A stretch of 62,680 nt of DNA, the filler included, from Porpidia crustulata (lineage: Eukaryota): the NCBI GenBank assembly GCA_964255105.1. It is 23 parts of 23 records of this genome, joined end to end, with 100 filler letters (N's around TTAATTAATTAA, not from the genome) between each part and the next. Parts side by side here need not be neighbours in the genome. Positions count along the whole stretch, not along the records: positions 8,387 to 11,072 come from CAXUWE010002404.1; 22 more parts are not named here. One strand, written 5' to 3'. The notes below the pieces were generated by a model that saw only the letters and a program-made list of their open reading frames with translations, was not told the origin of the DNA and made no database searches. Shown here in pieces: positions 1 through 62,680 of this stretch (positions are counted from its first letter, which is position 1; every line of letters begins with the position of its first letter). A program made the position numbers and the translations under genes.

Positions 1-660
1 CACCCCTCCCTTCCCAACTATGTCGCCTCTATCGCGGGCAGCACACTTGGTATAACCGATGATGCTAGTCCGGCCGTCCATGCTTTCTCCAACCCCACCA
101 TCCTTGACCTGCTCGAAAAGGGTGGAGTGACATGGAAAATGTATGCCGAAGATTACCCAGGCGGCTGCAACACCGAGGCCACCAACGGCGTCCCTCACTC
201 ATATGCCGCCAAGCACGTCCCAGCCATCTATTCTAAGACGGTGACCTCCAAACCCGCACGTTGCGCCAACATCGTTCCTGCCACCCAATTTGAGAAGGAC
301 TTCCAAGCCGGCACCCTTCCACAGTGGTGGTACTACGTGCCCAACCTCAACAACGACGGCCACGATACCGATACATCATATGTTGCTACTTACCTCAAGA
401 ACCAATGGATCCCCCGCTTCCAGAATACCAAGTTCACCAAAGACTTGGCGATGGTCATGACCTACGACGAGAGCGAGACCTACAGCGCGCCCAATCACGT
501 GTACGCTGCATTGATCGGTGATGCGATCAAGACCGTGGTCAGCAATCACACTGATGCGACCAAGTACAGCCATTACTCGCTTATCAAGACTGTCGAGGAC
601 AATTGGGCCCTGGGGAGCTTGGGGACGGGTGATAAGACGGCTACTGCTATTAAAATCTAG
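1..660 (+). CDS. Phosphoesterase-family acid phosphatase, 5'-truncated
   Basis: Frame 1 is open from base 1: HPSLPNYVA, WKMYAEDYPG, YAAKHVP, PNLNNDGHDT, TYDE, YSHYSLIKTVEDNWALGSLG motifs. Stop TAG 658-660. Confidence 0.85.
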   Translation, partial: HPSLPNYVASIAGSTLGITDDASPAVHAFSNPTILDLLEKGGVTWKMYAEDYPGGCNTEATNGVPHSYAAKHVPAIYSKTVTSKPARCANIVPATQFEKDFQAGTLPQWWYYVPNLNNDGHDTDTSYVATYLKNQWIPRFQNTKFTKDLAMVMTYDESETYSAPNHVYAALIGDAIKTVVSNHTDATKYSHYSLIKTVEDNWALGSLGTGDKTATAIKI

Positions 661-1434
661 AATAGTAGTGTGTATTTTGCTTGTCATTTTAAACGCTGCA
701 TTTGAGTTTAGTCATTTGAGAAGGTACATAGATTGAGTACAATTCACAAAGTTTCAGATATTCCATCAACTCGACCACGCATAGTATCGTTGCAGCGCTT
801 GACTTTCGACGTCTTCCTCTTCTAAGAACTGTGCTTCAGATTCAGTAATAAGCTGCACGCTCCTTTATAATCTAAGGTTAATCTCCCATAGCCATTGCCT
901 TAATATCAACATATCCATATCTCGGTCCCATGCCACATCAATGCTACAACTCCTCAACAATTCCCCTTCATAAACTCACCCTCTTCGTCCTACATGTAGT
1001 CTATTCCCAGCAACCAATAAAAGGTATAGACGATCTAAGAAACGTTTTTGGTGTGGAATTCATGTTGTATACGTTTCGTGTTCTAGATAGGCTGGCTAGC
1101 TCGCGCAGACCCTAATCATTGTAGTAGAACACATGTGCGTTATATCGTGATAGTCAACAAGCTTACTATTCAACGAGCAAACGATATGGAGGACGCCAGG
1201 GTATCTGAGATGGAAGGCTGACGGATTCCAAACGAGCTTAAAGCGAAGGGCCTCCATAATTGCTAGGCACGCTAGGCAGCGTTTTAGGCTAGCTCTAGGG
1301 GCCGCCCGCTATCGATAGGCTTGAACTTCAATAGGCGAGGCGTCCTCGGCGGAGGATCTTGAATTTTAAGAGTGGGCGGATTTGTTACCATTCAAAAAAT
1401 TCAAAGGCAGGTTCTTGCGCAGTCTACTGTGAAA

Positions 1435-2700
1435 ATGACCGTCATCCCGGCGATCAAGCGCAGGAGAATATTTACCTCAGACTCCTCAGATAACGAGTCT
1501 TCGCCATCCACGCTTGTAGCAGATGGGCCTGGGCCAGATGACTTCTTTACCAGAGCAGCGGGATGGAACTTGGAGCAAGACTACGAGCAGCGGCCTCGAA
1601 AACAGAAGAAGAGAGATAAAGAGAGCACAAGACTTCCTATCAAAACCGCTGAGGGCAGGGTAGAACCGCTTCAAGTCACGGAAGTGAAGGACGAGGGTCA
1701 AGACAGGTGGACAAGTTCTGAAGAAGATGGAGACAACAGGCAGAAACTGTCAGTAACGGTTCAAGAAGTGGCTCCAGCAATATCCATTCGGCAACAAATT
1801 ATAGAGGCAAAAGAGGAACTAGCCAGAGTGGCCAACTTGATCAATGAGGATCCGGAAGAGCACATAGGAGGCCTCAAAACGTTGGCGCAAATTGCTACCT
1901 CTACGAATCCTTCTATTAAGAAGCTTGCCATAGCAACAGCCCTGGCTGTATTCAAGGATGTCATTCCGGGTTATCGAATACGTGCCATTGCAGAAGATGA
2001 TCAGACCGAAAAAGTGTCCAAGGAAGTGCGTCGTATACGGGCTTTCGAGCAAACATTAGTCGCTTCTTACCAGAACTACTTAAAGGATCTTGCTAAATAT
2101 GCAAAATCAGGCGGTGAAGCAGCACCAGGGGTGTCGACAACTGTCGCAAACGTCGCGATCTCTTGCGCTTGCGCTTTGCTGATTGCGGTCCCACACTTCA
2201 ATTTCAGGGGCGAGCTTCTGAAGATCCTAATGGCAAAGCTAAGCGGAAGGAAAGTGGATTCTGACTACATGAAATGCCGTGAAACATTGGAGACTTTGTT
2301 TCGCAATGACGAAGACGGCACATCATCCTTAGACGCCGTAAGGATGCTCACAGCTATGATGAAAGCTCGTGGCTATAGAGTGGATGAAAGCCTACTGAAT
2401 ACATTTCTCCATCTGCGGCTTTTATCCGAATTTTCATTAAAAGGTTCCCAAAATCACATCGACACTCTAGCAAAGGAAAACGGCAAGAAACCCAAGTTCA
2501 AGAAGGAGTTTCGCACCAAGAAACAGCGAAAACTCCTGAAAGAACGCAAAGTCGTCGAGAAAGAATTCAAAGAAGCGGACGCCATAGTCAGCCATGAAGA
2601 GCGCGACCGCATGCAAGCCGAAACCCTCAAACTCGTCTTCGTAACCTACTTCCGCATCCTAAAAGCCCGCTCACCCAACCTCATGGGCGCCGTCCTCGAA
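1435..2700 (+). CDS. NOC3: Nucleolar complex-associated protein 3, 3'-truncated
   Basis: EQDYEQRPR, LPIKTAEG, AKEELA..EDPEEH, VFKDVIPGYRIR, VPHFNFR, ETLKLVFVTYFRILK motifs. First ATG at 1435. Confidence 0.92.
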
Positions 2701-3350
2701 NNNNNNNNNNNNNNNNNNNNNNNNNNNNNNNNNNNNNNNNNNNNTTAATTAATTAANNNNNNNNNNNNNNNNNNNNNNNNNNNNNNNNNNNNNNNNNNNN
2801 TCATGTTCGCTTCGCAACAGCAACAATTCCATCAAGAGAAAGAAAGAGATGAGAAGAATGAAGAAAAGAGACAACTCGAAGAGAACTATGATAAACCAAG
2901 AGAAAACGAAATGGCTGATCAAGACCAGCACAGTAAAACCTCAATCTCTAAAACACGGAGATTCTGCTCAAAGTTCCATGTTAGAGCACTTGGGCGAGAG
3001 AAACCCCCAATCAGATGACTCTAATAAATGAGTTTGGTCAGGACATGGTGAGATTCAATCCCTGTTTCATCCCTCTTCGTAGCAGAACCCCATGCTGATA
3101 GGTGGGGGTTGATGGAGAGGATGGATCGTTTCATGATTGTGGAAGGTGGAGTTGAGGAAATTGAGTTGGGTCTGGGTTGGTTCGGAGGCATACCATGGGG
3201 ATAGGAAGGAAGACTGGAATAGATGGAGGTGATTGGGGCACTTTCCGTCAGCGTACATGATAGAGCTCGGGTCGGTTTTGCCAGTTTAATTAAGAAAACT
3301 TTGCTTTTACTTTCCAAACCAACTATCAGCAATACTACACCTCCCACCTC

Positions 3351-4978
<1,628 letters not shown>

Positions 4979-5649
4979 TCACCGTATTATCCGAACGGTG
5001 TAAAATATGGAGTGATTCGCTCTCGCTTTTGGATAGAGTAATGCCTACTTGCGTGAGGGGGGGGACAGCAAGCCTTTTTGTATGAGTGCTCCCGTGGTTG
5101 GAGGCTTGAATTGTGCTTGGTGGGAGACTAATGACAATAGATTTCCGTAAGTCGGAGGCTTGATTGATGATAGAGACAGTCAATGAAATCATTTCATGGT
5201 GATCCGCCGTACCAATGGCTTGCGGCCGGGGAAATAAACGAAGAGATCTCACAACGCGCCGGAGATGCATCAGGCGATGCCCGGTAAGCAAGTAGTTGCT
5301 TCGAGTCGCCCATGGTTGACCCATAGGAGAGATATCCGGAGGACACCGCTGACAGGCTACTGCAAGAATTGTTTATTGGGAATGAGTCTGAAGTGTGACT
5401 ACGAACATCTATAAATGTATGTTTCTTATCGGCCACTTCCTATTGGCCACACTGATACTTCCAAGCCCTACGGCCAAGCTACCCCTCCCTCCACCNNNNN
5501 NNNNNNNNNNNNNNNNNNNNNNNNNNNNNNNNNNNNNNNTTAATTAATTAANNNNNNNNNNNNNNNNNNNNNNNNNNNNNNNNNNNNNNNNNNNNCTTCT
5601 TCGTTGACCATTTTGGAGCGATTTGAACATAATGGTTGGATTTTGGTGG

Positions 5650-5700
5650 GTGCGTTTAGTGTCGGCGTGCGTTTAGTGTCGGCGTGTGTTTAGTGTCGGA
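5650..5700 (+). repeat. 17-bp tandem repeat x3 (GTGCGTTTAGTGTCGGC)
   Basis: Units at 5650, 5667 and 5684; the third has two substitutions. Confidence 0.9.
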
Positions 5701-6112
5701 TTACGTTAAGCGCCGCGGCTCTACATAAGTCAACGCCGAGGCAGAGCAACACCTCGGCATGATTACGTCAATCATAAAGATTTCGGGGTCTTATTGACAA
5801 GGGAGGTGGATCGTTGATTAACAGCATTATCGCGCATACAGATCTATCCTCTTGGAAGACTTATCTGAGACGATCACTCAACAGTCCCCGACGAAGTGAT
5901 CACCATATCTATGGGACTGCAAATGCATCGTCAGCAACGAAGTATCATTGGATACTGTAAGCCTGATATGAGTTTTTCTGGGAACGCGGATGTCCATGGA
6001 AAGGAACTAGGAGATAGAACATCCTTTGAGAATGGTGGTAGAGAGCCTTGGTCAAGTATTAAAGAGCTCGACTTCTCCATTTACTTTCCATCACTCATCA
6101 TAGCTAAGTGAA

Positions 6113-7822
6113 ATGGCCCAAAATACTACTTCGTATGTCGATGTACTCATATGTGGAGGTGGCCCGGTGGGTCTCCTTCTCTCGTATCAATTAGCCCGTA
6201 TGGGTATCAAAACCTGCGTCCTCGAGCAGTATGACAAAAGCACTCAAGGCATGTACGGCCGAGCCTGTGTCCTTTATCCTCGCACACTGGAGATGCTCGA
6301 CCAGCTGGACCTGTCCGAAGCTTTGACGCAGATTGGCTTCATCGGTCGCAGCGCCGTGACGTACCACGATGGTAAGAGAGTCCACGGCAGGGGTTGGGGC
6401 TTCATCAGCAAACCTCTCGACAGCTTCTTCGACTATTGCCTGAACATACGACAAAAATATTCAGAGCATGTATTTCGCGATGCAGCTGAGCAGCTCGGAA
6501 GCATCATTTATAGCAACACGAAGCTGGTTGGCTTCACAATGAATGATGGACAGGATGATTACAAAATCACAGCGAATTTGCAAGGGGAAGGCGAGACACC
6601 AACGACGGTGCAAAGCAAGTATATTATTGGAGCTGACGGAGGCCATTCCACGGTTCGGAGCATCGCAGGCATCCCCTTTAATGGCGACAACGTCAAAGTG
6701 GAATCGATACTGCACTGGATCCGCATGGATGCTCTTGTCAAGACGAATATGTCAGATGCACGTATAGGCTTCGGATCCATTGAATCACCGCGGCACGGGA
6801 ATGTTTTGTGGGTTGCGATAGATCACGGTCGTACAAGAATTGGGTTTGCCATACCGACTGAAGTATACGAGAAGTACGGTGAGAACATCAGTGAAGATGT
6901 AGTGACGGAAGAGGCTATAAAGGCTCTAGCTCCTTTTAAGCTCGAATTTGTCTCTGTGGATTGGTGGACCCTCTACTCCATAGGCCACCGAGTTGCCGAT
7001 AGCTTTCGTAGTAAAGATCGCATCTTCCTGGCCGGCGACGCGGGCCATACACACTCCTCCGGCGCTGCTCAGGGCATGAACACCGGCATGCACGATGCCG
7101 TGAACCTTGGCTGGAAAATCAGTGGCGTCCTCAAAGGCTGGTATACCGATTCTGTGCTGGAGACTTACTCAACGGAACGCCGAGCAATAGCGAAGGAATT
7201 GATTGCGCTAGACAAGACCATGTCCACGCTCATTTCCGGCACGATGGCGCCTGGCTATAGCGGCGACACCAACAAGGCCCTTGGAGACGTCTTAGAATCC
7301 TCAGCACAGTTCACCACGGGCTTGGGCGTACACTACGATGCCAATACCCTCAACAGCGACTCCTCAGTCTCGGCCATCCAGCCGGGTTGGCGGGTGCCCG
7401 ATGTCCTGGTGCGTCGACCCGGTTTCAAGATCCCCATGCGCTTACATCAAGCCACAAAGAATCACGGCAAGCTTTGGATCGTGGTCTTCACCGGCACGCC
7501 CTTCCGTACGATGTCCAAGCTTAGAGCCTTACGCGAATATCTAGACGGCCCGCGGAGCTTCACAACGCATTTGACGGAGGCCTTCAACTTTATCACTATC
7601 ATCGCTGGCCCTGGGTTGCAGGCTGACGAAATTCTCGGCGTAGAGCGTTTCGGAGATGCGTTCTACGACGTGGACGAGTCGGCGCACGTTCGTTATGGTG
7701 TTGGGGTGGGCGAAGGCGCTGTGCTTGTTCTGCGGCCGGATGGCATCATGGGGTTCGCTGCTGGCTTGCACGAAGGTCCTAAGCTGGCGGAATACCTAGA
7801 GACTTTTGTCACTCGGAAATAG
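6113..7822 (+). CDS. FAD-dependent aromatic monooxygenase (phenol 2-monooxygenase-like), intronless
   Basis: GGGPVG Rossmann motif, IIGADGGHSTVR (DG motif), RIFLAGDAGHTHSSGAAQGMNTGMHDA (GD motif), C-terminal VLRPDG. 569 aa. Confidence 0.92.
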   Translation: MAQNTTSYVDVLICGGGPVGLLLSYQLARMGIKTCVLEQYDKSTQGMYGRACVLYPRTLEMLDQLDLSEALTQIGFIGRSAVTYHDGKRVHGRGWGFISKPLDSFFDYCLNIRQKYSEHVFRDAAEQLGSIIYSNTKLVGFTMNDGQDDYKITANLQGEGETPTTVQSKYIIGADGGHSTVRSIAGIPFNGDNVKVESILHWIRMDALVKTNMSDARIGFGSIESPRHGNVLWVAIDHGRTRIGFAIPTEVYEKYGENISEDVVTEEAIKALAPFKLEFVSVDWWTLYSIGHRVADSFRSKDRIFLAGDAGHTHSSGAAQGMNTGMHDAVNLGWKISGVLKGWYTDSVLETYSTERRAIAKELIALDKTMSTLISGTMAPGYSGDTNKALGDVLESSAQFTTGLGVHYDANTLNSDSSVSAIQPGWRVPDVLVRRPGFKIPMRLHQATKNHGKLWIVVFTGTPFRTMSKLRALREYLDGPRSFTTHLTEAFNFITIIAGPGLQADEILGVERFGDAFYDVDESAHVRYGVGVGEGAVLVLRPDGIMGFAAGLHEGPKLAEYLETFVTRK

Positions 7823-8790
7823 TAGAAGCGGGAGCCTTGACATCCGAGCGTAGGATCATGATAGATGCATGTTACTCGCATTGGGGGCCAATAGAGCAGC
7901 GGATAGATTGCAATGAGATTGACTGGTTCTATATCAGTTTTAAATCCTACTTGGACATTCTCCCTTGCGTGACTTGTGCTAGATTTCGCCTATTCTAAAG
8001 CCTTGTACTAGCTTGAGTAAAAGCGGCTGCTCTACACGAGCGCATTCAGCTCCGGGGAGCAAAATGGTTTCGGAGGGATGAGGATGTGAGATTTCATCCC
8101 CAGACTTCATCTTCAGGCTTCATAGCAGAATACTCTTCGATGGTTGTACAAGTACCATACTAACAAGAATTTTCTTCGAAACGTTCAGGTTCTCAACATT
8201 TAGACTACGACGATTCGTAGTCCGTCTAGGAGATGCAAATGTCCCGCTTAGATCTCGATGCCGCTGTCTCCCTCCCTCCCCTCTTCNNNNNNNNNNNNNN
8301 NNNNNNNNNNNNNNNNNNNNNNNNNNNNNNTTAATTAATTAANNNNNNNNNNNNNNNNNNNNNNNNNNNNNNNNNNNNNNNNNNNNGAAGAAGGAGGCTT
8401 TGAGAAGAGTCACTGCCTGGTACCATGGGGAGTAGAATCGATACTCGGTTGATTATTCAATGGTGGGACGGAATATCAAAACTAGATCCGGCAAATAGAG
8501 TGGAACCGATGCCCAAAATGGCCAAGAGAAGATACTCGTATGGACCGCGATGATTGAGTGCGAGAGCCAAAGAGAGCAAGGAAATAGAGCATGTATTTGG
8601 GATCGTGAGGCTGAAATCTAGAGAATTACAATCGATTGGAGGAGAATCAATTACTTCTGTTAGGTAACAGATCATTGCTGAAGTTCTTTGAGAAATGGTC
8701 ATGAAAGGATGTGTATTGAGACTCTTATAAAATTAACGATGGGATCCTACAAATTGGATGAGCGCTTCTCAATCTAAGATCGAAATCTGC

Positions 8791-8795
8791 AAAAA
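8791..8795 (-). terminator. RNA polymerase III oligo-T terminator of the tRNA gene
   Basis: TTTTT starts two bases after the discriminator base on the minus strand. Confidence 0.75.
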
Positions 8796-8816
8796 GGGGC
8801 TCAACCGGGATTTGAA

Positions 8817-8870
8817 CTGCTAGTTGTTAGAGTTTTGGGGGAAAAGGTGAGGTCGCTGGATATGACTCAC
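8817..8870 (-). other. Spliceosomal-type GT-AG intron (54 nt) inserted between G53 and T54 of the tRNA T-arm
   Basis: 5' GTGAGT, pyrimidine tract CCTTTTCCCCC, branch site CTAAC (8830-8826), 3' CAG. Exact excision restores CCGGG-TTCAAAT-CCCGG. Confidence 0.85.
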
Positions 8871-8886
8871 CCCGGGGCCTGTCACA

Positions 8887-8920
8887 AATCAGAATGTCTG
8901 GAGACATCCAGGCCGTACAA
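8887..8920 (-). other. Canonical tRNA intron at position 37/38 (34 nt)
   Basis: Begins one base 3' of the anticodon. U32 can pair with the antepenultimate intron A (A-I pair). Internal hairpin CTGGA-TGTC-TCCAG. Confidence 0.88.
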
Positions 8921-9120
8921 CCCGAAGCGACAATCATACCACTAGACCATTGAGCCAGAATATCGTAATGTTGCTATTATAGTTAATAAATCTGTATAAT
9001 CCTTTCGCATCATACGTCTTCGATCCCGGCATACCCCGCAACTTTGTTGAGAAGTGCCTACAAAACCACGGAGGACTCTTTTACCATTATCAATGTATTC
9101 CTGTTCTATTTCTATAGGAG

Positions 9121-10316
9121 ATGGAAGCTTATGCAATAAATTATGGAGTTTCGACTGAAAACCCACCATTTCCCGATGATGTTCTAAATGCACCTCTCCT
9201 CCGATTATCTCTCGAGAAGCTGCTTGAGGATGATCCACAGGAATCAACACGCTTCTTTCAAGCATGTAAAGACCTAGGCTTCTTCTATCTCGACCTACAA
9301 GGCACCTCGGTTGGCGAGTCTATCCTTAACGATGCCGACAAGCTCTTCGACATTGGAGAACAGCTGTTTGAATTGGAGGAAAGTGAGAAGCAGAAATACG
9401 ACTTCAGTGCACAGCAATCATATTACGGGTATGGACTCTTTGATCAAAAAGCTCTAGAAGCATGACTCTCAGACTGCCGATATCAGTTACAAAGGGTATG
9501 GCAAGTCTATCATCGACAGATCCGGTACTTTGGATCGCAACGAGTTCTACAGTGTCAGCCGCTCTTCCCTACCCAATCTGATGTCTAGCTGCTCAATGCT
9601 CATCCTAGATATCCAAAGATGACATTCTCTCGGTTTCTCCACCCCTACCCGCCCCTAGACTCCTTCAACGTACCCGCGATGTTCAGGTCTCCTATACTCA
9701 CGCTGCCCACTCCATCGTTCGTCATCTCCTCGGTCACCTAGAAGCTCATCTGCACCTGAAGCCGTCCGCCCTGTCATCCCTGCACCGCCTTGCGGCCCCT
9801 TCAGGCGACCAGATCCGATTTGTCAAAGCACCTCCGCAACCCCGAGAGGATCGTCGTACCGCACTGGGCGAGCACACCGATTTCGGTAGTATTACCATCT
9901 TGTTCAACCGGCTTGGAGGCCTTCAGGTGCTACCTCCCGGTGAAGACGCACAGTGGTGCTATGTTCGCCCTTTACCAGGCCATGCTATTGTGAACCTGGG
10001 CGATGCGATGGTCAAATTCACAAACGGATTGTTGCGGTCGAACATACATCGTGTGGTGTCCCCACCCGGTGCACAGGCTGAGCGCACGCGATACAGTGTG
10101 GTTTATTTTTCGAGGCCGGAAGACGAGGTTATACTGAAGAGATTGGAGGGCAGCAACGTGATACCGGAATTGCGAGAAGGGGAGCAGGATGAAGAGGTCA
10201 GCAGCAAAGACTGGATTACAAGGCGAGCGATGACGAAGAGAACGATGATATACAAACAAGGGGATTGGGAGAAGACGACAGGAACGGAAAGGCCAGTTAC
10301 GAAGAGCAGAATATAA
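9121..10316 (+). CDS. 2-oxoglutarate/Fe(II)-dependent oxygenase; introns 9429-9486, 9554-9608
   Basis: ACKDLGFFYL (DIOX_N-like), spliced YYG|YKGYG and DRNEFYS|ISKDDI, HTDFGSITILFNRLGGLQ, NLGDAM, SNIHRV, RYS. Confidence 0.92.
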
Positions 10317-10777
10317 CACCAATCAAAGAGCACTGGACAGAGATGTTAAGAGGGACCAAACGCGTCAAGGTGTTTCTGATAAAGTAGGAAGGTAGAAAGC
10401 ACGCGCCAGATCCTAAAATGTCGTTCAAATGAACCTTTACGTGTTGCAGCGCACTGAGAACAAAACTCTTAATCCGAACATGGATGAGTCGCAAAGGCAA
10501 TTCAAAGTTTCGAAGCTGACGATGCAAATTCACGTTGTGGGCTGAATGATATGTAGTTACCCAGATAAATCAGCAAATCCACCATCTTTAGGTTGATGTT
10601 GTAATAAAGCTCGTAATTGTTGAAGGATTCTTCAGCGAAGAGCCGCTTTGTTGTCTTGCCAACCCAATGCAGTAAGTCTATAATTAGAACTTGCAGTTTC
10701 GAATAAACTTCGATGCTTAACTACCCAATCGACTAGTAGAGGGTACGCAATCAAGTAAATTCCTGCACTAAGTAGCA

Positions 10778-10806
10778 ACTCTGAAGACTCTGAAGACTCT
10801 GAAGAC
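10778..10806 (+). repeat. 9-bp tandem repeat x3 (ACTCTGAAG)
   Basis: Three perfect copies in intergenic DNA. Confidence 0.85.
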
Positions 10807-11172
10807 AAAGCTTACGGATGCAACGGGCAGTGATCATTCGTTGCGCTGGTACAGGTCAATACGAACTGTCCGGAATTTCGCTCCACGAGGTCCCTAACCG
10901 TCCCGTTTCCTGCCTTGTGTGACCTCAGGGCACTTTCCAAGTCAGCACATTCCTGATCCCTTGCCCACTGTGAATATGGCACGCCGGTTGCCAGATCGTA
11001 CCTTCTCATTCAACGACGATGACGAGCTGTCATTGAGAAGTGGCGGCCAAGACCAATTCCCTCATTCACAGGNNNNNNNNNNNNNNNNNNNNNNNNNNNN
11101 NNNNNNNNNNNNNNNNTTAATTAATTAANNNNNNNNNNNNNNNNNNNNNNNNNNNNNNNNNNNNNNNNNNNN

Positions 11173-11519
11173 CTCCCCAAACTCCCGCGCGTCCCATGAG
11201 CGCCCCGCATTTCCAAGTCGACGCCGATGTGCGCAACGAGAGCCTGGCCAAGAAAATCGTCTCAGCGAAAAAGCGCAAGTACAGCATCATCTGCATCGTG
11301 GGCGAGAAGAACCTCAAAAACGGCTCCATCGACGTCGATCTGAGCGGCATCCCGGACCAGCTGCGAGCGTGGCGGCACGCGGAGCACGTCAAGCCTGGGA
11401 CCAGGGCGCCGGTGAAGAAGGATGGACCGAACGGGCAGGTGCGGAACATCCCGGGGGTGAAATTGAGTGAGGCGGAGTTGATGGAATTGATGAGGCGGAT
11501 GACGGATGCTTATGTATAA
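11173..11519 (+). CDS. C-terminal anticodon-binding domain of a class IIa aminoacyl-tRNA synthetase, probably mitochondrial threonyl-tRNA synthetase (5'-truncated)
   Basis: FQVDADVRNESLAKKIVSAKKRKYSIICIVGEKNLKNGSIDV fits the HGTP anticodon-binding pattern. Confidence 0.65.
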
Positions 11520-11966
11520 GGGGTACGGATTTTTAGGATCGGGCTGTATTCTAGCCTGCGTACATAAAGCGCGCCACCATGCAAGCCCGTGAATTGATGG
11601 CACTCCGAATTTCGAGAAGGGGGTGGTGAAGACATGAACCGAGCGCGGCGTCATTCTGGTGGTAAGATATATAATCATGTATGAAGTGAGTGTCTAAGAC
11701 AAAAACCGAGCGTGGCGTCACTCTGGGACAAGCTTGCAGCGTATATTGAACGGAAGCAATCCAAAATCCCAGACTCCAATCGGAGAATGATGCTACTCGG
11801 CAAGGCTTAGACCCGAAGATGCTTTAGATTCTGCGGAGCACTTCTCTAGCACTGCAGAAAATTTGCATTCTTTATACCAGACACCTCCTGCCCCCGAAAC
11901 TCTCCCTCCTCACCAAACCCATGAGCACCCGGTGAAATTCTTGCGAAAGATACCTCAAGACCCCGA

Positions 11967-13109
11967 TCATAACTTCTCCACCTCCTCTAACTTCGCAATC
12001 TCTAGCACTGCCTTCCCGAAATTCTCCCCCTTCAACATACCCAGGAAGCCCTCGACGCCCTTGTCGATGCCCTCGGTCACGCTCTGCTGGGCCTTGAAGC
12101 TACCCTCGGCGATCCACTTGGCAACGTTCTTCTGATGGTCGGCCGTGTACTTGGGGCCCATGTTAGCGTCAAAGACGATGAAGCCGCGCATGGTAAGCCG
12201 CTTCCTGATGAACATCGTCATGTTCTTCACGCCGTACACATCCGAGGGCGAGGCGTTATTGTATTGAGAGATCATGCCGCAGGCGACTGCGAGGAGGTTA
12301 GTGCTCGTGGGGAGGTAGATGGGAAGCATAAAAAGGGGAAAGGGGGGTTGCGGACTTATTCGGCCGTAGTCGCTCATTGCGGCTAGGGCGTGATCGAGTT
12401 GCTCCCCGCCAACATTTTCATAGTAGATGTCAATGCCATTTGGCGCGAGTCTCTTCAACGCGTCCGCAGGCTTCTCTGTCTTGTAATTGAAGCCTTTGTC
12501 GAAGCCGAGCTCTTTCTGGATGAATTCGAGTTTCTCGTCGCTTCCTACGCTGCCAATGACCGTGAGGCCCTCGTGCTTCGCTAGTTGGCCCACGATCTGA
12601 CCTACAGCACCGCTGGCTGCGGACACAAGTATCGTTTCGCCCTTCTTGGGTTTGCCGATGTCGTAAAAAGAGGAGTAAGCTGTCAGACCTGGCATTCCTA
12701 GTGCGCCAAGGTAGAATTTCGGGTCGAGATGGTAGGGATTTTCAAGTTTGCGGAAATAATCGTTCGTGACCGATCCTGGAATTGACGAGAATTCCTCCGT
12801 CGGCATCATTCCCACTACCAGATCTCCTTCCTTGAACTTCTCATTATCAGATTTGAGCACTTTTGCCACCCCAGTGTTAGTGATGGGTTTGCCCAGCTCG
12901 AAGGGTTGATTGTAGCTTTTTACTTCGGTGCCTCGCATGCGGCCTCGTTGATAGGGGTCGAATGAGATCGAGTAATTTCTGGTGGTTATGCCGTCTTTCG
13001 GAGGGGGGGCACTGGTGTCGAAATCTCTACCTTCAACCACGAGGTCCTCGCCTGGGACAGGCCATCCGTTTGGGATTGACTTGAAGATGACACCCTTGTT
13101 TTGGACCAT
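11967..13109 (-). CDS. NADPH-dependent MDR oxidoreductase (prostaglandin reductase/allyl-alcohol dehydrogenase type); intron 12287-12355
   Basis: SFDPYQRGRM, LGALGMPGLTAY, VSAASGAVGQIVGQLAK, GIDIYYENVGG, spliced GRIIACGMISQYN, GENFGK. Confidence 0.93.
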   Translation of the reverse strand: MVQNKGVIFKSIPNGWPVPGEDLVVEGRDFDTSAPPPKDGITTRNYSISFDPYQRGRMRGTEVKSYNQPFELGKPITNTGVAKVLKSDNEKFKEGDLVVGMMPTEEFSSIPGSVTNDYFRKLENPYHLDPKFYLGALGMPGLTAYSSFYDIGKPKKGETILVSAASGAVGQIVGQLAKHEGLTVIGSVGSDEKLEFIQKELGFDKGFNYKTEKPADALKRLAPNGIDIYYENVGGEQLDHALAAMSDYGRISPQPPFPLFMLPIYLPTSTNLLAVACGMISQYNNASPSDVYGVKNMTMFIRKRLTMRGFIVFDANMGPKYTADHQKNVAKWIAEGSFKAQQSVTEGIDKGVEGFLGMLKGENFGKAVLEIAKLEEVEKL

Positions 13110-14575
13110 GATTGTGATTGAGGGTGAAGTAGTAATCGTTAAGATTTGGAGCTGGTTTGACTGAGGGGTAAAACAGAAATACGTAAGATGGAGAACGTAA
13201 GCCGATATTACAGTTTATGAAATGAGTAGATGGAATAGGTATGAATTTTGAGATGAACGGAAAGTTGCTGATAGATCACAACAATTTAAAAGAGAGCTCT
13301 CTAGATACTCTTGACGATACAGGCCATTACGTCATTTCCATCAAGCCGCTTTCGCACCGCATAGAGTCTGAAAGGTTCATTGCTGTAGCACGGGCATGAA
13401 AGCCCCTTCTGGAAGTTCTTCCACTCATGCTGATAAAGCATCAGGGGGTCCTTGACTTAAGACAGGCGGTAAAGCGGTTGAGTCACCATTGTTGGGATAT
13501 ACTCGGCTGGACCTTCGATTGCAACGGACGATCGAAGACAAGACACCAAAAGATGCCGAGGCTCATGTGGTGGAGGATGGTGTAGATAGATGGTGAGTAC
13601 GCAAGTCCGATCCAAGGGAAAATCAAGATTAATCAACAATCAACTGTGAACAGTCGAATAAGATTTGTAAACTAATCCTTCAACTATTATTGTGGGGTGA
13701 ATTGGAGGGGTGGATTTGAGGGTGAATGTTAAGCTTGTGAGCTTTATCGATTTCCCTGTGATCGATATGGACTGCCGTAATTACTACGGTATCCGGGCGG
13801 AATGTTGTTAGTACATGGCGTTTGGCCATACCATATTAGTTATAGTTTATTGGTGNNNNNNNNNNNNNNNNNNNNNNNNNNNNNNNNNNNNNNNNNNNNT
13901 TAATTAATTAANNNNNNNNNNNNNNNNNNNNNNNNNNNNNNNNNNNNNNNNNNNNGAGTTTAAAGGGCGGGTTATGGAGCCTGGAGTGGACATTTTGAAG
14001 GAAGAAGGTGGATTGACGATGAAATGGCGCCGGGGTGTTCATGAGAGAGCGGTGGCCGTGGATTTGTTGAAGGTGGACATGAGGCTTTCCCAACAAGGCG
14101 TAGATGGAGTAGTTTTTGTGGAGGTGCGGACGCGTCATACTTCCACAGACCTGAACGCTGTCTTACGTCGCATATTGATTCAAGTCAGTCATTAGTCGTT
14201 TCAAGGTATTGACTGTCATCCCTCAAGATTTATTCGACAGTCAGAGTTTCAGAGGCGCTACCCAAAGTTGTAGCTTTTTAGGAGAATATGTGCATGCTCG
14301 GTGTGGAGGTGAGAACGCGTCTAATGTGATCTCTCAACTCGAGTATCTATCAAATTTTAGCGTCTGAAGTCGGAAATCGATCTATAAGACAGTCTAGAGT
14401 GTTACGGGTGATGCTGTATAGGCGACTACTATTTAAAATACTGTCCAGAGAAAGTTATCAAAAAAAATTAAAATTGCTCTTGATGCTGCAGCATGCTTAT
14501 ATCAATTTAATTGTAACATATCTAATCCTGAGATTAAAGCTATACATGTCATTTGTCTCTAAATTGAAAATCTCA

Positions 14576-14611
14576 TCAAGTCTGCTATCAAGTCTGCTGT
14601 CAAGTCTGCTC
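14576..14611 (+). repeat. 12-bp tandem repeat x3 (TCAAGTCTGCTN) inside AT-rich degenerate DNA
   Basis: Units at 14576, 14588 and 14600. Confidence 0.8.
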
Positions 14612-15933
14612 TTATGCTTCTTATTGGTTTTTTTATTGAATTCAATTAGAGACACTCAAGCACTCGAGTAGCCGGATAGTCAAGCACTTCAACATGACCT
14701 GCAAAGCAACGTGCCTGTGCCTGGTCTGCCACTTCGTACCAATTGAAATTCATCTTCTAGCTGACCTGACATGTGATATCGAAAGCACTTGATCGCCCAA
14801 CCGATGTGTTGCCGTTTCAATGGCATAAAGAAAAAACTGAACGCCGCGACACACATGATCATGACGATCAGGGCGTTTTCCCGGATAATCGTCAGCGAAT
14901 CTCGATATGTCACCGATCTCAAGTCTGTCGACTCAGCCCTAGAAACGCTTCTTCAGGGGTAGGGCTTTTGGAAACCAACAAGGTCAGAATGTGTAAAGCC
15001 AAGACTCCAGTGTCATCCGACGTTGTCGTGAAGTCATTCTCTTCGAAGGCAGACCACGACTTCAGCGTGTCATTTGCTTAACGCAGAGACTCGCTTCAGG
15101 CGAAAAACTGTTTTGCTCATTGAAGAAAGCAGCCTCAAGCTTCCGTTGTCGCTGTCAGTTCTGATTCTTCGTCTGTTGATCGTGAACATCACATGAATAT
15201 CTCTCAAGAAATGTTTTGACATATCGTAGATATATTTGAATCAAAAATATTGAGCTACTCTTCCACGACATTAGATTCATGCATGAACCAGACAAGGGGA
15301 CGTACCAAGCATCCACATCAGTCTCGTGAAGTCTCGACCACGGCCAAAGATTTCGGTCACGGCTTCCGCATTGGTGGCGTACAGCCTATTCCTTGCTGGA
15401 GTAACGAGCATTCAGACATCTCCAAGTTTAGCGTGAGTCCGAAAGTGATCATGAAACTTCCACCTCAAGCGACAATGACGCGTGAATGATGTGGCGGCAA
15501 AGGGAAAGAAGCGTAATATTTTGCGAAAGGCCGTTTGAAAGGCTGTCCAGAGTGGGTTGCTCGGTGTCATCGAACAGATCACCTGCGACAGATCAAGTTC
15601 TGACGTCTTCGAGTAATTCACAATCAGGCAGTACACGTTGTACAATGTCCAGGCACAACGAAGAACAATGGAAGTGATGCCATCGTTTGCGCAAGATACT
15701 GTCAGAATGAGCACTACGCGTAGAAGAAGGAACTGAAGTGTTGTTACTTGTTTCGTACTATTAGCATTTCGTGGAGTGCCTGCAGTATAGTTTAGTTTAT
15801 TATTTTTTCATGGAAGATAGGCTGTTTCATACAGATTGTCGGTTCTTTTTGCTCACCATCATACAGAACTGCCATGTGACTTTCTCAAACGGCTGCCTCA
15901 CCAGCTGCAAGCTTGCATGATCGGAAAACCCCT

Positions 15934-16611
15934 CTAGTATAGGTCAATAAGGAATTTGAGGAGACTCTGAATGCTGCCTTTTGGATGGGCTGAAGGCACT
16001 TGGAACCCACCGCGACTAGAACTCTGATTAATACCAGCTAGACTCTCTTGTATTGGCGGCGGTAGAGCATTTTTGAGCAAGCCTTTGAGGAAAAGACTGA
16101 TTTTCATAGGCAGTGGCATACCACTTCTTGAGATCCATTTGAGAACTCCGTATTCAATTCGAGGGCGAGGAGGGACCTTTGAGGAGGCAGGACGACCATC
16201 GGCGTCGATACTGGAGTCATCTGAAAGCCAGAAATTTCAAAGGTATCTCGAGGCACCTTGAATATGTTTTGGTTCTGTTATGGCGTCTTGCAGGTGCTCT
16301 GGTAGTGAGCCTGCGAGATTGAGAAAGTCGTCGTTTTTCTTAATACTGGTTAGGACGGGAGGGAAGGGGAGTATCTTGTAGATATCTAAGCATTCGTAAT
16401 AAAAATAGGGCCCAGCATACTTGCCAACTCGCTTGGGTTTTTGCGGTCGTGGAAGATAAGGCAGGAGGCTTTGGCGTTTGTGTATGGAAGTTGGTCCTGA
16501 TTTGGGGAAAACTTCTTGTCGTGCAATAATCAGCTGAATGTACAAAACACCTGTGATCTGAAAGTCGATCTCCATACCTCCACCCTTAGAAAATATCCAC
16601 ATCATCATCAC
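15934..16611 (-). pseudogene. Possible pseudogene: about 225-codon frame broken by one TGA (16237-16239)
   Basis: ORFs 16237-16611 and 15934-16119 share a frame and the gap between them is open (SRYL*NFWLSDD...GMPLP). No recognisable domain. Confidence 0.3.
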
Positions 16612-17373
16612 CCCTCCCCNNNNNNNNNNNNNNNNNNNNNNNNNNNNNNNNNNNNNNNNNNNNTTAATTAATTAANNNNNNNNNNNNNNNNNNNNNNNNN
16701 NNNNNNNNNNNNNNNNNNNCTTCTCTCCTCTCCCCTTGCTTCTCCCGTCCACGGGCCCCAGCCTTGAACATCATTCAACAGAATACGAAAAGCAAAAATC
16801 AGAAAAGGGAGTGCCTGATGGTCTATTAGAGCTCATTGAACCAGAAACAGATTACATTGCCTAGTTCGGTTACACCTAAGATATGCTAATACGCTCCCTG
16901 TATGTTGTTTGAGGGCTGCTTGTTGTGCTTGATTAAGGGGGGGGAAAGGTGAAAACTTGTTATTGACCAGAAAGATAGACCAGAAAGGGATAAAAAGATT
17001 TGTTGCTGGAATATGTTGGGAGACGTCTTGCTTGTGTGCCCTGCTATTTACTGTATAGAACGGCGATGTTGAGATATGGCGAATTGGACATATGAAAGGC
17101 GCTGAAGGTCTGACTGCTAGACAAGGCTGAAGTGGATGCGGAACATGTTCATTTCCACGCTAACCTATCAAAGAATCCCACCAGTCGGCCCCGCATGAAA
17201 CCATGGTACTTCAAGACTCAGTGAATTACCTAGCATTGAAGAATGTATCACTCACATGAGACACAGCGACATGTCACGTTCACGAAAGAATCCAAGTCTT
17301 CCAGACACCTAAGGTCTACCATCGCTGAGGCGTTGCGACTGTGAACTGCTCCGTACAACATCTGACTGCCAGA

Positions 17374-18153
17374 ATGCAAACCCCAACTCCACCGGGTAGT
17401 ACCTACGTTTCGCCCAAACGGAAGAGATCTGTTTCGTCGATAGAAACATCTCCATTTGTTACACGTATCACGACTACAGATCTGCTTGATCAATCGACGT
17501 GTGAGAGTGACATTATCAGCGAAGGGAGTCCTCGGACAGCTGTGGCTGGGCACTTGCAGAACCTCGACTTAGACAAGCAGCAGCGATCTATCGGAGTCGA
17601 CTTTTGTAAGGCGAGTGAAGAAGAGATGGTGCCCAGGAAACGTAGCGTTAGAGATGAGGAAGAGGAAGACCAAAGCCATATTCATAGCCAGAATTCCAAC
17701 AACACCCCGCTTTCCCCACCATCCACCCTTTTGGAGCAGAGCAATCCAGCACTCAAGACTTTCCCCCATGAGATTCCTGAAACCCCCAGACCTACACCAG
17801 TATCACCAACAATGGCGTGTGTCCCATCACGAACCTCCAACAAATCACCTGTCCCATCATCCTCTACGCTCTGGTGGACTGATAAAGAGATCACTGGCCA
17901 TAATCCAACCGACCCGTCAGACGATGGTTACGGAATCAACGGTGTTGGATTCATTCCTACTGCTGCAGTAGCCAACGCTCGGGCGGAGCGCCGAAAACGA
18001 CAAGTCGCGGATTGGAAGAATCGAGAAGCGAAAGATGCGAGGCAGAAAAGGAGTGATATGAGGAGGAGGAAGGAAGCTGATATTGAGCACTTGAAGTCCA
18101 TCGAAGGTTTGGGTGCGGATGAAAGCAGAAAAGTTAGATTCTTGGAGGTATGA
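17374..18153 (+). CDS. Conserved hypothetical protein (Pezizomycotina-type)
   Basis: Intronless ORF. SPRTAVAGHLQNLDL and WWTDKEITGHNPTDPSDDGYGINGVGFIPT..RAERRKRQVADWKNREAKDARQKR resemble a widespread fungal family. Confidence 0.7.
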   Translation: MQTPTPPGSTYVSPKRKRSVSSIETSPFVTRITTTDLLDQSTCESDIISEGSPRTAVAGHLQNLDLDKQQRSIGVDFCKASEEEMVPRKRSVRDEEEEDQSHIHSQNSNNTPLSPPSTLLEQSNPALKTFPHEIPETPRPTPVSPTMACVPSRTSNKSPVPSSSTLWWTDKEITGHNPTDPSDDGYGINGVGFIPTAAVANARAERRKRQVADWKNREAKDARQKRSDMRRRKEADIEHLKSIEGLGADESRKVRFLEV

Positions 18154-18754
18154 TATCATGAGTTGGATGTTTCGGTTTGAGGAGTCTTAGGTATACGGTT
18201 GGATGGGGTATCGGTGGGATAGACTTGGAGATACCCTTTGGTGTAGGATTGCATACACCTGCATCCTGGATTTTGCCTTAGTACTTGGGAATAGTGGTAT
18301 GCACTGCTTCGGCATATGGATGCAGCACAATTGAACTGTCTGTGCTGTCATGGAATTCAACGATCCCTCACTCTTCTGAAAGATATCGCATGATGTAGCG
18401 GCTTGCAAACATCAAAGGGTTCAAATACGGGAGCAAACGAGTAGACTCTAAATGATAATCTTACCTCTCCGTACGAGCTGTACGTGCAGAGGACAAATCG
18501 ATTGAGGCTCTCCGTCGATGAACTGCGAGACTGCATGAAGGAAAGTTCGGCAGAACCCAAGTCCCGCCAAACACTCGTCATCATGATAGCTAGATATATC
18601 TATACCTTTACTACCAGACCATCCCGTCAACTTTACAGCTTGCACATTCCCCCAATCTTACCAACTCGTCTCCAGTCTGTACGTAGTAATTGAATCACAT
18701 CCTAGCCAAGTCATCCAGCAAGACATCGCCCTCACACAACAAATCGCTTGAGCG

Positions 18755-19381
18755 ATGGCTTCCAATCACGGCCAAGTGCCGCACCTCCTTTCACAAAGCT
18801 ACAAACGTATGGTCTCCGCCTGGCTGGAAGAAGACTGTCCTAGTTTTGATTACGGCGGGTTTGTGGTCGGAGAGGACATGGCGGAGGCGAGGTTGTTGGG
18901 GAAGAGTGCTGTGGGTATTCTCTTGTGATTTTCTGATATCTTCTTTTTGTGGGAGCTCTTGCTTGTTGTGGAGGGAAAAAGTGCTATATAAAGGTGGGAT
19001 TACTTATATCGGCGGACCTGTATACGTCGAAGCAGGAATGAACAGCTGTGCTTCGATAAGCCCATTTCGAATCTACCCAAACCATGTTCTAACATAAATT
19101 GCGACCCAGGGCATGCTAGCCGGCGTCCCCTTCTTCGACGAAGTGTTTAGACAACTAGATTGTACGTACGTGACCAAATTCAGTCCTCCCTTGCTCTTCT
19201 CCCAACATCCGATTCCTATGAGCTGACTGTTACCATAGGGTAGAATGGAAAGTTTCCGAGGGTCACACCATCAAACCCGTCGAGCACTGCGCCACGGTCC
19301 GCGGCCCCGTGCGAAAGATCCTTCTGGGTGAACGAGTCGCTCTGAACACCCTGGCTCGATGCTCAGGCATCGCAACAAAGT
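18755..19381 (+). CDS. BNA6: Quinolinate phosphoribosyltransferase (nicotinate-nucleotide pyrophosphorylase), 3'-truncated; exons 18755-18910, 19110-19165, 19239-19381
   Basis: Spliced [74 protein letters not shown]. Not present in the ORF track. Confidence 0.93.
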
Positions 19382-19481
19382 NNNNNNNNNNNNNNNNNNN
19401 NNNNNNNNNNNNNNNNNNNNNNNNNTTAATTAATTAANNNNNNNNNNNNNNNNNNNNNNNNNNNNNNNNNNNNNNNNNNNN

Positions 19482-20332
19482 GAAGGGGAGGGAGAGGAGA
19501 GGAGAGAAAGGATGGGGGGACGAACACTGTATTCGCAGTCGACGTCTTCGCGCTCTTCTTGTAGCTGTTCTAGCTTCGTGACGAGGTTGTCGATGTATAG
19601 GTCTGCGAGGAGGTGGAAGCGGTCGGCTGTCAATGGGGTTGGTTGCGATGGTTCGGCTGGAGTTGAGGGTTGCGGCGGGGTGGGTGTGGCTGGATGCGTT
19701 GAGAATGCATGTCGTGTTGGGGTTGCTGGCTGTATTGGTAGTGCCGGTAGCACTGGTCGTCGTGAGGTACATGCGGATATTTGCGGTGAAGCCTCCGCTG
19801 CTGCACGCGGGGTTTCGAATCTTGCTTTGCCGTTTGCACAGCGGTAGGCAGTGGTTGTCAAGGGGCGCAGCTGTTGTTGACACACGCGGGCTTGTTCACG
19901 TGTGTTATTTTCTCGCATGCTCATTTCATATGGATAGCGCTTTCGTTCCCGATTGGCGCGTTCCAATTGAAAGAAACGGTACACGTTGGGGTCCGTACGA
20001 GGAATTCCTGCGTGAAGGGTTGCCATGTCCTCGATAGGTGGCCGTTGGCCTTTCTCAGAGTGGTAGCTCTCATGGGTTACGTGTAAGTATATGCCAGTCG
20101 GTTCCGAGGTACTTCGGTAGGCTTTCGCGATGCATGAGCTACCGGGACGTTGTTGGCGGTGGTGAGGATGCGCAATTGAAATCTCCCGCGACGTATTTGT
20201 GGACTCCATGTCAGGCTTCTTGGGGGTGTGTTTGGATGTTTGATCGGGCCACAAGTCAGCAACCAGTCGTGGCTGGCGGAGAACTTGGTGAGTAACCAAG
20301 CCCGCGAGAGGTGGGTTAGAGAGTGATGGCAT
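19482..20332 (-). CDS. Hypothetical Pro/Thr-rich protein, 3'-truncated
   Basis: About 280 open codons with no recognisable domain. The C-rich end probably runs into an intron. Confidence 0.35.
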
Positions 20333-22503
20333 TTGGTAAAGGTTTTGGGCACGGCGGTGGATATGGAGGTGATCATGAGTTAGTGACCCGGATTGTTAGG
20401 CGGGACCCTCGGACGTTAGATTGTTCCTCGGGTATACCCGTCGCGAGCTAGAGTATTGCCCGACAGTGGCATGGTACCATAGAAACCACATTGCCGTCCT
20501 TCTCTTCCTCCCTCCATATCATGTGCAGGCTCAGATGGCACAGCCCACCATTTCTGCCATTACTAGCCTCTTGAGGGCCTCTTGAGGAAGAATCGTTGGC
20601 TGTCTCGTACCGTCAACAACCCAAGGAGATCGTCGTCGCCAGTCACGGCAAACGCCAGAAAGGGCGGTGCACTGTATACATCAACTATTCTAACCCTTTC
20701 TGTCCTTCACGACGAAAGTTCATAGCAGGTTGGACTTTCTCGTTTCACCGCTTGGGCTAATCGTTCGAAGGAAGTCTACTGTCCAGTGGCAGTTATAATG
20801 GCTTCAGAGGACTTCAGGGAAAAGTCAAGCGAATCGAGCGACGAGAAGAAAGGCTCCTTGAACGACAGTGAAAATTAGATTGAAGAGGGTTAGAAATCAA
20901 AATGTTTATTCTATAATATTTTTCATCGGTGCATCACGAAGGGGATCGTGTGCAGCCACATTTACATCGGAATGCCTGAATTCAAAAGTCTAGATTGACA
21001 TGATTCCGCGTCTTTCAAGGAGATAGGCCTTCAGAAGACTGACATTCTCTCTGTCACGGTGCTAGACATTTAATTTAATGCCTGTTCATTCACCCGGAAT
21101 AGTCTTTGGAAGAGTAGAATCATGGGTTAATCGTGTAGGTAATGGATTGGGATATTGTAAACGTTATACTGCTTCACTTCGAGATCTGTTGATTCAGATT
21201 GTATTGGATTAGATTGTAGCACTACAATTTCAGGGCCTCGAAATGTAAGAAAAAGTCCAAGGGAAGAAGGAGAATACTTGATCTAAATGGCAGCATCCTG
21301 ATAGTTTTTCCCCGCCGATGGTAGCCTCCAACCGCCTGAGCCGGAATCCTTGGTTTCATTATCCTCTCTGAGCTGCTCTATCTCTTCCTTCCATATTGCA
21401 ATTGGAGCGGAAGATAGTATAACCCCGGAGATGCACTTTCAGGCAGCTCTTGCTCTAGTCTTCCGGCCGACGGAGTAGCTCGACCTAGATATGTGATGAC
21501 TGCTTTATCCTTAGTATTCTGTTTTCGTTTTTTCCGGAGCTCTTGCTTTAGCTGCTCGTTCTCTTGTCCAGCCTCTTCAGCTCGGCCCGAAGGCCCTGGT
21601 AGTGTTTCGCATTCGTGGCTGGAGAATCCTCTCCTGCATTGCTCGAAATACATCCCACCAAAAGTTGGCGTGATATCAAACGCGGTTGCTAACTGCCACA
21701 ACATTAATGATGGACCAAGAGCGGAGGGGAGGAAGCAGCGGGTGCCCAGCCCTAACATAGTCTCGTGCATCGATAGTCTCTATGTCGGTCGCTTGTTTAT
21801 ATGCTGTTTAGACATATCTATTGGATGAATTCGCAGTTATGGTCGTACACTGTCTAGCCTCGGTCATAATTTGGCAACTTAGACTAGTAAAAAGACGTAT
21901 CGAAAAGACGAAGAGGAATAAAACCCGCTCAGGAAAATTTATACTATCGACCACGATATCCTACGGTTGGGCTTTCTTATGAGAAAGGAACTTGCGTCAG
22001 GACGCGAGCTCTTTAAGGCTTGGGACTCTTTCGGATTGACTTCTTGAGACTCTACACTAACAGCGCTCGAGTTCCAGTAATGGTCTTCTAACGTGATCTA
22101 CCCCCTAGTTGGCCAAACCCTCTAGTTGGCCAGCGCCCCTCANNNNNNNNNNNNNNNNNNNNNNNNNNNNNNNNNNNNNNNNNNNNTTAATTAATTAANN
22201 NNNNNNNNNNNNNNNNNNNNNNNNNNNNNNNNNNNNNNNNNNGGGTTTTGTTTTTGGGGGGAGAGGGGATTTGCTGTGGGATCTCTCCATATGTTACCCT
22301 TACCTTATCCTCGAAAAAAAACACCGATCTCTCCCGGTTTCCCTTGGTCTCACATTCAAGTCCCAGTATGCCCACATTCATGAAAAAGAGGGGTTTTGAA
22401 GCGCAACCCGTGTCCGCGGGTCTGCACGATGATAGCAAGACAAGCGAGTATGAAGAGTATGGGATCTAATTAGGTGATAAATGACAACCACAATGACGCC
22501 GGA

Positions 22504-23279
22504 TCAATGCCCGCTCCGTTGGTTGTATCTGGCTTTGCCGAAGGTGAAGGGTACGTAGCGGTATTTGATCATGTGCTGGATCTGTCTCCTCACTGCGGGT
22601 TGCAGTTAGTCGTTTTCCTTTGCCGTGGCCGCGATGGGATTGTGATGGCTGGAGGATTTGGAGAGGGAGACTTACTGGTCACGGAGAATAAGATGAGGAA
22701 GTAAATCACTAGGACTGGCCAGAAGACTGGCAGGTTGAATACTTGGAACCACGTGCATACAAAACACAACAGTATCGCCCTTGTCGCCGAATGCCAGAAT
22801 TTGAACTCCGGTAATCTCCGTATGAACGGGCGGAATTCTTCGTCTTGCTTCGTGGGGAGTGTTGCGTCGCCGTCTTCTAGGCCTTCGTCTTGGGTGAGTG
22901 AAGGGTCGAATTTGGGTTGGAGGAAGGCGAGGAAGAGATTTAAGAGGTAGATTCCGAGGGAGTAGCAGACTTGAGAGAAGTCAGTATATATGGACAATTT
23001 TAGTGCCGAGGGGCTGGAAAAGACTGACTGATATACCAGCCTTGGGCGAGTACGATACGAAGGAGAAAGAGGACGAGGAGCGTGCCTGTGCTGATCCAAC
23101 GGTATGCGGTGTAGGGGGTGGCTTTGTCGAGGTAGGATTGGTAGAACTGCGCGACAGAGCTTATTAAGAACACGATGTCTGCAAAGTGCAAGCAAAGGGA
23201 CACATACTCTCCCCAGTTTCGAAGTTTGCTTGCTAACGGCTGCGAAAGGGGTCTCTTCTGATGGGTCGGTGGAATTCAT
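22504..23279 (-). CDS. RER1: Golgi-to-ER retrieval receptor Rer1; introns 23147-23207, 22970-23028, 22593-22675
   Basis: YQSYLDKATPY, GWYI, LGIYLLNLFLAFLQPKFDP, DEEFRPFIRRLPEFKFW, MRRQIQHMIKYRYVPF. Confidence 0.96.
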
Positions 23280-23570
23280 GGCGGATTGGAGGAGGGCGCG
23301 GAACGCCTGTTGAGGATATTGAAGTCACTCAATTTGGGAGTTACGATGCGATTCTAGTGACGGAGAAGTAGGGTGTGGGAAGAGATAGGAAAACTCGCAG
23401 AATTGTTGAAAATGGAAATCGCTGAATGTCAAGATCAAGGGACTTAACCTGATTTGGATGGACCGCAGTTCGTAAGGCGGACGGCTTCCGCTCCGCTATT
23501 CCCCGCAGCTTTCCTCCGCGTTATTGCAGAGTAATTTACGCAGTACCTTTTCCAGATCTCCCCACCACAA

Positions 23571-24633
23571 ATGGCTTCAATCTGTAGGCTGAGGCCATTG
23601 GCCTTTAGGCTCCCCTCGACCTTACTGCCGCAAGTGGTCCGGCCATACTCTGCATCTGCTTCGTCCTATGAGACTCTGCTGGTGTCCTCGCCAAAGCCAG
23701 GCGTTGGTCTTAGTATGGCTCCTGACTTCCTCATTCTCCTCGTACACTCAAGTTTCGTGTACATACGCTGACGTAACAGTCATCCATCAGTCACGCTCAA
23801 TCGTCCCAAAGCCTACAACGCCCTGTCGTCGGCAGTCTTCCTTGAGTTGAACGATGCCCTGCGGAAGTTTGATGATGACAAGGACACTGGCGCCATTGTG
23901 CTTACTGGGAGCGAGAAAGCCTTTGCAGGTACGAATTCAAAGGAATCTCACGTGGTATTGGTCTGCTGATACCGTAACCTCACCATAGCGGGCGCGGACA
24001 TTAAAGAGATGAAAGATCTCACATTCAGCCAAGCGTACAATACCAACTTTATCGCACTGTGGTCCTCTACTATCCCCAATATTTGTAAACCTATCATTGC
24101 GGCAGTCAACGGCTTCGCCTTGGGCGGTGGATGCGAATTAGCCATGATGGCCGACATAATCTACTGCTCATCCTCCGCAACTTTCGGCCAGCCAGAAATC
24201 TCTCTTGGAATCATCCCCGGGGCAGGCGGTAGCCAAAGGCTGACGAGAGCCGTCGGCAAGAGCCGAGCGATGGAGCTCATACTAACGGGGAAGAAATTCT
24301 CCGGTAAAGAAGCCGTCGAGTGGGGGCTAGCGTCCAAGCTTTTCGAGACCGCGGAAGACTGCAAGGAGGGAGCATTGGCAACGGCGGAGCAGATTACAGG
24401 GCTTTCAACCGTTGCTGTGAGTGCGGCGAAGGAGGTGGTCAACAAGAGCCAAGAACTGGGATTGAGGGACGGGCTGGATTACGAAAGGAAAGTCTTCCAT
24501 AGCCTGTTTGGAAGTAAGGATCAGAAAATTGGTGAGTTTTGACGATACATCGACAGCGTTTCGTTGCTGACTGGAAGTCTCAGGGATGACCGCGTTCGTG
24601 GAGAAAAAGAAGCCCGCGTGGGCGAATGAGTAG
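23571..24633 (+). CDS. Mitochondrial enoyl-CoA hydratase; introns 23713-23790, 23929-23988, 24532-24583
   Basis: Arg/Ser-rich presequence, ITLNRPKAYNAL, KAFAAGADIKEM, AVNGFALGGGCELAM, FGQPEISLGIIPGAGGSQRL, GMTAFVEKK. Divergent from RER1 across about 290 bp. Confidence 0.95.
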
Positions 24634-25999
24634 CATCAAATTTAATTAAATACCTTCCGATCTACAGAGAAATTGGTGAGATGTGAAACGCCGGAACAAG
24701 TCGACCATCGCAGTGAAGCTAGTTATGGTTGGATGTTGTTGAACAACGCCACATCTTACACAATCGTCGGTGAGCCCACACACTATCATTCGCCTGCGGA
24801 AACATCCTCACGAAAGCATCTTTTTCCTTTCTACTCGAGTCTCCTAGCATACCATTAACCACCCATCCGGCCCCCCTCCAAAACGTCCTTATCCAACCCN
24901 NNNNNNNNNNNNNNNNNNNNNNNNNNNNNNNNNNNNNNNNNNNTTAATTAATTAANNNNNNNNNNNNNNNNNNNNNNNNNNNNNNNNNNNNNNNNNNNNG
25001 TGCTTTACGCGCTCGAATGGAATTTTCCGGCGTTCGTGGCACTTGGAGGTTGGATACTTGTCTTCAATGATGCGTTCAGCAGAGATTGAGATTCAGACAT
25101 TACTCCTCCAGAGTTTATGGATGTTGGTGCGGGAGTGAGGGGATAGATATAAGTTAGATATGCTGATATATTTATCCTTGTAGTCAAATGATTTTTATGT
25201 TTTTGTTGAAGACAGCTGAAGACCGTATCTTTGGTACAGCCCTAACCCTAGGTGCAATGGACCGGTGATGGGGTGTGGTCTGATGAGGGGTGGAAACGAG
25301 TAGCGCGATCAGTCCTATGCAAGCAGGTTCGGCCGAATCGGAACCTGTATCGACATAATTGGGATATTCAAATAAACTGTTAATGAAAACAAGGACATAG
25401 ATCTGATCAGATGAACAAATATGCGAGGAGTGTGTGAAATAAGAAGAATGTTGAAGTCTTTCTTCGAGATCCACTTGAGTGACTATCTCAGATGTACCCA
25501 GCTAAGCTGAATATGGATGGAGCTCGACGGAATGATTACCTACCTAGTAGACCTCGAGTCGCTTGGCTGAAATTCATCTTTGTATGTACTTGGTACTCAG
25601 CATCTCGTTGGGTGCGGAGGGGGTATCCGATACTTTCATCTACACATTATTATTGCCTTTATGCATCTGTTACAGTAATCTTGCTGACTGACTTTGTGCA
25701 AAGTCACCGAAATTAAATTTCATTTATCAAATTCAGAGTATTGGCTTTTATTCAGCTTAATGCTTGCACGGGTGGTCTGGAAAGTCTGACAGTGCGTTTT
25801 TTGGTGATTGCAATCTCGTCGTGCTATGAATTCTCTTTTGCTGCCCTTAAGCGTTATTCTGTTGGAAGTTAATATACATATATAATGGACTAGCCAAGAG
25901 TAATATGCGTTCGGATTTTGTACTACTTCTACTCAGCGTAAAATCATCTCTCGGTGTTCCCTTCATGTCGGTTGTGAAGCTTCCATTGCCAAATCCATC

Positions 26000-27143
26000 A
26001 TGTCCAAGCTTCTCGTTGTTGTGGGTGTCACAGGACAGCAGGTGAGGATTCATCACACTCGCAATTACCTCAATTGAGATATTTGCAGGGTGGTTCCGTT
26101 GCCGACGTATATGCCAATGAGCCAGGCTGGAAAGTACGAGGCATCACCCGAAACCCGAGCAAAGCCGCAGACTTGACGGCAAAAGGTATCGAAGCTGTCA
26201 AAGGAGATCTAAATGACAAGGAGTCTCTTGTCGCTGCCTTTGCAGGAGCGAATGCCATCTTTACCACCACCGATCCCTGGACCTTGTTCTTCGATCCGGT
26301 CACCCAAGAAAAGTTAAAGCCGGGCCAAACGCTGAATGAATATTGCTACGACGTCGAGGTTCAACAAGGCAAGAATGTCGCCGATGTTGCCGCTTCTGTC
26401 AAAGGCTTGGATCGTTTCATAGTGTCTGCTTTGTGTGACGTAAAAAAGTGGAGTGGAGGCAAGTATGCTTCGGTCTATCATTTCGACAGCAAGGCGAAGA
26501 TTGTCGAATACATCAGAGATGAATACCCGGAGTTGGCGGAGAAGATGTCAATCGTTCAATTGGGCGGGTACATGAACAACTGGAAAATGGGCGCGAAGCC
26601 AACAAAGGTAAACCCAACATATTTGGACTCCCGAAGTATGCTGATGATGTCCTGCAGCAAGCTGATGGCACATACCGCTTAACCGGCGTCGGCTCCGGCC
26701 ACAACCCCCTCACCCACTTCCATCCCTCGAGGGACACCGGATACGTAGTCCGCGCGGCCCTCCAAGCCCCGCCAGGAAAGAACATCCTCGCCGCCGGAAG
26801 CACGCTCTCCTGGTGCGAATATCTCCAGATCTGGTGCCACGCCAACAAAGTCCCCTACGGCGGGTACGACGAGCTTCCCATCGAGACGTTTGAGCGGAAC
26901 ATGCCTATACCGGGACTAGGCAAGGAGTATGGAGAGATGTTTCGGTTTATCGATGAGTTTGGGTATGCGGGCGGTGATCGAAGCGTGGTTCGCGTGCAGG
27001 ATGTAGGTTGAGTTTTTGAGAGTTTTTTTTTTGGACTTGGGATGGAGCTGATCGATGTGCTGTAGCTTGGGGTTCCGTGCCCGTTGACTACGTGGGAAGA
27101 GTATGTTAAGTTGGAGGACTGGTCTAGTATTCTCAGCACATGA
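26000..27143 (+). CDS. NmrA-like NAD(P)-binding protein; introns 26042-26088, 26608-26657, 27003-27065
   Basis: Spliced VVVGVTGQQGGSVA, VRGITRNPS, EVQQGKNVAD, HFDSKA, DTGYVV, FGYAGGD, LTTWEEYVKLEDWS. Confidence 0.9.
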
Positions 27144-30100
27144 TGGGAACGAGGACAGATGAATGTTCTTCGTGTCTTGTGTTGCGAGCTTTGCAAAGAA
27201 CAATTGTATTGGCGACTGGTATCCTTTTCACATACCGAATAAATAATTCAGTATAATTCACCATGAGGCGAGTAAGTTTTACTTACTGACCCGATGAAAA
27301 GAGTGGCCCTCCATCGCTTCAAGACTAGCCTTGAATTGAGTGCTCAATGGAAAGAAACCACCGAAGGTCCCGACTTTCAAATCCACTCTTCCCCTTCGTC
27401 ACTATCCTTCCTATTCAATCCAATCAATCCATCACTTCTTTCTCGCCCAAGTCAAACATAAGCTACCGTTCATCTCACGACCCTCCACCCTTTCCCAACC
27501 CCGCCGATCCACCCCTTTGGCTCACCAAATCTATCCCTCAATCGAACAACCTCCTATCTATACCCCTTACTACTTCTTATCAAATTACCCCATCAGCAAG
27601 ATCTCTACCAGACTTTTAGAAAGACTCATTGAAAATGGTCCTCGCACTTACCGTTNNNNNNNNNNNNNNNNNNNNNNNNNNNNNNNNNNNNNNNNNNNNT
27701 TAATTAATTAANNNNNNNNNNNNNNNNNNNNNNNNNNNNNNNNNNNNNNNNNNNNGGGTAGGAGCTGGGGGTTGTGGGTAGAGGTTGAGTCAGAGGATGA
27801 ATGTGATGGGTAGCGGGGGTTAGGTGAGCGGGAGGGTTGGTACCCTAAGCGAAGGATTGTGAAGTATTCGATTAACAGTGCTATGTCGTTCGCTCATCAA
27901 CTCATCCAATTGTAAGCTTTGAAATGTGAGCCTTGATTATCTTGAAGGGTCCGAGAGGAAGAAAATCGTATATGCTGCGCCCATTCCGTACCAGAGTCTA
28001 TTGCCTTGGCCTGAAGATTGCCCTTCCCAGCTGGAAATTTGAAGTCCTAGATTTGCAATACCAATGGAGAGATTGGATCACCTCAAGACTTGTCAGGGAT
28101 CAAGTTCACTACATTCAATGTACAGAAGCGTGTTTTGAGGAGTTCCGCGAATTTATAACGTTCCAGCATTAATGCCAGGCTTGAAAGGTGCGTAGGAAAC
28201 TTTCTAACGTAGGCATGACCTCTATAAATCTCAATCAAAGCTAATCAAATTAAAGTTAGTGTACTACACGGCAAAAGCTTTTCGAAGAATTCAATTGATA
28301 AGAACAACATTTGGAGAAATCGTCTGTTCTTAGGCCAATGTACTCAAACAGGTCAAATCTTGCAAGGCCCCGCTGAAGGATTCCTCGCCCACAAGAAGGA
28401 CCTCTAAGGTATGTCTTCAGTGGCCTTCTTTGTTCAGCAGATGTGAGACTCGGCCTCCATTTCCTCCCGAAAAATCCCCCAAGCGTCCAGGCCCAACATG
28501 GAAACTAACACCACTCATATTCTTGACTTTCGTTGTGATAAGAGACAACCAACATCCTTCTCTACCCGTCTGGGGGAAGCGAGAAAGTGTTGGCAATAGA
28601 GGCAAGAGGCATACCGCGCCAGCTTTAGTATGAGATCCTTGCAGGAAATATTCCATTCACCGACATATTTCGTCAAATACTTCTCCAGAAGAGAGAGCTT
28701 CATGTGGTAATAACAAAGGATTAGAGGCCAAAGGTCGGTCTTGATCCGATAAGTAGGACAATGCCAGAAACGGCGCGCCTTTGACGCTGGACGTGCTTGC
28801 AAGCTCTAGTATCAGAAATAATACTGTGCTATATAGCAATAATACTCTACCTTCCAGCATTTCGCGATAGAAAATTATCGTAGGATAGAGCGGCAGGCCC
28901 CCATCGTCGACAATAAGACTCGCTGCAGAGTCGATGGCAATTTCATAGGCCGCGTTTGGGTGACAACGTTCCCAGTTCTATCGCCATAGGAATAGCTCGC
29001 CAAGGGTATTGATAAGTCGCGTGCGATAGGAGATAGCCTCGTAGTCGGTGGTACGATGTTTGGTGGCATAGTCTGCTTGGATTTGATCATTATCCTCTAG
29101 AAGCCCTGGCATACTGACTAGTATCCCAGTAAGGCCATCCAATGGTGCTTGAAGCGGTGGTAAGTCCGAATTAAGTAGAGACTTCCATGACTCTCGCTCA
29201 AGGAATGTCCGGCGACGATGAGTCCAAGCGCCAATGATCTGTGACCGCTGATCAGTCGACCCTTACAAGAAAGATTTTAAAGGCCTACTATCTGCAAAAA
29301 AGCATGACCAAAATACCTGTGATCACGGAATGAGATCGACGTCATGCCTTTCCAACTAAGGTACTTCACTCACTCTCTGGCTGGTGGATGCCGATAAACG
29401 TCTGGCCCGTGAAACTCAATCAATTTCGCAATACCAGCAGCATGAATGAGGAATCCTTTCCGATTGTTCAAGACCCAAATCTTTTGGACAATCAGCTTTG
29501 ATCCTCTAGAATGGATGGCTAATTAACCTCGTATTGGCTCAACATGAGCGCGGCAGCTACATTGGCGGGCATTTTACATAACAAAGGATCTTGCAGATTG
29601 CGGTTTAGGCGATGTAAAGCCCTTCCATAGTGAACGGCTCCCATACGTTGAAACCCAGGTTCAAGATGGTACAGGCCTGTCCTCAGTCACTTATTGAGCA
29701 GAATCGATGGCTATCAACACTTACGCGCGCAGAACCCTGTTGCTAAACAGCTGGCTGCGTCGAATACAAGCGATGTTTGATCCGCCTTAAGTGCATCGAG
29801 TAACCACCAACGGTTTGTCGTGGTCTGCTAGATTAAAGTCAGTATCAAAATATCACTCCTACCACGCGACCCCGGACCAACGCACGTCTATTCGGCGATT
29901 GGGAGGGAAGAAAGAATATTCCAAGTGTGATATAAAAATATCCTATCGATAATATCAGCGTCTAATTCTCCTAATGGAAGAACCCACGAACCGACTGGAA
30001 GCCTTGCAAACTGAGGTGACTCGGGACTGATTGTGGCGCGTGTAGTTGCCTACGCACTAATTCCAGCGCTTCTTGCGTATCCGGTTGCTTCTTCTCCTCA

Positions 30101-31770
30101 ACCCGAGCCGGTGGATCCTGGAATCGTCTTCCTAATCATGATTAAGATTGGGGTTCGGTATGGGGAATCTTTGACAAACCCTCGTCGACGAATATTCGAA
30201 CCTGCTGATACCCGTCGCAGATCATGTACGCACGTTCACAACGGCCACAAAACGGTCTTGCCTCATCTGTCATATGTCAATTTGTCGTTTAGTCAGGCAT
30301 GAAGCATTAATAACTTGCCACACTTGACTTTTCTCTTCTTGCAAGTAATGTGTTAGGGGCCAATTGACCGCCATACACTAGTTAGTCATCCATGGTCAAT
30401 TGACNNNNNNNNNNNNNNNNNNNNNNNNNNNNNNNNNNNNNNNNNNNNTTAATTAATTAANNNNNNNNNNNNNNNNNNNNNNNNNNNNNNNNNNNNNNNN
30501 NNNNTGTAACGACTGTGATGAAGTGAATTGAAAGCCTGTTTTGTGTAAATTGATCGGAGATTGATACGATGGGGGGCTTGGATTCTCTTATACATCTCAT
30601 TGATGGTATGAAATTAGGATGGCCAAGGGAATCATTTGTCTTTCATTGCCTACCTCAGATATGGTGGACATCTGAAGCTCAATGAGCCACCCAAGCAAAT
30701 AATCTCAAGGTAAGTTGCCGAACCCAACATACCGAAGACAAGAGTGGTAGCGACAGAATTTCGATACTCTATTCCTTTGTTATAGCCATTAAGAATCGTA
30801 TTTAGAAGGACTTTTTCATGAATGACAATTAGAACAGTCGGTCAACAACACCTTAGAACAAAGAACAACGGCATTACTGATGCTTATTGTATGCCCTTTT
30901 TGTGTGTCAATAGGAATATATCTTTGAAGAATCATTTCGGACGTGCTCATGGCGCAGCTCCGAGCGAGCATTATTGAAGTGTCTCGACTTGCTATCTTTG
31001 GCAATCTTTAGCCGAGTATCTCGAAATGGAAAGCAGAGTACAAGAGTCTCTGCCCAATTTGAGTACAGAATCCTCGTTTTCGATCTAGCGGCAGACAGGT
31101 CGATTGTGTTTTGCAGCTAAATGATTATTGCTGCTCTGACCATTGCATGATACAGCAAAATAACCAGGCTATGATCCCATATTATAGAATGTAACGTACA
31201 TGATTGCTGGAAAGCTTTGGCTTGAAACCTCTTGAGGAGCTGAGAAGATTCGGGAGCTGATCTCTGACAACTTCTGCTTCGAGTGGCTTTCTGACATATA
31301 GATCAACGACTTGGTTGCGAAGCCAATGACTCGTCTCGGCCCTTCGGCGTGAGAGGAAAAGAAAACATTGAGAATGCACGAAAACGATACAGCAGACAAA
31401 AGGAGACAACATATACAGTCCACCATCCGTTCCAGTGATGAATAGATTGTGGTCGAAATCGATTCAACATTCTTTGGCATTGGACCTTATCTAGAAAGTA
31501 TCGTGAAACTGTTCTGCACGTACGTATCTAGGAGTCGTCGACAACTGGGACGACTATACGGATAGTAAAGTGCCTATTCTAGAGGATAGAATGGTAGAGC
31601 AACGCAGTCTCATCCGGGCTTGATGATGAAATTCGGAGATCATCGACCCGAAGGCCCCTGATGTCATAGTTACGTTATTGCCCTCTGTGCACATTTATAT
31701 TATTATTATTTCAATAATAATGTTACTGCAGCAGGCCTATAATTCCTCCTCTAATCACAAAAGAAGCAAT

Positions 31771-32700
31771 ATGGCAGCCTCTCAAGCAGCCAAGAGAATT
31801 GTCTTTACCGGTGGCAGTGGTAAAGCCGGCCGTCACGTGATCCCATATCTCCTCTCCCGCGGCCACTCAATACTCAATCTCGACCTCATTCCGTTGGCGG
31901 ATCCCAGAGTGTATACCCTGAAAACAGACCTCACAGACTCAGGCCAAGTCTTCAACGCTCTATCATCGCATTTCCACCTTGGCGAATACGAAAACAAACG
32001 TGGAAACCACGGGGCACCCGTGCAGCCCGTGGACGCCATCATTCATTTCGCCGCATATGCCAGAAACATGCTCGCGCCAGACAACGAGACCTTTCGCGCA
32101 AACGTGACAAGCACGTACAATGTCATCGAAGCGGCTTGCAAGCTCAGTATCAAGAAGATCATCATCGCAAGCAGCGAGACGACATACGGCGTCTGCTTTG
32201 CGCAGGGCGACTGCGATTACCACTCCTTCCCGCTGGAAGAGGATTACGACGTCGACCCGGAAGACTCGTACGCCTTGAGTAAAATCTGCGGCGAAAAGAC
32301 CGCTCGAACATTTGGCAGGCGCTTCCCCAGTACAGACATCTATGTACTAAGGATCGGAAATGTAATCGAGCCGCACGAGTACGAGCGGGATTTCCCAGCT
32401 TTCGTAAAAGATCCAGCCAGCAGGAAGAGGAACGCGTGGAGTTATATCGATGCGAGGGATCTAGGGCAGATTTGCGACTTGTGTGTTGGAAAGAACGGAC
32501 TTGGGTTCCAAATCTTCAATGCGACCAACTCGACCAATACCACGAAGATGACGACCGCTCAACTGCTGAAGGAACAGTGTCCCGATACACCTGTGACGAG
32601 AGAGATGGGGGAACTTGAAGCACCGCTGTCGAATAGGAAGATACGGGAGGTTTTGGGGTTTAAAGACAACCATACGTGGAGCGACTATGTCAATGTATAA
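31771..32700 (+). CDS. NAD-dependent epimerase/dehydratase (extended SDR), intronless
   Basis: TGGSGKAG, IIHFAA, ASSETTYG, YALSK (YxxxK), LRIGNV, WSYIDARDLG. Confidence 0.92.
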   Translation: MAASQAAKRIVFTGGSGKAGRHVIPYLLSRGHSILNLDLIPLADPRVYTLKTDLTDSGQVFNALSSHFHLGEYENKRGNHGAPVQPVDAIIHFAAYARNMLAPDNETFRANVTSTYNVIEAACKLSIKKIIIASSETTYGVCFAQGDCDYHSFPLEEDYDVDPEDSYALSKICGEKTARTFGRRFPSTDIYVLRIGNVIEPHEYERDFPAFVKDPASRKRNAWSYIDARDLGQICDLCVGKNGLGFQIFNATNSTNTTKMTTAQLLKEQCPDTPVTREMGELEAPLSNRKIREVLGFKDNHTWSDYVNV

Positions 32701-33901
32701 GGATGTAAGATAGCGAATATAGAAGTTGTCCAAACAGAATCCGAGGTTCCTTAAGGTACATTTCTAGTCCTTGTTTATAGTATCGCTTTTTAATCCCCCA
32801 TCATCTTCGCAGCATAATTGAGCACGACCATTGTTCTCCATTCTTCTCCTACAAACACAATTCACTTTCCAAACAGGCAACCATCTCACACACCATCTAC
32901 GAAGAAATACACCTTCAAGAATTCGCACATCCCTCCAACCTTTACAATACATCTCTTCTCCAGCATGTCCTTCCCTCTCATTTGTCGCATCGTGACCGGG
33001 CGCAAAAGCCCAGCCACAAGCCATCTCGTGGCTTTGACCGTCAGAATCGTTCCGCATCCGGCCAATAACACAACAACAGTCGCCACAAAAGAAAAACCAC
33101 CCCCCCCCCAAAACCCTCGCAGCCCAGACCCTCGCAACCTATTCTACNNNNNNNNNNNNNNNNNNNNNNNNNNNNNNNNNNNNNNNNNNNNTTAATTAAT
33201 TAANNNNNNNNNNNNNNNNNNNNNNNNNNNNNNNNNNNNNNNNNNNNGGACTAATTGTTGAACCGGCCATAGTAAGACACTCGATGAGATGTGTTTATAT
33301 TGTGACGATTTCCTCAAGATGTGATGGATGTTTCGATCAGGAATTTCTGTCGTTTTAGGTCATTTGCTTTTATAGTTAATGACCATGAATGGTCTTCGTT
33401 AAATTCGACAAACTTTGTGGACGTTTTGTTTTTTATTTCACGAATGGCTTGTCTAGAGAGGGTGCCGGCGATCAGCTTGACTGCTGACGCTTTTTGAAAC
33501 TTAGTGGTAGCTCCAGAAATAGATGCTAACATGATAAATTGCATATGTCCGAATGGAAATGCTCAAGTTCCAGAACTGAATGCCCACATAGAGTCTTCCA
33601 TCATTGAGCTTGAACGATCGGCTTGTATCGCTCCTTACCAAGCTAGCAGTAAGATGTGAGATAAGTCCGAACTGGATGCGACTGGTCTAAAAAGGCGTCG
33701 GGCTAAAGAAATTAGTCAAAGCGGCTCTAGTATTGGAAAAATTAATTAGACATTCAGAGTAGCCAGACAAAGTTCTTTTTAATCGCACAACTTTGACAGC
33801 CCAATCGCAAACAGTACTGTTCAGTATGTGTTTCAAATTAGATGGCCTGATCATGAGTCGAGTGAGAAGCTAGTAAAATTCGTAATTTGGTCCACCCTAA
33901 T

Positions 33902-34900
33902 CTATGGTGGAACAAATATGTCCTTTGGGCAATCCGAAATCTTTCCCATACCCGTCTCTACCGACGCCGAGTCCTGTGCAAATTCAATGAGATGTTGTGG
34001 AGGTACGAGACCGCGGAATTGGCTGAGGTAGGGTAGGAGTGACCGTAGAGTGGAGCGAAAGGCGTCGACGTCATATTGGCGACAAGCCAGCTCGAGAGGG
34101 TTCAGACGGGCCTCGAATACTTTGCGGGATTGTGCAGTGAGCGAATCGTCGAGAAAGCGTTCCAGATCATCGAATAAACTATGTAATTTCATTGGCGGAG
34201 GAGTATCACTCATCATCAGCCCAGACAGTGACAAGGTGGTGCGAATAGGGTTTCCCTGCTTATCAACAAATTCCGCTCGCCTGACCCGTATGGTTGAGAA
34301 AGGACGGAAGATCTGCTCGGCAATGTCATCGAAATCGAGAGGATCAGCGAATGTAATGTGGCTTTCTGGGTCGTGATCCTCGCTGTAAAATTCAAGTCGA
34401 ACCTTCAAGTGTTTTAAATTCGGAATTACATAAAGAATGTCAGATACGAAATCGAAGATTTTATCGGGAACACCCTTCGGGATCTCTATATGGAGCTTGA
34501 CGGAGATGTCCCACTTTAGGAAGCGGTGCGAAATTGTTCCACCAAGACGATATGGAGATATACCATCGAGAAGATCAACGCTAGAGCATTCGTCGTCGTA
34601 ACACAGTAATATATTTGCGCTCGCGATGTTTTGACAATATAGAATTTCATAACCGTCCGTATAGACTTGTCGGCATACACGCAAGATAGCTGGATAGAAC
34701 GTGAAGGTATTTTGGAGGCGTCTCTCAGAGATGTGTCCGTGATTATCATCGCACTTCTTTCCCAGTGGCTCGGGAGAGTAAAGAAGATATTGTAGAATCT
34801 GAACTCTGAGCTCGCGTGGTAACTGCAGCAGCGTGCATCCTTTGTGGCTGGCCTGCACTGATCTTCGTGTTGGAGGAGTTGACGACCGCTTTCGTTTCAT
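33902..34900 (-). CDS. F-box-like domain hypothetical protein
   Basis: LLQLPRELRVQILQYLL and PAILRVCRQVYTDGYEILY near the N-terminus. 332-aa intronless ORF. Confidence 0.7.
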   Translation of the reverse strand: MKRKRSSTPPTRRSVQASHKGCTLLQLPRELRVQILQYLLYSPEPLGKKCDDNHGHISERRLQNTFTFYPAILRVCRQVYTDGYEILYCQNIASANILLCYDDECSSVDLLDGISPYRLGGTISHRFLKWDISVKLHIEIPKGVPDKIFDFVSDILYVIPNLKHLKVRLEFYSEDHDPESHITFADPLDFDDIAEQIFRPFSTIRVRRAEFVDKQGNPIRTTLSLSGLMMSDTPPPMKLHSLFDDLERFLDDSLTAQSRKVFEARLNPLELACRQYDVDAFRSTLRSLLPYLSQFRGLVPPQHLIEFAQDSASVETGMGKISDCPKDIFVPP

Positions 34901-37427
34901 GTTACATTCTCAATAGCCTGGCAATGACAAGAATATATTAGCTGAATCCAAGAAATATCTAAAACAATTGAAAGACTGTGATGGGCTACCTATAGGATGA
35001 ACGTATCTCTATGTTACAGCTGAGGTAATCGCCAGCAGTGCAGTTGCAGTAATCTCCCCAGCGCGAAAAGTGTTGGCCAGATGCGCGTTGCTAAATTAGC
35101 GCCCAACCTCACCGCGCGGCAAGCCGGAGCACATAACGAACAACCAGTGAATGAAAGACAAAGAACATGCGACAACGAGATTGCTGTATTCCCTGCAGCA
35201 GGATCACAGCTGAGACACAGAGAAGCCAGCAGGCAGATTCATACAGATGCCGCCAGTCAATTAGGCCCAAACCATTAACCCTAGCCCTAGCCCTAGGCCC
35301 GCTGACCATTTGAGGGGTATATACGAGTACACAGATGAACAAATGTACGAAAGACGATCCATCAAAAGACTGACTTAGACTATCCGAGGTGACCAATTAG
35401 TGAAGATGAAAAGAAGAATGCAGATCTAGTGCAAAGTAAAACAAAAGTACAACGGCAAGCTCAACGAGAACAACGACGGAAACCCAAAGCCCGGAGGAAG
35501 CCTATAGATGGGAAAAGAAAAGACAAGTTAGCAACACCGTCTCCACCGCCAGAAGGACAAGCGTAAGCCTTCAAAGAAGCCTGGCTTCCTCCAAAGGGTC
35601 TCTAGACTTTGTTCAATCAAAATAAAGCGACAAGGATCTCGCGAATGGAAGCGAAACCGGATGAGAACAAATTGAATTTTGCTTGACTTGCGGAAAAGGG
35701 CCTTCTCCGAGCAAACCCTCAAATACATAAGGTTACGAGGCAACTCATCCGGCGGATGAGAGCCAGCGACTTCTCGATATGGCTTTACTTCTTTGAAAGT
35801 TGCATCTGGGATGAGATACACAGTTCTTCGAGAATGTAGTGGTTCTGGCTGACGGGCGGATTTTGCTGCATCTCTGCTGAATATCATNNNNNNNNNNNNN
35901 NNNNNNNNNNNNNNNNNNNNNNNNNNNNNNNTTAATTAATTAANNNNNNNNNNNNNNNNNNNNNNNNNNNNNNNNNNNNNNNNNNNNGGTTTGCTGGATG
36001 GATTGACGGTTTAAGGGGCAACGGGGGGAGGTAAGGGGTAAGAAGGGCAGGTCAAGAGGCGCAGAAGATGTACAACGGAAGAGAGAAGGCGAGAAGGAAG
36101 GAAGACAAGAGGAAGAGACAGGAACGAAATGGGGACCAAATGGAATCAGATGCGGAGGAACGAGGAAAAGATGATCCGTAGACGAGTCGGGGACGGAGTG
36201 TAATTGTGGTGATAGGTGGATGCCAAACTTGCGTGTTCGGATTCATCTTCATATACGGCCGGACAGCTACGTACACTGGACAACGAAAATTTTCCGCTCT
36301 AGCTCCGCCAAGATTCGCATCGAAAGGGAACTCGGTGCAGACTTAGACGATAGATAGAACAGGTATATTTCTCGCGAGGGCATTGGATGTTGGTAGACAG
36401 ACATAATTCGCCGTTCGATCACACTCAAGTGCGTGGTAACAGAGACGCGGATGAGACGATAGATAAGACTCACTCAATTGCTCCTTGACGTGACGGGTTT
36501 CTAATGTGGACGCGGTGATGATTAGAAGTTTGTCTACTTAATCTAAACATCGAGCGGAGAGAGACGATGAAGATGGATAGATTGGGGAAGATCACTTGAT
36601 AGTTGTTAGATTTTGGATAACTGAGAAATGAAAGAAATATTGAATAGAAAGATTTTACTCGATTTCATGGTTCGAGGTGGAAGACTTAGAGTGCTGGTGC
36701 GTACTCGATGATCAAGTTGTAATTCTGACGAACAAGTATCGAGATGACTTTTCATTATCTTGAAATCATGCAGTCATGGACCGGAATGTAACACGATGAT
36801 AAGAAGTCATCTACTACTAAAACCCAGAAGACGTTCCTGTCTACTGGGCCTTCAAGTCTAGATCGTCGATGTTGGCTGCCTTCGTCGTTGTAACATCGCC
36901 CTGTTCATCTTCTCTCCACGCTGAGACTCTCACCCTTTTTTTCCATTGGAATCTTTGGTTCTCTAGGCTCGTCACGGGCAACGGAGGCATGAATTTTCCA
37001 TCGATTCCCAAACGTGAATTGTCAAGATCGATACGTTTGAGGTTGACAGGAGACCATCCAAACTGGCATCGCGCATTAGCGCTGACCAACGTTCGGGTTC
37101 CTGAAACTTGTCACCACCGACTCACATCAATTGCTGTTATGCCCATGAACGGGGCCCAGTGCGATTGCTAGTCACTGCATAACAGTGATCGCATCTTGAA
37201 ATCGAGATGTTACAATATTGATAATGGGACCACTGAGAAGCTGGGTCAAGGAAGCGGAGCAATTAATGCCTCAGCCCAAAATGGATAGATGCTCTCAAAT
37301 CTAGGCAGCAGTTTCCCTTAGATAATTAGAAATCAGTACGCAGATTCAAACACTTTCAATCTCTGAAAGGGCTTGGATCTGCTCGGATATAGATCAAAGA
37401 AATACCGTTGACTCTTAGACTTGCACG

Positions 37428-38137
37428 ATGTCGAGGGTCCTTGACACCGTGCTTTCGCTAGCACCATATCACCTACTATCGTATGGCACATTGTTAGGGG
37501 CTGAGCTTTACCAGGTTCGTCACCTTTGTATATCTGCTTGTCATTCATTGAAATTTTGCCTCTAGAGCTTCATCATGACCAGTGTTTGTTTCCATACGCT
37601 GCCGATGCCACAATTCACGAGCCTCCAGAAGCGGGTGTTCCCTTTATACTTCAAATTACAAACGGGTTTAGTGATCCTGGTGGCAGTCACTCATCCGCCA
37701 AGGAGCTTGGCATCATTGATAGATTCCTGGTCGGACTATGTGCCCATCGGGGTAGCTCTAGGCGTTTCCACATTAAACCTATTGGTATGGGGCCCGAGGA
37801 CCCAAGAGGTGATGATTGAAAGAATACACCAGGGTGAGATAAATCTACATTTCGTTCGTTCGCAATGGGCATCGACAAGAGGATCGCTTTCAATAATCTC
37901 AAACCACACACGCGGTAAGCCTGCCAACTGCAACTCATAGCTGACTAAATATGTTACCAATCAGAAACGAAGGACGGTAAGAAGTACAACGAAGTGGAGG
38001 ATATGTCCGATGAGATGAAAAGTATCAATAAGAAATTCTCGAGGGCCCACGCAATGGCCATCCATCTAAATGCCATATCGATGATCGCTACGGTTTGGTA
38101 TGGGCTTTCACTGGCAACAAGGATCAATCTCGCTTGA
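37428..38137 (+). CDS. DUF4149/TMEM205-like membrane protein; introns 37515-37565, 37834-37964
   Basis: APYHLLSYGTLLGAELYQ|SF, FTSLQKRVFPLYF, NLLVWGPRT, ETKDGKKY..MKSINKKFSRAHAMAIHLN. Confidence 0.85.
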
Positions 38138-38722
38138 ATCTTACAAGTTTCAAGGGATTGGGTAAGTCAGTCGGCGTAACAGTTTGTCTCTGTGTGCACT
38201 GTGTATGCAGACGGTATTTCTGTGAATGCTCTGAGCTGTGATTGGACGTTTATCTCTAGAGGCTGTATGTTTTTCTCCTGCAGCGGTAATACTGCAAATT
38301 TTCTGGGCTCTGAGACAGCAGCGACCTGCATGGTTGACGGCCGAGATATTAGGGGCGCTCATTCGAGCAAGATTGCAAAAGAGATGCTTCGTCACATGGA
38401 AGACTGGACTGTGGATGTTTCGTGAAAAAAATGTGAAATAGACAAGGATAAAATTCTACGTGTGGGGACGCGCATGATTCACGATTGAAGCTATGAGCCA
38501 TTTTGCGATTCTCATTGATTTTTTTCAAGCAGTCAATAATAGCGACCGCAGACCTTCCTCCACCTACCTGTTACGATCAGACCTTCCCCAACATCCCCAG
38601 CAGCCCACCGGATCAAGGTGNNNNNNNNNNNNNNNNNNNNNNNNNNNNNNNNNNNNNNNNNNNNTTAATTAATTAANNNNNNNNNNNNNNNNNNNNNNNN
38701 NNNNNNNNNNNNNNNNNNNNAA

Positions 38723-40117
38723 CCGATCTTCAATGCTGGGACCGAGAGATTTATGAGGGACTGGAGATCCGGGATCGTGACAATTACTGTTCGCGATCAG
38801 CGACATAGACAACATGATCCCATCTTGGGTGTTGTACCTCTCAAATTGTCAGAGATTCTGTCAACTAGCTCTCAAGTTACTCGCTGGTACCCGCTTGATG
38901 GTGGCATTGGATTTGGTCGTGTGAGAATTTCTCTACTGTTCAGAAGTATTGAGACTCGACTCCCACCCCAAATGCTTGGATGGGATGTTGGGACGTTCGA
39001 GTTCAAATGCGATCGAATCCTGGCGACTGGATATCATTCTCATGCAAAGCTAAAGCTAAGGACTGGTGGCAGCGTTGGCCAGATTAGCAGAACCCAATGT
39101 CGAAGTTTACCTGAGGGTGACGGTATGTTTTTCGATATTGCAAAAAAGGACGGTAAAAACAACGTGCGGCTACCTGTCAAGTACCGCTACCGATCTCCCG
39201 TGGTCTTCGAATTCCACAATCCAGGCAAGCGGGGAGCCGCCGCATATGCTATGATCTGGCTTCATCATCTAGTAGACAATATAGATACACCAGTCAACAT
39301 CCCGATATGGACAACCAAGCAAGGAGCACGGCTGACACAGAACTACGTTACTGAAGAAAACCTTAGAGCTAAAGAAGTCACCGGCCTCAACGACGTAGAA
39401 GAGGTAGGTCGTCTCCATTTCCGCTGCCAATTCAAAGCAGGCATGGATGAAGATCATGAAAGTTTTGTCGTCGATGATAACACTCGCGAAACGTTTGAGA
39501 CTTGGGAAGCTTGTCTTGCCGAAGGCGTCCGTGAGAGAAAGGTTTCTTCGGAATTACCGCCGCAAATCAAAGATCTCCATGAGAAGTCGCTGCTGGAAGG
39601 TCGTGACACTCTGAAACAAGCTGAACCTGAAGACCGCAAGAAATGGCTCGCCAAAGACGGCCAAGATTGGAGTGGTGCCTTCAATGACGATCCAAAAGCT
39701 TACATGGACTCTACTGGTCGTAAACGAGCCGAACCAGGCGTTGACGAACCTGTTCATGACCGTTTCGACCCGAGTGACGACGATGAGAATATTAACGGGA
39801 GCTATGAAAGTGATTCGAGCTCTGAAATCGATCTCGGTGTTCAGGATAGCACCAACACGGAAGGCAGCGCAAACAACATGAGCGGCGCTGCAGAAAAGAC
39901 GCGACTCCAAAACGGAGGTACTGGAAAAGAAGAGAAGGCGATTGAAGAAGCAAACAAGAAAACCGAAAAGAGAAAGAACCGTGGACTTCTGCAATGGAAA
40001 CCGGTCCGCAACCTTGCCTTTGCAAAAGATGGAGCCAAATTCAAGGCTAAGAAGATGAAGGAGAAGCTGACGGGAGGTTTGAGTGGACGAGAGCCTGATG
40101 TAGAGACTGAAGCTTGA
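38723..40117 (+). CDS. C-terminal part of a Mug190-like C2-domain protein (5'-truncated)
   Basis: PIFNAGTERFMRDWR, VRDQRHRQHDPILGVVPLKL, QVTRWYPLDGGIGFGRVRISLLFR, RGLLQWKPVRN, ends REPDVETEA. Confidence 0.82.
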   Translation, partial: PIFNAGTERFMRDWRSGIVTITVRDQRHRQHDPILGVVPLKLSEILSTSSQVTRWYPLDGGIGFGRVRISLLFRSIETRLPPQMLGWDVGTFEFKCDRILATGYHSHAKLKLRTGGSVGQISRTQCRSLPEGDGMFFDIAKKDGKNNVRLPVKYRYRSPVVFEFHNPGKRGAAAYAMIWLHHLVDNIDTPVNIPIWTTKQGARLTQNYVTEENLRAKEVTGLNDVEEVGRLHFRCQFKAGMDEDHESFVVDDNTRETFETWEACLAEGVRERKVSSELPPQIKDLHEKSLLEGRDTLKQAEPEDRKKWLAKDGQDWSGAFNDDPKAYMDSTGRKRAEPGVDEPVHDRFDPSDDDENINGSYESDSSSEIDLGVQDSTNTEGSANNMSGAAEKTRLQNGGTGKEEKAIEEANKKTEKRKNRGLLQWKPVRNLAFAKDGAKFKAKKMKEKLTGGLSGREPDVETEA

Positions 40118-40571
40118 ATGTGGCACGGTATCCGTGTCATGATTTGGGTTCTGGGCTTTTTGATGCCCTTGTATATCCATGTTTACTCCCTTTTTGGCCT
40201 TGTTCTTTTGAATGTGCGCATCGGCAGTATTGCAATCAGCGCAGATTTTACTACAAGAGCAGCAGTATTAGTCGTCTTACTCAGCACTGGCGTCGATTCT
40301 TTGTACAATATACCAAAGATCGTCGCAAGCCCATTGGCCCCTATCACGATAATCGCTCAGTATGTAGATCGTCTTGTGGAGGTGGCCTTTCTATGATTAT
40401 ACCGAAAAGTTGGATTTGTTAGGACCCTAGTGGCGTAGATCTAACACACGGCTGATCGGAATTTGACGCGGAGAAGCACGTGATCTTTAATTCTATCTCA
40501 ATTTGCTCTCGAGGATTCTGCAATTTGAACTACAGTCAAGTCCCCAAGCCCAAGTTGGGCCACAGCCCGGA

Positions 40572-41282
40572 ATGGTGAACGTAATACGGCGCATGAGGAA
40601 GCTCAAAGCTGTAAGCCCCACCCCCAAACCACCCTACTACGAATCCTCGCTGACGCACACGCACAGAAAGTACGTTTACCCACAAACAATCAAAAAAGTC
40701 AACACTATCCAACCTCCCTAACCCCCTCTCCCTCCCATCTAGCTCCTCGACATCCGCCTTGGCCCCGGCGCCGCCATCCTCCCCCCATCCGTAACAAAAA
40801 TCCACCTCGACTGCGCCGTCAAAAACTACTACGGCCACTCCGGCGCCCGCAAATTCTGGCGCCTCTGCCTCCCCCGCCTCAAATACCACAACCCGGCCGT
40901 GTCGATGCTCGTGACCCGGCCGCGCACGTACGGCGGACCGGCGACGCTGACGATTTTCTTCGACGATGCGGGATCCGGCGGCAACGCGACGACCGCCGCG
41001 TCTGGTTCTGCGTCGGCGGATCCGACGGTGGACCCGGGGTTCAAGGGCAGGACGGCGGTTGTCGATATGCTGAATCAGACGGAGTCGGAGATTCTGAGGC
41101 AGGTGGTGGAGTTGACGGGGGCGACGGCGGTGACGGCAACGAAGGAGGAGCAGGCGGAGATTCGGGAGTTGGAGGCGCAGGGGAAGAGGAGTGAGCTGGA
41201 TATGGCGAGGACGGCGAGGATGAATGAGCAGAGGAAGCAGGAGAAGGCGTTGTTGGAGCAGGCGAGGGGGGTGATGGCGTGA
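40572..41282 (+). CDS. MRP49: Mitochondrial ribosomal protein Mrp49/mL61 (L51/S25/CI-B8 domain); exons 40572-40610, 40667-40669 (3 nt), 40743-41282
   Basis: MVNVIRRMRKLKA-K-LLDIRLGPGAAILP, GHSGARKFWRLCLPRLKYHNPAV. Two short introns, each with its own donor, branch site and acceptor. Confidence 0.85.
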
Positions 41283-41537
41283 TTGGGAGATTCGTGTGTC
41301 ATGTGGGGATGGTGGGAGGGCTGTTTATAGGAATGTGCATAGTTGGCATNNNNNNNNNNNNNNNNNNNNNNNNNNNNNNNNNNNNNNNNNNNNTTAATTA
41401 ATTAANNNNNNNNNNNNNNNNNNNNNNNNNNNNNNNNNNNNNNNNNNNNAAAGGGGGGGGAGTGGTTTGTAAGTGCGACGGGGGATGACTGGGAGCGCGA
41501 TCGGGAGGGAAATTGATGGGACAGTAAGGAGACGTAC

Positions 41538-41655
41538 CGATCATGTGCCGAGTAGCCCAATCCGCACCTTCGCTCAGCGGTTGCTGGTCATGTCCGCCGT
41601 GAGACAAGGCCGAGGGAAGGAGAGAGAACAGGGAGAGCAGGAGGTTCGGACGCAT
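41538..41655 (-). CDS. First exon of an Ssp120-like secretory-pathway EF-hand protein (3'-truncated)
   Basis: Signal peptide, then HGGHDQQP..ADWATRHM, then a GTACGT donor. Confidence 0.65.
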
Positions 41656-41915
41656 GTTTCCAATTGGCAGACGAAGTCGCGAGGAGTTATCGCAGTATAC
41701 TCTAATGGAGCCAGATACAGGAGGTGAGTGAATTGGTGATCATGAGGTGAAGATGAGGCTCGCAATGACGACGGAGCTTGGATTGTTTGTTTCTTTCGCT
41801 GTTTGCAGCGGCGACGCGGCAGGGGTGTAGGGCTAGCCTTGCAGGCCTTGACTCGCATGGCGGTGTTTTCTTGTCCCACCAGGACCATTTACTTCCTACT
41901 ATGCTCTACTATTGT

Positions 41916-43370
41916 TTACATTGGTCCAATGTATATATCGAAAACACAATGTACCACCCCCGGCGCATAATCCTTAACTCGCTCAACGTGCTCACAATTA
42001 ATCCGTCTCTTCGAATCACCTCCATCGTTTTTCTTCACCAGCTCCTTGAAAGTTTCCGTCACTGTTACCTGTCTACCCTCAATATCGCCGGCCGCAATAT
42101 TCTCATGCGCGTGTATCCATCCCCCCTTGACCGGATCCAGCACTTGCACTGCTGTTTTCCAGCTCGGCTCTGACGAGGGGAGGAAACCGCAGTTTACATG
42201 TCTGACCGGCGGGTTATGATTCCGCATTGTCTTGATCCGGCCCGCTGCTTTTTCGTTGGTTTCTTGAAAGACTATCAGTCTTTCTTCGAATTTTCCGAGT
42301 TCTTCCACTTGGTTATGCTGAATGAATTTGACGTCCCACCCATTTCCCTCCACTCCCCTCCTTAACCCCTCGACACTCCAGGGGTTGATTTCCCAGCAAA
42401 ATACCCGTGATATGCCCGCTCTGGCATAGCTGAAGGCGAAGTAGCCAATCCCGGCATATAGATCTATTGCACTACTTGCTTCCAGCTTCCTCCCTCCAAG
42501 GCCGTCTTTCGTCAGCTGGAGGATCCTCGCTTTCTCACGGATGTTGCCACGAGAGAACATACTGTAACGTGGTGCCCATGTCTGAAAGATCCCGTTTTGC
42601 CGTGTCGAGACCCAGAAAGCTTTGTCGAAGTCATATTGCGATGGGATATGGTCTGTGGGCAGTAAAGATCCGAAATCGCCATACAGAGGCGTCATAGCCG
42701 AGGGTGAGCGGAGGATGTTTATGGTCGAGGTTCCTTGGGTGAGCAGCGGTATCGGGCCGTTGAGGGCGATGTGTGTTGTTCTAGACTTTGCACAAAGGAG
42801 AAGGTAGAAAGCTTCAAGGTGAGGGGTCAGGAGTGGAAGAACGGATGGCCAAGGTGGGAGCGTGAAGGTTTTTGGAGGAAGGAGTATGAGGGGTCGGTAA
42901 ACTGTATAGGGGCAACTGGAAGTGGAAAGCAGGGCGGAGATGGTGGCAGGATTGGGGAGAGTGGAAGGGGGGAGGCTGTGTAGCCAGATGGACAGTGCGA
43001 GGAGCAGAGGGTTCTGATGATTTTCGTAGGAGACACCTTTATCTGGTATGAGTGGTGTGGCAAGAGTGATCGCCAGATGTATCGACGATTCATAGGGACT
43101 CAAGCCTAGCGGTGGCAGAATTGAGGGTTTGAGGCTGAATACGTCTTTGTAAGGAGAGCATGAGCGGATGGTGGTTGGGATCATGTAATTGCCGACACAA
43201 GCATCGAAAAACTCTTCCAAGACAATATCAGAGAAATCATGCTCGGAGCATATCAACTTGATTTTGTGCTTTTTATCGAGTTGTCCATGGGCCTCGAGAG
43301 CATTCTTGACGGGTTTGACCAATTTCTTCGGAACGACAAGATTTATTGAAGATATTTCCGGTGTGGTCAT
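41916..43370 (-). CDS. TYW2: tRNA wybutosine-synthesizing protein 2 (Trm12)
   Basis: QNGIFQTWAPRYSMFSRGNIREKARIL, DLYAGIGYFAFSY, WEINPWSVEGL, HVNCGFLPSS, GWIHAHEN, VKDYAPGVVHCVFD. Confidence 0.92.
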   Translation of the reverse strand: MTTPEISSINLVVPKKLVKPVKNALEAHGQLDKKHKIKLICSEHDFSDIVLEEFFDACVGNYMIPTTIRSCSPYKDVFSLKPSILPPLGLSPYESSIHLAITLATPLIPDKGVSYENHQNPLLLALSIWLHSLPPSTLPNPATISALLSTSSCPYTVYRPLILLPPKTFTLPPWPSVLPLLTPHLEAFYLLLCAKSRTTHIALNGPIPLLTQGTSTINILRSPSAMTPLYGDFGSLLPTDHIPSQYDFDKAFWVSTRQNGIFQTWAPRYSMFSRGNIREKARILQLTKDGLGGRKLEASSAIDLYAGIGYFAFSYARAGISRVFCWEINPWSVEGLRRGVEGNGWDVKFIQHNQVEELGKFEERLIVFQETNEKAAGRIKTMRNHNPPVRHVNCGFLPSSEPSWKTAVQVLDPVKGGWIHAHENIAAGDIEGRQVTVTETFKELVKKNDGGDSKRRINCEHVERVKDYAPGVVHCVFDIYIGPM

Positions 43371-45601
43371 TGTTGGCGACTTCCCAAATCATTCTCCAAG
43401 ATATTTCAAGTATCATCTCAGCACCGAATACAAACAGAACCGAAAGCTTGAGGCCGAACCGTGAGACTACAGGAGTATGTCACCCAGGAAGAGTATGGTA
43501 GCTAAATAGTGAGGGTGATACGAAGTAAAACTCTCCATACGAAGCCGTGTGGATTCTGAAAAATACGCCTGCAAGCGCATCCAAAGACTCAAGAGAGTGT
43601 ATCAAGATGAGTTGCTGATTGTAGAAAAGCGCCTCGCTTCACTACGCGCTAGTCTTTCACGCCTGTTCAATCTCTGCAAGCACTCATCTTCATTTCTCTC
43701 CGAGCTAATTTCTCATCTGAACTCAACATCGTGCCTTGGATATTGCCGTAGGCAATACGGTGAGTCCGAAAACTACATCCCACAGACGAAAACAAGGAAA
43801 CATAGCGGGCCAGCCTAAAAAGGTCAACAGCACCGCTCTTGGGGTTAGACGATTGTCGCCAGCGCTTTTGTTGAATTATATATTTGTTCTTCCCTAAAGT
43901 CTCGCCAGGCAAGAGAAGATCTTGATGCAGGGGCTCAGAGTTTCACGCTTCATCTCTACAGTCTAAAATCCGCGAATCAATACAATCTCATCTGAATCCT
44001 GGTATTCAATAAGACTGTCTCCAGACCTTTCTCCTTTTCTATCTAATATCGTTTGCCATCGTATTGTATCCCTCNNNNNNNNNNNNNNNNNNNNNNNNNN
44101 NNNNNNNNNNNNNNNNNNTTAATTAATTAANNNNNNNNNNNNNNNNNNNNNNNNNNNNNNNNNNNNNNNNNNNNATTTTAGACCGTGCGTATGGTGAGAT
44201 GATAATGGTGTTTGAAAGGTAATATCAAGCAATACATAAGATGGTGACTATCTGGAAAGTGCCATGGTTGGCTTCCTGTTTGGACACTCAGTCAGCATCA
44301 ATAGTGCTTATAGAGTTTTGTAGCATTGAGATTAGATTGTTGTCAGAAAGTTGCGTATGTAATATATTTATCCTCATTCCCAAAGGATAGGACAGCTCCA
44401 ATAAATGGTATTCATCATGTGAAAGGATCGGCTATTGCATAGGTGTCTGAGACTCACATTGAAGGATGATATGAGACGGTTGTGTACTGAGATCATAAAC
44501 ATTCCGCAATGTATGGTGGATGAAGTTGAAGTATGAGGTTTGAGCACAAGAGATCTGAACAATCTTTTGGATGTCCTTTGAATGGAATTCACACGTGACG
44601 TCCAAAGTAGGCGTGATCTTCCTCGCATCCCAGACTATCCAGAAGCGGACAAGTGGGCATCTGAAACACATTGGCGTGATTGTCGTGATCTTTAAATAGC
44701 CACAACGTTTTTTTCCGCCAGATGGGAAAAACTTCGTAGACAGTCCGAGTCTTCATTATCTACATGACTGTTGGAGATAAACGTCGTTGACGTATGTGAA
44801 TTGAATTTAAAGGTTTACAGGATCATCAAATACCCAAGAATACCTTATATAATTGACTCCTATCTTTCTATTTTGAGATTCGCATGTTTGCTTTATAGGG
44901 AACACTTGCCTATAACAATATCCACTATCACTGACCCCTACACCTCCTCTCATCCACGATAAAGTAAACAAACCCAACATCAACAACAGAATTCCCGCCA
45001 TACCACATCTTCCGAGTCGCCAGAGCCGCAGCTGTGTCACGGCAAAGGCAACCGAAGCATCGCATTATCAATCCTCCCTCGGCATCTGAAACACGCAGCC
45101 GTCAAAATCCGCCAGTTACTCGAGCGAGTCGAAGCGCCGGCCCTTCGGCTCCTCCAACGTGGACACTCGTCACGGCCCACTGCCAACGGCGACAATCTTT
45201 TTGACCCTCTCTCTAATCCTTCTCAAATCCAAGGACTCTTCTACGCGGCGGCATACTTCAACCAAGAGCTCAGCTGCTCTCAGACCTACGATAGTGGCGA
45301 CCCCGCAGAACGCGAACTGGAGTCGCTCTGTGCTCACCCAAATCTATAATTAATTGAAATTTTAGCGGTCAGCACACCGCCAGGAATGTAGATATACGGC
45401 TGAACATTACGTTATTTGTACGAAGGCCACCATTACGCCGCCGTAAGGCGCAGTCGCCAGAAGCGCCCTATACTAATCCCTCGTTGTGGTAGAGCGCATC
45501 AGCAGCGCTGCAATACTGGTAGGGTAAGGTCTTTAGATTCTGGAAGACAAGACTGGTCTGGCACACGGGAAAAGCACAAGGCCTCGCGCACTTCAACTCT
45601 C

Positions 45602-46795
45602 ATGGCTGGCACATCGACGGCTGTGCTGTCGCCTTCCTCGTCGCCGAATTCCTCACATAATATTCAACCTTCACCACCTAATCCAAGCGCACCATCGTTA
45701 CCACCTTTAAATACTAATACCACTTCGAAAAGGAACACCTTACAACGCCCACCCTCTTACGCCAGAAATAGAATGTCATCCTACTCGATCACTTCAAATA
45801 ATTCTCAGAACCGATCGCGGCCGCCCTCACATGCCTTTCCAACATTTTACTCGAGCTTACCCTATGCCTTGGTCCGAGATTTTGCATATCCTATAATACA
45901 TCCTAATCATTACGGTCCTCCTCCAGATTCCTCGGGAGTCTCAACTCCCGCCAGCGAAGCTCCACGCCGGCTATCAGATCCCGCGAACAGTACTTGGGAT
46001 GGTGCAGATCCACAATGGTCGGCAGGGCCGTGGGGTGGTGACGGATTTTTCAACACCCAGCAGCTTCCGCAAACATCGTACGGGGACGGACCGCCGTATA
46101 GTGAAGATGAGGACCTACACAGTCCGGTTGTGGTTAGCTCACGGCATAAGAAGCATAAGTCGACATCCGCAGCAATAGCGGGAGGACAAAGTAAAGGGAA
46201 AGGTCGAAGTCCGAAAAATGGTGAGGAAGAGGGGGATCTAGATCATAATGATAGAAGCTACTTTGCCAATGGTAGCCGGATGCACCATATTGGTGAAGGT
46301 GATGAGACCGAAGGCGACCTCGTAACATATCCTCCTGATCAGGCGCGACAATCTTTGTTGGCTCCAAACACATATGGGATACCTGGCCAACGAGACTCTC
46401 ACTTTGCAACGCTACCAAATAGGTCATATAGACAAGACGAGAATGCCGATTCCGACGACGACTCCCTGCTCCATCCAGAAAATGGAAACGATTCGCGGTA
46501 CTCGAAAGACTATCAATTCACCATCGCCTCCCCGGACGAAGAAATGCACGGCAAAGCAGTTGCCCTCTTCGACTTTGAGCGCGAAAACGAGAATGAACTC
46601 CCTCTAATCGAGGGCCAAGTCATCTGGGTATCGTATCGACATGGCCAGGGATGGCTCGTAGCCGAAGATCCCAGAACCGGTGAATCGGGACTTGTCCCTG
46701 AAGAGTTTGTCCGTTTGCTTCGGGATATTGAAGGCGGTTGGACGTCATGGAGTGGCGGCAGTGAAGATCCTAATACTGCAAGTGCCAATCACAAC
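45602..46795 (+). CDS. NBP2: SH3-domain adaptor Nbp2-like (HOG pathway), 3'-truncated
   Basis: VRDFAYP..HYG motif and SH3 domain HGKAVALFDFERENENELPLIEGQVIWVSYRHGQGWLVAED..ESGLVPEEFV. Confidence 0.85.
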
Positions 46796-46895
46796 NNNNN
46801 NNNNNNNNNNNNNNNNNNNNNNNNNNNNNNNNNNNNNNNTTAATTAATTAANNNNNNNNNNNNNNNNNNNNNNNNNNNNNNNNNNNNNNNNNNNN

Positions 46896-48573
46896 AGGGC
46901 AGCTTGGATGACTTGGCGAGAGGTTGGGGCCGGGACAGTGAGGCGGTGGAAGTACCATTGGCTGACTGTCGCGGCGGTGGTGGCGCGTTGAATCCCAGCA
47001 CCCACAGCGAGCGTCCAGAGGTAGACTAGGACGAAGAAGATGCCAAGGAACCAGGTGCTGGTGTCGATGATGAAGAGAGTTTTGGCGTTGGTGAGGTGGC
47101 CGCCTAAAAACACACGAGTGAACATTGTCATCCAGATCCAGGTCCATGTGATAACACTCAGCAGAGTGGCGAAACCAACGGCTAGAAGACCTGGGTTTAC
47201 GGCGAGGATTCGGCAGGCGAATTCAAGGATGCCTATAGCTTTGCCAAATGAGTGGCGGCCACGATACACGGCGAAGGTCCACACTATTGCTGATATCCCA
47301 GGGACTAGGGAAAACCAGCGCATGGCTTTATCTTGCACGCTCGCGCCACGCCACTGCCCTTTAAAGCTCGAGATGAGCGGGTAAAGGGAGAATGAGAAGA
47401 GGATGATTGGAACCGCGACTAGGATCGCGTAAACCAAAGGGCGTACATAGGACCGCAGGACAGCCAGCCATAATAGGGACACGAGGACTGCAACGAGGGT
47501 GTCGATCGCTAGCAGGTGGAAGGATGCGTTCAGTGTTGTATATACGGTATCACCAAGAGGAACTTTGGGCGCAGACGTGTGGAGCCAAACCAGCAGATAA
47601 CTTGCGAAAAGAGCAGCCAGAGATATTATAAATAGGCTTCCCCAAAATGCATCATGCCGAGGTGGCTCATCCGTAGGGTAGGATACCGTCGGAGGTGCCG
47701 ATGATGAATCCGATTCTGGCGGAGGTGGTCTGCCATATACAGCATCCACTTCTGTTTCTTGAGGTATAAACGGAGATGATTTGAAGGGTACTCTTGGCGT
47801 CTTTCGAAACTGCTGTATTGATGGAGGATCATCGTCAGGTGGTATCTCGATAGCCAAGTCATCTGGAGGCTCGTCTCTATCCATGTCATCCGTACTACTC
47901 TGTGTTGTGCTTTCCAGGCCAACGTCGACCATTTTACCCTTGCTCTTACTGCTGTCTTCACTCTCAACTTTCGATAGCTGGACGGTGTCGCCTTCATCCA
48001 CGGATGCGATGTGAGGGCCCCTGCTATTCTTCGTTGCTTTCTGCCCCCTCCATGAGCTTTTAATGCCTGCCCCTCTCCCCCGACCCCGTTCGTCTATATC
48101 TCTACCATCGCCGCTCTCCAGCCCGGAATCTCTACCAACGTCATCTTCGACTTCCGAAGACTCCTCCAATCTGCTCCCGCCAAACTGCCGCCTTGAACGC
48201 TGTAGAGCGTAAAAGTCCGCTACCTCTCTTTCGTGCTCCTCTTCATCATCTTGTTCTCTAAAGTCATCTGTGGCGCTGTAGAAGAGCGGAGCGTTCGGTG
48301 CAGCTGTACGAGATGCAAACGGGAACTGAGTGAAATGTGACGCACTGGCCTGATAAGGGTTGCCGGGTCTCTGGAAGGTGGACCTTGAGTTTGGAAATCT
48401 TGATGATTGATCTGGACGTCTTTGTCTTTCTAAAGGGTTTCTCGATGACTGCTCCGGTGGAGCAAAGCCTATTCTTGACTGTGATTGTGCCAGGAACCTA
48501 CTAGCGTCTAGAGCGGTGTGTTAATTTCAGAGCTCATTACAAAAGCTCAGGAGATCCTACATTCAGAGAACAT
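46896..48573 (-). CDS. Choline transporter-like (CTL/PNS1 family) protein, 3'-truncated; intron 48508-48560
   Basis: Spliced MFSEYASRFLAQSQSR, APLFYSATDDF, PPRHDAFW, several TM segments, QRATTAATVSQWYF. Confidence 0.85.
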
Positions 48574-49197
48574 GCTCGCGATCCTATTAAACCTTCAGCA
48601 ACTACATATGAGCTTGTGTTGGATCCCAGGCGAATAGTTGTAGGCGTGATCAAACTTGAAAAGATAACGCAGCTGTCTCACCGGCTTTTGTGCTATGGAA
48701 ACACAATCTGTTGTACGAGACCTTTTTGCTATACGCAGATTTGAGTAGTGAATATGATGGGGATATCAAGTAGACAGTGTGATGAAATACAGAGAAGAGT
48801 CACGAGAAGGATAAAGAATCCGCGTGCTGCCTTGACGTCGCTGAGCAACTACCGCCCAGTCATGCTCGTTCATAAATCAGCCGATTGCAGGAGATGCACA
48901 ACTGCCCGCATTGGCGTTGGAGCTTGGTCTTATGCAATGCATAAATTCGCCTTTCAAGGTCGTCCTTCAACTTATTCCTACAAATTCCTCCTCTTGTAAA
49001 GAAAATGGGACCTACCATCTCCCTTCATAGGTATTCGACTAAGAACTTCTCTACTATTATACTCTACTCGAACCGTTACTCAGACATCTCCGTCTCCAGC
49101 TCTGTATGACGTCATCCTATGCCGCGCTTACCCTGAGTACCTGAACGAGACTCTTCTATCACCGTCAAAGCTCGTGCCTAACGGTCTACATTTCCCA

Positions 49198-49492
49198 ATG
49201 TCACAACCATGGGACTACATCGCCAAGCTCGTCTGCATCGGTGACAGTGGCACCGGCAAATCCAGCGTAGCATGGCCCCATTCCACCCTCGATCCCACCA
49301 CTAACTACCAAGCATTAACTGACTCCTTCCCATAGCTCACCATCCGCCTCTGCGAAGGCCGCTTCTCCCCCCACCACGACGTAACAATCGGCGTCGAGTT
49401 CGGCTCTCGCATCGTCCCCGTCGGCCCTCCAGCCTCACAGTCTCTAAAGATCAACAACCCTCATGCTCCAGCTCATCCATCCCTCCCCAAAC
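49198..49492 (+). CDS. Rab-family small GTPase (Rab2-like), 3'-truncated; intron 49267-49335
   Basis: WDYIAKLVCIGDSGTGKSS|LTIRLCEGRF..HDVTIGVEFGSRIV (P-loop and effector loop). Not present in the ORF track. Confidence 0.9.
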
Positions 49493-49613
49493 NNNNNNNN
49501 NNNNNNNNNNNNNNNNNNNNNNNNNNNNNNNNNNNNTTAATTAATTAANNNNNNNNNNNNNNNNNNNNNNNNNNNNNNNNNNNNNNNNNNNNACCCTGTC
49601 CCTACCTACGTAT

Positions 49614-51920
49614 TTACACGATGCTCAAAAACCCCACCCCCATTCTGGCGACCTTGCACGCCGCCCTCAGCGCCTGCTCCTCGGCATCCGTCCACTTGAC
49701 GCTCAATTCGTCCCACTTCTTCGTCGCGTACTCCCGCTTGAACGTCCGCTGCATCTCCTGCAGCCGGCCCATCTCCCGCGGATCTCCCGTGCCACTATAA
49801 ACAATCAGCAACGTGCATGGGGGGAGAAAGTCGCGAATCGTTCGGATTTGGTGGATCGTTTGCGAGACGGCGGCGCCGAGAATGGCAGGGCTTGGTTCGG
49901 TTTGGGTGGTAGGGGGGTTTGAGTTGAAGGTCTTGGGAACAGAGATATTAGGAGGGTGGCGGCTGTCGTTGGACCAGCCACGTAGGGCTTCGAGCTCGCG
50001 CATGCGGGCCCAGGTGAAGTCAACACCGCCGCCGGGAATGATGCTGCCGTCGGGGTCGCCAAGTACTGCTCGCTTGACGCCTTCTACGACTTCCGAGTCG
50101 GTCGCGCAGCCGATACAGTGACTTGCCATGGTTCCAAAGTTCCTCTCGGGCGTGCCGTGGTCGATGATTGCACCTGTTTTACCGGCAGAGTTACTGAGGG
50201 ATGAACCAAGAGCCTTGGGAGTTCGGGCTAGCCGTTTGAAAATCGACTCCGTTGTCGCATCACTGGTGCCCCATTTCGGACCCTTTTCGCACTTCAATTT
50301 CACAAGATCCAGGCAGGCTCGCGCATCCTCGATACTGTCATGACCCATTGTGCCATGGCCTTTTTGGATCTCTCGGCTGAGGTACTTCTGTGCAAGCCAT
50401 TTGAGTGAAGACTTTAATGGCGGACCACGAGGGTGCTGATAGAGGAATGAGGTGTCAATAATAAACGGATGAGTCAATTTCAGAGCACTGAGATCCGCAT
50501 TGAGGGAGTGTCCTAGGACGACTGCGTTAGGTACTAGAAGTTCAAGAAGTCGTATTTGAATGTCGGCAAGGGTTGTTGTAACCGGTGCAAGCTTGGCCTC
50601 GGTGATACCAGAATATCTAGAATACAAATCAGTGTGAGAAAGCTCTAAGGAGCGGAATCCTCACGGGGTCAGATAGTCAATGATCGGTTTGTCCGGTTTA
50701 ACAAGCTCATCCATGACAACATTACCATCCCAGTCAACCATACTTATGCGACTCAGAGCCAACTCACCCCCCTCTACTTTGCACATCTCACAATCCATGG
50801 CAAGGACCGCACGTCCTGCTGTAACGCTGTCCTTCTCAACATTGTTCTCTAGAACAGCCCCGTCCGCAATTTTATTCACCAACGTGTCTACCCATCCCCA
50901 TTGTTCAGTCTGCTTGGCGTCATGCCTCCGCAGCTCCTCAAAGAGTTTGTCCTGATGTGTGCTGAAGTAGACTGGATGTAATATGTACTCATTCTCCTGT
51001 AGTTCTTCTTTGGAAGCTACATAAGTCGTAATGAGAGTTCTCTTATTCTCCCAGTGTTTGCCTTCCTTAGGTCCTTTGGGGCCCTTCGTCTCTTTCTCGG
51101 CTCTCTTTTCTTCTTGAGACTTGGTAATGTTTGATGTTAGCATGGCGTGTAGTGGTGAGTGAACTCTGAAGTACTTGTCATCTCCTGGTGCTTTGATAGG
51201 CCAAAGATGGGTGAATACATCTGCGAGAGGCTTCATAGGTGGTGCTAGCTTCTCTGGATCCAACCGGGTCGGTAAATACTCATCTGGACCAATTATGGGA
51301 CGTCGAGATCCAGGGTCATGATTTATTGTAGTACTAGATACAACAGCAGCTAGAGTATCTTTCATAGTTTCATCGACATCATCTTCAGGGTCGGCATACA
51401 TTTCAGTATCTTCAGCCATGGATTCCGATCCATCTAACGCCATCTCTCCATTGAACATACCCTGCTCGAGACCTGGCACAAATAAAACCACCGCCTTCTT
51501 TACATGATTATGATGCCTCACCGACACCCATTGCGGGCTTGTACCATCTGCCAGACAGTAAAGAACAATGTTTTGTAAATCACCAACCTTGACGCACGAT
51601 TGAAGTTTATGAAGTTCAGCAAAAGTTAAGCCAGGATAATTGCCCTTGATTTTGGTCTGTCCGTTCCCTTTGTCCATTGTATGGTGGTCCTTTTTCTGTC
51701 TTTTGCCATTCTTTCCCACATATATCCACTCCTCTGAATCAGAGCCATTTTCAACACGGTCATGCACCTGTAACGGATTCGTAGCACTGTTTCCGTGAAG
51801 TGGAACGTCTGGAGATTGTAGATGCGCCAATGTTGCTCCTACGCCGACGGTACTGACACCCCCCTCCGGAAATAGATCTTGCGCGTACTGCTCATGTTTA
51901 CGTTTCTTGTTCCTCCCCAT
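49614..51920 (-). CDS. DEDDh RNA exonuclease (Rex1/Rnh70/REXO1-like); intron 50617-50664
   Basis: LAMDCEM, DELVKPDKPIIDYLTP|YSGIT, GHSLNADL, GHDSIEDA, LLIVYSGTGDP. Confidence 0.92.
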
Positions 51921-52102
51921 GGCTAAAGACTTATTGGTTGTACCGTGTGTCAATGTCCGTGTGTGGTTCCTCAAATGGAGCTCGAAAGCGTCGGCAATAC
52001 CTCGACCGAAGTCGGCGCGGCGCTAAACCACTTCGAGCGACATAATATCTGAAATTGAAGCCCCCGATAGAGGGGTTTGCAGTCTACACCCCAACAACCA
52101 AA

Positions 52103-52165
52103 ATGCTCTGCTCCCGCTGCGCACGACGCTTCGCAAACTCCACCATCCCCCGCAAACCTACAGCC
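52103..52165 (+). CDS. Possible start of a mitochondrially targeted protein (MLCSRCARRFANS...), truncated
   Basis: ATG in good context, divergent from the exonuclease gene, presequence-like composition. Only 21 codons are visible. Confidence 0.35.
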
Positions 52166-53168
52166 NNNNNNNNNNNNNNNNNNNNNNNNNNNNNNNNNNN
52201 NNNNNNNNNTTAATTAATTAANNNNNNNNNNNNNNNNNNNNNNNNNNNNNNNNNNNNNNNNNNNNGTGCTATTTTTTGAGGCGAGATTTCTTGGATGAAT
52301 CCAGGTCGATACTGATGTCGTGGGTCGATATAGGTTTCAGTTGTCTCTAATATAACGGTGCGGAAATATGTAATATTGATGAAGGGAAACGTGGACATCT
52401 GGAGTGTTTGACAATGTTAACAAAACCCTTTGAGTCTTGGGAGGAACGCCACTTCAATAAGCCGCGACGGCTACCATGCTTGCTGCCGTGCATAGCAGCT
52501 TTGAAGCCTGTTTGACATTGATAGTCGAGCTGTTCGCCGAGTCTAGTGGTGCTTTTGGTGTTTTGTTATTAACAAGGCGGAGGAAAATGCTTCATCAAAA
52601 TTACGTGTTTTGGGCAAAGGGGTTAGAAAATATTTAGTCAACTTAGACCCACATGCCTGAAATAAGCTATTTCAGGAATGACATTGTGTCAGCTGCGATT
52701 GAAAACATGAAAATATGAAAACGACATCCTGCTACATCATCAACCCAGGCAGGTATATGTCCTGGGAGTGACTTTGGAACAAGATGTCTCAGCAGAAGGT
52801 TCGATGATTCTGGAGCTCTGCCCTTCGCTGAGTTGCCGGGAGGAGAAATGCTCAGCTTCTTTGGGCGTCCCAAGCGCAAAGAAAGGAGTGTTACATAGCC
52901 AGGTAGTGTTGCTGTACGAGGATAATCTATCAGGCTCTCTCTTCGTAGAACCTATGTAGAAGAGTTGATCGAATGGTTGCGGACTCAATAAAATGTGGCT
53001 CCGGAACCATATGCAGCTAGCGGCTCAAACCTTAATCGTACCCCGGTTGTTTCCGCTGCTTTCCTTTTCTTTCAACTCCCATCCAAACTTATTCTTTTGG
53101 CCGCAATTTGACGATACGAAGCTTCATATATCTACTTTCTTACCAGTTAACATCTTTGAATCTGCATC

Positions 53169-54482
53169 ATGATGGCATCACGTCAGATCTTCGGTGCTTG
53201 CCAACGAAGAGCCTTTTCTATTTCAAGCAGACAGGTATGAGAGCTCCAGCAGCTTTATCCGCGCCAATTAGGATAGCCCGAACTTCTAGCTTTAACAGCA
53301 GAACTGACGACGAACACAGGCATCGAAAGTTACCGTCTTGGGAGGTGCCGGAGGAATTGGACAGCCTCTTTCACTGTTGATGAAGCTAAACCCGCGAGTC
53401 ACCGAACTGGCAATTTTCGATATCAAGGGTGCCCCAGGTTTGTAGAGCTATTTCGTACTTGTAGAACCGAAGCTGATAGACTATCAGGTGTTGCCGCTGA
53501 TATCGGTCACATCAACACGAAAAGTACGGTCACTGGATATGCACCAGACGCCGACGGCCTCAAGAAAGCCCTCACTGGAGCTGAAATTGTCCTGATACCT
53601 GCTGGCGTACCTCGGAAACCAGGAATGACTCGTGACGGTATGAAGCGTGGGCTGAACGATGTGAAAAATATACTGAGATATCTGCAGACCTGTTCAATAC
53701 CAACGCCTCCATCGTACGAGACCTAGCCAAGGCCTGTGCTGATTCATCGCCCAACGCAAATATCCTCGTCATCGCGAACCCAGTATGCAGCTCCCCTTGA
53801 ATTTGTCATAATCAACGCTAAAGCTCTTCCAGGTCAACTCCACCGTCCCAATCTGCGCCGAGATCTTCAAATCCAAAGGCGTCTACAACCCCAAACGCCT
53901 CTTCGGCGTCACCACTCTCGACGTCGTCCGCGCCTCCCGCTTCATCTCCCAGCACAAAAACACCGACCCCGCCGACGAGAACATCACTGTTGTCGGCGGC
54001 CACTCAGGCGCCACCATCGTGCCCCTACTCTCCCAAGCCGGCTACTCCCTAACCGGCGAAGACCTCGAAGACTTCATTAAGCGCGTCCAGTTTGGTGGTG
54101 ATGAGGTTGTCAAAGCAAAAAACGGCGCCGGATCCGCAACACTGTCCATGGCCATGGCTGGCGCTCGCTTTGCCGAGAGTTTGCTGAAGGCGGCGCAAGG
54201 CACGAAGGGTGTGGTTGAGCCGACGTTCGTGGACAGCCCGCTGTTCAAGGATCAGGGCATCGGTTTCTTTGCGTCAAAGGTCGAATTGGGACCGAACGGA
54301 GTGGAGAAGATCCACGAGGTGGGCAAGATTTCGGAGCATGAGCAGACATTGCTCACGGCGTGTTTGGCGGACTTGAAGAAGAATATCGCCAAGGGTGAGC
54401 AGTCCTTTCCTCCAGGCTCTTTTGCTATACAATAATGAGCTAACGTCGACTAGGTGTCGATTTCGTCAAGCAGAACCCATAG
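53169..54482 (+). CDS. MDH1: Mitochondrial malate dehydrogenase; introns 53235-53319, 53438-53487, 53638-53687, 53783-53832, 54395-54453
   Basis: Presequence [77 protein letters not shown]. Confidence 0.97.
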
Positions 54483-54914
54483 AAAGATTCCGCTCAAATC
54501 GTTTTGCATCTCATAATAGGACCTACAGGAAGCGGTTGCATTTATCCATGTAGATCTTTTCCAAAGATGTGGGAAATTGACCTAGATTTGTTTCCCTTAG
54601 GTAGTATTTTCCTAAATCGATGCATATAGTGTTTGTTTATAATCCCATGTTTTGCAAATGGATGGAAACGATGATAATTGGCCGATTTCTTAGATCCAAG
54701 TACATTTGCTATGCGAGAGACTAAAACACGATATCAACGGCATCGCATTGTCCCCGCCAGCTCAAAATTAACCACTATATCCCCGTCATCGAGCCTCACA
54801 AATATCCCCTCTCCNNNNNNNNNNNNNNNNNNNNNNNNNNNNNNNNNNNNNNNNNNNNTTAATTAATTAANNNNNNNNNNNNNNNNNNNNNNNNNNNNNN
54901 NNNNNNNNNNNNNN

Positions 54915-55685
54915 GGGATAGGTGTTGCGGGCTGCGCGAAGCCGTCGCTGCCTGCGAGGCTGGGGATAGAAAAGCGGTGGTTGTGGCGGGTTTTGGAGTG
55001 GAGGGATAGCATGCAGAGGCGGATGAGGAAGTGGCAGAAGACGACGGTGAGAAGGAGGGCGAGGAGGATTAGGAGGATGCGGAAGGTTTGAGTGGTGGGA
55101 GTGGTGGTTGCGATTGCGAGATCTATCGAGAGGATGTCAGTGAAAAGGTGGCAGAAGGTGGGGGCTTGGGTGTGTGGGCGTACAGATGGTGAGGACAATG
55201 GCAAGAGCACAGCCTGATATCAGGCTACCAATGACTTTTCTCCTGATCTTAGGATTTCTGATGCCAGAGAAACACAGATATCGCTTTTCATTCGCCGCCT
55301 TCTTTGGTCTACGCCACGCGCGTCGAGGAGAAGATTCGGCTGAGCGTGCTGGGTGCTGGTCCTCTATGGGCAACCGTGCTGGGGGGATGTAAGCCATATT
55401 AGACCGCCCTGGCGCTCCCTCGAAGCCTGGAAATGAGTCCCGGGGTAGCGACTCCGTGCAGGTGAGCGGCGAGGAACTAGGATCTATGAGCGAGCGTGTC
55501 GACGTAGGTGACCTGGAGCGTAAGGTACTGGTGGAATAGCTATCAAAAATGGGGGTGCGGACTGGGGCGGTGGGAACAGCTTTCCGAGCATGGTCAGAGG
55601 GAACTATGACGGAGCGGCCATGGAAGAAGGCGGAGAAGCGAGTTTGTGCGCCGGAGCGTCGTGTTCTTCGGGGAGGGCGAGGCAT
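54915..55685 (-). CDS. Hypothetical two-TM membrane protein, 3'-truncated; intron 55123-55183
   Basis: Spliced ALAIVLTIYLAIA..FRILLILLALLLTVVFCHFLIRLCML. Intron has GTACGC donor, CTGAC branch and TAG acceptor. Confidence 0.65.
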
Positions 55686-56763
55686 TGAGGTGCACTGTGA
55701 TGGCGAAGTTGGTGTAACGCAAACCGTGGGTGAATGCGTACGGCTTCCGTGCTGCTCTGGTTATCAACTAAGATACCATGGGTGAAGTCGCAAATCTTGT
55801 ATACGGGTAGTGGCACTGTGAAGTACACAACACGGCCCGAGCTTGATCTTCACGGCCTGGTTGTAGGCCAAGTGCAACAGCGTGTTGTTGACGCGATCAT
55901 CTAGATCACGTACAGCGCAGTAGTCACAATTGACCTGGGTTTGTCTCTTTCCCTGCTTAGCCAACGGGATTCGTCAATGCTTGCATATCAGCACAGGATG
56001 AAACAGGGTCTGATTGCTTTAGAGGTCTGATTATGGAGACTTGATTGCTGATGCAATACCAATACTTTCATATATTAGAATTCATGACTGTAGAAACGTC
56101 CTTTGGATAGACCGCAACCTGCAGACTTTGGAAAGAGAGACTAAGAAATATGAGGAAAAGTAGGATGGGTTCCAACCAGTATTAGTTGCAACCCAGTGCG
56201 TGGTGACGAGAGACACGCAGGTAGATAGGAGGGATCCAAAGCAGAGGGTGTAGCAGAAATATCACCATCTGCACGCCTCTGAGGCTTAAAGTGGATGTCG
56301 GAGCCCATTGTCGCAGGTCACGAAGGCCCGTATTCGACAGACGATCAAGGTGTTACCGGTTCATCAATGCGAGTCAGGGTAAAAGGATAGGTTGGTGTCG
56401 CAAGTTTGGACGTTTGGCATGTCCTATTCAGGCTCTAGTCTGCTTCGAAGGAGCTCGCTTCACAGCCAATCAACCATTCTGCCTCAGGCATCTCATTTTC
56501 ATGGTTTCTCGAGCTTCTATTTGTGGCGAATCTGAAGGTGCACGGGTGTTGATAGATTCTCATACAGCACGGTTACTGGGCTCGAGTTGGCCGTCTGCAC
56601 CTCAAAGATGCGGTGTGCAGCAAGGGATCTTTATCGAGTTCCATTCACATAAAGCGCCCACCACGATTGAAGATCAGCTAGGAGCTCAGCGTAACCTCAA
56701 GACCTTCGACGCTTCGTGCTGTCGTAGTACTAGCATTTTCAACTAATAAATCAAGTTTTGACC

Positions 56764-57458
56764 ATGTCAGATATCATGCGTACCCTGATTGTCCCGAGAA
56801 GCTCCCAAGAATTATTCTATTCCGTTCACTCCCAGCCCACGTCCCCTTTGGCCAAACCCACTACTGCAGCCGAAGAGCTCACGGTGGACATCAAATCCTA
56901 CCTTAACGATCCCCAGAATCAAATCCTACTTGCTTCGAATGTAATGGAGAACCAGGGCTCCTCCAACGCCAAACGAGCTGCTAGCTCTAGCTCTTTTCCT
57001 CAACCTGTGCAACTAGGCGTGAAGACAAGCAATCACACCGCAGCCTTGAATCAAGTATGCCAGGAACGAGCGCTCGTACCGGAGTTTGAGATCAGCGGAG
57101 ATCAGACCGGCTTTGGAGGAGTATTGAGGATCAACGAATACACTGTCAATAGTGAGCGGAAATGGGCCAGCAAGAAGGAAGCGAAGGAATGCCTGGCAGA
57201 GAAAGGGCTGGAGATCGCAAAGAGCATTGAAATGAAAAACAAAACGGTGATGAATGGAGGAAGCCAAGAGAATTGGGTCGGGAAACTACTCGGTACGTAT
57301 CTCAACCAATGCTTTCCAGTGCTACAAAACCAAGACTGCGAAGCTAATACTCCAAACCCGCAGAATACCACAACGCCATCGATCCGACCGTCGGTCCCAC
57401 GTACACCGAATACGCCATCGGCCTCTCCTTTGCCTGCACCGTCCAAACTCCCTCCCAC
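56764..57458 (+). CDS. Double-stranded RNA-binding-domain protein (at least two dsRBD-like units), 3'-truncated; intron 57293-57363
   Basis: HTAALNQVCQER..PEFEI..FGGVLRI..WASKKEAKECLAEKGL (KKxAK helix), then ENWVGKLLEYHNA..GPTYTEY..FACTV. Confidence 0.7.
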
Positions 57459-58019
57459 NNNNNNNNNNNNNNNNNNNNNNNNNNNNNNNNNNNNNNNNNN
57501 NNTTAATTAATTAANNNNNNNNNNNNNNNNNNNNNNNNNNNNNNNNNNNNNNNNNNNNGTCTTGAAGAGGGGTGCGAGCAATAGAATCGAATAAGATCTT
57601 TCTTACGTCCGTGGATATTATAGCAAAGGGTATTACTCTATCGAACAACAAAACATTTCAAATCATTACTAGAATCTCTGTTCCAAAACGGGTAATATCT
57701 ACCCTGTCGTAGAACCATCCAAGGCATCAGCCTCGTTCGCATTCACACCAGTTGCCTTGTTTCTACCTATCTCTTCGCTTTCACACTTCCCATTGTCGTC
57801 AATCACACCTTACTTTGATCAACGTGTATCTTACTCGTCGCCTCGCTCGTTGCATGTCAACGAGACTGTTGCCAATCGTACGTGCGGCTGTCGCTTGACG
57901 CATCAATATTTGTTCCCCTCATCCACTCCATCGTCTTGAGCTTCGTCTCGATAACACTTTAAAGAATATAGATATACCATCGTCGTCGTTCAATCCATCA
58001 ACCGCTTAGTGCGTGCATC

Positions 58020-59759
58020 ATGTCATCCTGTCCAAGTTTCCCCCCCGAGATCTGGAACCTCACTTTGCGCAATCTCCGCGAGCGTAAGAGCCAGGCAGAC
58101 CTACAATACCTCTGGACAGAGGTCAGACATGTTTCAAAACAATTCCAGCAAGAGATCGAGGAAATCTTTCGTACGGAGCATCTGCCGAAGACTTTGTTGC
58201 GTTTCGATACTCGTGAGTTGATCCGCTTTCTATTGCAATTATCCCTTTAACCTAAAAAACCGTACTTTCAATACGTCGTTCCACAACAATTGCGGTTGAC
58301 GGCACGCTGCGTCGCCTTGTTTGGTTCCCCGTCTCTCTGCGCTGTAAGATCACGGCGGCAGTGCAGTTAGTCTGAGGTATCAAGGTCAATGCCTTGACAA
58401 TCACGGCTAACATGTCAATTCCGTTCCGTGGAACCCCACGACTCCAATGCTCGACGCCAAGTCTACGACCCTCGATCGAAATATATTTTCGATGGTTTTA
58501 TGCCAATGTACCCAGGCAGAGCAGTCATGTCTTGGCATCATGAGAATGGCCATGCGCTTCGCCTGCGGGACCTCTCTCGGCATCTTCGCGATAATGCCGG
58601 ACCTGCAAGGCTAGGAGAAGCCGACAAGTCGAGGCCGGGGGGTCGACTGCGACTTTTTGAAAACTCCGCTGGGTTGTTTGTGGTGCAGATAAGAGGCGGG
58701 CTGAGCGATTGTATGGTCCCCGGCCTGAGCATCAACCAGAAGAATGGCAAGCTCTCTTTCGAATGGAGAGATCTTTTCGCGCGGTTTTTCGGAGAGAAGA
58801 AAACGGCCGAGAGTATTTTAAAGGATGCCCCGGTAGGTCTTCAAGGGCCGCCGCGACAAATTGAGCCTGGAGCTGACAAAATCGAGGTCGACAAGCTCAA
58901 CCAACCGTCGCTACAAATTGAACAGTCTAGTCAAATTCCTGCTTCCCATATTAGTTACGGAATTTCTCGACTGAAGCCCAGCCTCAGAGCAGCTGCGCAA
59001 AGCGATGTTGAAATGTATTATCGTCACCAGTGGGAACTTGAAGCGCAAAATCTCCGACTGCAACGTCTTCGAACCCCTATTCAGACGTGGAGCCACACTG
59101 CGGGTTTTCATCCAAGGCATCCGAGGATGTCCATCAGCAGATGCCGAGCTCAGCACGACGCGGATGAGGAGGCCAATCTTGATGACGAAGGTGCTATAAA
59201 TGAGGCAAGGATTTACTGGGAGCTGGAAAGTAATCATGTTGCGAATACAGCGAGAATGGCAGAGTGGGATAAGAGGACTTTAGTACACACCAAATTATAC
59301 CCACTCTCATGGTTACTATTTAGCTTACTAGTTCGGCAGGCATGCGATAGTTGCCGTGAAAAAGATGTGACGTGCGAAACAAAGGCGCACGGCGAGATCC
59401 CATGCGACTTCTGCGCTACCAACAGCTGGCAATGCGAGTTCGCACTCCGCAGCTCCAACGGAATCCTAATCCCGGCGGGTTCAAACAGAGCACTACAGGA
59501 TTATCAGATGCAGATGATGCTTCTCGAGCAGCAGAATAAGAAACGCCTGCTGGCGCGACAAACCCCACAAACTCCACAAAATCCTCCTTACGCGGGTCCC
59601 TCGTCTTCACTCCCAAGCCCTTCCTTGTCGGCCCCGAATTCACAACAGTATTACGGCATGCAATTAATGCTGCTTGAACGACAATGTCAACGACGCTTCC
59701 AAGCGGCTCAACAAGAGCGGGATACAGCTCTTTCTCTCCAAGCTCAGCCACAGCCTTGA
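58020..59759 (+). CDS. F-box-like protein with C-terminal Zn(II)2Cys6-like cluster and Som1-type motif (exon structure uncertain; donor at 58213)
   Basis: PSFPPEIWNLTL..LWTEVRHVSKQFQQEIEEIF, LSFEWRDLFARFFGE, CX2CX6CX9CX2CX6C at 59343-59435, ALQDYQMQMMLLEQQNKKRL. Confidence 0.6.
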
Positions 59760-60862
59760 AGGGTCTGCAACACCACCATCTCCACGCAAAGACCAGTCAC
59801 GGAGGAAGATTTGCGCTCGCTCGACTTGTAATCATTGGCCAGCAGCAGATGATGGCAAATAAGGTAGTCCAAGCGACTTCTTACCAACGACGGCGTTAAT
59901 CTCAGCACATTTTGCACAACAAATCCGTTCAAACTCGAACGATGTCCCTCTTGATCAGAGTTCCTTCCATCGTTTTTATTATGCAAGGGCGTAACATGCA
60001 CCGGGGCCACTCATATAACGATAATGATGAGATCTAAATGATTTCTTTACCAATCACACGATCATTATAATGANNNNNNNNNNNNNNNNNNNNNNNNNNN
60101 NNNNNNNNNNNNNNNNNTTAATTAATTAANNNNNNNNNNNNNNNNNNNNNNNNNNNNNNNNNNNNNNNNNNNNAACCTATCTTATAGTACCCGCTACCGA
60201 CCTTCGCGGGCCCTACGGTAACAAAAAAAGGGAGGGTATGCGTATCTACCCCTTAACCGGTCCATCGCACGTAGCCTTAGCGCGCAGTGTTTCTTCTTCT
60301 TCTTTCTTGGCGTGTGGTGACTGGGTTGACTGATTGAAGAAGGAAGAGTCGTTGACGGATTGGGGGTGGATGGATGCGTGTATATCTAGCTTGACGCCGA
60401 TATTATCATTAATTCAGGGCTGGCTGCCTCCTCCCTCTTCCGATCGGAAAACCCCCGATCCTCAATCCCGAGTTCGGTCGGAGTGTATGTATATACATAA
60501 CGGTGATCCTTCATCGCACGATGCTACCGCTGCCGTGGCTTCGCGGCGCAGATTATCTAACGCAGAAATCGGGCCCCCGAGACCGAAGAATTGGTAATGC
60601 ACCCTCCTGTCGTAAACATCGAAACGAGCGGCAAATGTATGAGAGCAAAGCTTTCCTCCTTCAGCTTCGTCAATCCTTCTCGGCAGTATTATCATCGCTT
60701 ATCGCTGCCACCGTGCTTGAGTCATACCAGATTCTTGAACACTGATCAATATCTCATTGGTCAAGTTTGCCTAGCCTTGATTGAAAAGTAGTAGCTCACG
60801 GACTTCCTAGTTCTTCGCTTTCGTACTCCATAGACGACGGTCAAAGTCCCAGATGACTCGAC

Positions 60863-61705
60863 CTAGAAACCCGCCACTAGTACGATCAGCAAAACTCCCG
60901 TGGCGGTCAATTCTGCCAAACCAGCCGTCAGCATTCTCGACGCAGCATTTGAGCTCGGACTCGGACTCGCGGCCGCGGTGTTGCTCGGTGTCTGAGCCGG
61001 CGATGTCGTCGTTGCTATGTTCGAACTTGAGGATGTCGTGACCGTCGCCGCCGGGTTCGAAGCATTAGCAACAGTAGTAGGTAAGGACGCAGCAGTTGTA
61101 GAACCAGTACCATCATCCGTGGTCGCAATTGAGTTGTTACCACCAGCATCACCATTACCAGTATCACATATTCCTGGATTGTCATGCAAATTGACATCAC
61201 TATTCTGGCACACTCCCTTCAGACCATGCTCCGGTTGTTTCGCGCCAATACATCTACTCAAAGCGCACAGATCACTGTCGGCAGCCTTCCCACACAAATA
61301 ATGTGTCAATTTGATTGATCGATCCGTCTTGGAATAGTCCTGAATGACTTTGCTTAGTTTGTCTTGCCCGCACTTCTCCGTCGCCAACACCAGTATATCG
61401 AGCGCATTGACCGGTTTCTGAGTATCCTCGTTCGATTGTAGCTGCGAGGCTTCACCGGCGCATTGAATGTATTCAGAGACGGAGTTTTGGGACACTAGGC
61501 CGGCATTGTATTCGGGGGTCGTAATGTCGGGCCCGAAGCCGGAGACAGGTCGGAAGGTGCAGTCGAAGCCGGGTAGGTTAGGGCCGGAGGGTCCAGTAGG
61601 GCCGGAGGGTCCAGTAGGACCAGGATTTGGAGGAGATGCAGAGCAGAGGTCTAAGGTCAGAAGGAAAGAGAAGCTGGTGAGCACGAGGAAGATTGAAGAG
61701 GGCAT
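60863..61705 (-). CDS. Secreted Cys-rich, Ser/Thr-rich, probably GPI-anchored cell-surface protein
   Basis: Hydrophobic signal peptide, GPTGPS repeat, 8 Cys in the mature domain, S/T/A stalk, SSNAA followed by a hydrophobic C-terminus. Confidence 0.78.
   Translation of the reverse strand: MPSSIFLVLTSFSFLLTLDLCSASPPNPGPTGPSGPTGPSGPNLPGFDCTFRPVSGFGPDITTPEYNAGLVSQNSVSEYIQCAGEASQLQSNEDTQKPVNALDILVLATEKCGQDKLSKVIQDYSKTDRSIKLTHYLCGKAADSDLCALSRCIGAKQPEHGLKGVCQNSDVNLHDNPGICDTGNGDAGGNNSIATTDDGTGSTTAASLPTTVANASNPAATVTTSSSSNIATTTSPAQTPSNTAAASPSPSSNAASRMLTAGLAELTATGVLLIVLVAGF
61581..61618 (+). repeat. 18-bp coding tandem repeat x2 (GGGCCGGAGGGTCCAGTA)
   Basis: Encodes the TGPSGP repeats of the minus-strand GPI protein. 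Confidence 0.85.
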
Positions 61706-62680
61706 GGTTGCGCGTAAAAGACGAGAGCGTGAAGAATCAGCAGGAGATGTTGGTGGATCAGGTATGGAATTGATGGCAATGGTGTTGATGTTGTTATTAG
61801 GAAGTTATCTAGGGGGTGGAACAGCAAAAATAGTAAAATTCTATTAGCGTCCCCAGCCCCATGTGGTGGAGATTGCCCCAAATTCCAACAGGAGAGGAGA
61901 CGGGGAGTTAGTTGTACGCTGCAACCAAATGAACCACTCCTTCTACTGTTCCTACTTCTACCCTCGAGGCTGAAAAAGTCTTCCCTGCTTATTCTGTCCG
62001 TACCTTGCAGACGAGCAGCCCTATCTTGATGCACTGTCGGACTAGTGCGACTTGGCGCATCTTCCCAGATACTCCCGCCACAAAAAAAAGCTTTTAGAAA
62101 TAGCAGTCCACCAGGCGAATCAAGGCGGACTTACACTACCTGCCTCCCGGAAGAAGACTCTTCAACGCAACAGGCAGGCGATGAATTGAGCTCACCGATG
62201 TACCCCAAACTTGCCCTCGGCAAGATGGGAACTGGTGGTAACGTTGTGCAGGCCTTGAACCTGATCCGGAGTCTTGCGATCTTTCCAGCTGCCCGTAAAA
62301 TTCTTTGCGGCAGGAAAACATTCAGGGCAGCTCAAGCCGAGACGGGGGGAAGCCACTTCAGGCTCCCACCTGCTACGCCCCTGTACTGTCCCATAATGCT
62401 CGCTCAATACTTCTCCGTGCTCCCTCTGTGCTCCCACTTTACTCCCTCGTCGCTCTCTCTCTAAAGCGACTCCGCTCCCTCATTACTCTCTCTAAAATTT
62501 TTAATCCCAAGTTTGGGTCGTATATAACACATATACTCTTATATATACACACATCCCTAACCGCTACATACCTGCCTCCTCGCAAACTTGCATTTTCTAG
62601 AGTCGTGCTTGGGATAGGTAATGGAGGGGGGAAGCCTTCACTGGGTCATTTGTGGACATGTTCAAAAGTGCGGGTTTTAG

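Follow-up and report, generated by a model that had tools for sequence, protein, structure and literature searches.

The DNA analysed here (the window) is a stretch of 62,680 nucleotides, filler included, from Porpidia crustulata. On its minus strand, at 8956-8797, sequence reading and ARAGORN place a tRNA-Pro(CGG) gene with two introns, at tRNA positions 37/38 and 53/54. The coordinates of its parts, and of the signals in and around them, are collected in Table 1. An earlier note on this DNA had described the gene and the GT-AG insert in its T arm, with coordinates that all proved correct.

Table 1. Layout of the tRNA-Pro(CGG) gene, with flanking elements and candidate splice signals of the T-arm insert.
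Feature	Coordinates	Length	Strand	Remarks
Exon 1, positions 1-37	8921..8956	36 nt	-	Acceptor 5' strand, D arm, anticodon stem 5' strand, anticodon CGG, G37; ARAGORN after insert removal
Canonical intron	8887..8920	34 nt	-	After position 37; ARAGORN i(37,34)
Exon 2, positions 38-53	8871..8886	16 nt	-	Anticodon stem 3' strand, variable loop, T-stem 5' strand CCGGG
Spliceosomal-type GT-AG intron, between G53 and T54	8817..8870	54 nt	-	Sequence and ARAGORN deletion test
Exon 3, positions 54-73	8797..8816	20 nt	-	T loop TTCAAAT, T-stem 3' strand CCCGG, acceptor 3' strand TTGAGCC, discriminator C
C between discriminator and T5 run	8796		-	Sequence reading
T5 run, putative Pol III terminator	8791..8795		-	1 nt 3' of discriminator
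Upstream TATA-like element CTATAATAG	8974..8982		-	-26 to -18 relative to tRNA position 1; putative role in Pol III promoter
A box TGGTCTAGTGG, tRNA positions 8-18	8939..8949		-	Invariant in window, L003 and L001
B box in DNA, AGTTCAAATCC	8808..8818		-	Last two bases of intron plus T loop; predicted TFIIIC binding
5' splice site GTGAGT	8865..8870		-	Sequence reading
Pyrimidine tract CCTTTTCCCCC	8837..8847		-	T4 run inside; sequence reading
Branch-site motif CTAAC	8826..8830		-	Putative branch A 8827, 10 nt from the last base of the intron
Tandem acceptor TAG-CAG	8817..8822		-	TAG 8822-8820, CAG 8819-8817

Removal of 8870-8817 restores a full cloverleaf, with a 5-bp T stem and a 7-nt TTCAAAT loop, both by reading and by ARAGORN; the junction predicted from the DNA joins ...CCCCGGG to UUCAAAUCC. 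On the intact window, ARAGORN reported 0 tRNAs with its intron mode on or off, and Rfam gave no tRNA at the gathering score, nor at E<=10 on 8700-9050. Without 8870-8817, ARAGORN called tRNA-Pro(cgg) with an intron i(37,34), and without both introns a 73-nt tRNA-Pro(cgg). ARAGORN does not set the boundaries to the base, since a tRNA was still called in 6/13 shifted 54-nt deletions (-3 to +2) and at 2/13 deletion lengths (53 and 54). The exact boundary is given by a close relative, organism B, whose uninterrupted gene aligns with the window as far as 8871, TTCAAATCCCGGTTGAGCCCC following without a gap. As a G both precedes and ends the insert, two phases are possible, and GT..AG is one of the two.

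The gene has the parts of a type 2 Pol III gene: an A box, a B box that spans the intron-exon junction, and an oligo-T run. In the definition used in PMC3978253, the A box comprises tRNA positions 8-19 and the B box positions 52-62. The B box survives in the DNA because the terminal AG of the insert stands in for positions 52-53: its last G rebuilds G53, and the DNA-level B box agrees with the spliced form, GGTTCAAATCC, at 10 of 11 letters. From the end of the A box to the start of the B box there are 120 nt, versus 32 nt in a gene that has neither intron; widened spacing of this kind was tolerated in yeast work. The site may be tolerated, or even favoured, for an intron since the AG restores the B box in this way. 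The earlier note had overlooked this restoration of G53, together with the T4 run inside the insert and the TAG that lies 3 nt before the CAG acceptor.

At the sequence level, the insert has the donor, the branch motif and the AG acceptor of a U2-type intron. Only the CAG acceptor restores the tRNA; the TAG upstream of it is 7 nt from the branch A. Among 3,000,000 random 54-mers simulated with the composition of the window, 0.8% gave GT..AG in a valid phase at the 53/54 site, and 25 (8.3×10−6) gave the full set of GTRNGT, CTRAY at 9-25 nt from the end and HAG. Over the whole window there are 4 occurrences of the strict composite motif GTRAGT..CTRAC..YAG, versus 2.9 ± 1.6 in simulated sequence. 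Thus the motif alone is not rare, and what is rare is its exact fit to the boundaries of a tRNA.

Misassembly, a concern in the earlier note, was addressed with sequencing reads. A read-derived contig of the run X1 (2,658 nt, depth 9.6) covers 8700-9060, insert included, with 0 differences. It excludes a scaffolding error; as X1 may be the source sample, it adds no independent biology. Among the 22 sequencing runs that matched, the whole stretch is present in X1 only, which is what an assembly or sequencing artefact would have in its favour. Against this, a read-derived contig spans the stretch and same-site inserts are found in three unrelated metagenome contigs, described below, so that an artefact has a negligible probability. 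Nineteen runs with small shares (0.06-0.08) owe these to the conserved tRNA exon rather than to this locus and are uninformative on habitat. Runs sharing exon words of tRNA-Pro(CGG) include lichen metagenomes.

Metagenome contigs were scanned with 29 exact exon letters (10 of exon 2 and 19 of the 20 of exon 3) separated by a free interval N{40,70}. Three contigs matched, L001, L002 and L003, and all three carry a tRNA-Pro(CGG) gene with an insert at 53/54, of 57, 52 and 52 nt respectively; decayed copies escape a scan that requires 29 exact letters, and this 3/3 counts interrupted genes only. The same pattern gave 0 and 0 matches in genome_contigs and viral_contigs, as expected for prokaryotic and viral collections. 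All three inserts phase as GT..AG. Donors are GTGAGT in the window and L003, GTAGGT in L001 and GTACGT in L002, that is GTRNGT in 4/4 genes, the fungal type of extended donor able to pair with U1 and U6. Each of the four introns contains one CTRAY, at 10, 10, 13 and 11 nt from the 3' end, and these motifs form a single alignment column block. The acceptors across the four genes are CAG, CAG, TAG and AAG, and a single AG follows the branch motif in L001, L002 and L003, the tandem TAG-CAG being found in the window only.

Promoter and terminator elements are found in these genes as well. The DNA-level B box is AGTTCAAATCC in L002 and L003 and GGTTCAAATCC in L001. L003 has a TATA-like element, ATAAATAG, at -25 to -18, and the sequences of L001 (...ATTAG) and L002 (...AATAAG) are A/T-rich at about -27 to -16. 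A T run of at least 5 lies within ~25 nt past the discriminator in 4/4 genes. The T-arm introns of L003 and L001 likewise contain a T4. The canonical intron of L003 begins with one, and such tRNA genes therefore tolerate T4. Stems of the T arm and of the acceptor were compatible in 46 split-tRNA combinations in the window and the three metagenome loci; GT-AG was found only in the four Pro genes, and no second T-arm-split GT-AG tRNA occurred among the compatible combinations of the window. The L001 contig also carries a Fox2-like C-terminus ending in AKL; this, with gene content, intron style and the published fungal norms, is the basis for regarding the source as a Pezizomycotina-like fungus.

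In the survey of Fusarium introns in PMC5677156, the median length is 57 nt, CTRAY is present in 91% and YAG in 94%, and the donor profile is G100 T99 A74 A42 G93 T66. For Neurospora, PMC4408805 gives CTRAY at 9-25 nt from the 3' splice site, CTAAC as the perfect complement of U2, and AAG as the acceptor of several hundred introns; AAG is a minority acceptor in both genera (PMC4408805, PMC5677156). Judged from their sequences, the splice signals of the four T-arm introns fit these published Pezizomycotina norms. Their lengths, 52-57 nt, stand beside 48-83 nt for seven frame-joining mRNA intron candidates in the window, hand-picked and chosen partly by their splice signals; the earlier note had given 47-85 nt for mRNA introns of the window. 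Automatic recovery of mRNA introns in the window gave 12 rows with an ORF-joining filter and 78 noisy groups with a codon-usage filter.

The contig L003 is syntenic with the window: the neighbouring 2OG-oxygenase exon is 75% identical at the nucleotide level and 78% at the amino acid level over 92 aa. The BLAST alignment between the two reaches 22 nt upstream of the tRNA gene, and beyond about -25 to +25 of that gene they are unalignable. Within the gene, L003 matches the window at 72/72 exon positions, 23/34 positions of the canonical intron and 38/54 of the T-arm intron, with flanks at ~45%. Total exon identity is likewise 72/72 in L001 and 67/72 in L002, versus 48-70% in the introns; exon 1 alone gives 36/36, 36/36 and 33/36 in L003, L001 and L002. 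The scan pattern does not create this constancy by itself, as the 43 exon letters outside it are identical at 43/43, 43/43 and 38/43 in the same order. The first 6 nt of exon 2, also free of the pattern, are the same in L003 and L001 and show a compensatory change in L002. In fact, 4/5 exon changes of L002 are two compensatory pairs in the anticodon stem, and cloverleaf pairing over 84 stem cells is 95.2%. The canonical intron is homologous in L003 and in L001 (22/34). For the T-arm intron, the interiors of L001 and L002 are unalignable with that of the window; in the case of L001 the z score is -0.3, versus 4.4 for the canonical introns of the same pair.

Constant exons, diverged introns and flanks, and compensatory changes point to a live gene with a maintained intron rather than to a decaying pseudogene. 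The exons are under purifying selection, and GT, CTRAY and AG are retained in 4/4 genes despite their diverged interiors, as the earlier note would have it for orthologous inserts. The opposite reading is that of a dead gene, a copy of tRNA-Pro(CGG) broken by a chance intron-like insertion, so recent that it still looks intact. The tRNA is dispensable in some yeasts, organism B does without the insert, and neither ARAGORN nor Rfam makes a call on the intact locus. Moreover, a eukaryotic tRNA gene with an insertion in its T arm is usually regarded as a pseudogene, according to PMC4090602. However, the insert is common to the syntenic L003, whose flanks and introns are down to 45-70% identity with unchanged exons; L002 has compensated its stem changes; and splice signals are held in all four genes although interiors have diverged past alignment. 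A dead gene is consequently very unlikely. Seen as a class, tRNA pseudogenes drift neutrally in their exons and lose pairing, and the values found here are 67-72/72 for the exons and, as above, over nine tenths of stem cells paired.

We conclude that the insert is probably a spliceosomal-type intron in a tRNA gene, a reading that draws on the DNA of the four loci. The locus as a whole is best explained, with the same good probability, as a working nuclear tRNA-Pro(CGG) gene that carries two introns of different kinds, one of which would be removed by the spliceosome. The proposal of the earlier note, a live gene with a spliceosomal-type intron, is thus supported by comparison: the site is the same in 3/3 further genes, one of them a syntenic orthologue, and exons are constant.

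The relative without the insert informs on the distribution of the intron. The tRNA-Pro gene of organism B has an uninterrupted T arm, exons identical to those of the window (for exon 3, a match independent of the search pattern), and a homologous, diverged canonical intron. It was found on a contig of 2,399 nt that comes from a poly(A) metatranscriptome run and may be DNA carry-over. Reads of four runs aligned with the stretch gave no joints; the RNA run among them, X19, is of organism B and, its gene having no T-arm intron, is uninformative on splicing in the window. The runs that matched included no RNA run of the fungus itself. Since organism B lacks it, the T-arm intron is dispensable and its distribution patchy. 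tRNA-Pro(CGG) is not known from S. cerevisiae, so the tRNA itself may be dispensable. A single X1 contig matched the stretch, the only hint against an intron-free second copy in the same genome. Compared with the window, the canonical intron of L001 is alignable but the T-arm intron interiors of L001 and L002 are not, which makes repeated hits possible: the 53/54 site may have been struck more than once, for instance if introns were reverse-spliced into the T loop that an abundant tRNA exposes. Introner-like elements, the mobile spliceosomal introns of fungi and algae, occur in multiple near-identical genomic copies. Such an element would explain an mRNA-type intron in an odd host; within the 62.7-kb window the insert is single-copy, and BLAST matched it to no other place over more than 14 nt.

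A real intron could also be cut without the spliceosome, either by the tRNA splicing endonuclease, given a fold that resembles a relaxed BHB, or by some other combination of nuclease and ligase. In a BHB, the splice sites are placed in two 3-nt bulges around a 4-bp helix. This geometry fits 0/4 genes, in both phases and both arrangements, with 0-3/4 pairs in the central helix and 0-2/4 in the outer one, and the minimum-free-energy folds have no BHB motif. The conserved GT, the CTRAY at 10-13 nt and the AG would carry no meaning for an endonuclease. The same pre-tRNA already requires that enzyme for its 37/38 intron, and PMC4090602 reports non-canonical tRNA introns at 53/54 in archaea and, for nucleomorphs and C. 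merolae, in the T arm, which lends this route some plausibility; all in all we consider it unlikely.

The comparison with these non-canonical introns is nevertheless close in several respects. Endonuclease-removed introns of this kind are described in archaea, 53/54 included, in Cyanidioschyzon merolae and in the nucleomorphs of cryptophytes and chlorarachniophytes (PMC4090602, PMC3978253). Like the insert studied here, they lie outside 37/38, sometimes in the T arm and sometimes beside a canonical intron, and are missed by standard eukaryotic finders. Unlike it, they have a BHB or relaxed BHB and lack GT, branch and AG, whereas here it is the spliceosomal signals that are conserved. Eukaryotic tRNA introns are placed at 37/38, not at 53/54, in the treatment of them in PMC10275265. 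An intron of that canonical kind is present in this very gene (8920-8887), homologous in L003, L001 and organism B, and it is the T-arm intron that has mRNA-type signals. Assignment of the latter to the tRNA-endonuclease class was rejected on its position and on the missing BHB or relaxed HBh' geometry in the four genes. Group I introns were considered too. Their hallmarks are a U before the 5' splice site, a terminal G and a P1-P9 core; in our four genes the upstream exon ends in G in both phases, and 52-57 nt is too short for the core, so that this class is excluded as well.

If the spliceosome removes the intron, the transcript may still come from one of two polymerases. The intron could be spliced co-transcriptionally in a Pol II precursor, a longer non-coding or read-through RNA, from which RNase P and RNase Z would then free the tRNA. 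Splicing is normally coupled to Pol II, an intronic T4 run is harmless to Pol II, and the tRNA-Pro gene of organism B was found on a contig of poly(A) origin, subject to the carry-over mentioned. Splicing is aided by a cap and by coupling to Pol II, neither of which Pol III transcripts have, and to our knowledge U6 is the sole precedent for a spliced one. Set against a Pol II precursor are the A box, the near-intact B box, the TATA-like element at ~-25 and the T run of at least 5 in 4/4 genes, which make up a Pol III layout, and the failure of the window and L003 to align outside about -25 to +25. In addition, a Pol III transcript can be spliced, as U6 of S. pombe shows (PMC5855946). We therefore regard the Pol II variant as improbable.

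The maturation pathway that we favour begins with transcription by, most likely, RNA polymerase III, given the intact A box, the surviving B box, the TATA-like element near -25 and the T5 terminator. A U2-type spliceosome would then remove the 54-nt intron between G53 and U54, as suggested by the GUGAGU donor, the CAG acceptor with a CUAAC branch 10 nt upstream of it, the pyrimidine tract, and the conservation of such signals. The T stem of 5 bp and the UUCAAAU loop of 7 nt could fold only once this intron has gone. The ordinary processing of a tRNA would presumably follow, by RNase P and RNase Z, by the endonuclease and ligase of tRNA splicing for the 34-nt intron at 37/38, and by CCA addition. 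Taken together, it is quite likely that a nuclear tRNA gene of Pol III type has acquired a spliceosomal intron in its T arm and that several fungal lineages have kept it, in which case tRNA-Pro(CGG) would depend on the spliceosome as well as on the tRNA endonuclease to mature.

Two known systems resemble this situation, and both had been named as precedents in the earlier note, in agreement with PMC5855946. In S. pombe, U6 snRNA, a Pol III transcript, has an mRNA-type intron that the spliceosome removes (Tani and Ohshima 1989, 1991, as summarised in PMC5855946). Like fungal U6 genes, the tRNA-Pro(CGG) gene is a small, structured, non-coding gene of Pol III type with a short GT-AG intron, which has to be taken out, here presumably also by the spliceosome, before the RNA can function. 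A reverse-splicing origin was proposed for the U6 intron, and its argument of an insertion near the active site is inapplicable to a tRNA host. The tRNA differs from U6 in not being a component of the spliceosome and in carrying a second intron of another class; and U6 splicing was shown experimentally, whereas the present case comes from DNA. The second system is the rDNA of ascomycetes, many of them lichen-forming, where spliceosomal introns were described by Bhattacharya et al. 2000 (as reported in PMC5855946). These too have GT, branch and AG in a non-coding, non-Pol II gene of Pezizomycotina and are patchy and position-conserved; unlike the T-arm introns, they reside in Pol I transcripts, and in a different RNA.

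The list of non-coding RNAs with spliceosomal introns in a 2018 review (PMC5855946) comprises U6, U2, U5 and U1 snRNAs and rRNA, and tRNA is not in that list. A full-text literature search, whose coverage leaves out most subscription journals, found no description of a spliceosomal intron in a tRNA gene. In reviews, spliceosomal introns and those of tRNAs form two distinct classes, each with its own hosts. If the present reading holds, tRNAs would be a new class of spliceosome substrate and tRNA-Pro(CGG) the second natural spliced Pol III transcript. The genes would offer a natural system for intron gain in structured RNAs, where reverse splicing can be weighed against DNA insertion, and would show how TFIIIC handles a split B box. 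They would also raise the question of a tRNA supply tied to splicing capacity.

There is a practical side to this as well. Genes of this kind are invisible to ARAGORN and Rfam, and fungal genomes may wrongly seem to lack tRNA-Pro(CGG). In the description given in PMC8450103, tRNAscan-SE 2.0 seeks non-canonical introns in archaeal mode only. As eukaryotic tRNA finders do not look for such introns, the tRNA sets of fungi may lack more of these genes. Two details of the intron in the window speak against the favoured pathway. Its internal TTTT could halt part of Pol III transcription, and splicing at the TAG acceptor would enlarge the T loop by 3 bases.

On the minus strand, positions 8956-8797 spell a complete tRNA-Pro(CGG) in three exon pieces. 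The layout and coordinates reported in the earlier note are correct, both on reading the strand and by ARAGORN after deletion. The note had also expected tRNA finders to call the gene only once 8817-8870 was removed, and ARAGORN behaved in this way. In the intact window, no tRNA was called by ARAGORN, with or without intron mode, nor by Rfam at the gathering score; on 8700-9050 Rfam gave no tRNA at E<=10 either, its sole row being a chance rivX match (E 2.8). Deletion of 8870-8817 led ARAGORN to call tRNA-Pro(cgg) with intron i(37,34), and with both introns deleted the call was a tRNA-Pro(cgg) of 73 nt in which the four stems were all present.

Features of the tRNA-Pro(CGG) gene and candidate mRNA introns of the window
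Feature	Position	Strand	Length and details
Exon 1	8956-8921	-	36 nt; position 1 to G37
Canonical intron	8920-8887	-	34 nt; at 37/38 site
Exon 2	8886-8871	-	16 nt; T38 to G53, 3' end is T-stem strand CCGGG
T-arm insert	8870-8817	-	54 nt
Insert donor	5' start of insert	-	GTGAGT
Tract	8847-8837	-	CCTTTTCCCCC; within insert
Branch motif	8830-8826	-	CTAAC; branch A 8827, 10 nt from insert end
Insert 3' end		-	TAGCAG
Exon 3	8816-8797	-	T loop TTCAAAT, stem strand CCCGG, acceptor strand TTGAGCC, discriminator C
T5 run	8795-8791	-	TTTTT; one C between discriminator and run
mRNA-intron candidate	12355-12287	-	69 nt
mRNA-intron candidate	50664-50617		48 nt
mRNA-intron candidate	22675-22593		83 nt
mRNA-intron candidate	24532-24583		52 nt
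mRNA-intron candidate	40670-40742		73 nt
mRNA-intron candidate	26608-26657		50 nt
mRNA-intron candidate	9429-9486		58 nt

ARAGORN tolerated both shifted 54-nt deletions (6/13 still called, from -3 to +2) and resized ones (2/13, lengths 53 and 54), and thus does not fix the boundary. Contigs lacking the insert do. Those of organism B, a close relative with an uninterrupted T arm (DNA run X3 and poly(A) RNA run X19), and one from lichen metagenome X11 align to 8957-8871 and continue directly with TTCAAATCCCGGTTGAGCCCC (the loose end as reported, reverse-complemented), then GAC and TTTTT. This places the insert at exactly 8870-8817, or possibly at the same 54 nt one base to the left, because a G precedes the insert and a G ends it.

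Misassembly, which the earlier note had raised as a possible explanation, is ruled out. A 2,658-nt contig (depth 9.6) assembled from X1, a run that may be the source sample, spans the insert with 0 differences over 8700-9060, and three metagenome contigs give independent support. The X1 contig was the only one from that run over the stretch, unbroken through the 36-nt exon 1, which hints at one gene copy within the contigs' reach.

Chance fit was assessed by putting 3,000,000 random 54-mers, matched to the window in composition, at the insert site. GT..AG phasing occurred in 0.8%, and only 25 (8.3×10−6) combined it with a GTRNGT donor, HAG and a CTRAY situated 9-25 nt before the end. The composite GTRAGT..CTRAC..YAG, found 4 times in the window versus 2.9 ± 1.6 in simulated sequence, is not rare alone; the improbable part is its exact registration on the tRNA.

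Metagenome contigs were scanned with a pattern fixing 10 letters of exon 2 and 19 of exon 3, with 40-70 free letters between, a design that reaches genes with intact T-arm exons, misses decayed copies and leaves uninterrupted genes uncounted. Three loci were found (L001, L002 and L003), all of them tRNA-Pro(CGG) genes that are interrupted both by an intron at 37/38 and by a 53/54 insert. With the window gene, none of the four was called intact by ARAGORN, and all four were after removal of the T-arm insert; for L002, ARAGORN then placed the remaining intron otherwise and named it Ser(cga), Pro(cgg) being obtained with both introns out. No second T-arm-split GT-AG tRNA was found in the window. 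On L001, an open frame at 1049-1285 (minus strand) ending ...GKLCIAGAGAELMDGGKAAKL resembles, by eye, the C-terminus of a Fox2-like peroxisomal hydratase/dehydrogenase bearing the targeting signal AKL, in keeping with a fungal origin of the contig.

T-arm inserts of the four genes, phased as GT..AG (L001 in the phase shifted one base), and identity to the window; since the scan pattern forced 29 exon letters, the fair exon count is over the 43 free letters
Gene	Insert	Donor	Branch motif (branch A to 3' end)	Acceptor	Exons	Free exon letters	Canonical intron	T-arm intron	Flanks
Window	54 nt	GTGAGT	CTAAC (10 nt)	CAG					
L003	52 nt	GTGAGT	CTAAT (10 nt)	CAG	72/72	43/43	23/34	38/54	8/19, 8/18
L001	57 nt	GTAGGT	CTGAT (13 nt)	TAG	72/72	43/43	22/34	30/57	about half
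L002	52 nt	GTACGT	CTAAT (11 nt)	AAG	67/72	38/43	16/34	26/54	about half

L003 is the orthologue of the window locus. Window 9431-9154, exon 1 of a 2OG-Fe(II) oxygenase gene divergent from the tRNA, is matched by L003 positions 26-303 (75% nt, 78% aa over 92 residues), and orientation and distance of the tRNA relative to that gene are the same. Disablement of the gene before window and L003 split is rejected, the exons being 72/72 despite introns at about 70% and unalignable flanks. Of the five L002 changes, one is in the D loop and the other four make up two compensatory base-pair replacements in the anticodon stem (28-42 U-A to C-G, 29-41 C-G to U-A). Across the four genes, 95.2% of the 84 stem cells pair, versus 24-46% with partners slid by 1-3 columns. 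That every exon base was kept while introns and flanks diverged shows purifying selection on the interrupted gene as a tRNA, in agreement with the earlier view that it is live rather than a decaying pseudogene; the insert must therefore leave the RNA.

Lengths and signals of the four inserts lie within published Pezizomycotina norms. Excerpts of PMC5677156 give Fusarium introns as 42-529 nt (median 57), with donor profile G100 T99 A74 A42 G93 T66, CTRAY in 91% and YAG in about 94%. According to those of PMC4408805, in 96% of Neurospora introns CTRAY precedes the 3' splice site by 9-25 nt; they also record AAG acceptors in several hundred, and describe CTAAC as the exact U2 complement. Each of the four introns holds exactly one CTRAY, and the four motifs share one alignment block. 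The window's CAG is preceded, 3 nt earlier, by a TAG whose distance from the branch A, 7 nt, falls short of the 9-25 nt given in PMC4408805; this makes it a less likely acceptor than CAG, and its use would leave three extra bases in the T loop.

Letters conserved across the four T-arm introns are those read by the spliceosome, and the interiors are alignable only between window and L003 (z 5.5; window-L001, z -0.3). Removal by the tRNA endonuclease is improbable: both bulge-helix-bulge (BHB) arrangements were tried in both phases on the four genes, and all lacked the motif, with 0-3 pairs in the central 4-bp helix and 0-2 in the outer helix. In minimum-free-energy folds the intron is either self-paired or left as a large loop closed by the T stem. 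Group I introns are recognized by their size and the base before the 5' splice site, and on both (here a G) the insert fails. Since spliceosomal signals are conserved while BHB and group I fail, the spliceosome is the only known machinery that fits, and it probably removes the insert. Read alignments showed no splice joints; among these runs, the one with this DNA, X1, is probably genomic, and the RNA run, X19, comes from organism B. The spliceosomal-type reading put forward in the earlier note, which hinged on orthologous inserts keeping GT, branch site and AG, thus gains comparative support: all four genes keep GT, CTRAY and AG at the same position.

In the window (8872-8846, minus strand), the last two exon Gs and the donor form a GGTGAG that is complementary to CTCACC some 14 nt further downstream; in L003 (609-633) the partner of GGTGAG would be TTCACC, one of the pairs being G-U. 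This hairpin is present in the RNAfold structures of both genes, with no equivalent in L001 or L002. It would hide the 5' splice site, and may reflect shared ancestry only.

Sequence comparison supports this interpretation: a GT-AG/CTRAY intron that is maintained, and conserved in position, sits in the T arm of a tRNA-Pro(CGG) gene under selection. At least four diverged fungal sequences have it, including one, L003, that is syntenic with the window. Full-text searches, mostly of literature outside subscription journals, turned up no tRNA gene described as carrying a spliceosomal intron. According to parts of PMC5855946, such introns occur in U6, U2, U5, U1 snRNA and rRNA genes, and in S. pombe the U6 intron is removed by the spliceosome. 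The U6 intron is the nearest analogue in mechanism; unlike U6, the host RNA here is a tRNA, and its gene has a second intron of another class. Eukaryotic tRNA introns lie between N37 and N38 (PMC10275265, in part). In excerpts of PMC4090602, eukaryotic T-arm insertions are usually read as pseudogenes, with exceptions in nucleomorphs and C. merolae, where BHB matters, and 53/54 is among archaeal intron sites. The portion of PMC8450103 on tRNAscan-SE 2.0 describes a non-canonical intron search for archaeal mode only. The hidden class of such tRNA genes suggested in the earlier note is a hypothesis.

The gene is laid out like a Pol III tRNA gene, and a Pol II precursor is improbable. The A box, TGGTCTAGTGG, is at positions 8-18; a run of at least five T follows within about 25 nt in 4/4 genes, and 4/4 have an A/T-rich, TATA-like element around -27 to -16. 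This element is nearly identical in window (CTATAATAG, 8974-8982) and L003 (ATAAATAG, about 500-507), both ending at -18; the window-L003 spacer is otherwise unalignable. The B box (positions 52-62; PMC3978253, in part) is split by the T-arm intron, yet rebuilt in DNA by the intron's last bases: across the junction it reads AGTTCAAATCC in window, L002 and L003, and GGTTCAAATCC in L001, as in the spliced form. From A box end to B box start there are 120 nt, versus 32 nt without introns. Such distances are tolerated by yeast TFIIIC. A T4 run inside the T-arm intron is a possible weak terminator; the L003 canonical intron also starts with T4, which suggests that these genes tolerate it.

In organism B the exons are identical, the canonical intron is recognisably homologous, and the differences (11 substitutions and 5 indels) all fall within 8889-8918. 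The T-arm intron was therefore either lost precisely there or gained after the split, and is not needed for the tRNA as such. The introns of L001 (676-620, minus strand) and L002 occupy the same site with interiors unalignable to window 8870-8817, and window-L001 canonical introns are clearly homologous (z 4.4); the T-arm intron either evolves fast or was replaced or re-gained at the same site. In the poly(A) metatranscriptome X19, a 2,399-nt organism B contig (depth 168) includes the tRNA-Pro(CGG) with its canonical intron retained. Carried-over DNA, or a long transcript reading through the gene, could account for it, and it has no bearing on the window locus.

Seven mRNA-intron candidates were hand-picked in the window; each joins long open frames, and the frame stays open once it is removed (15-452 codons each side), CTRAY lying 11-21 nt from the end in 6/7 and YAG ending 7/7. 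At 48-83 nt they bear out the 47-85 nt earlier given as typical here, roughly only, as splice signals partly guided the choice. Beside them the T-arm intron looks like a textbook-strength example. Candidate 12355-12287 (GTCCGC...ACTAAC...CAG), in a zinc-type alcohol dehydrogenase-like gene, is in frame and reads through without stop, so that a naive ORF would hold 23 spurious residues; removal gives ...GRIIACGMISQYN.

Runs of 44 N in pairs 12 bases apart recur every ~2,750 bases (e.g. 8287-8330 and 8343-8386; 44 runs, 1,936 N); they look like deliberate masking rather than assembly gaps, and break several ORFs. Neighbours of the tRNA, named by eye from their translations, are an FAD-dependent monooxygenase-like ORF (6113-7822, plus strand), the divergent 2OG-Fe(II) oxygenase-like gene (about 9154-10316, plus strand, at least two introns, starting about 200 nt from the tRNA) and a medium-chain dehydrogenase (11967-13214, minus strand).
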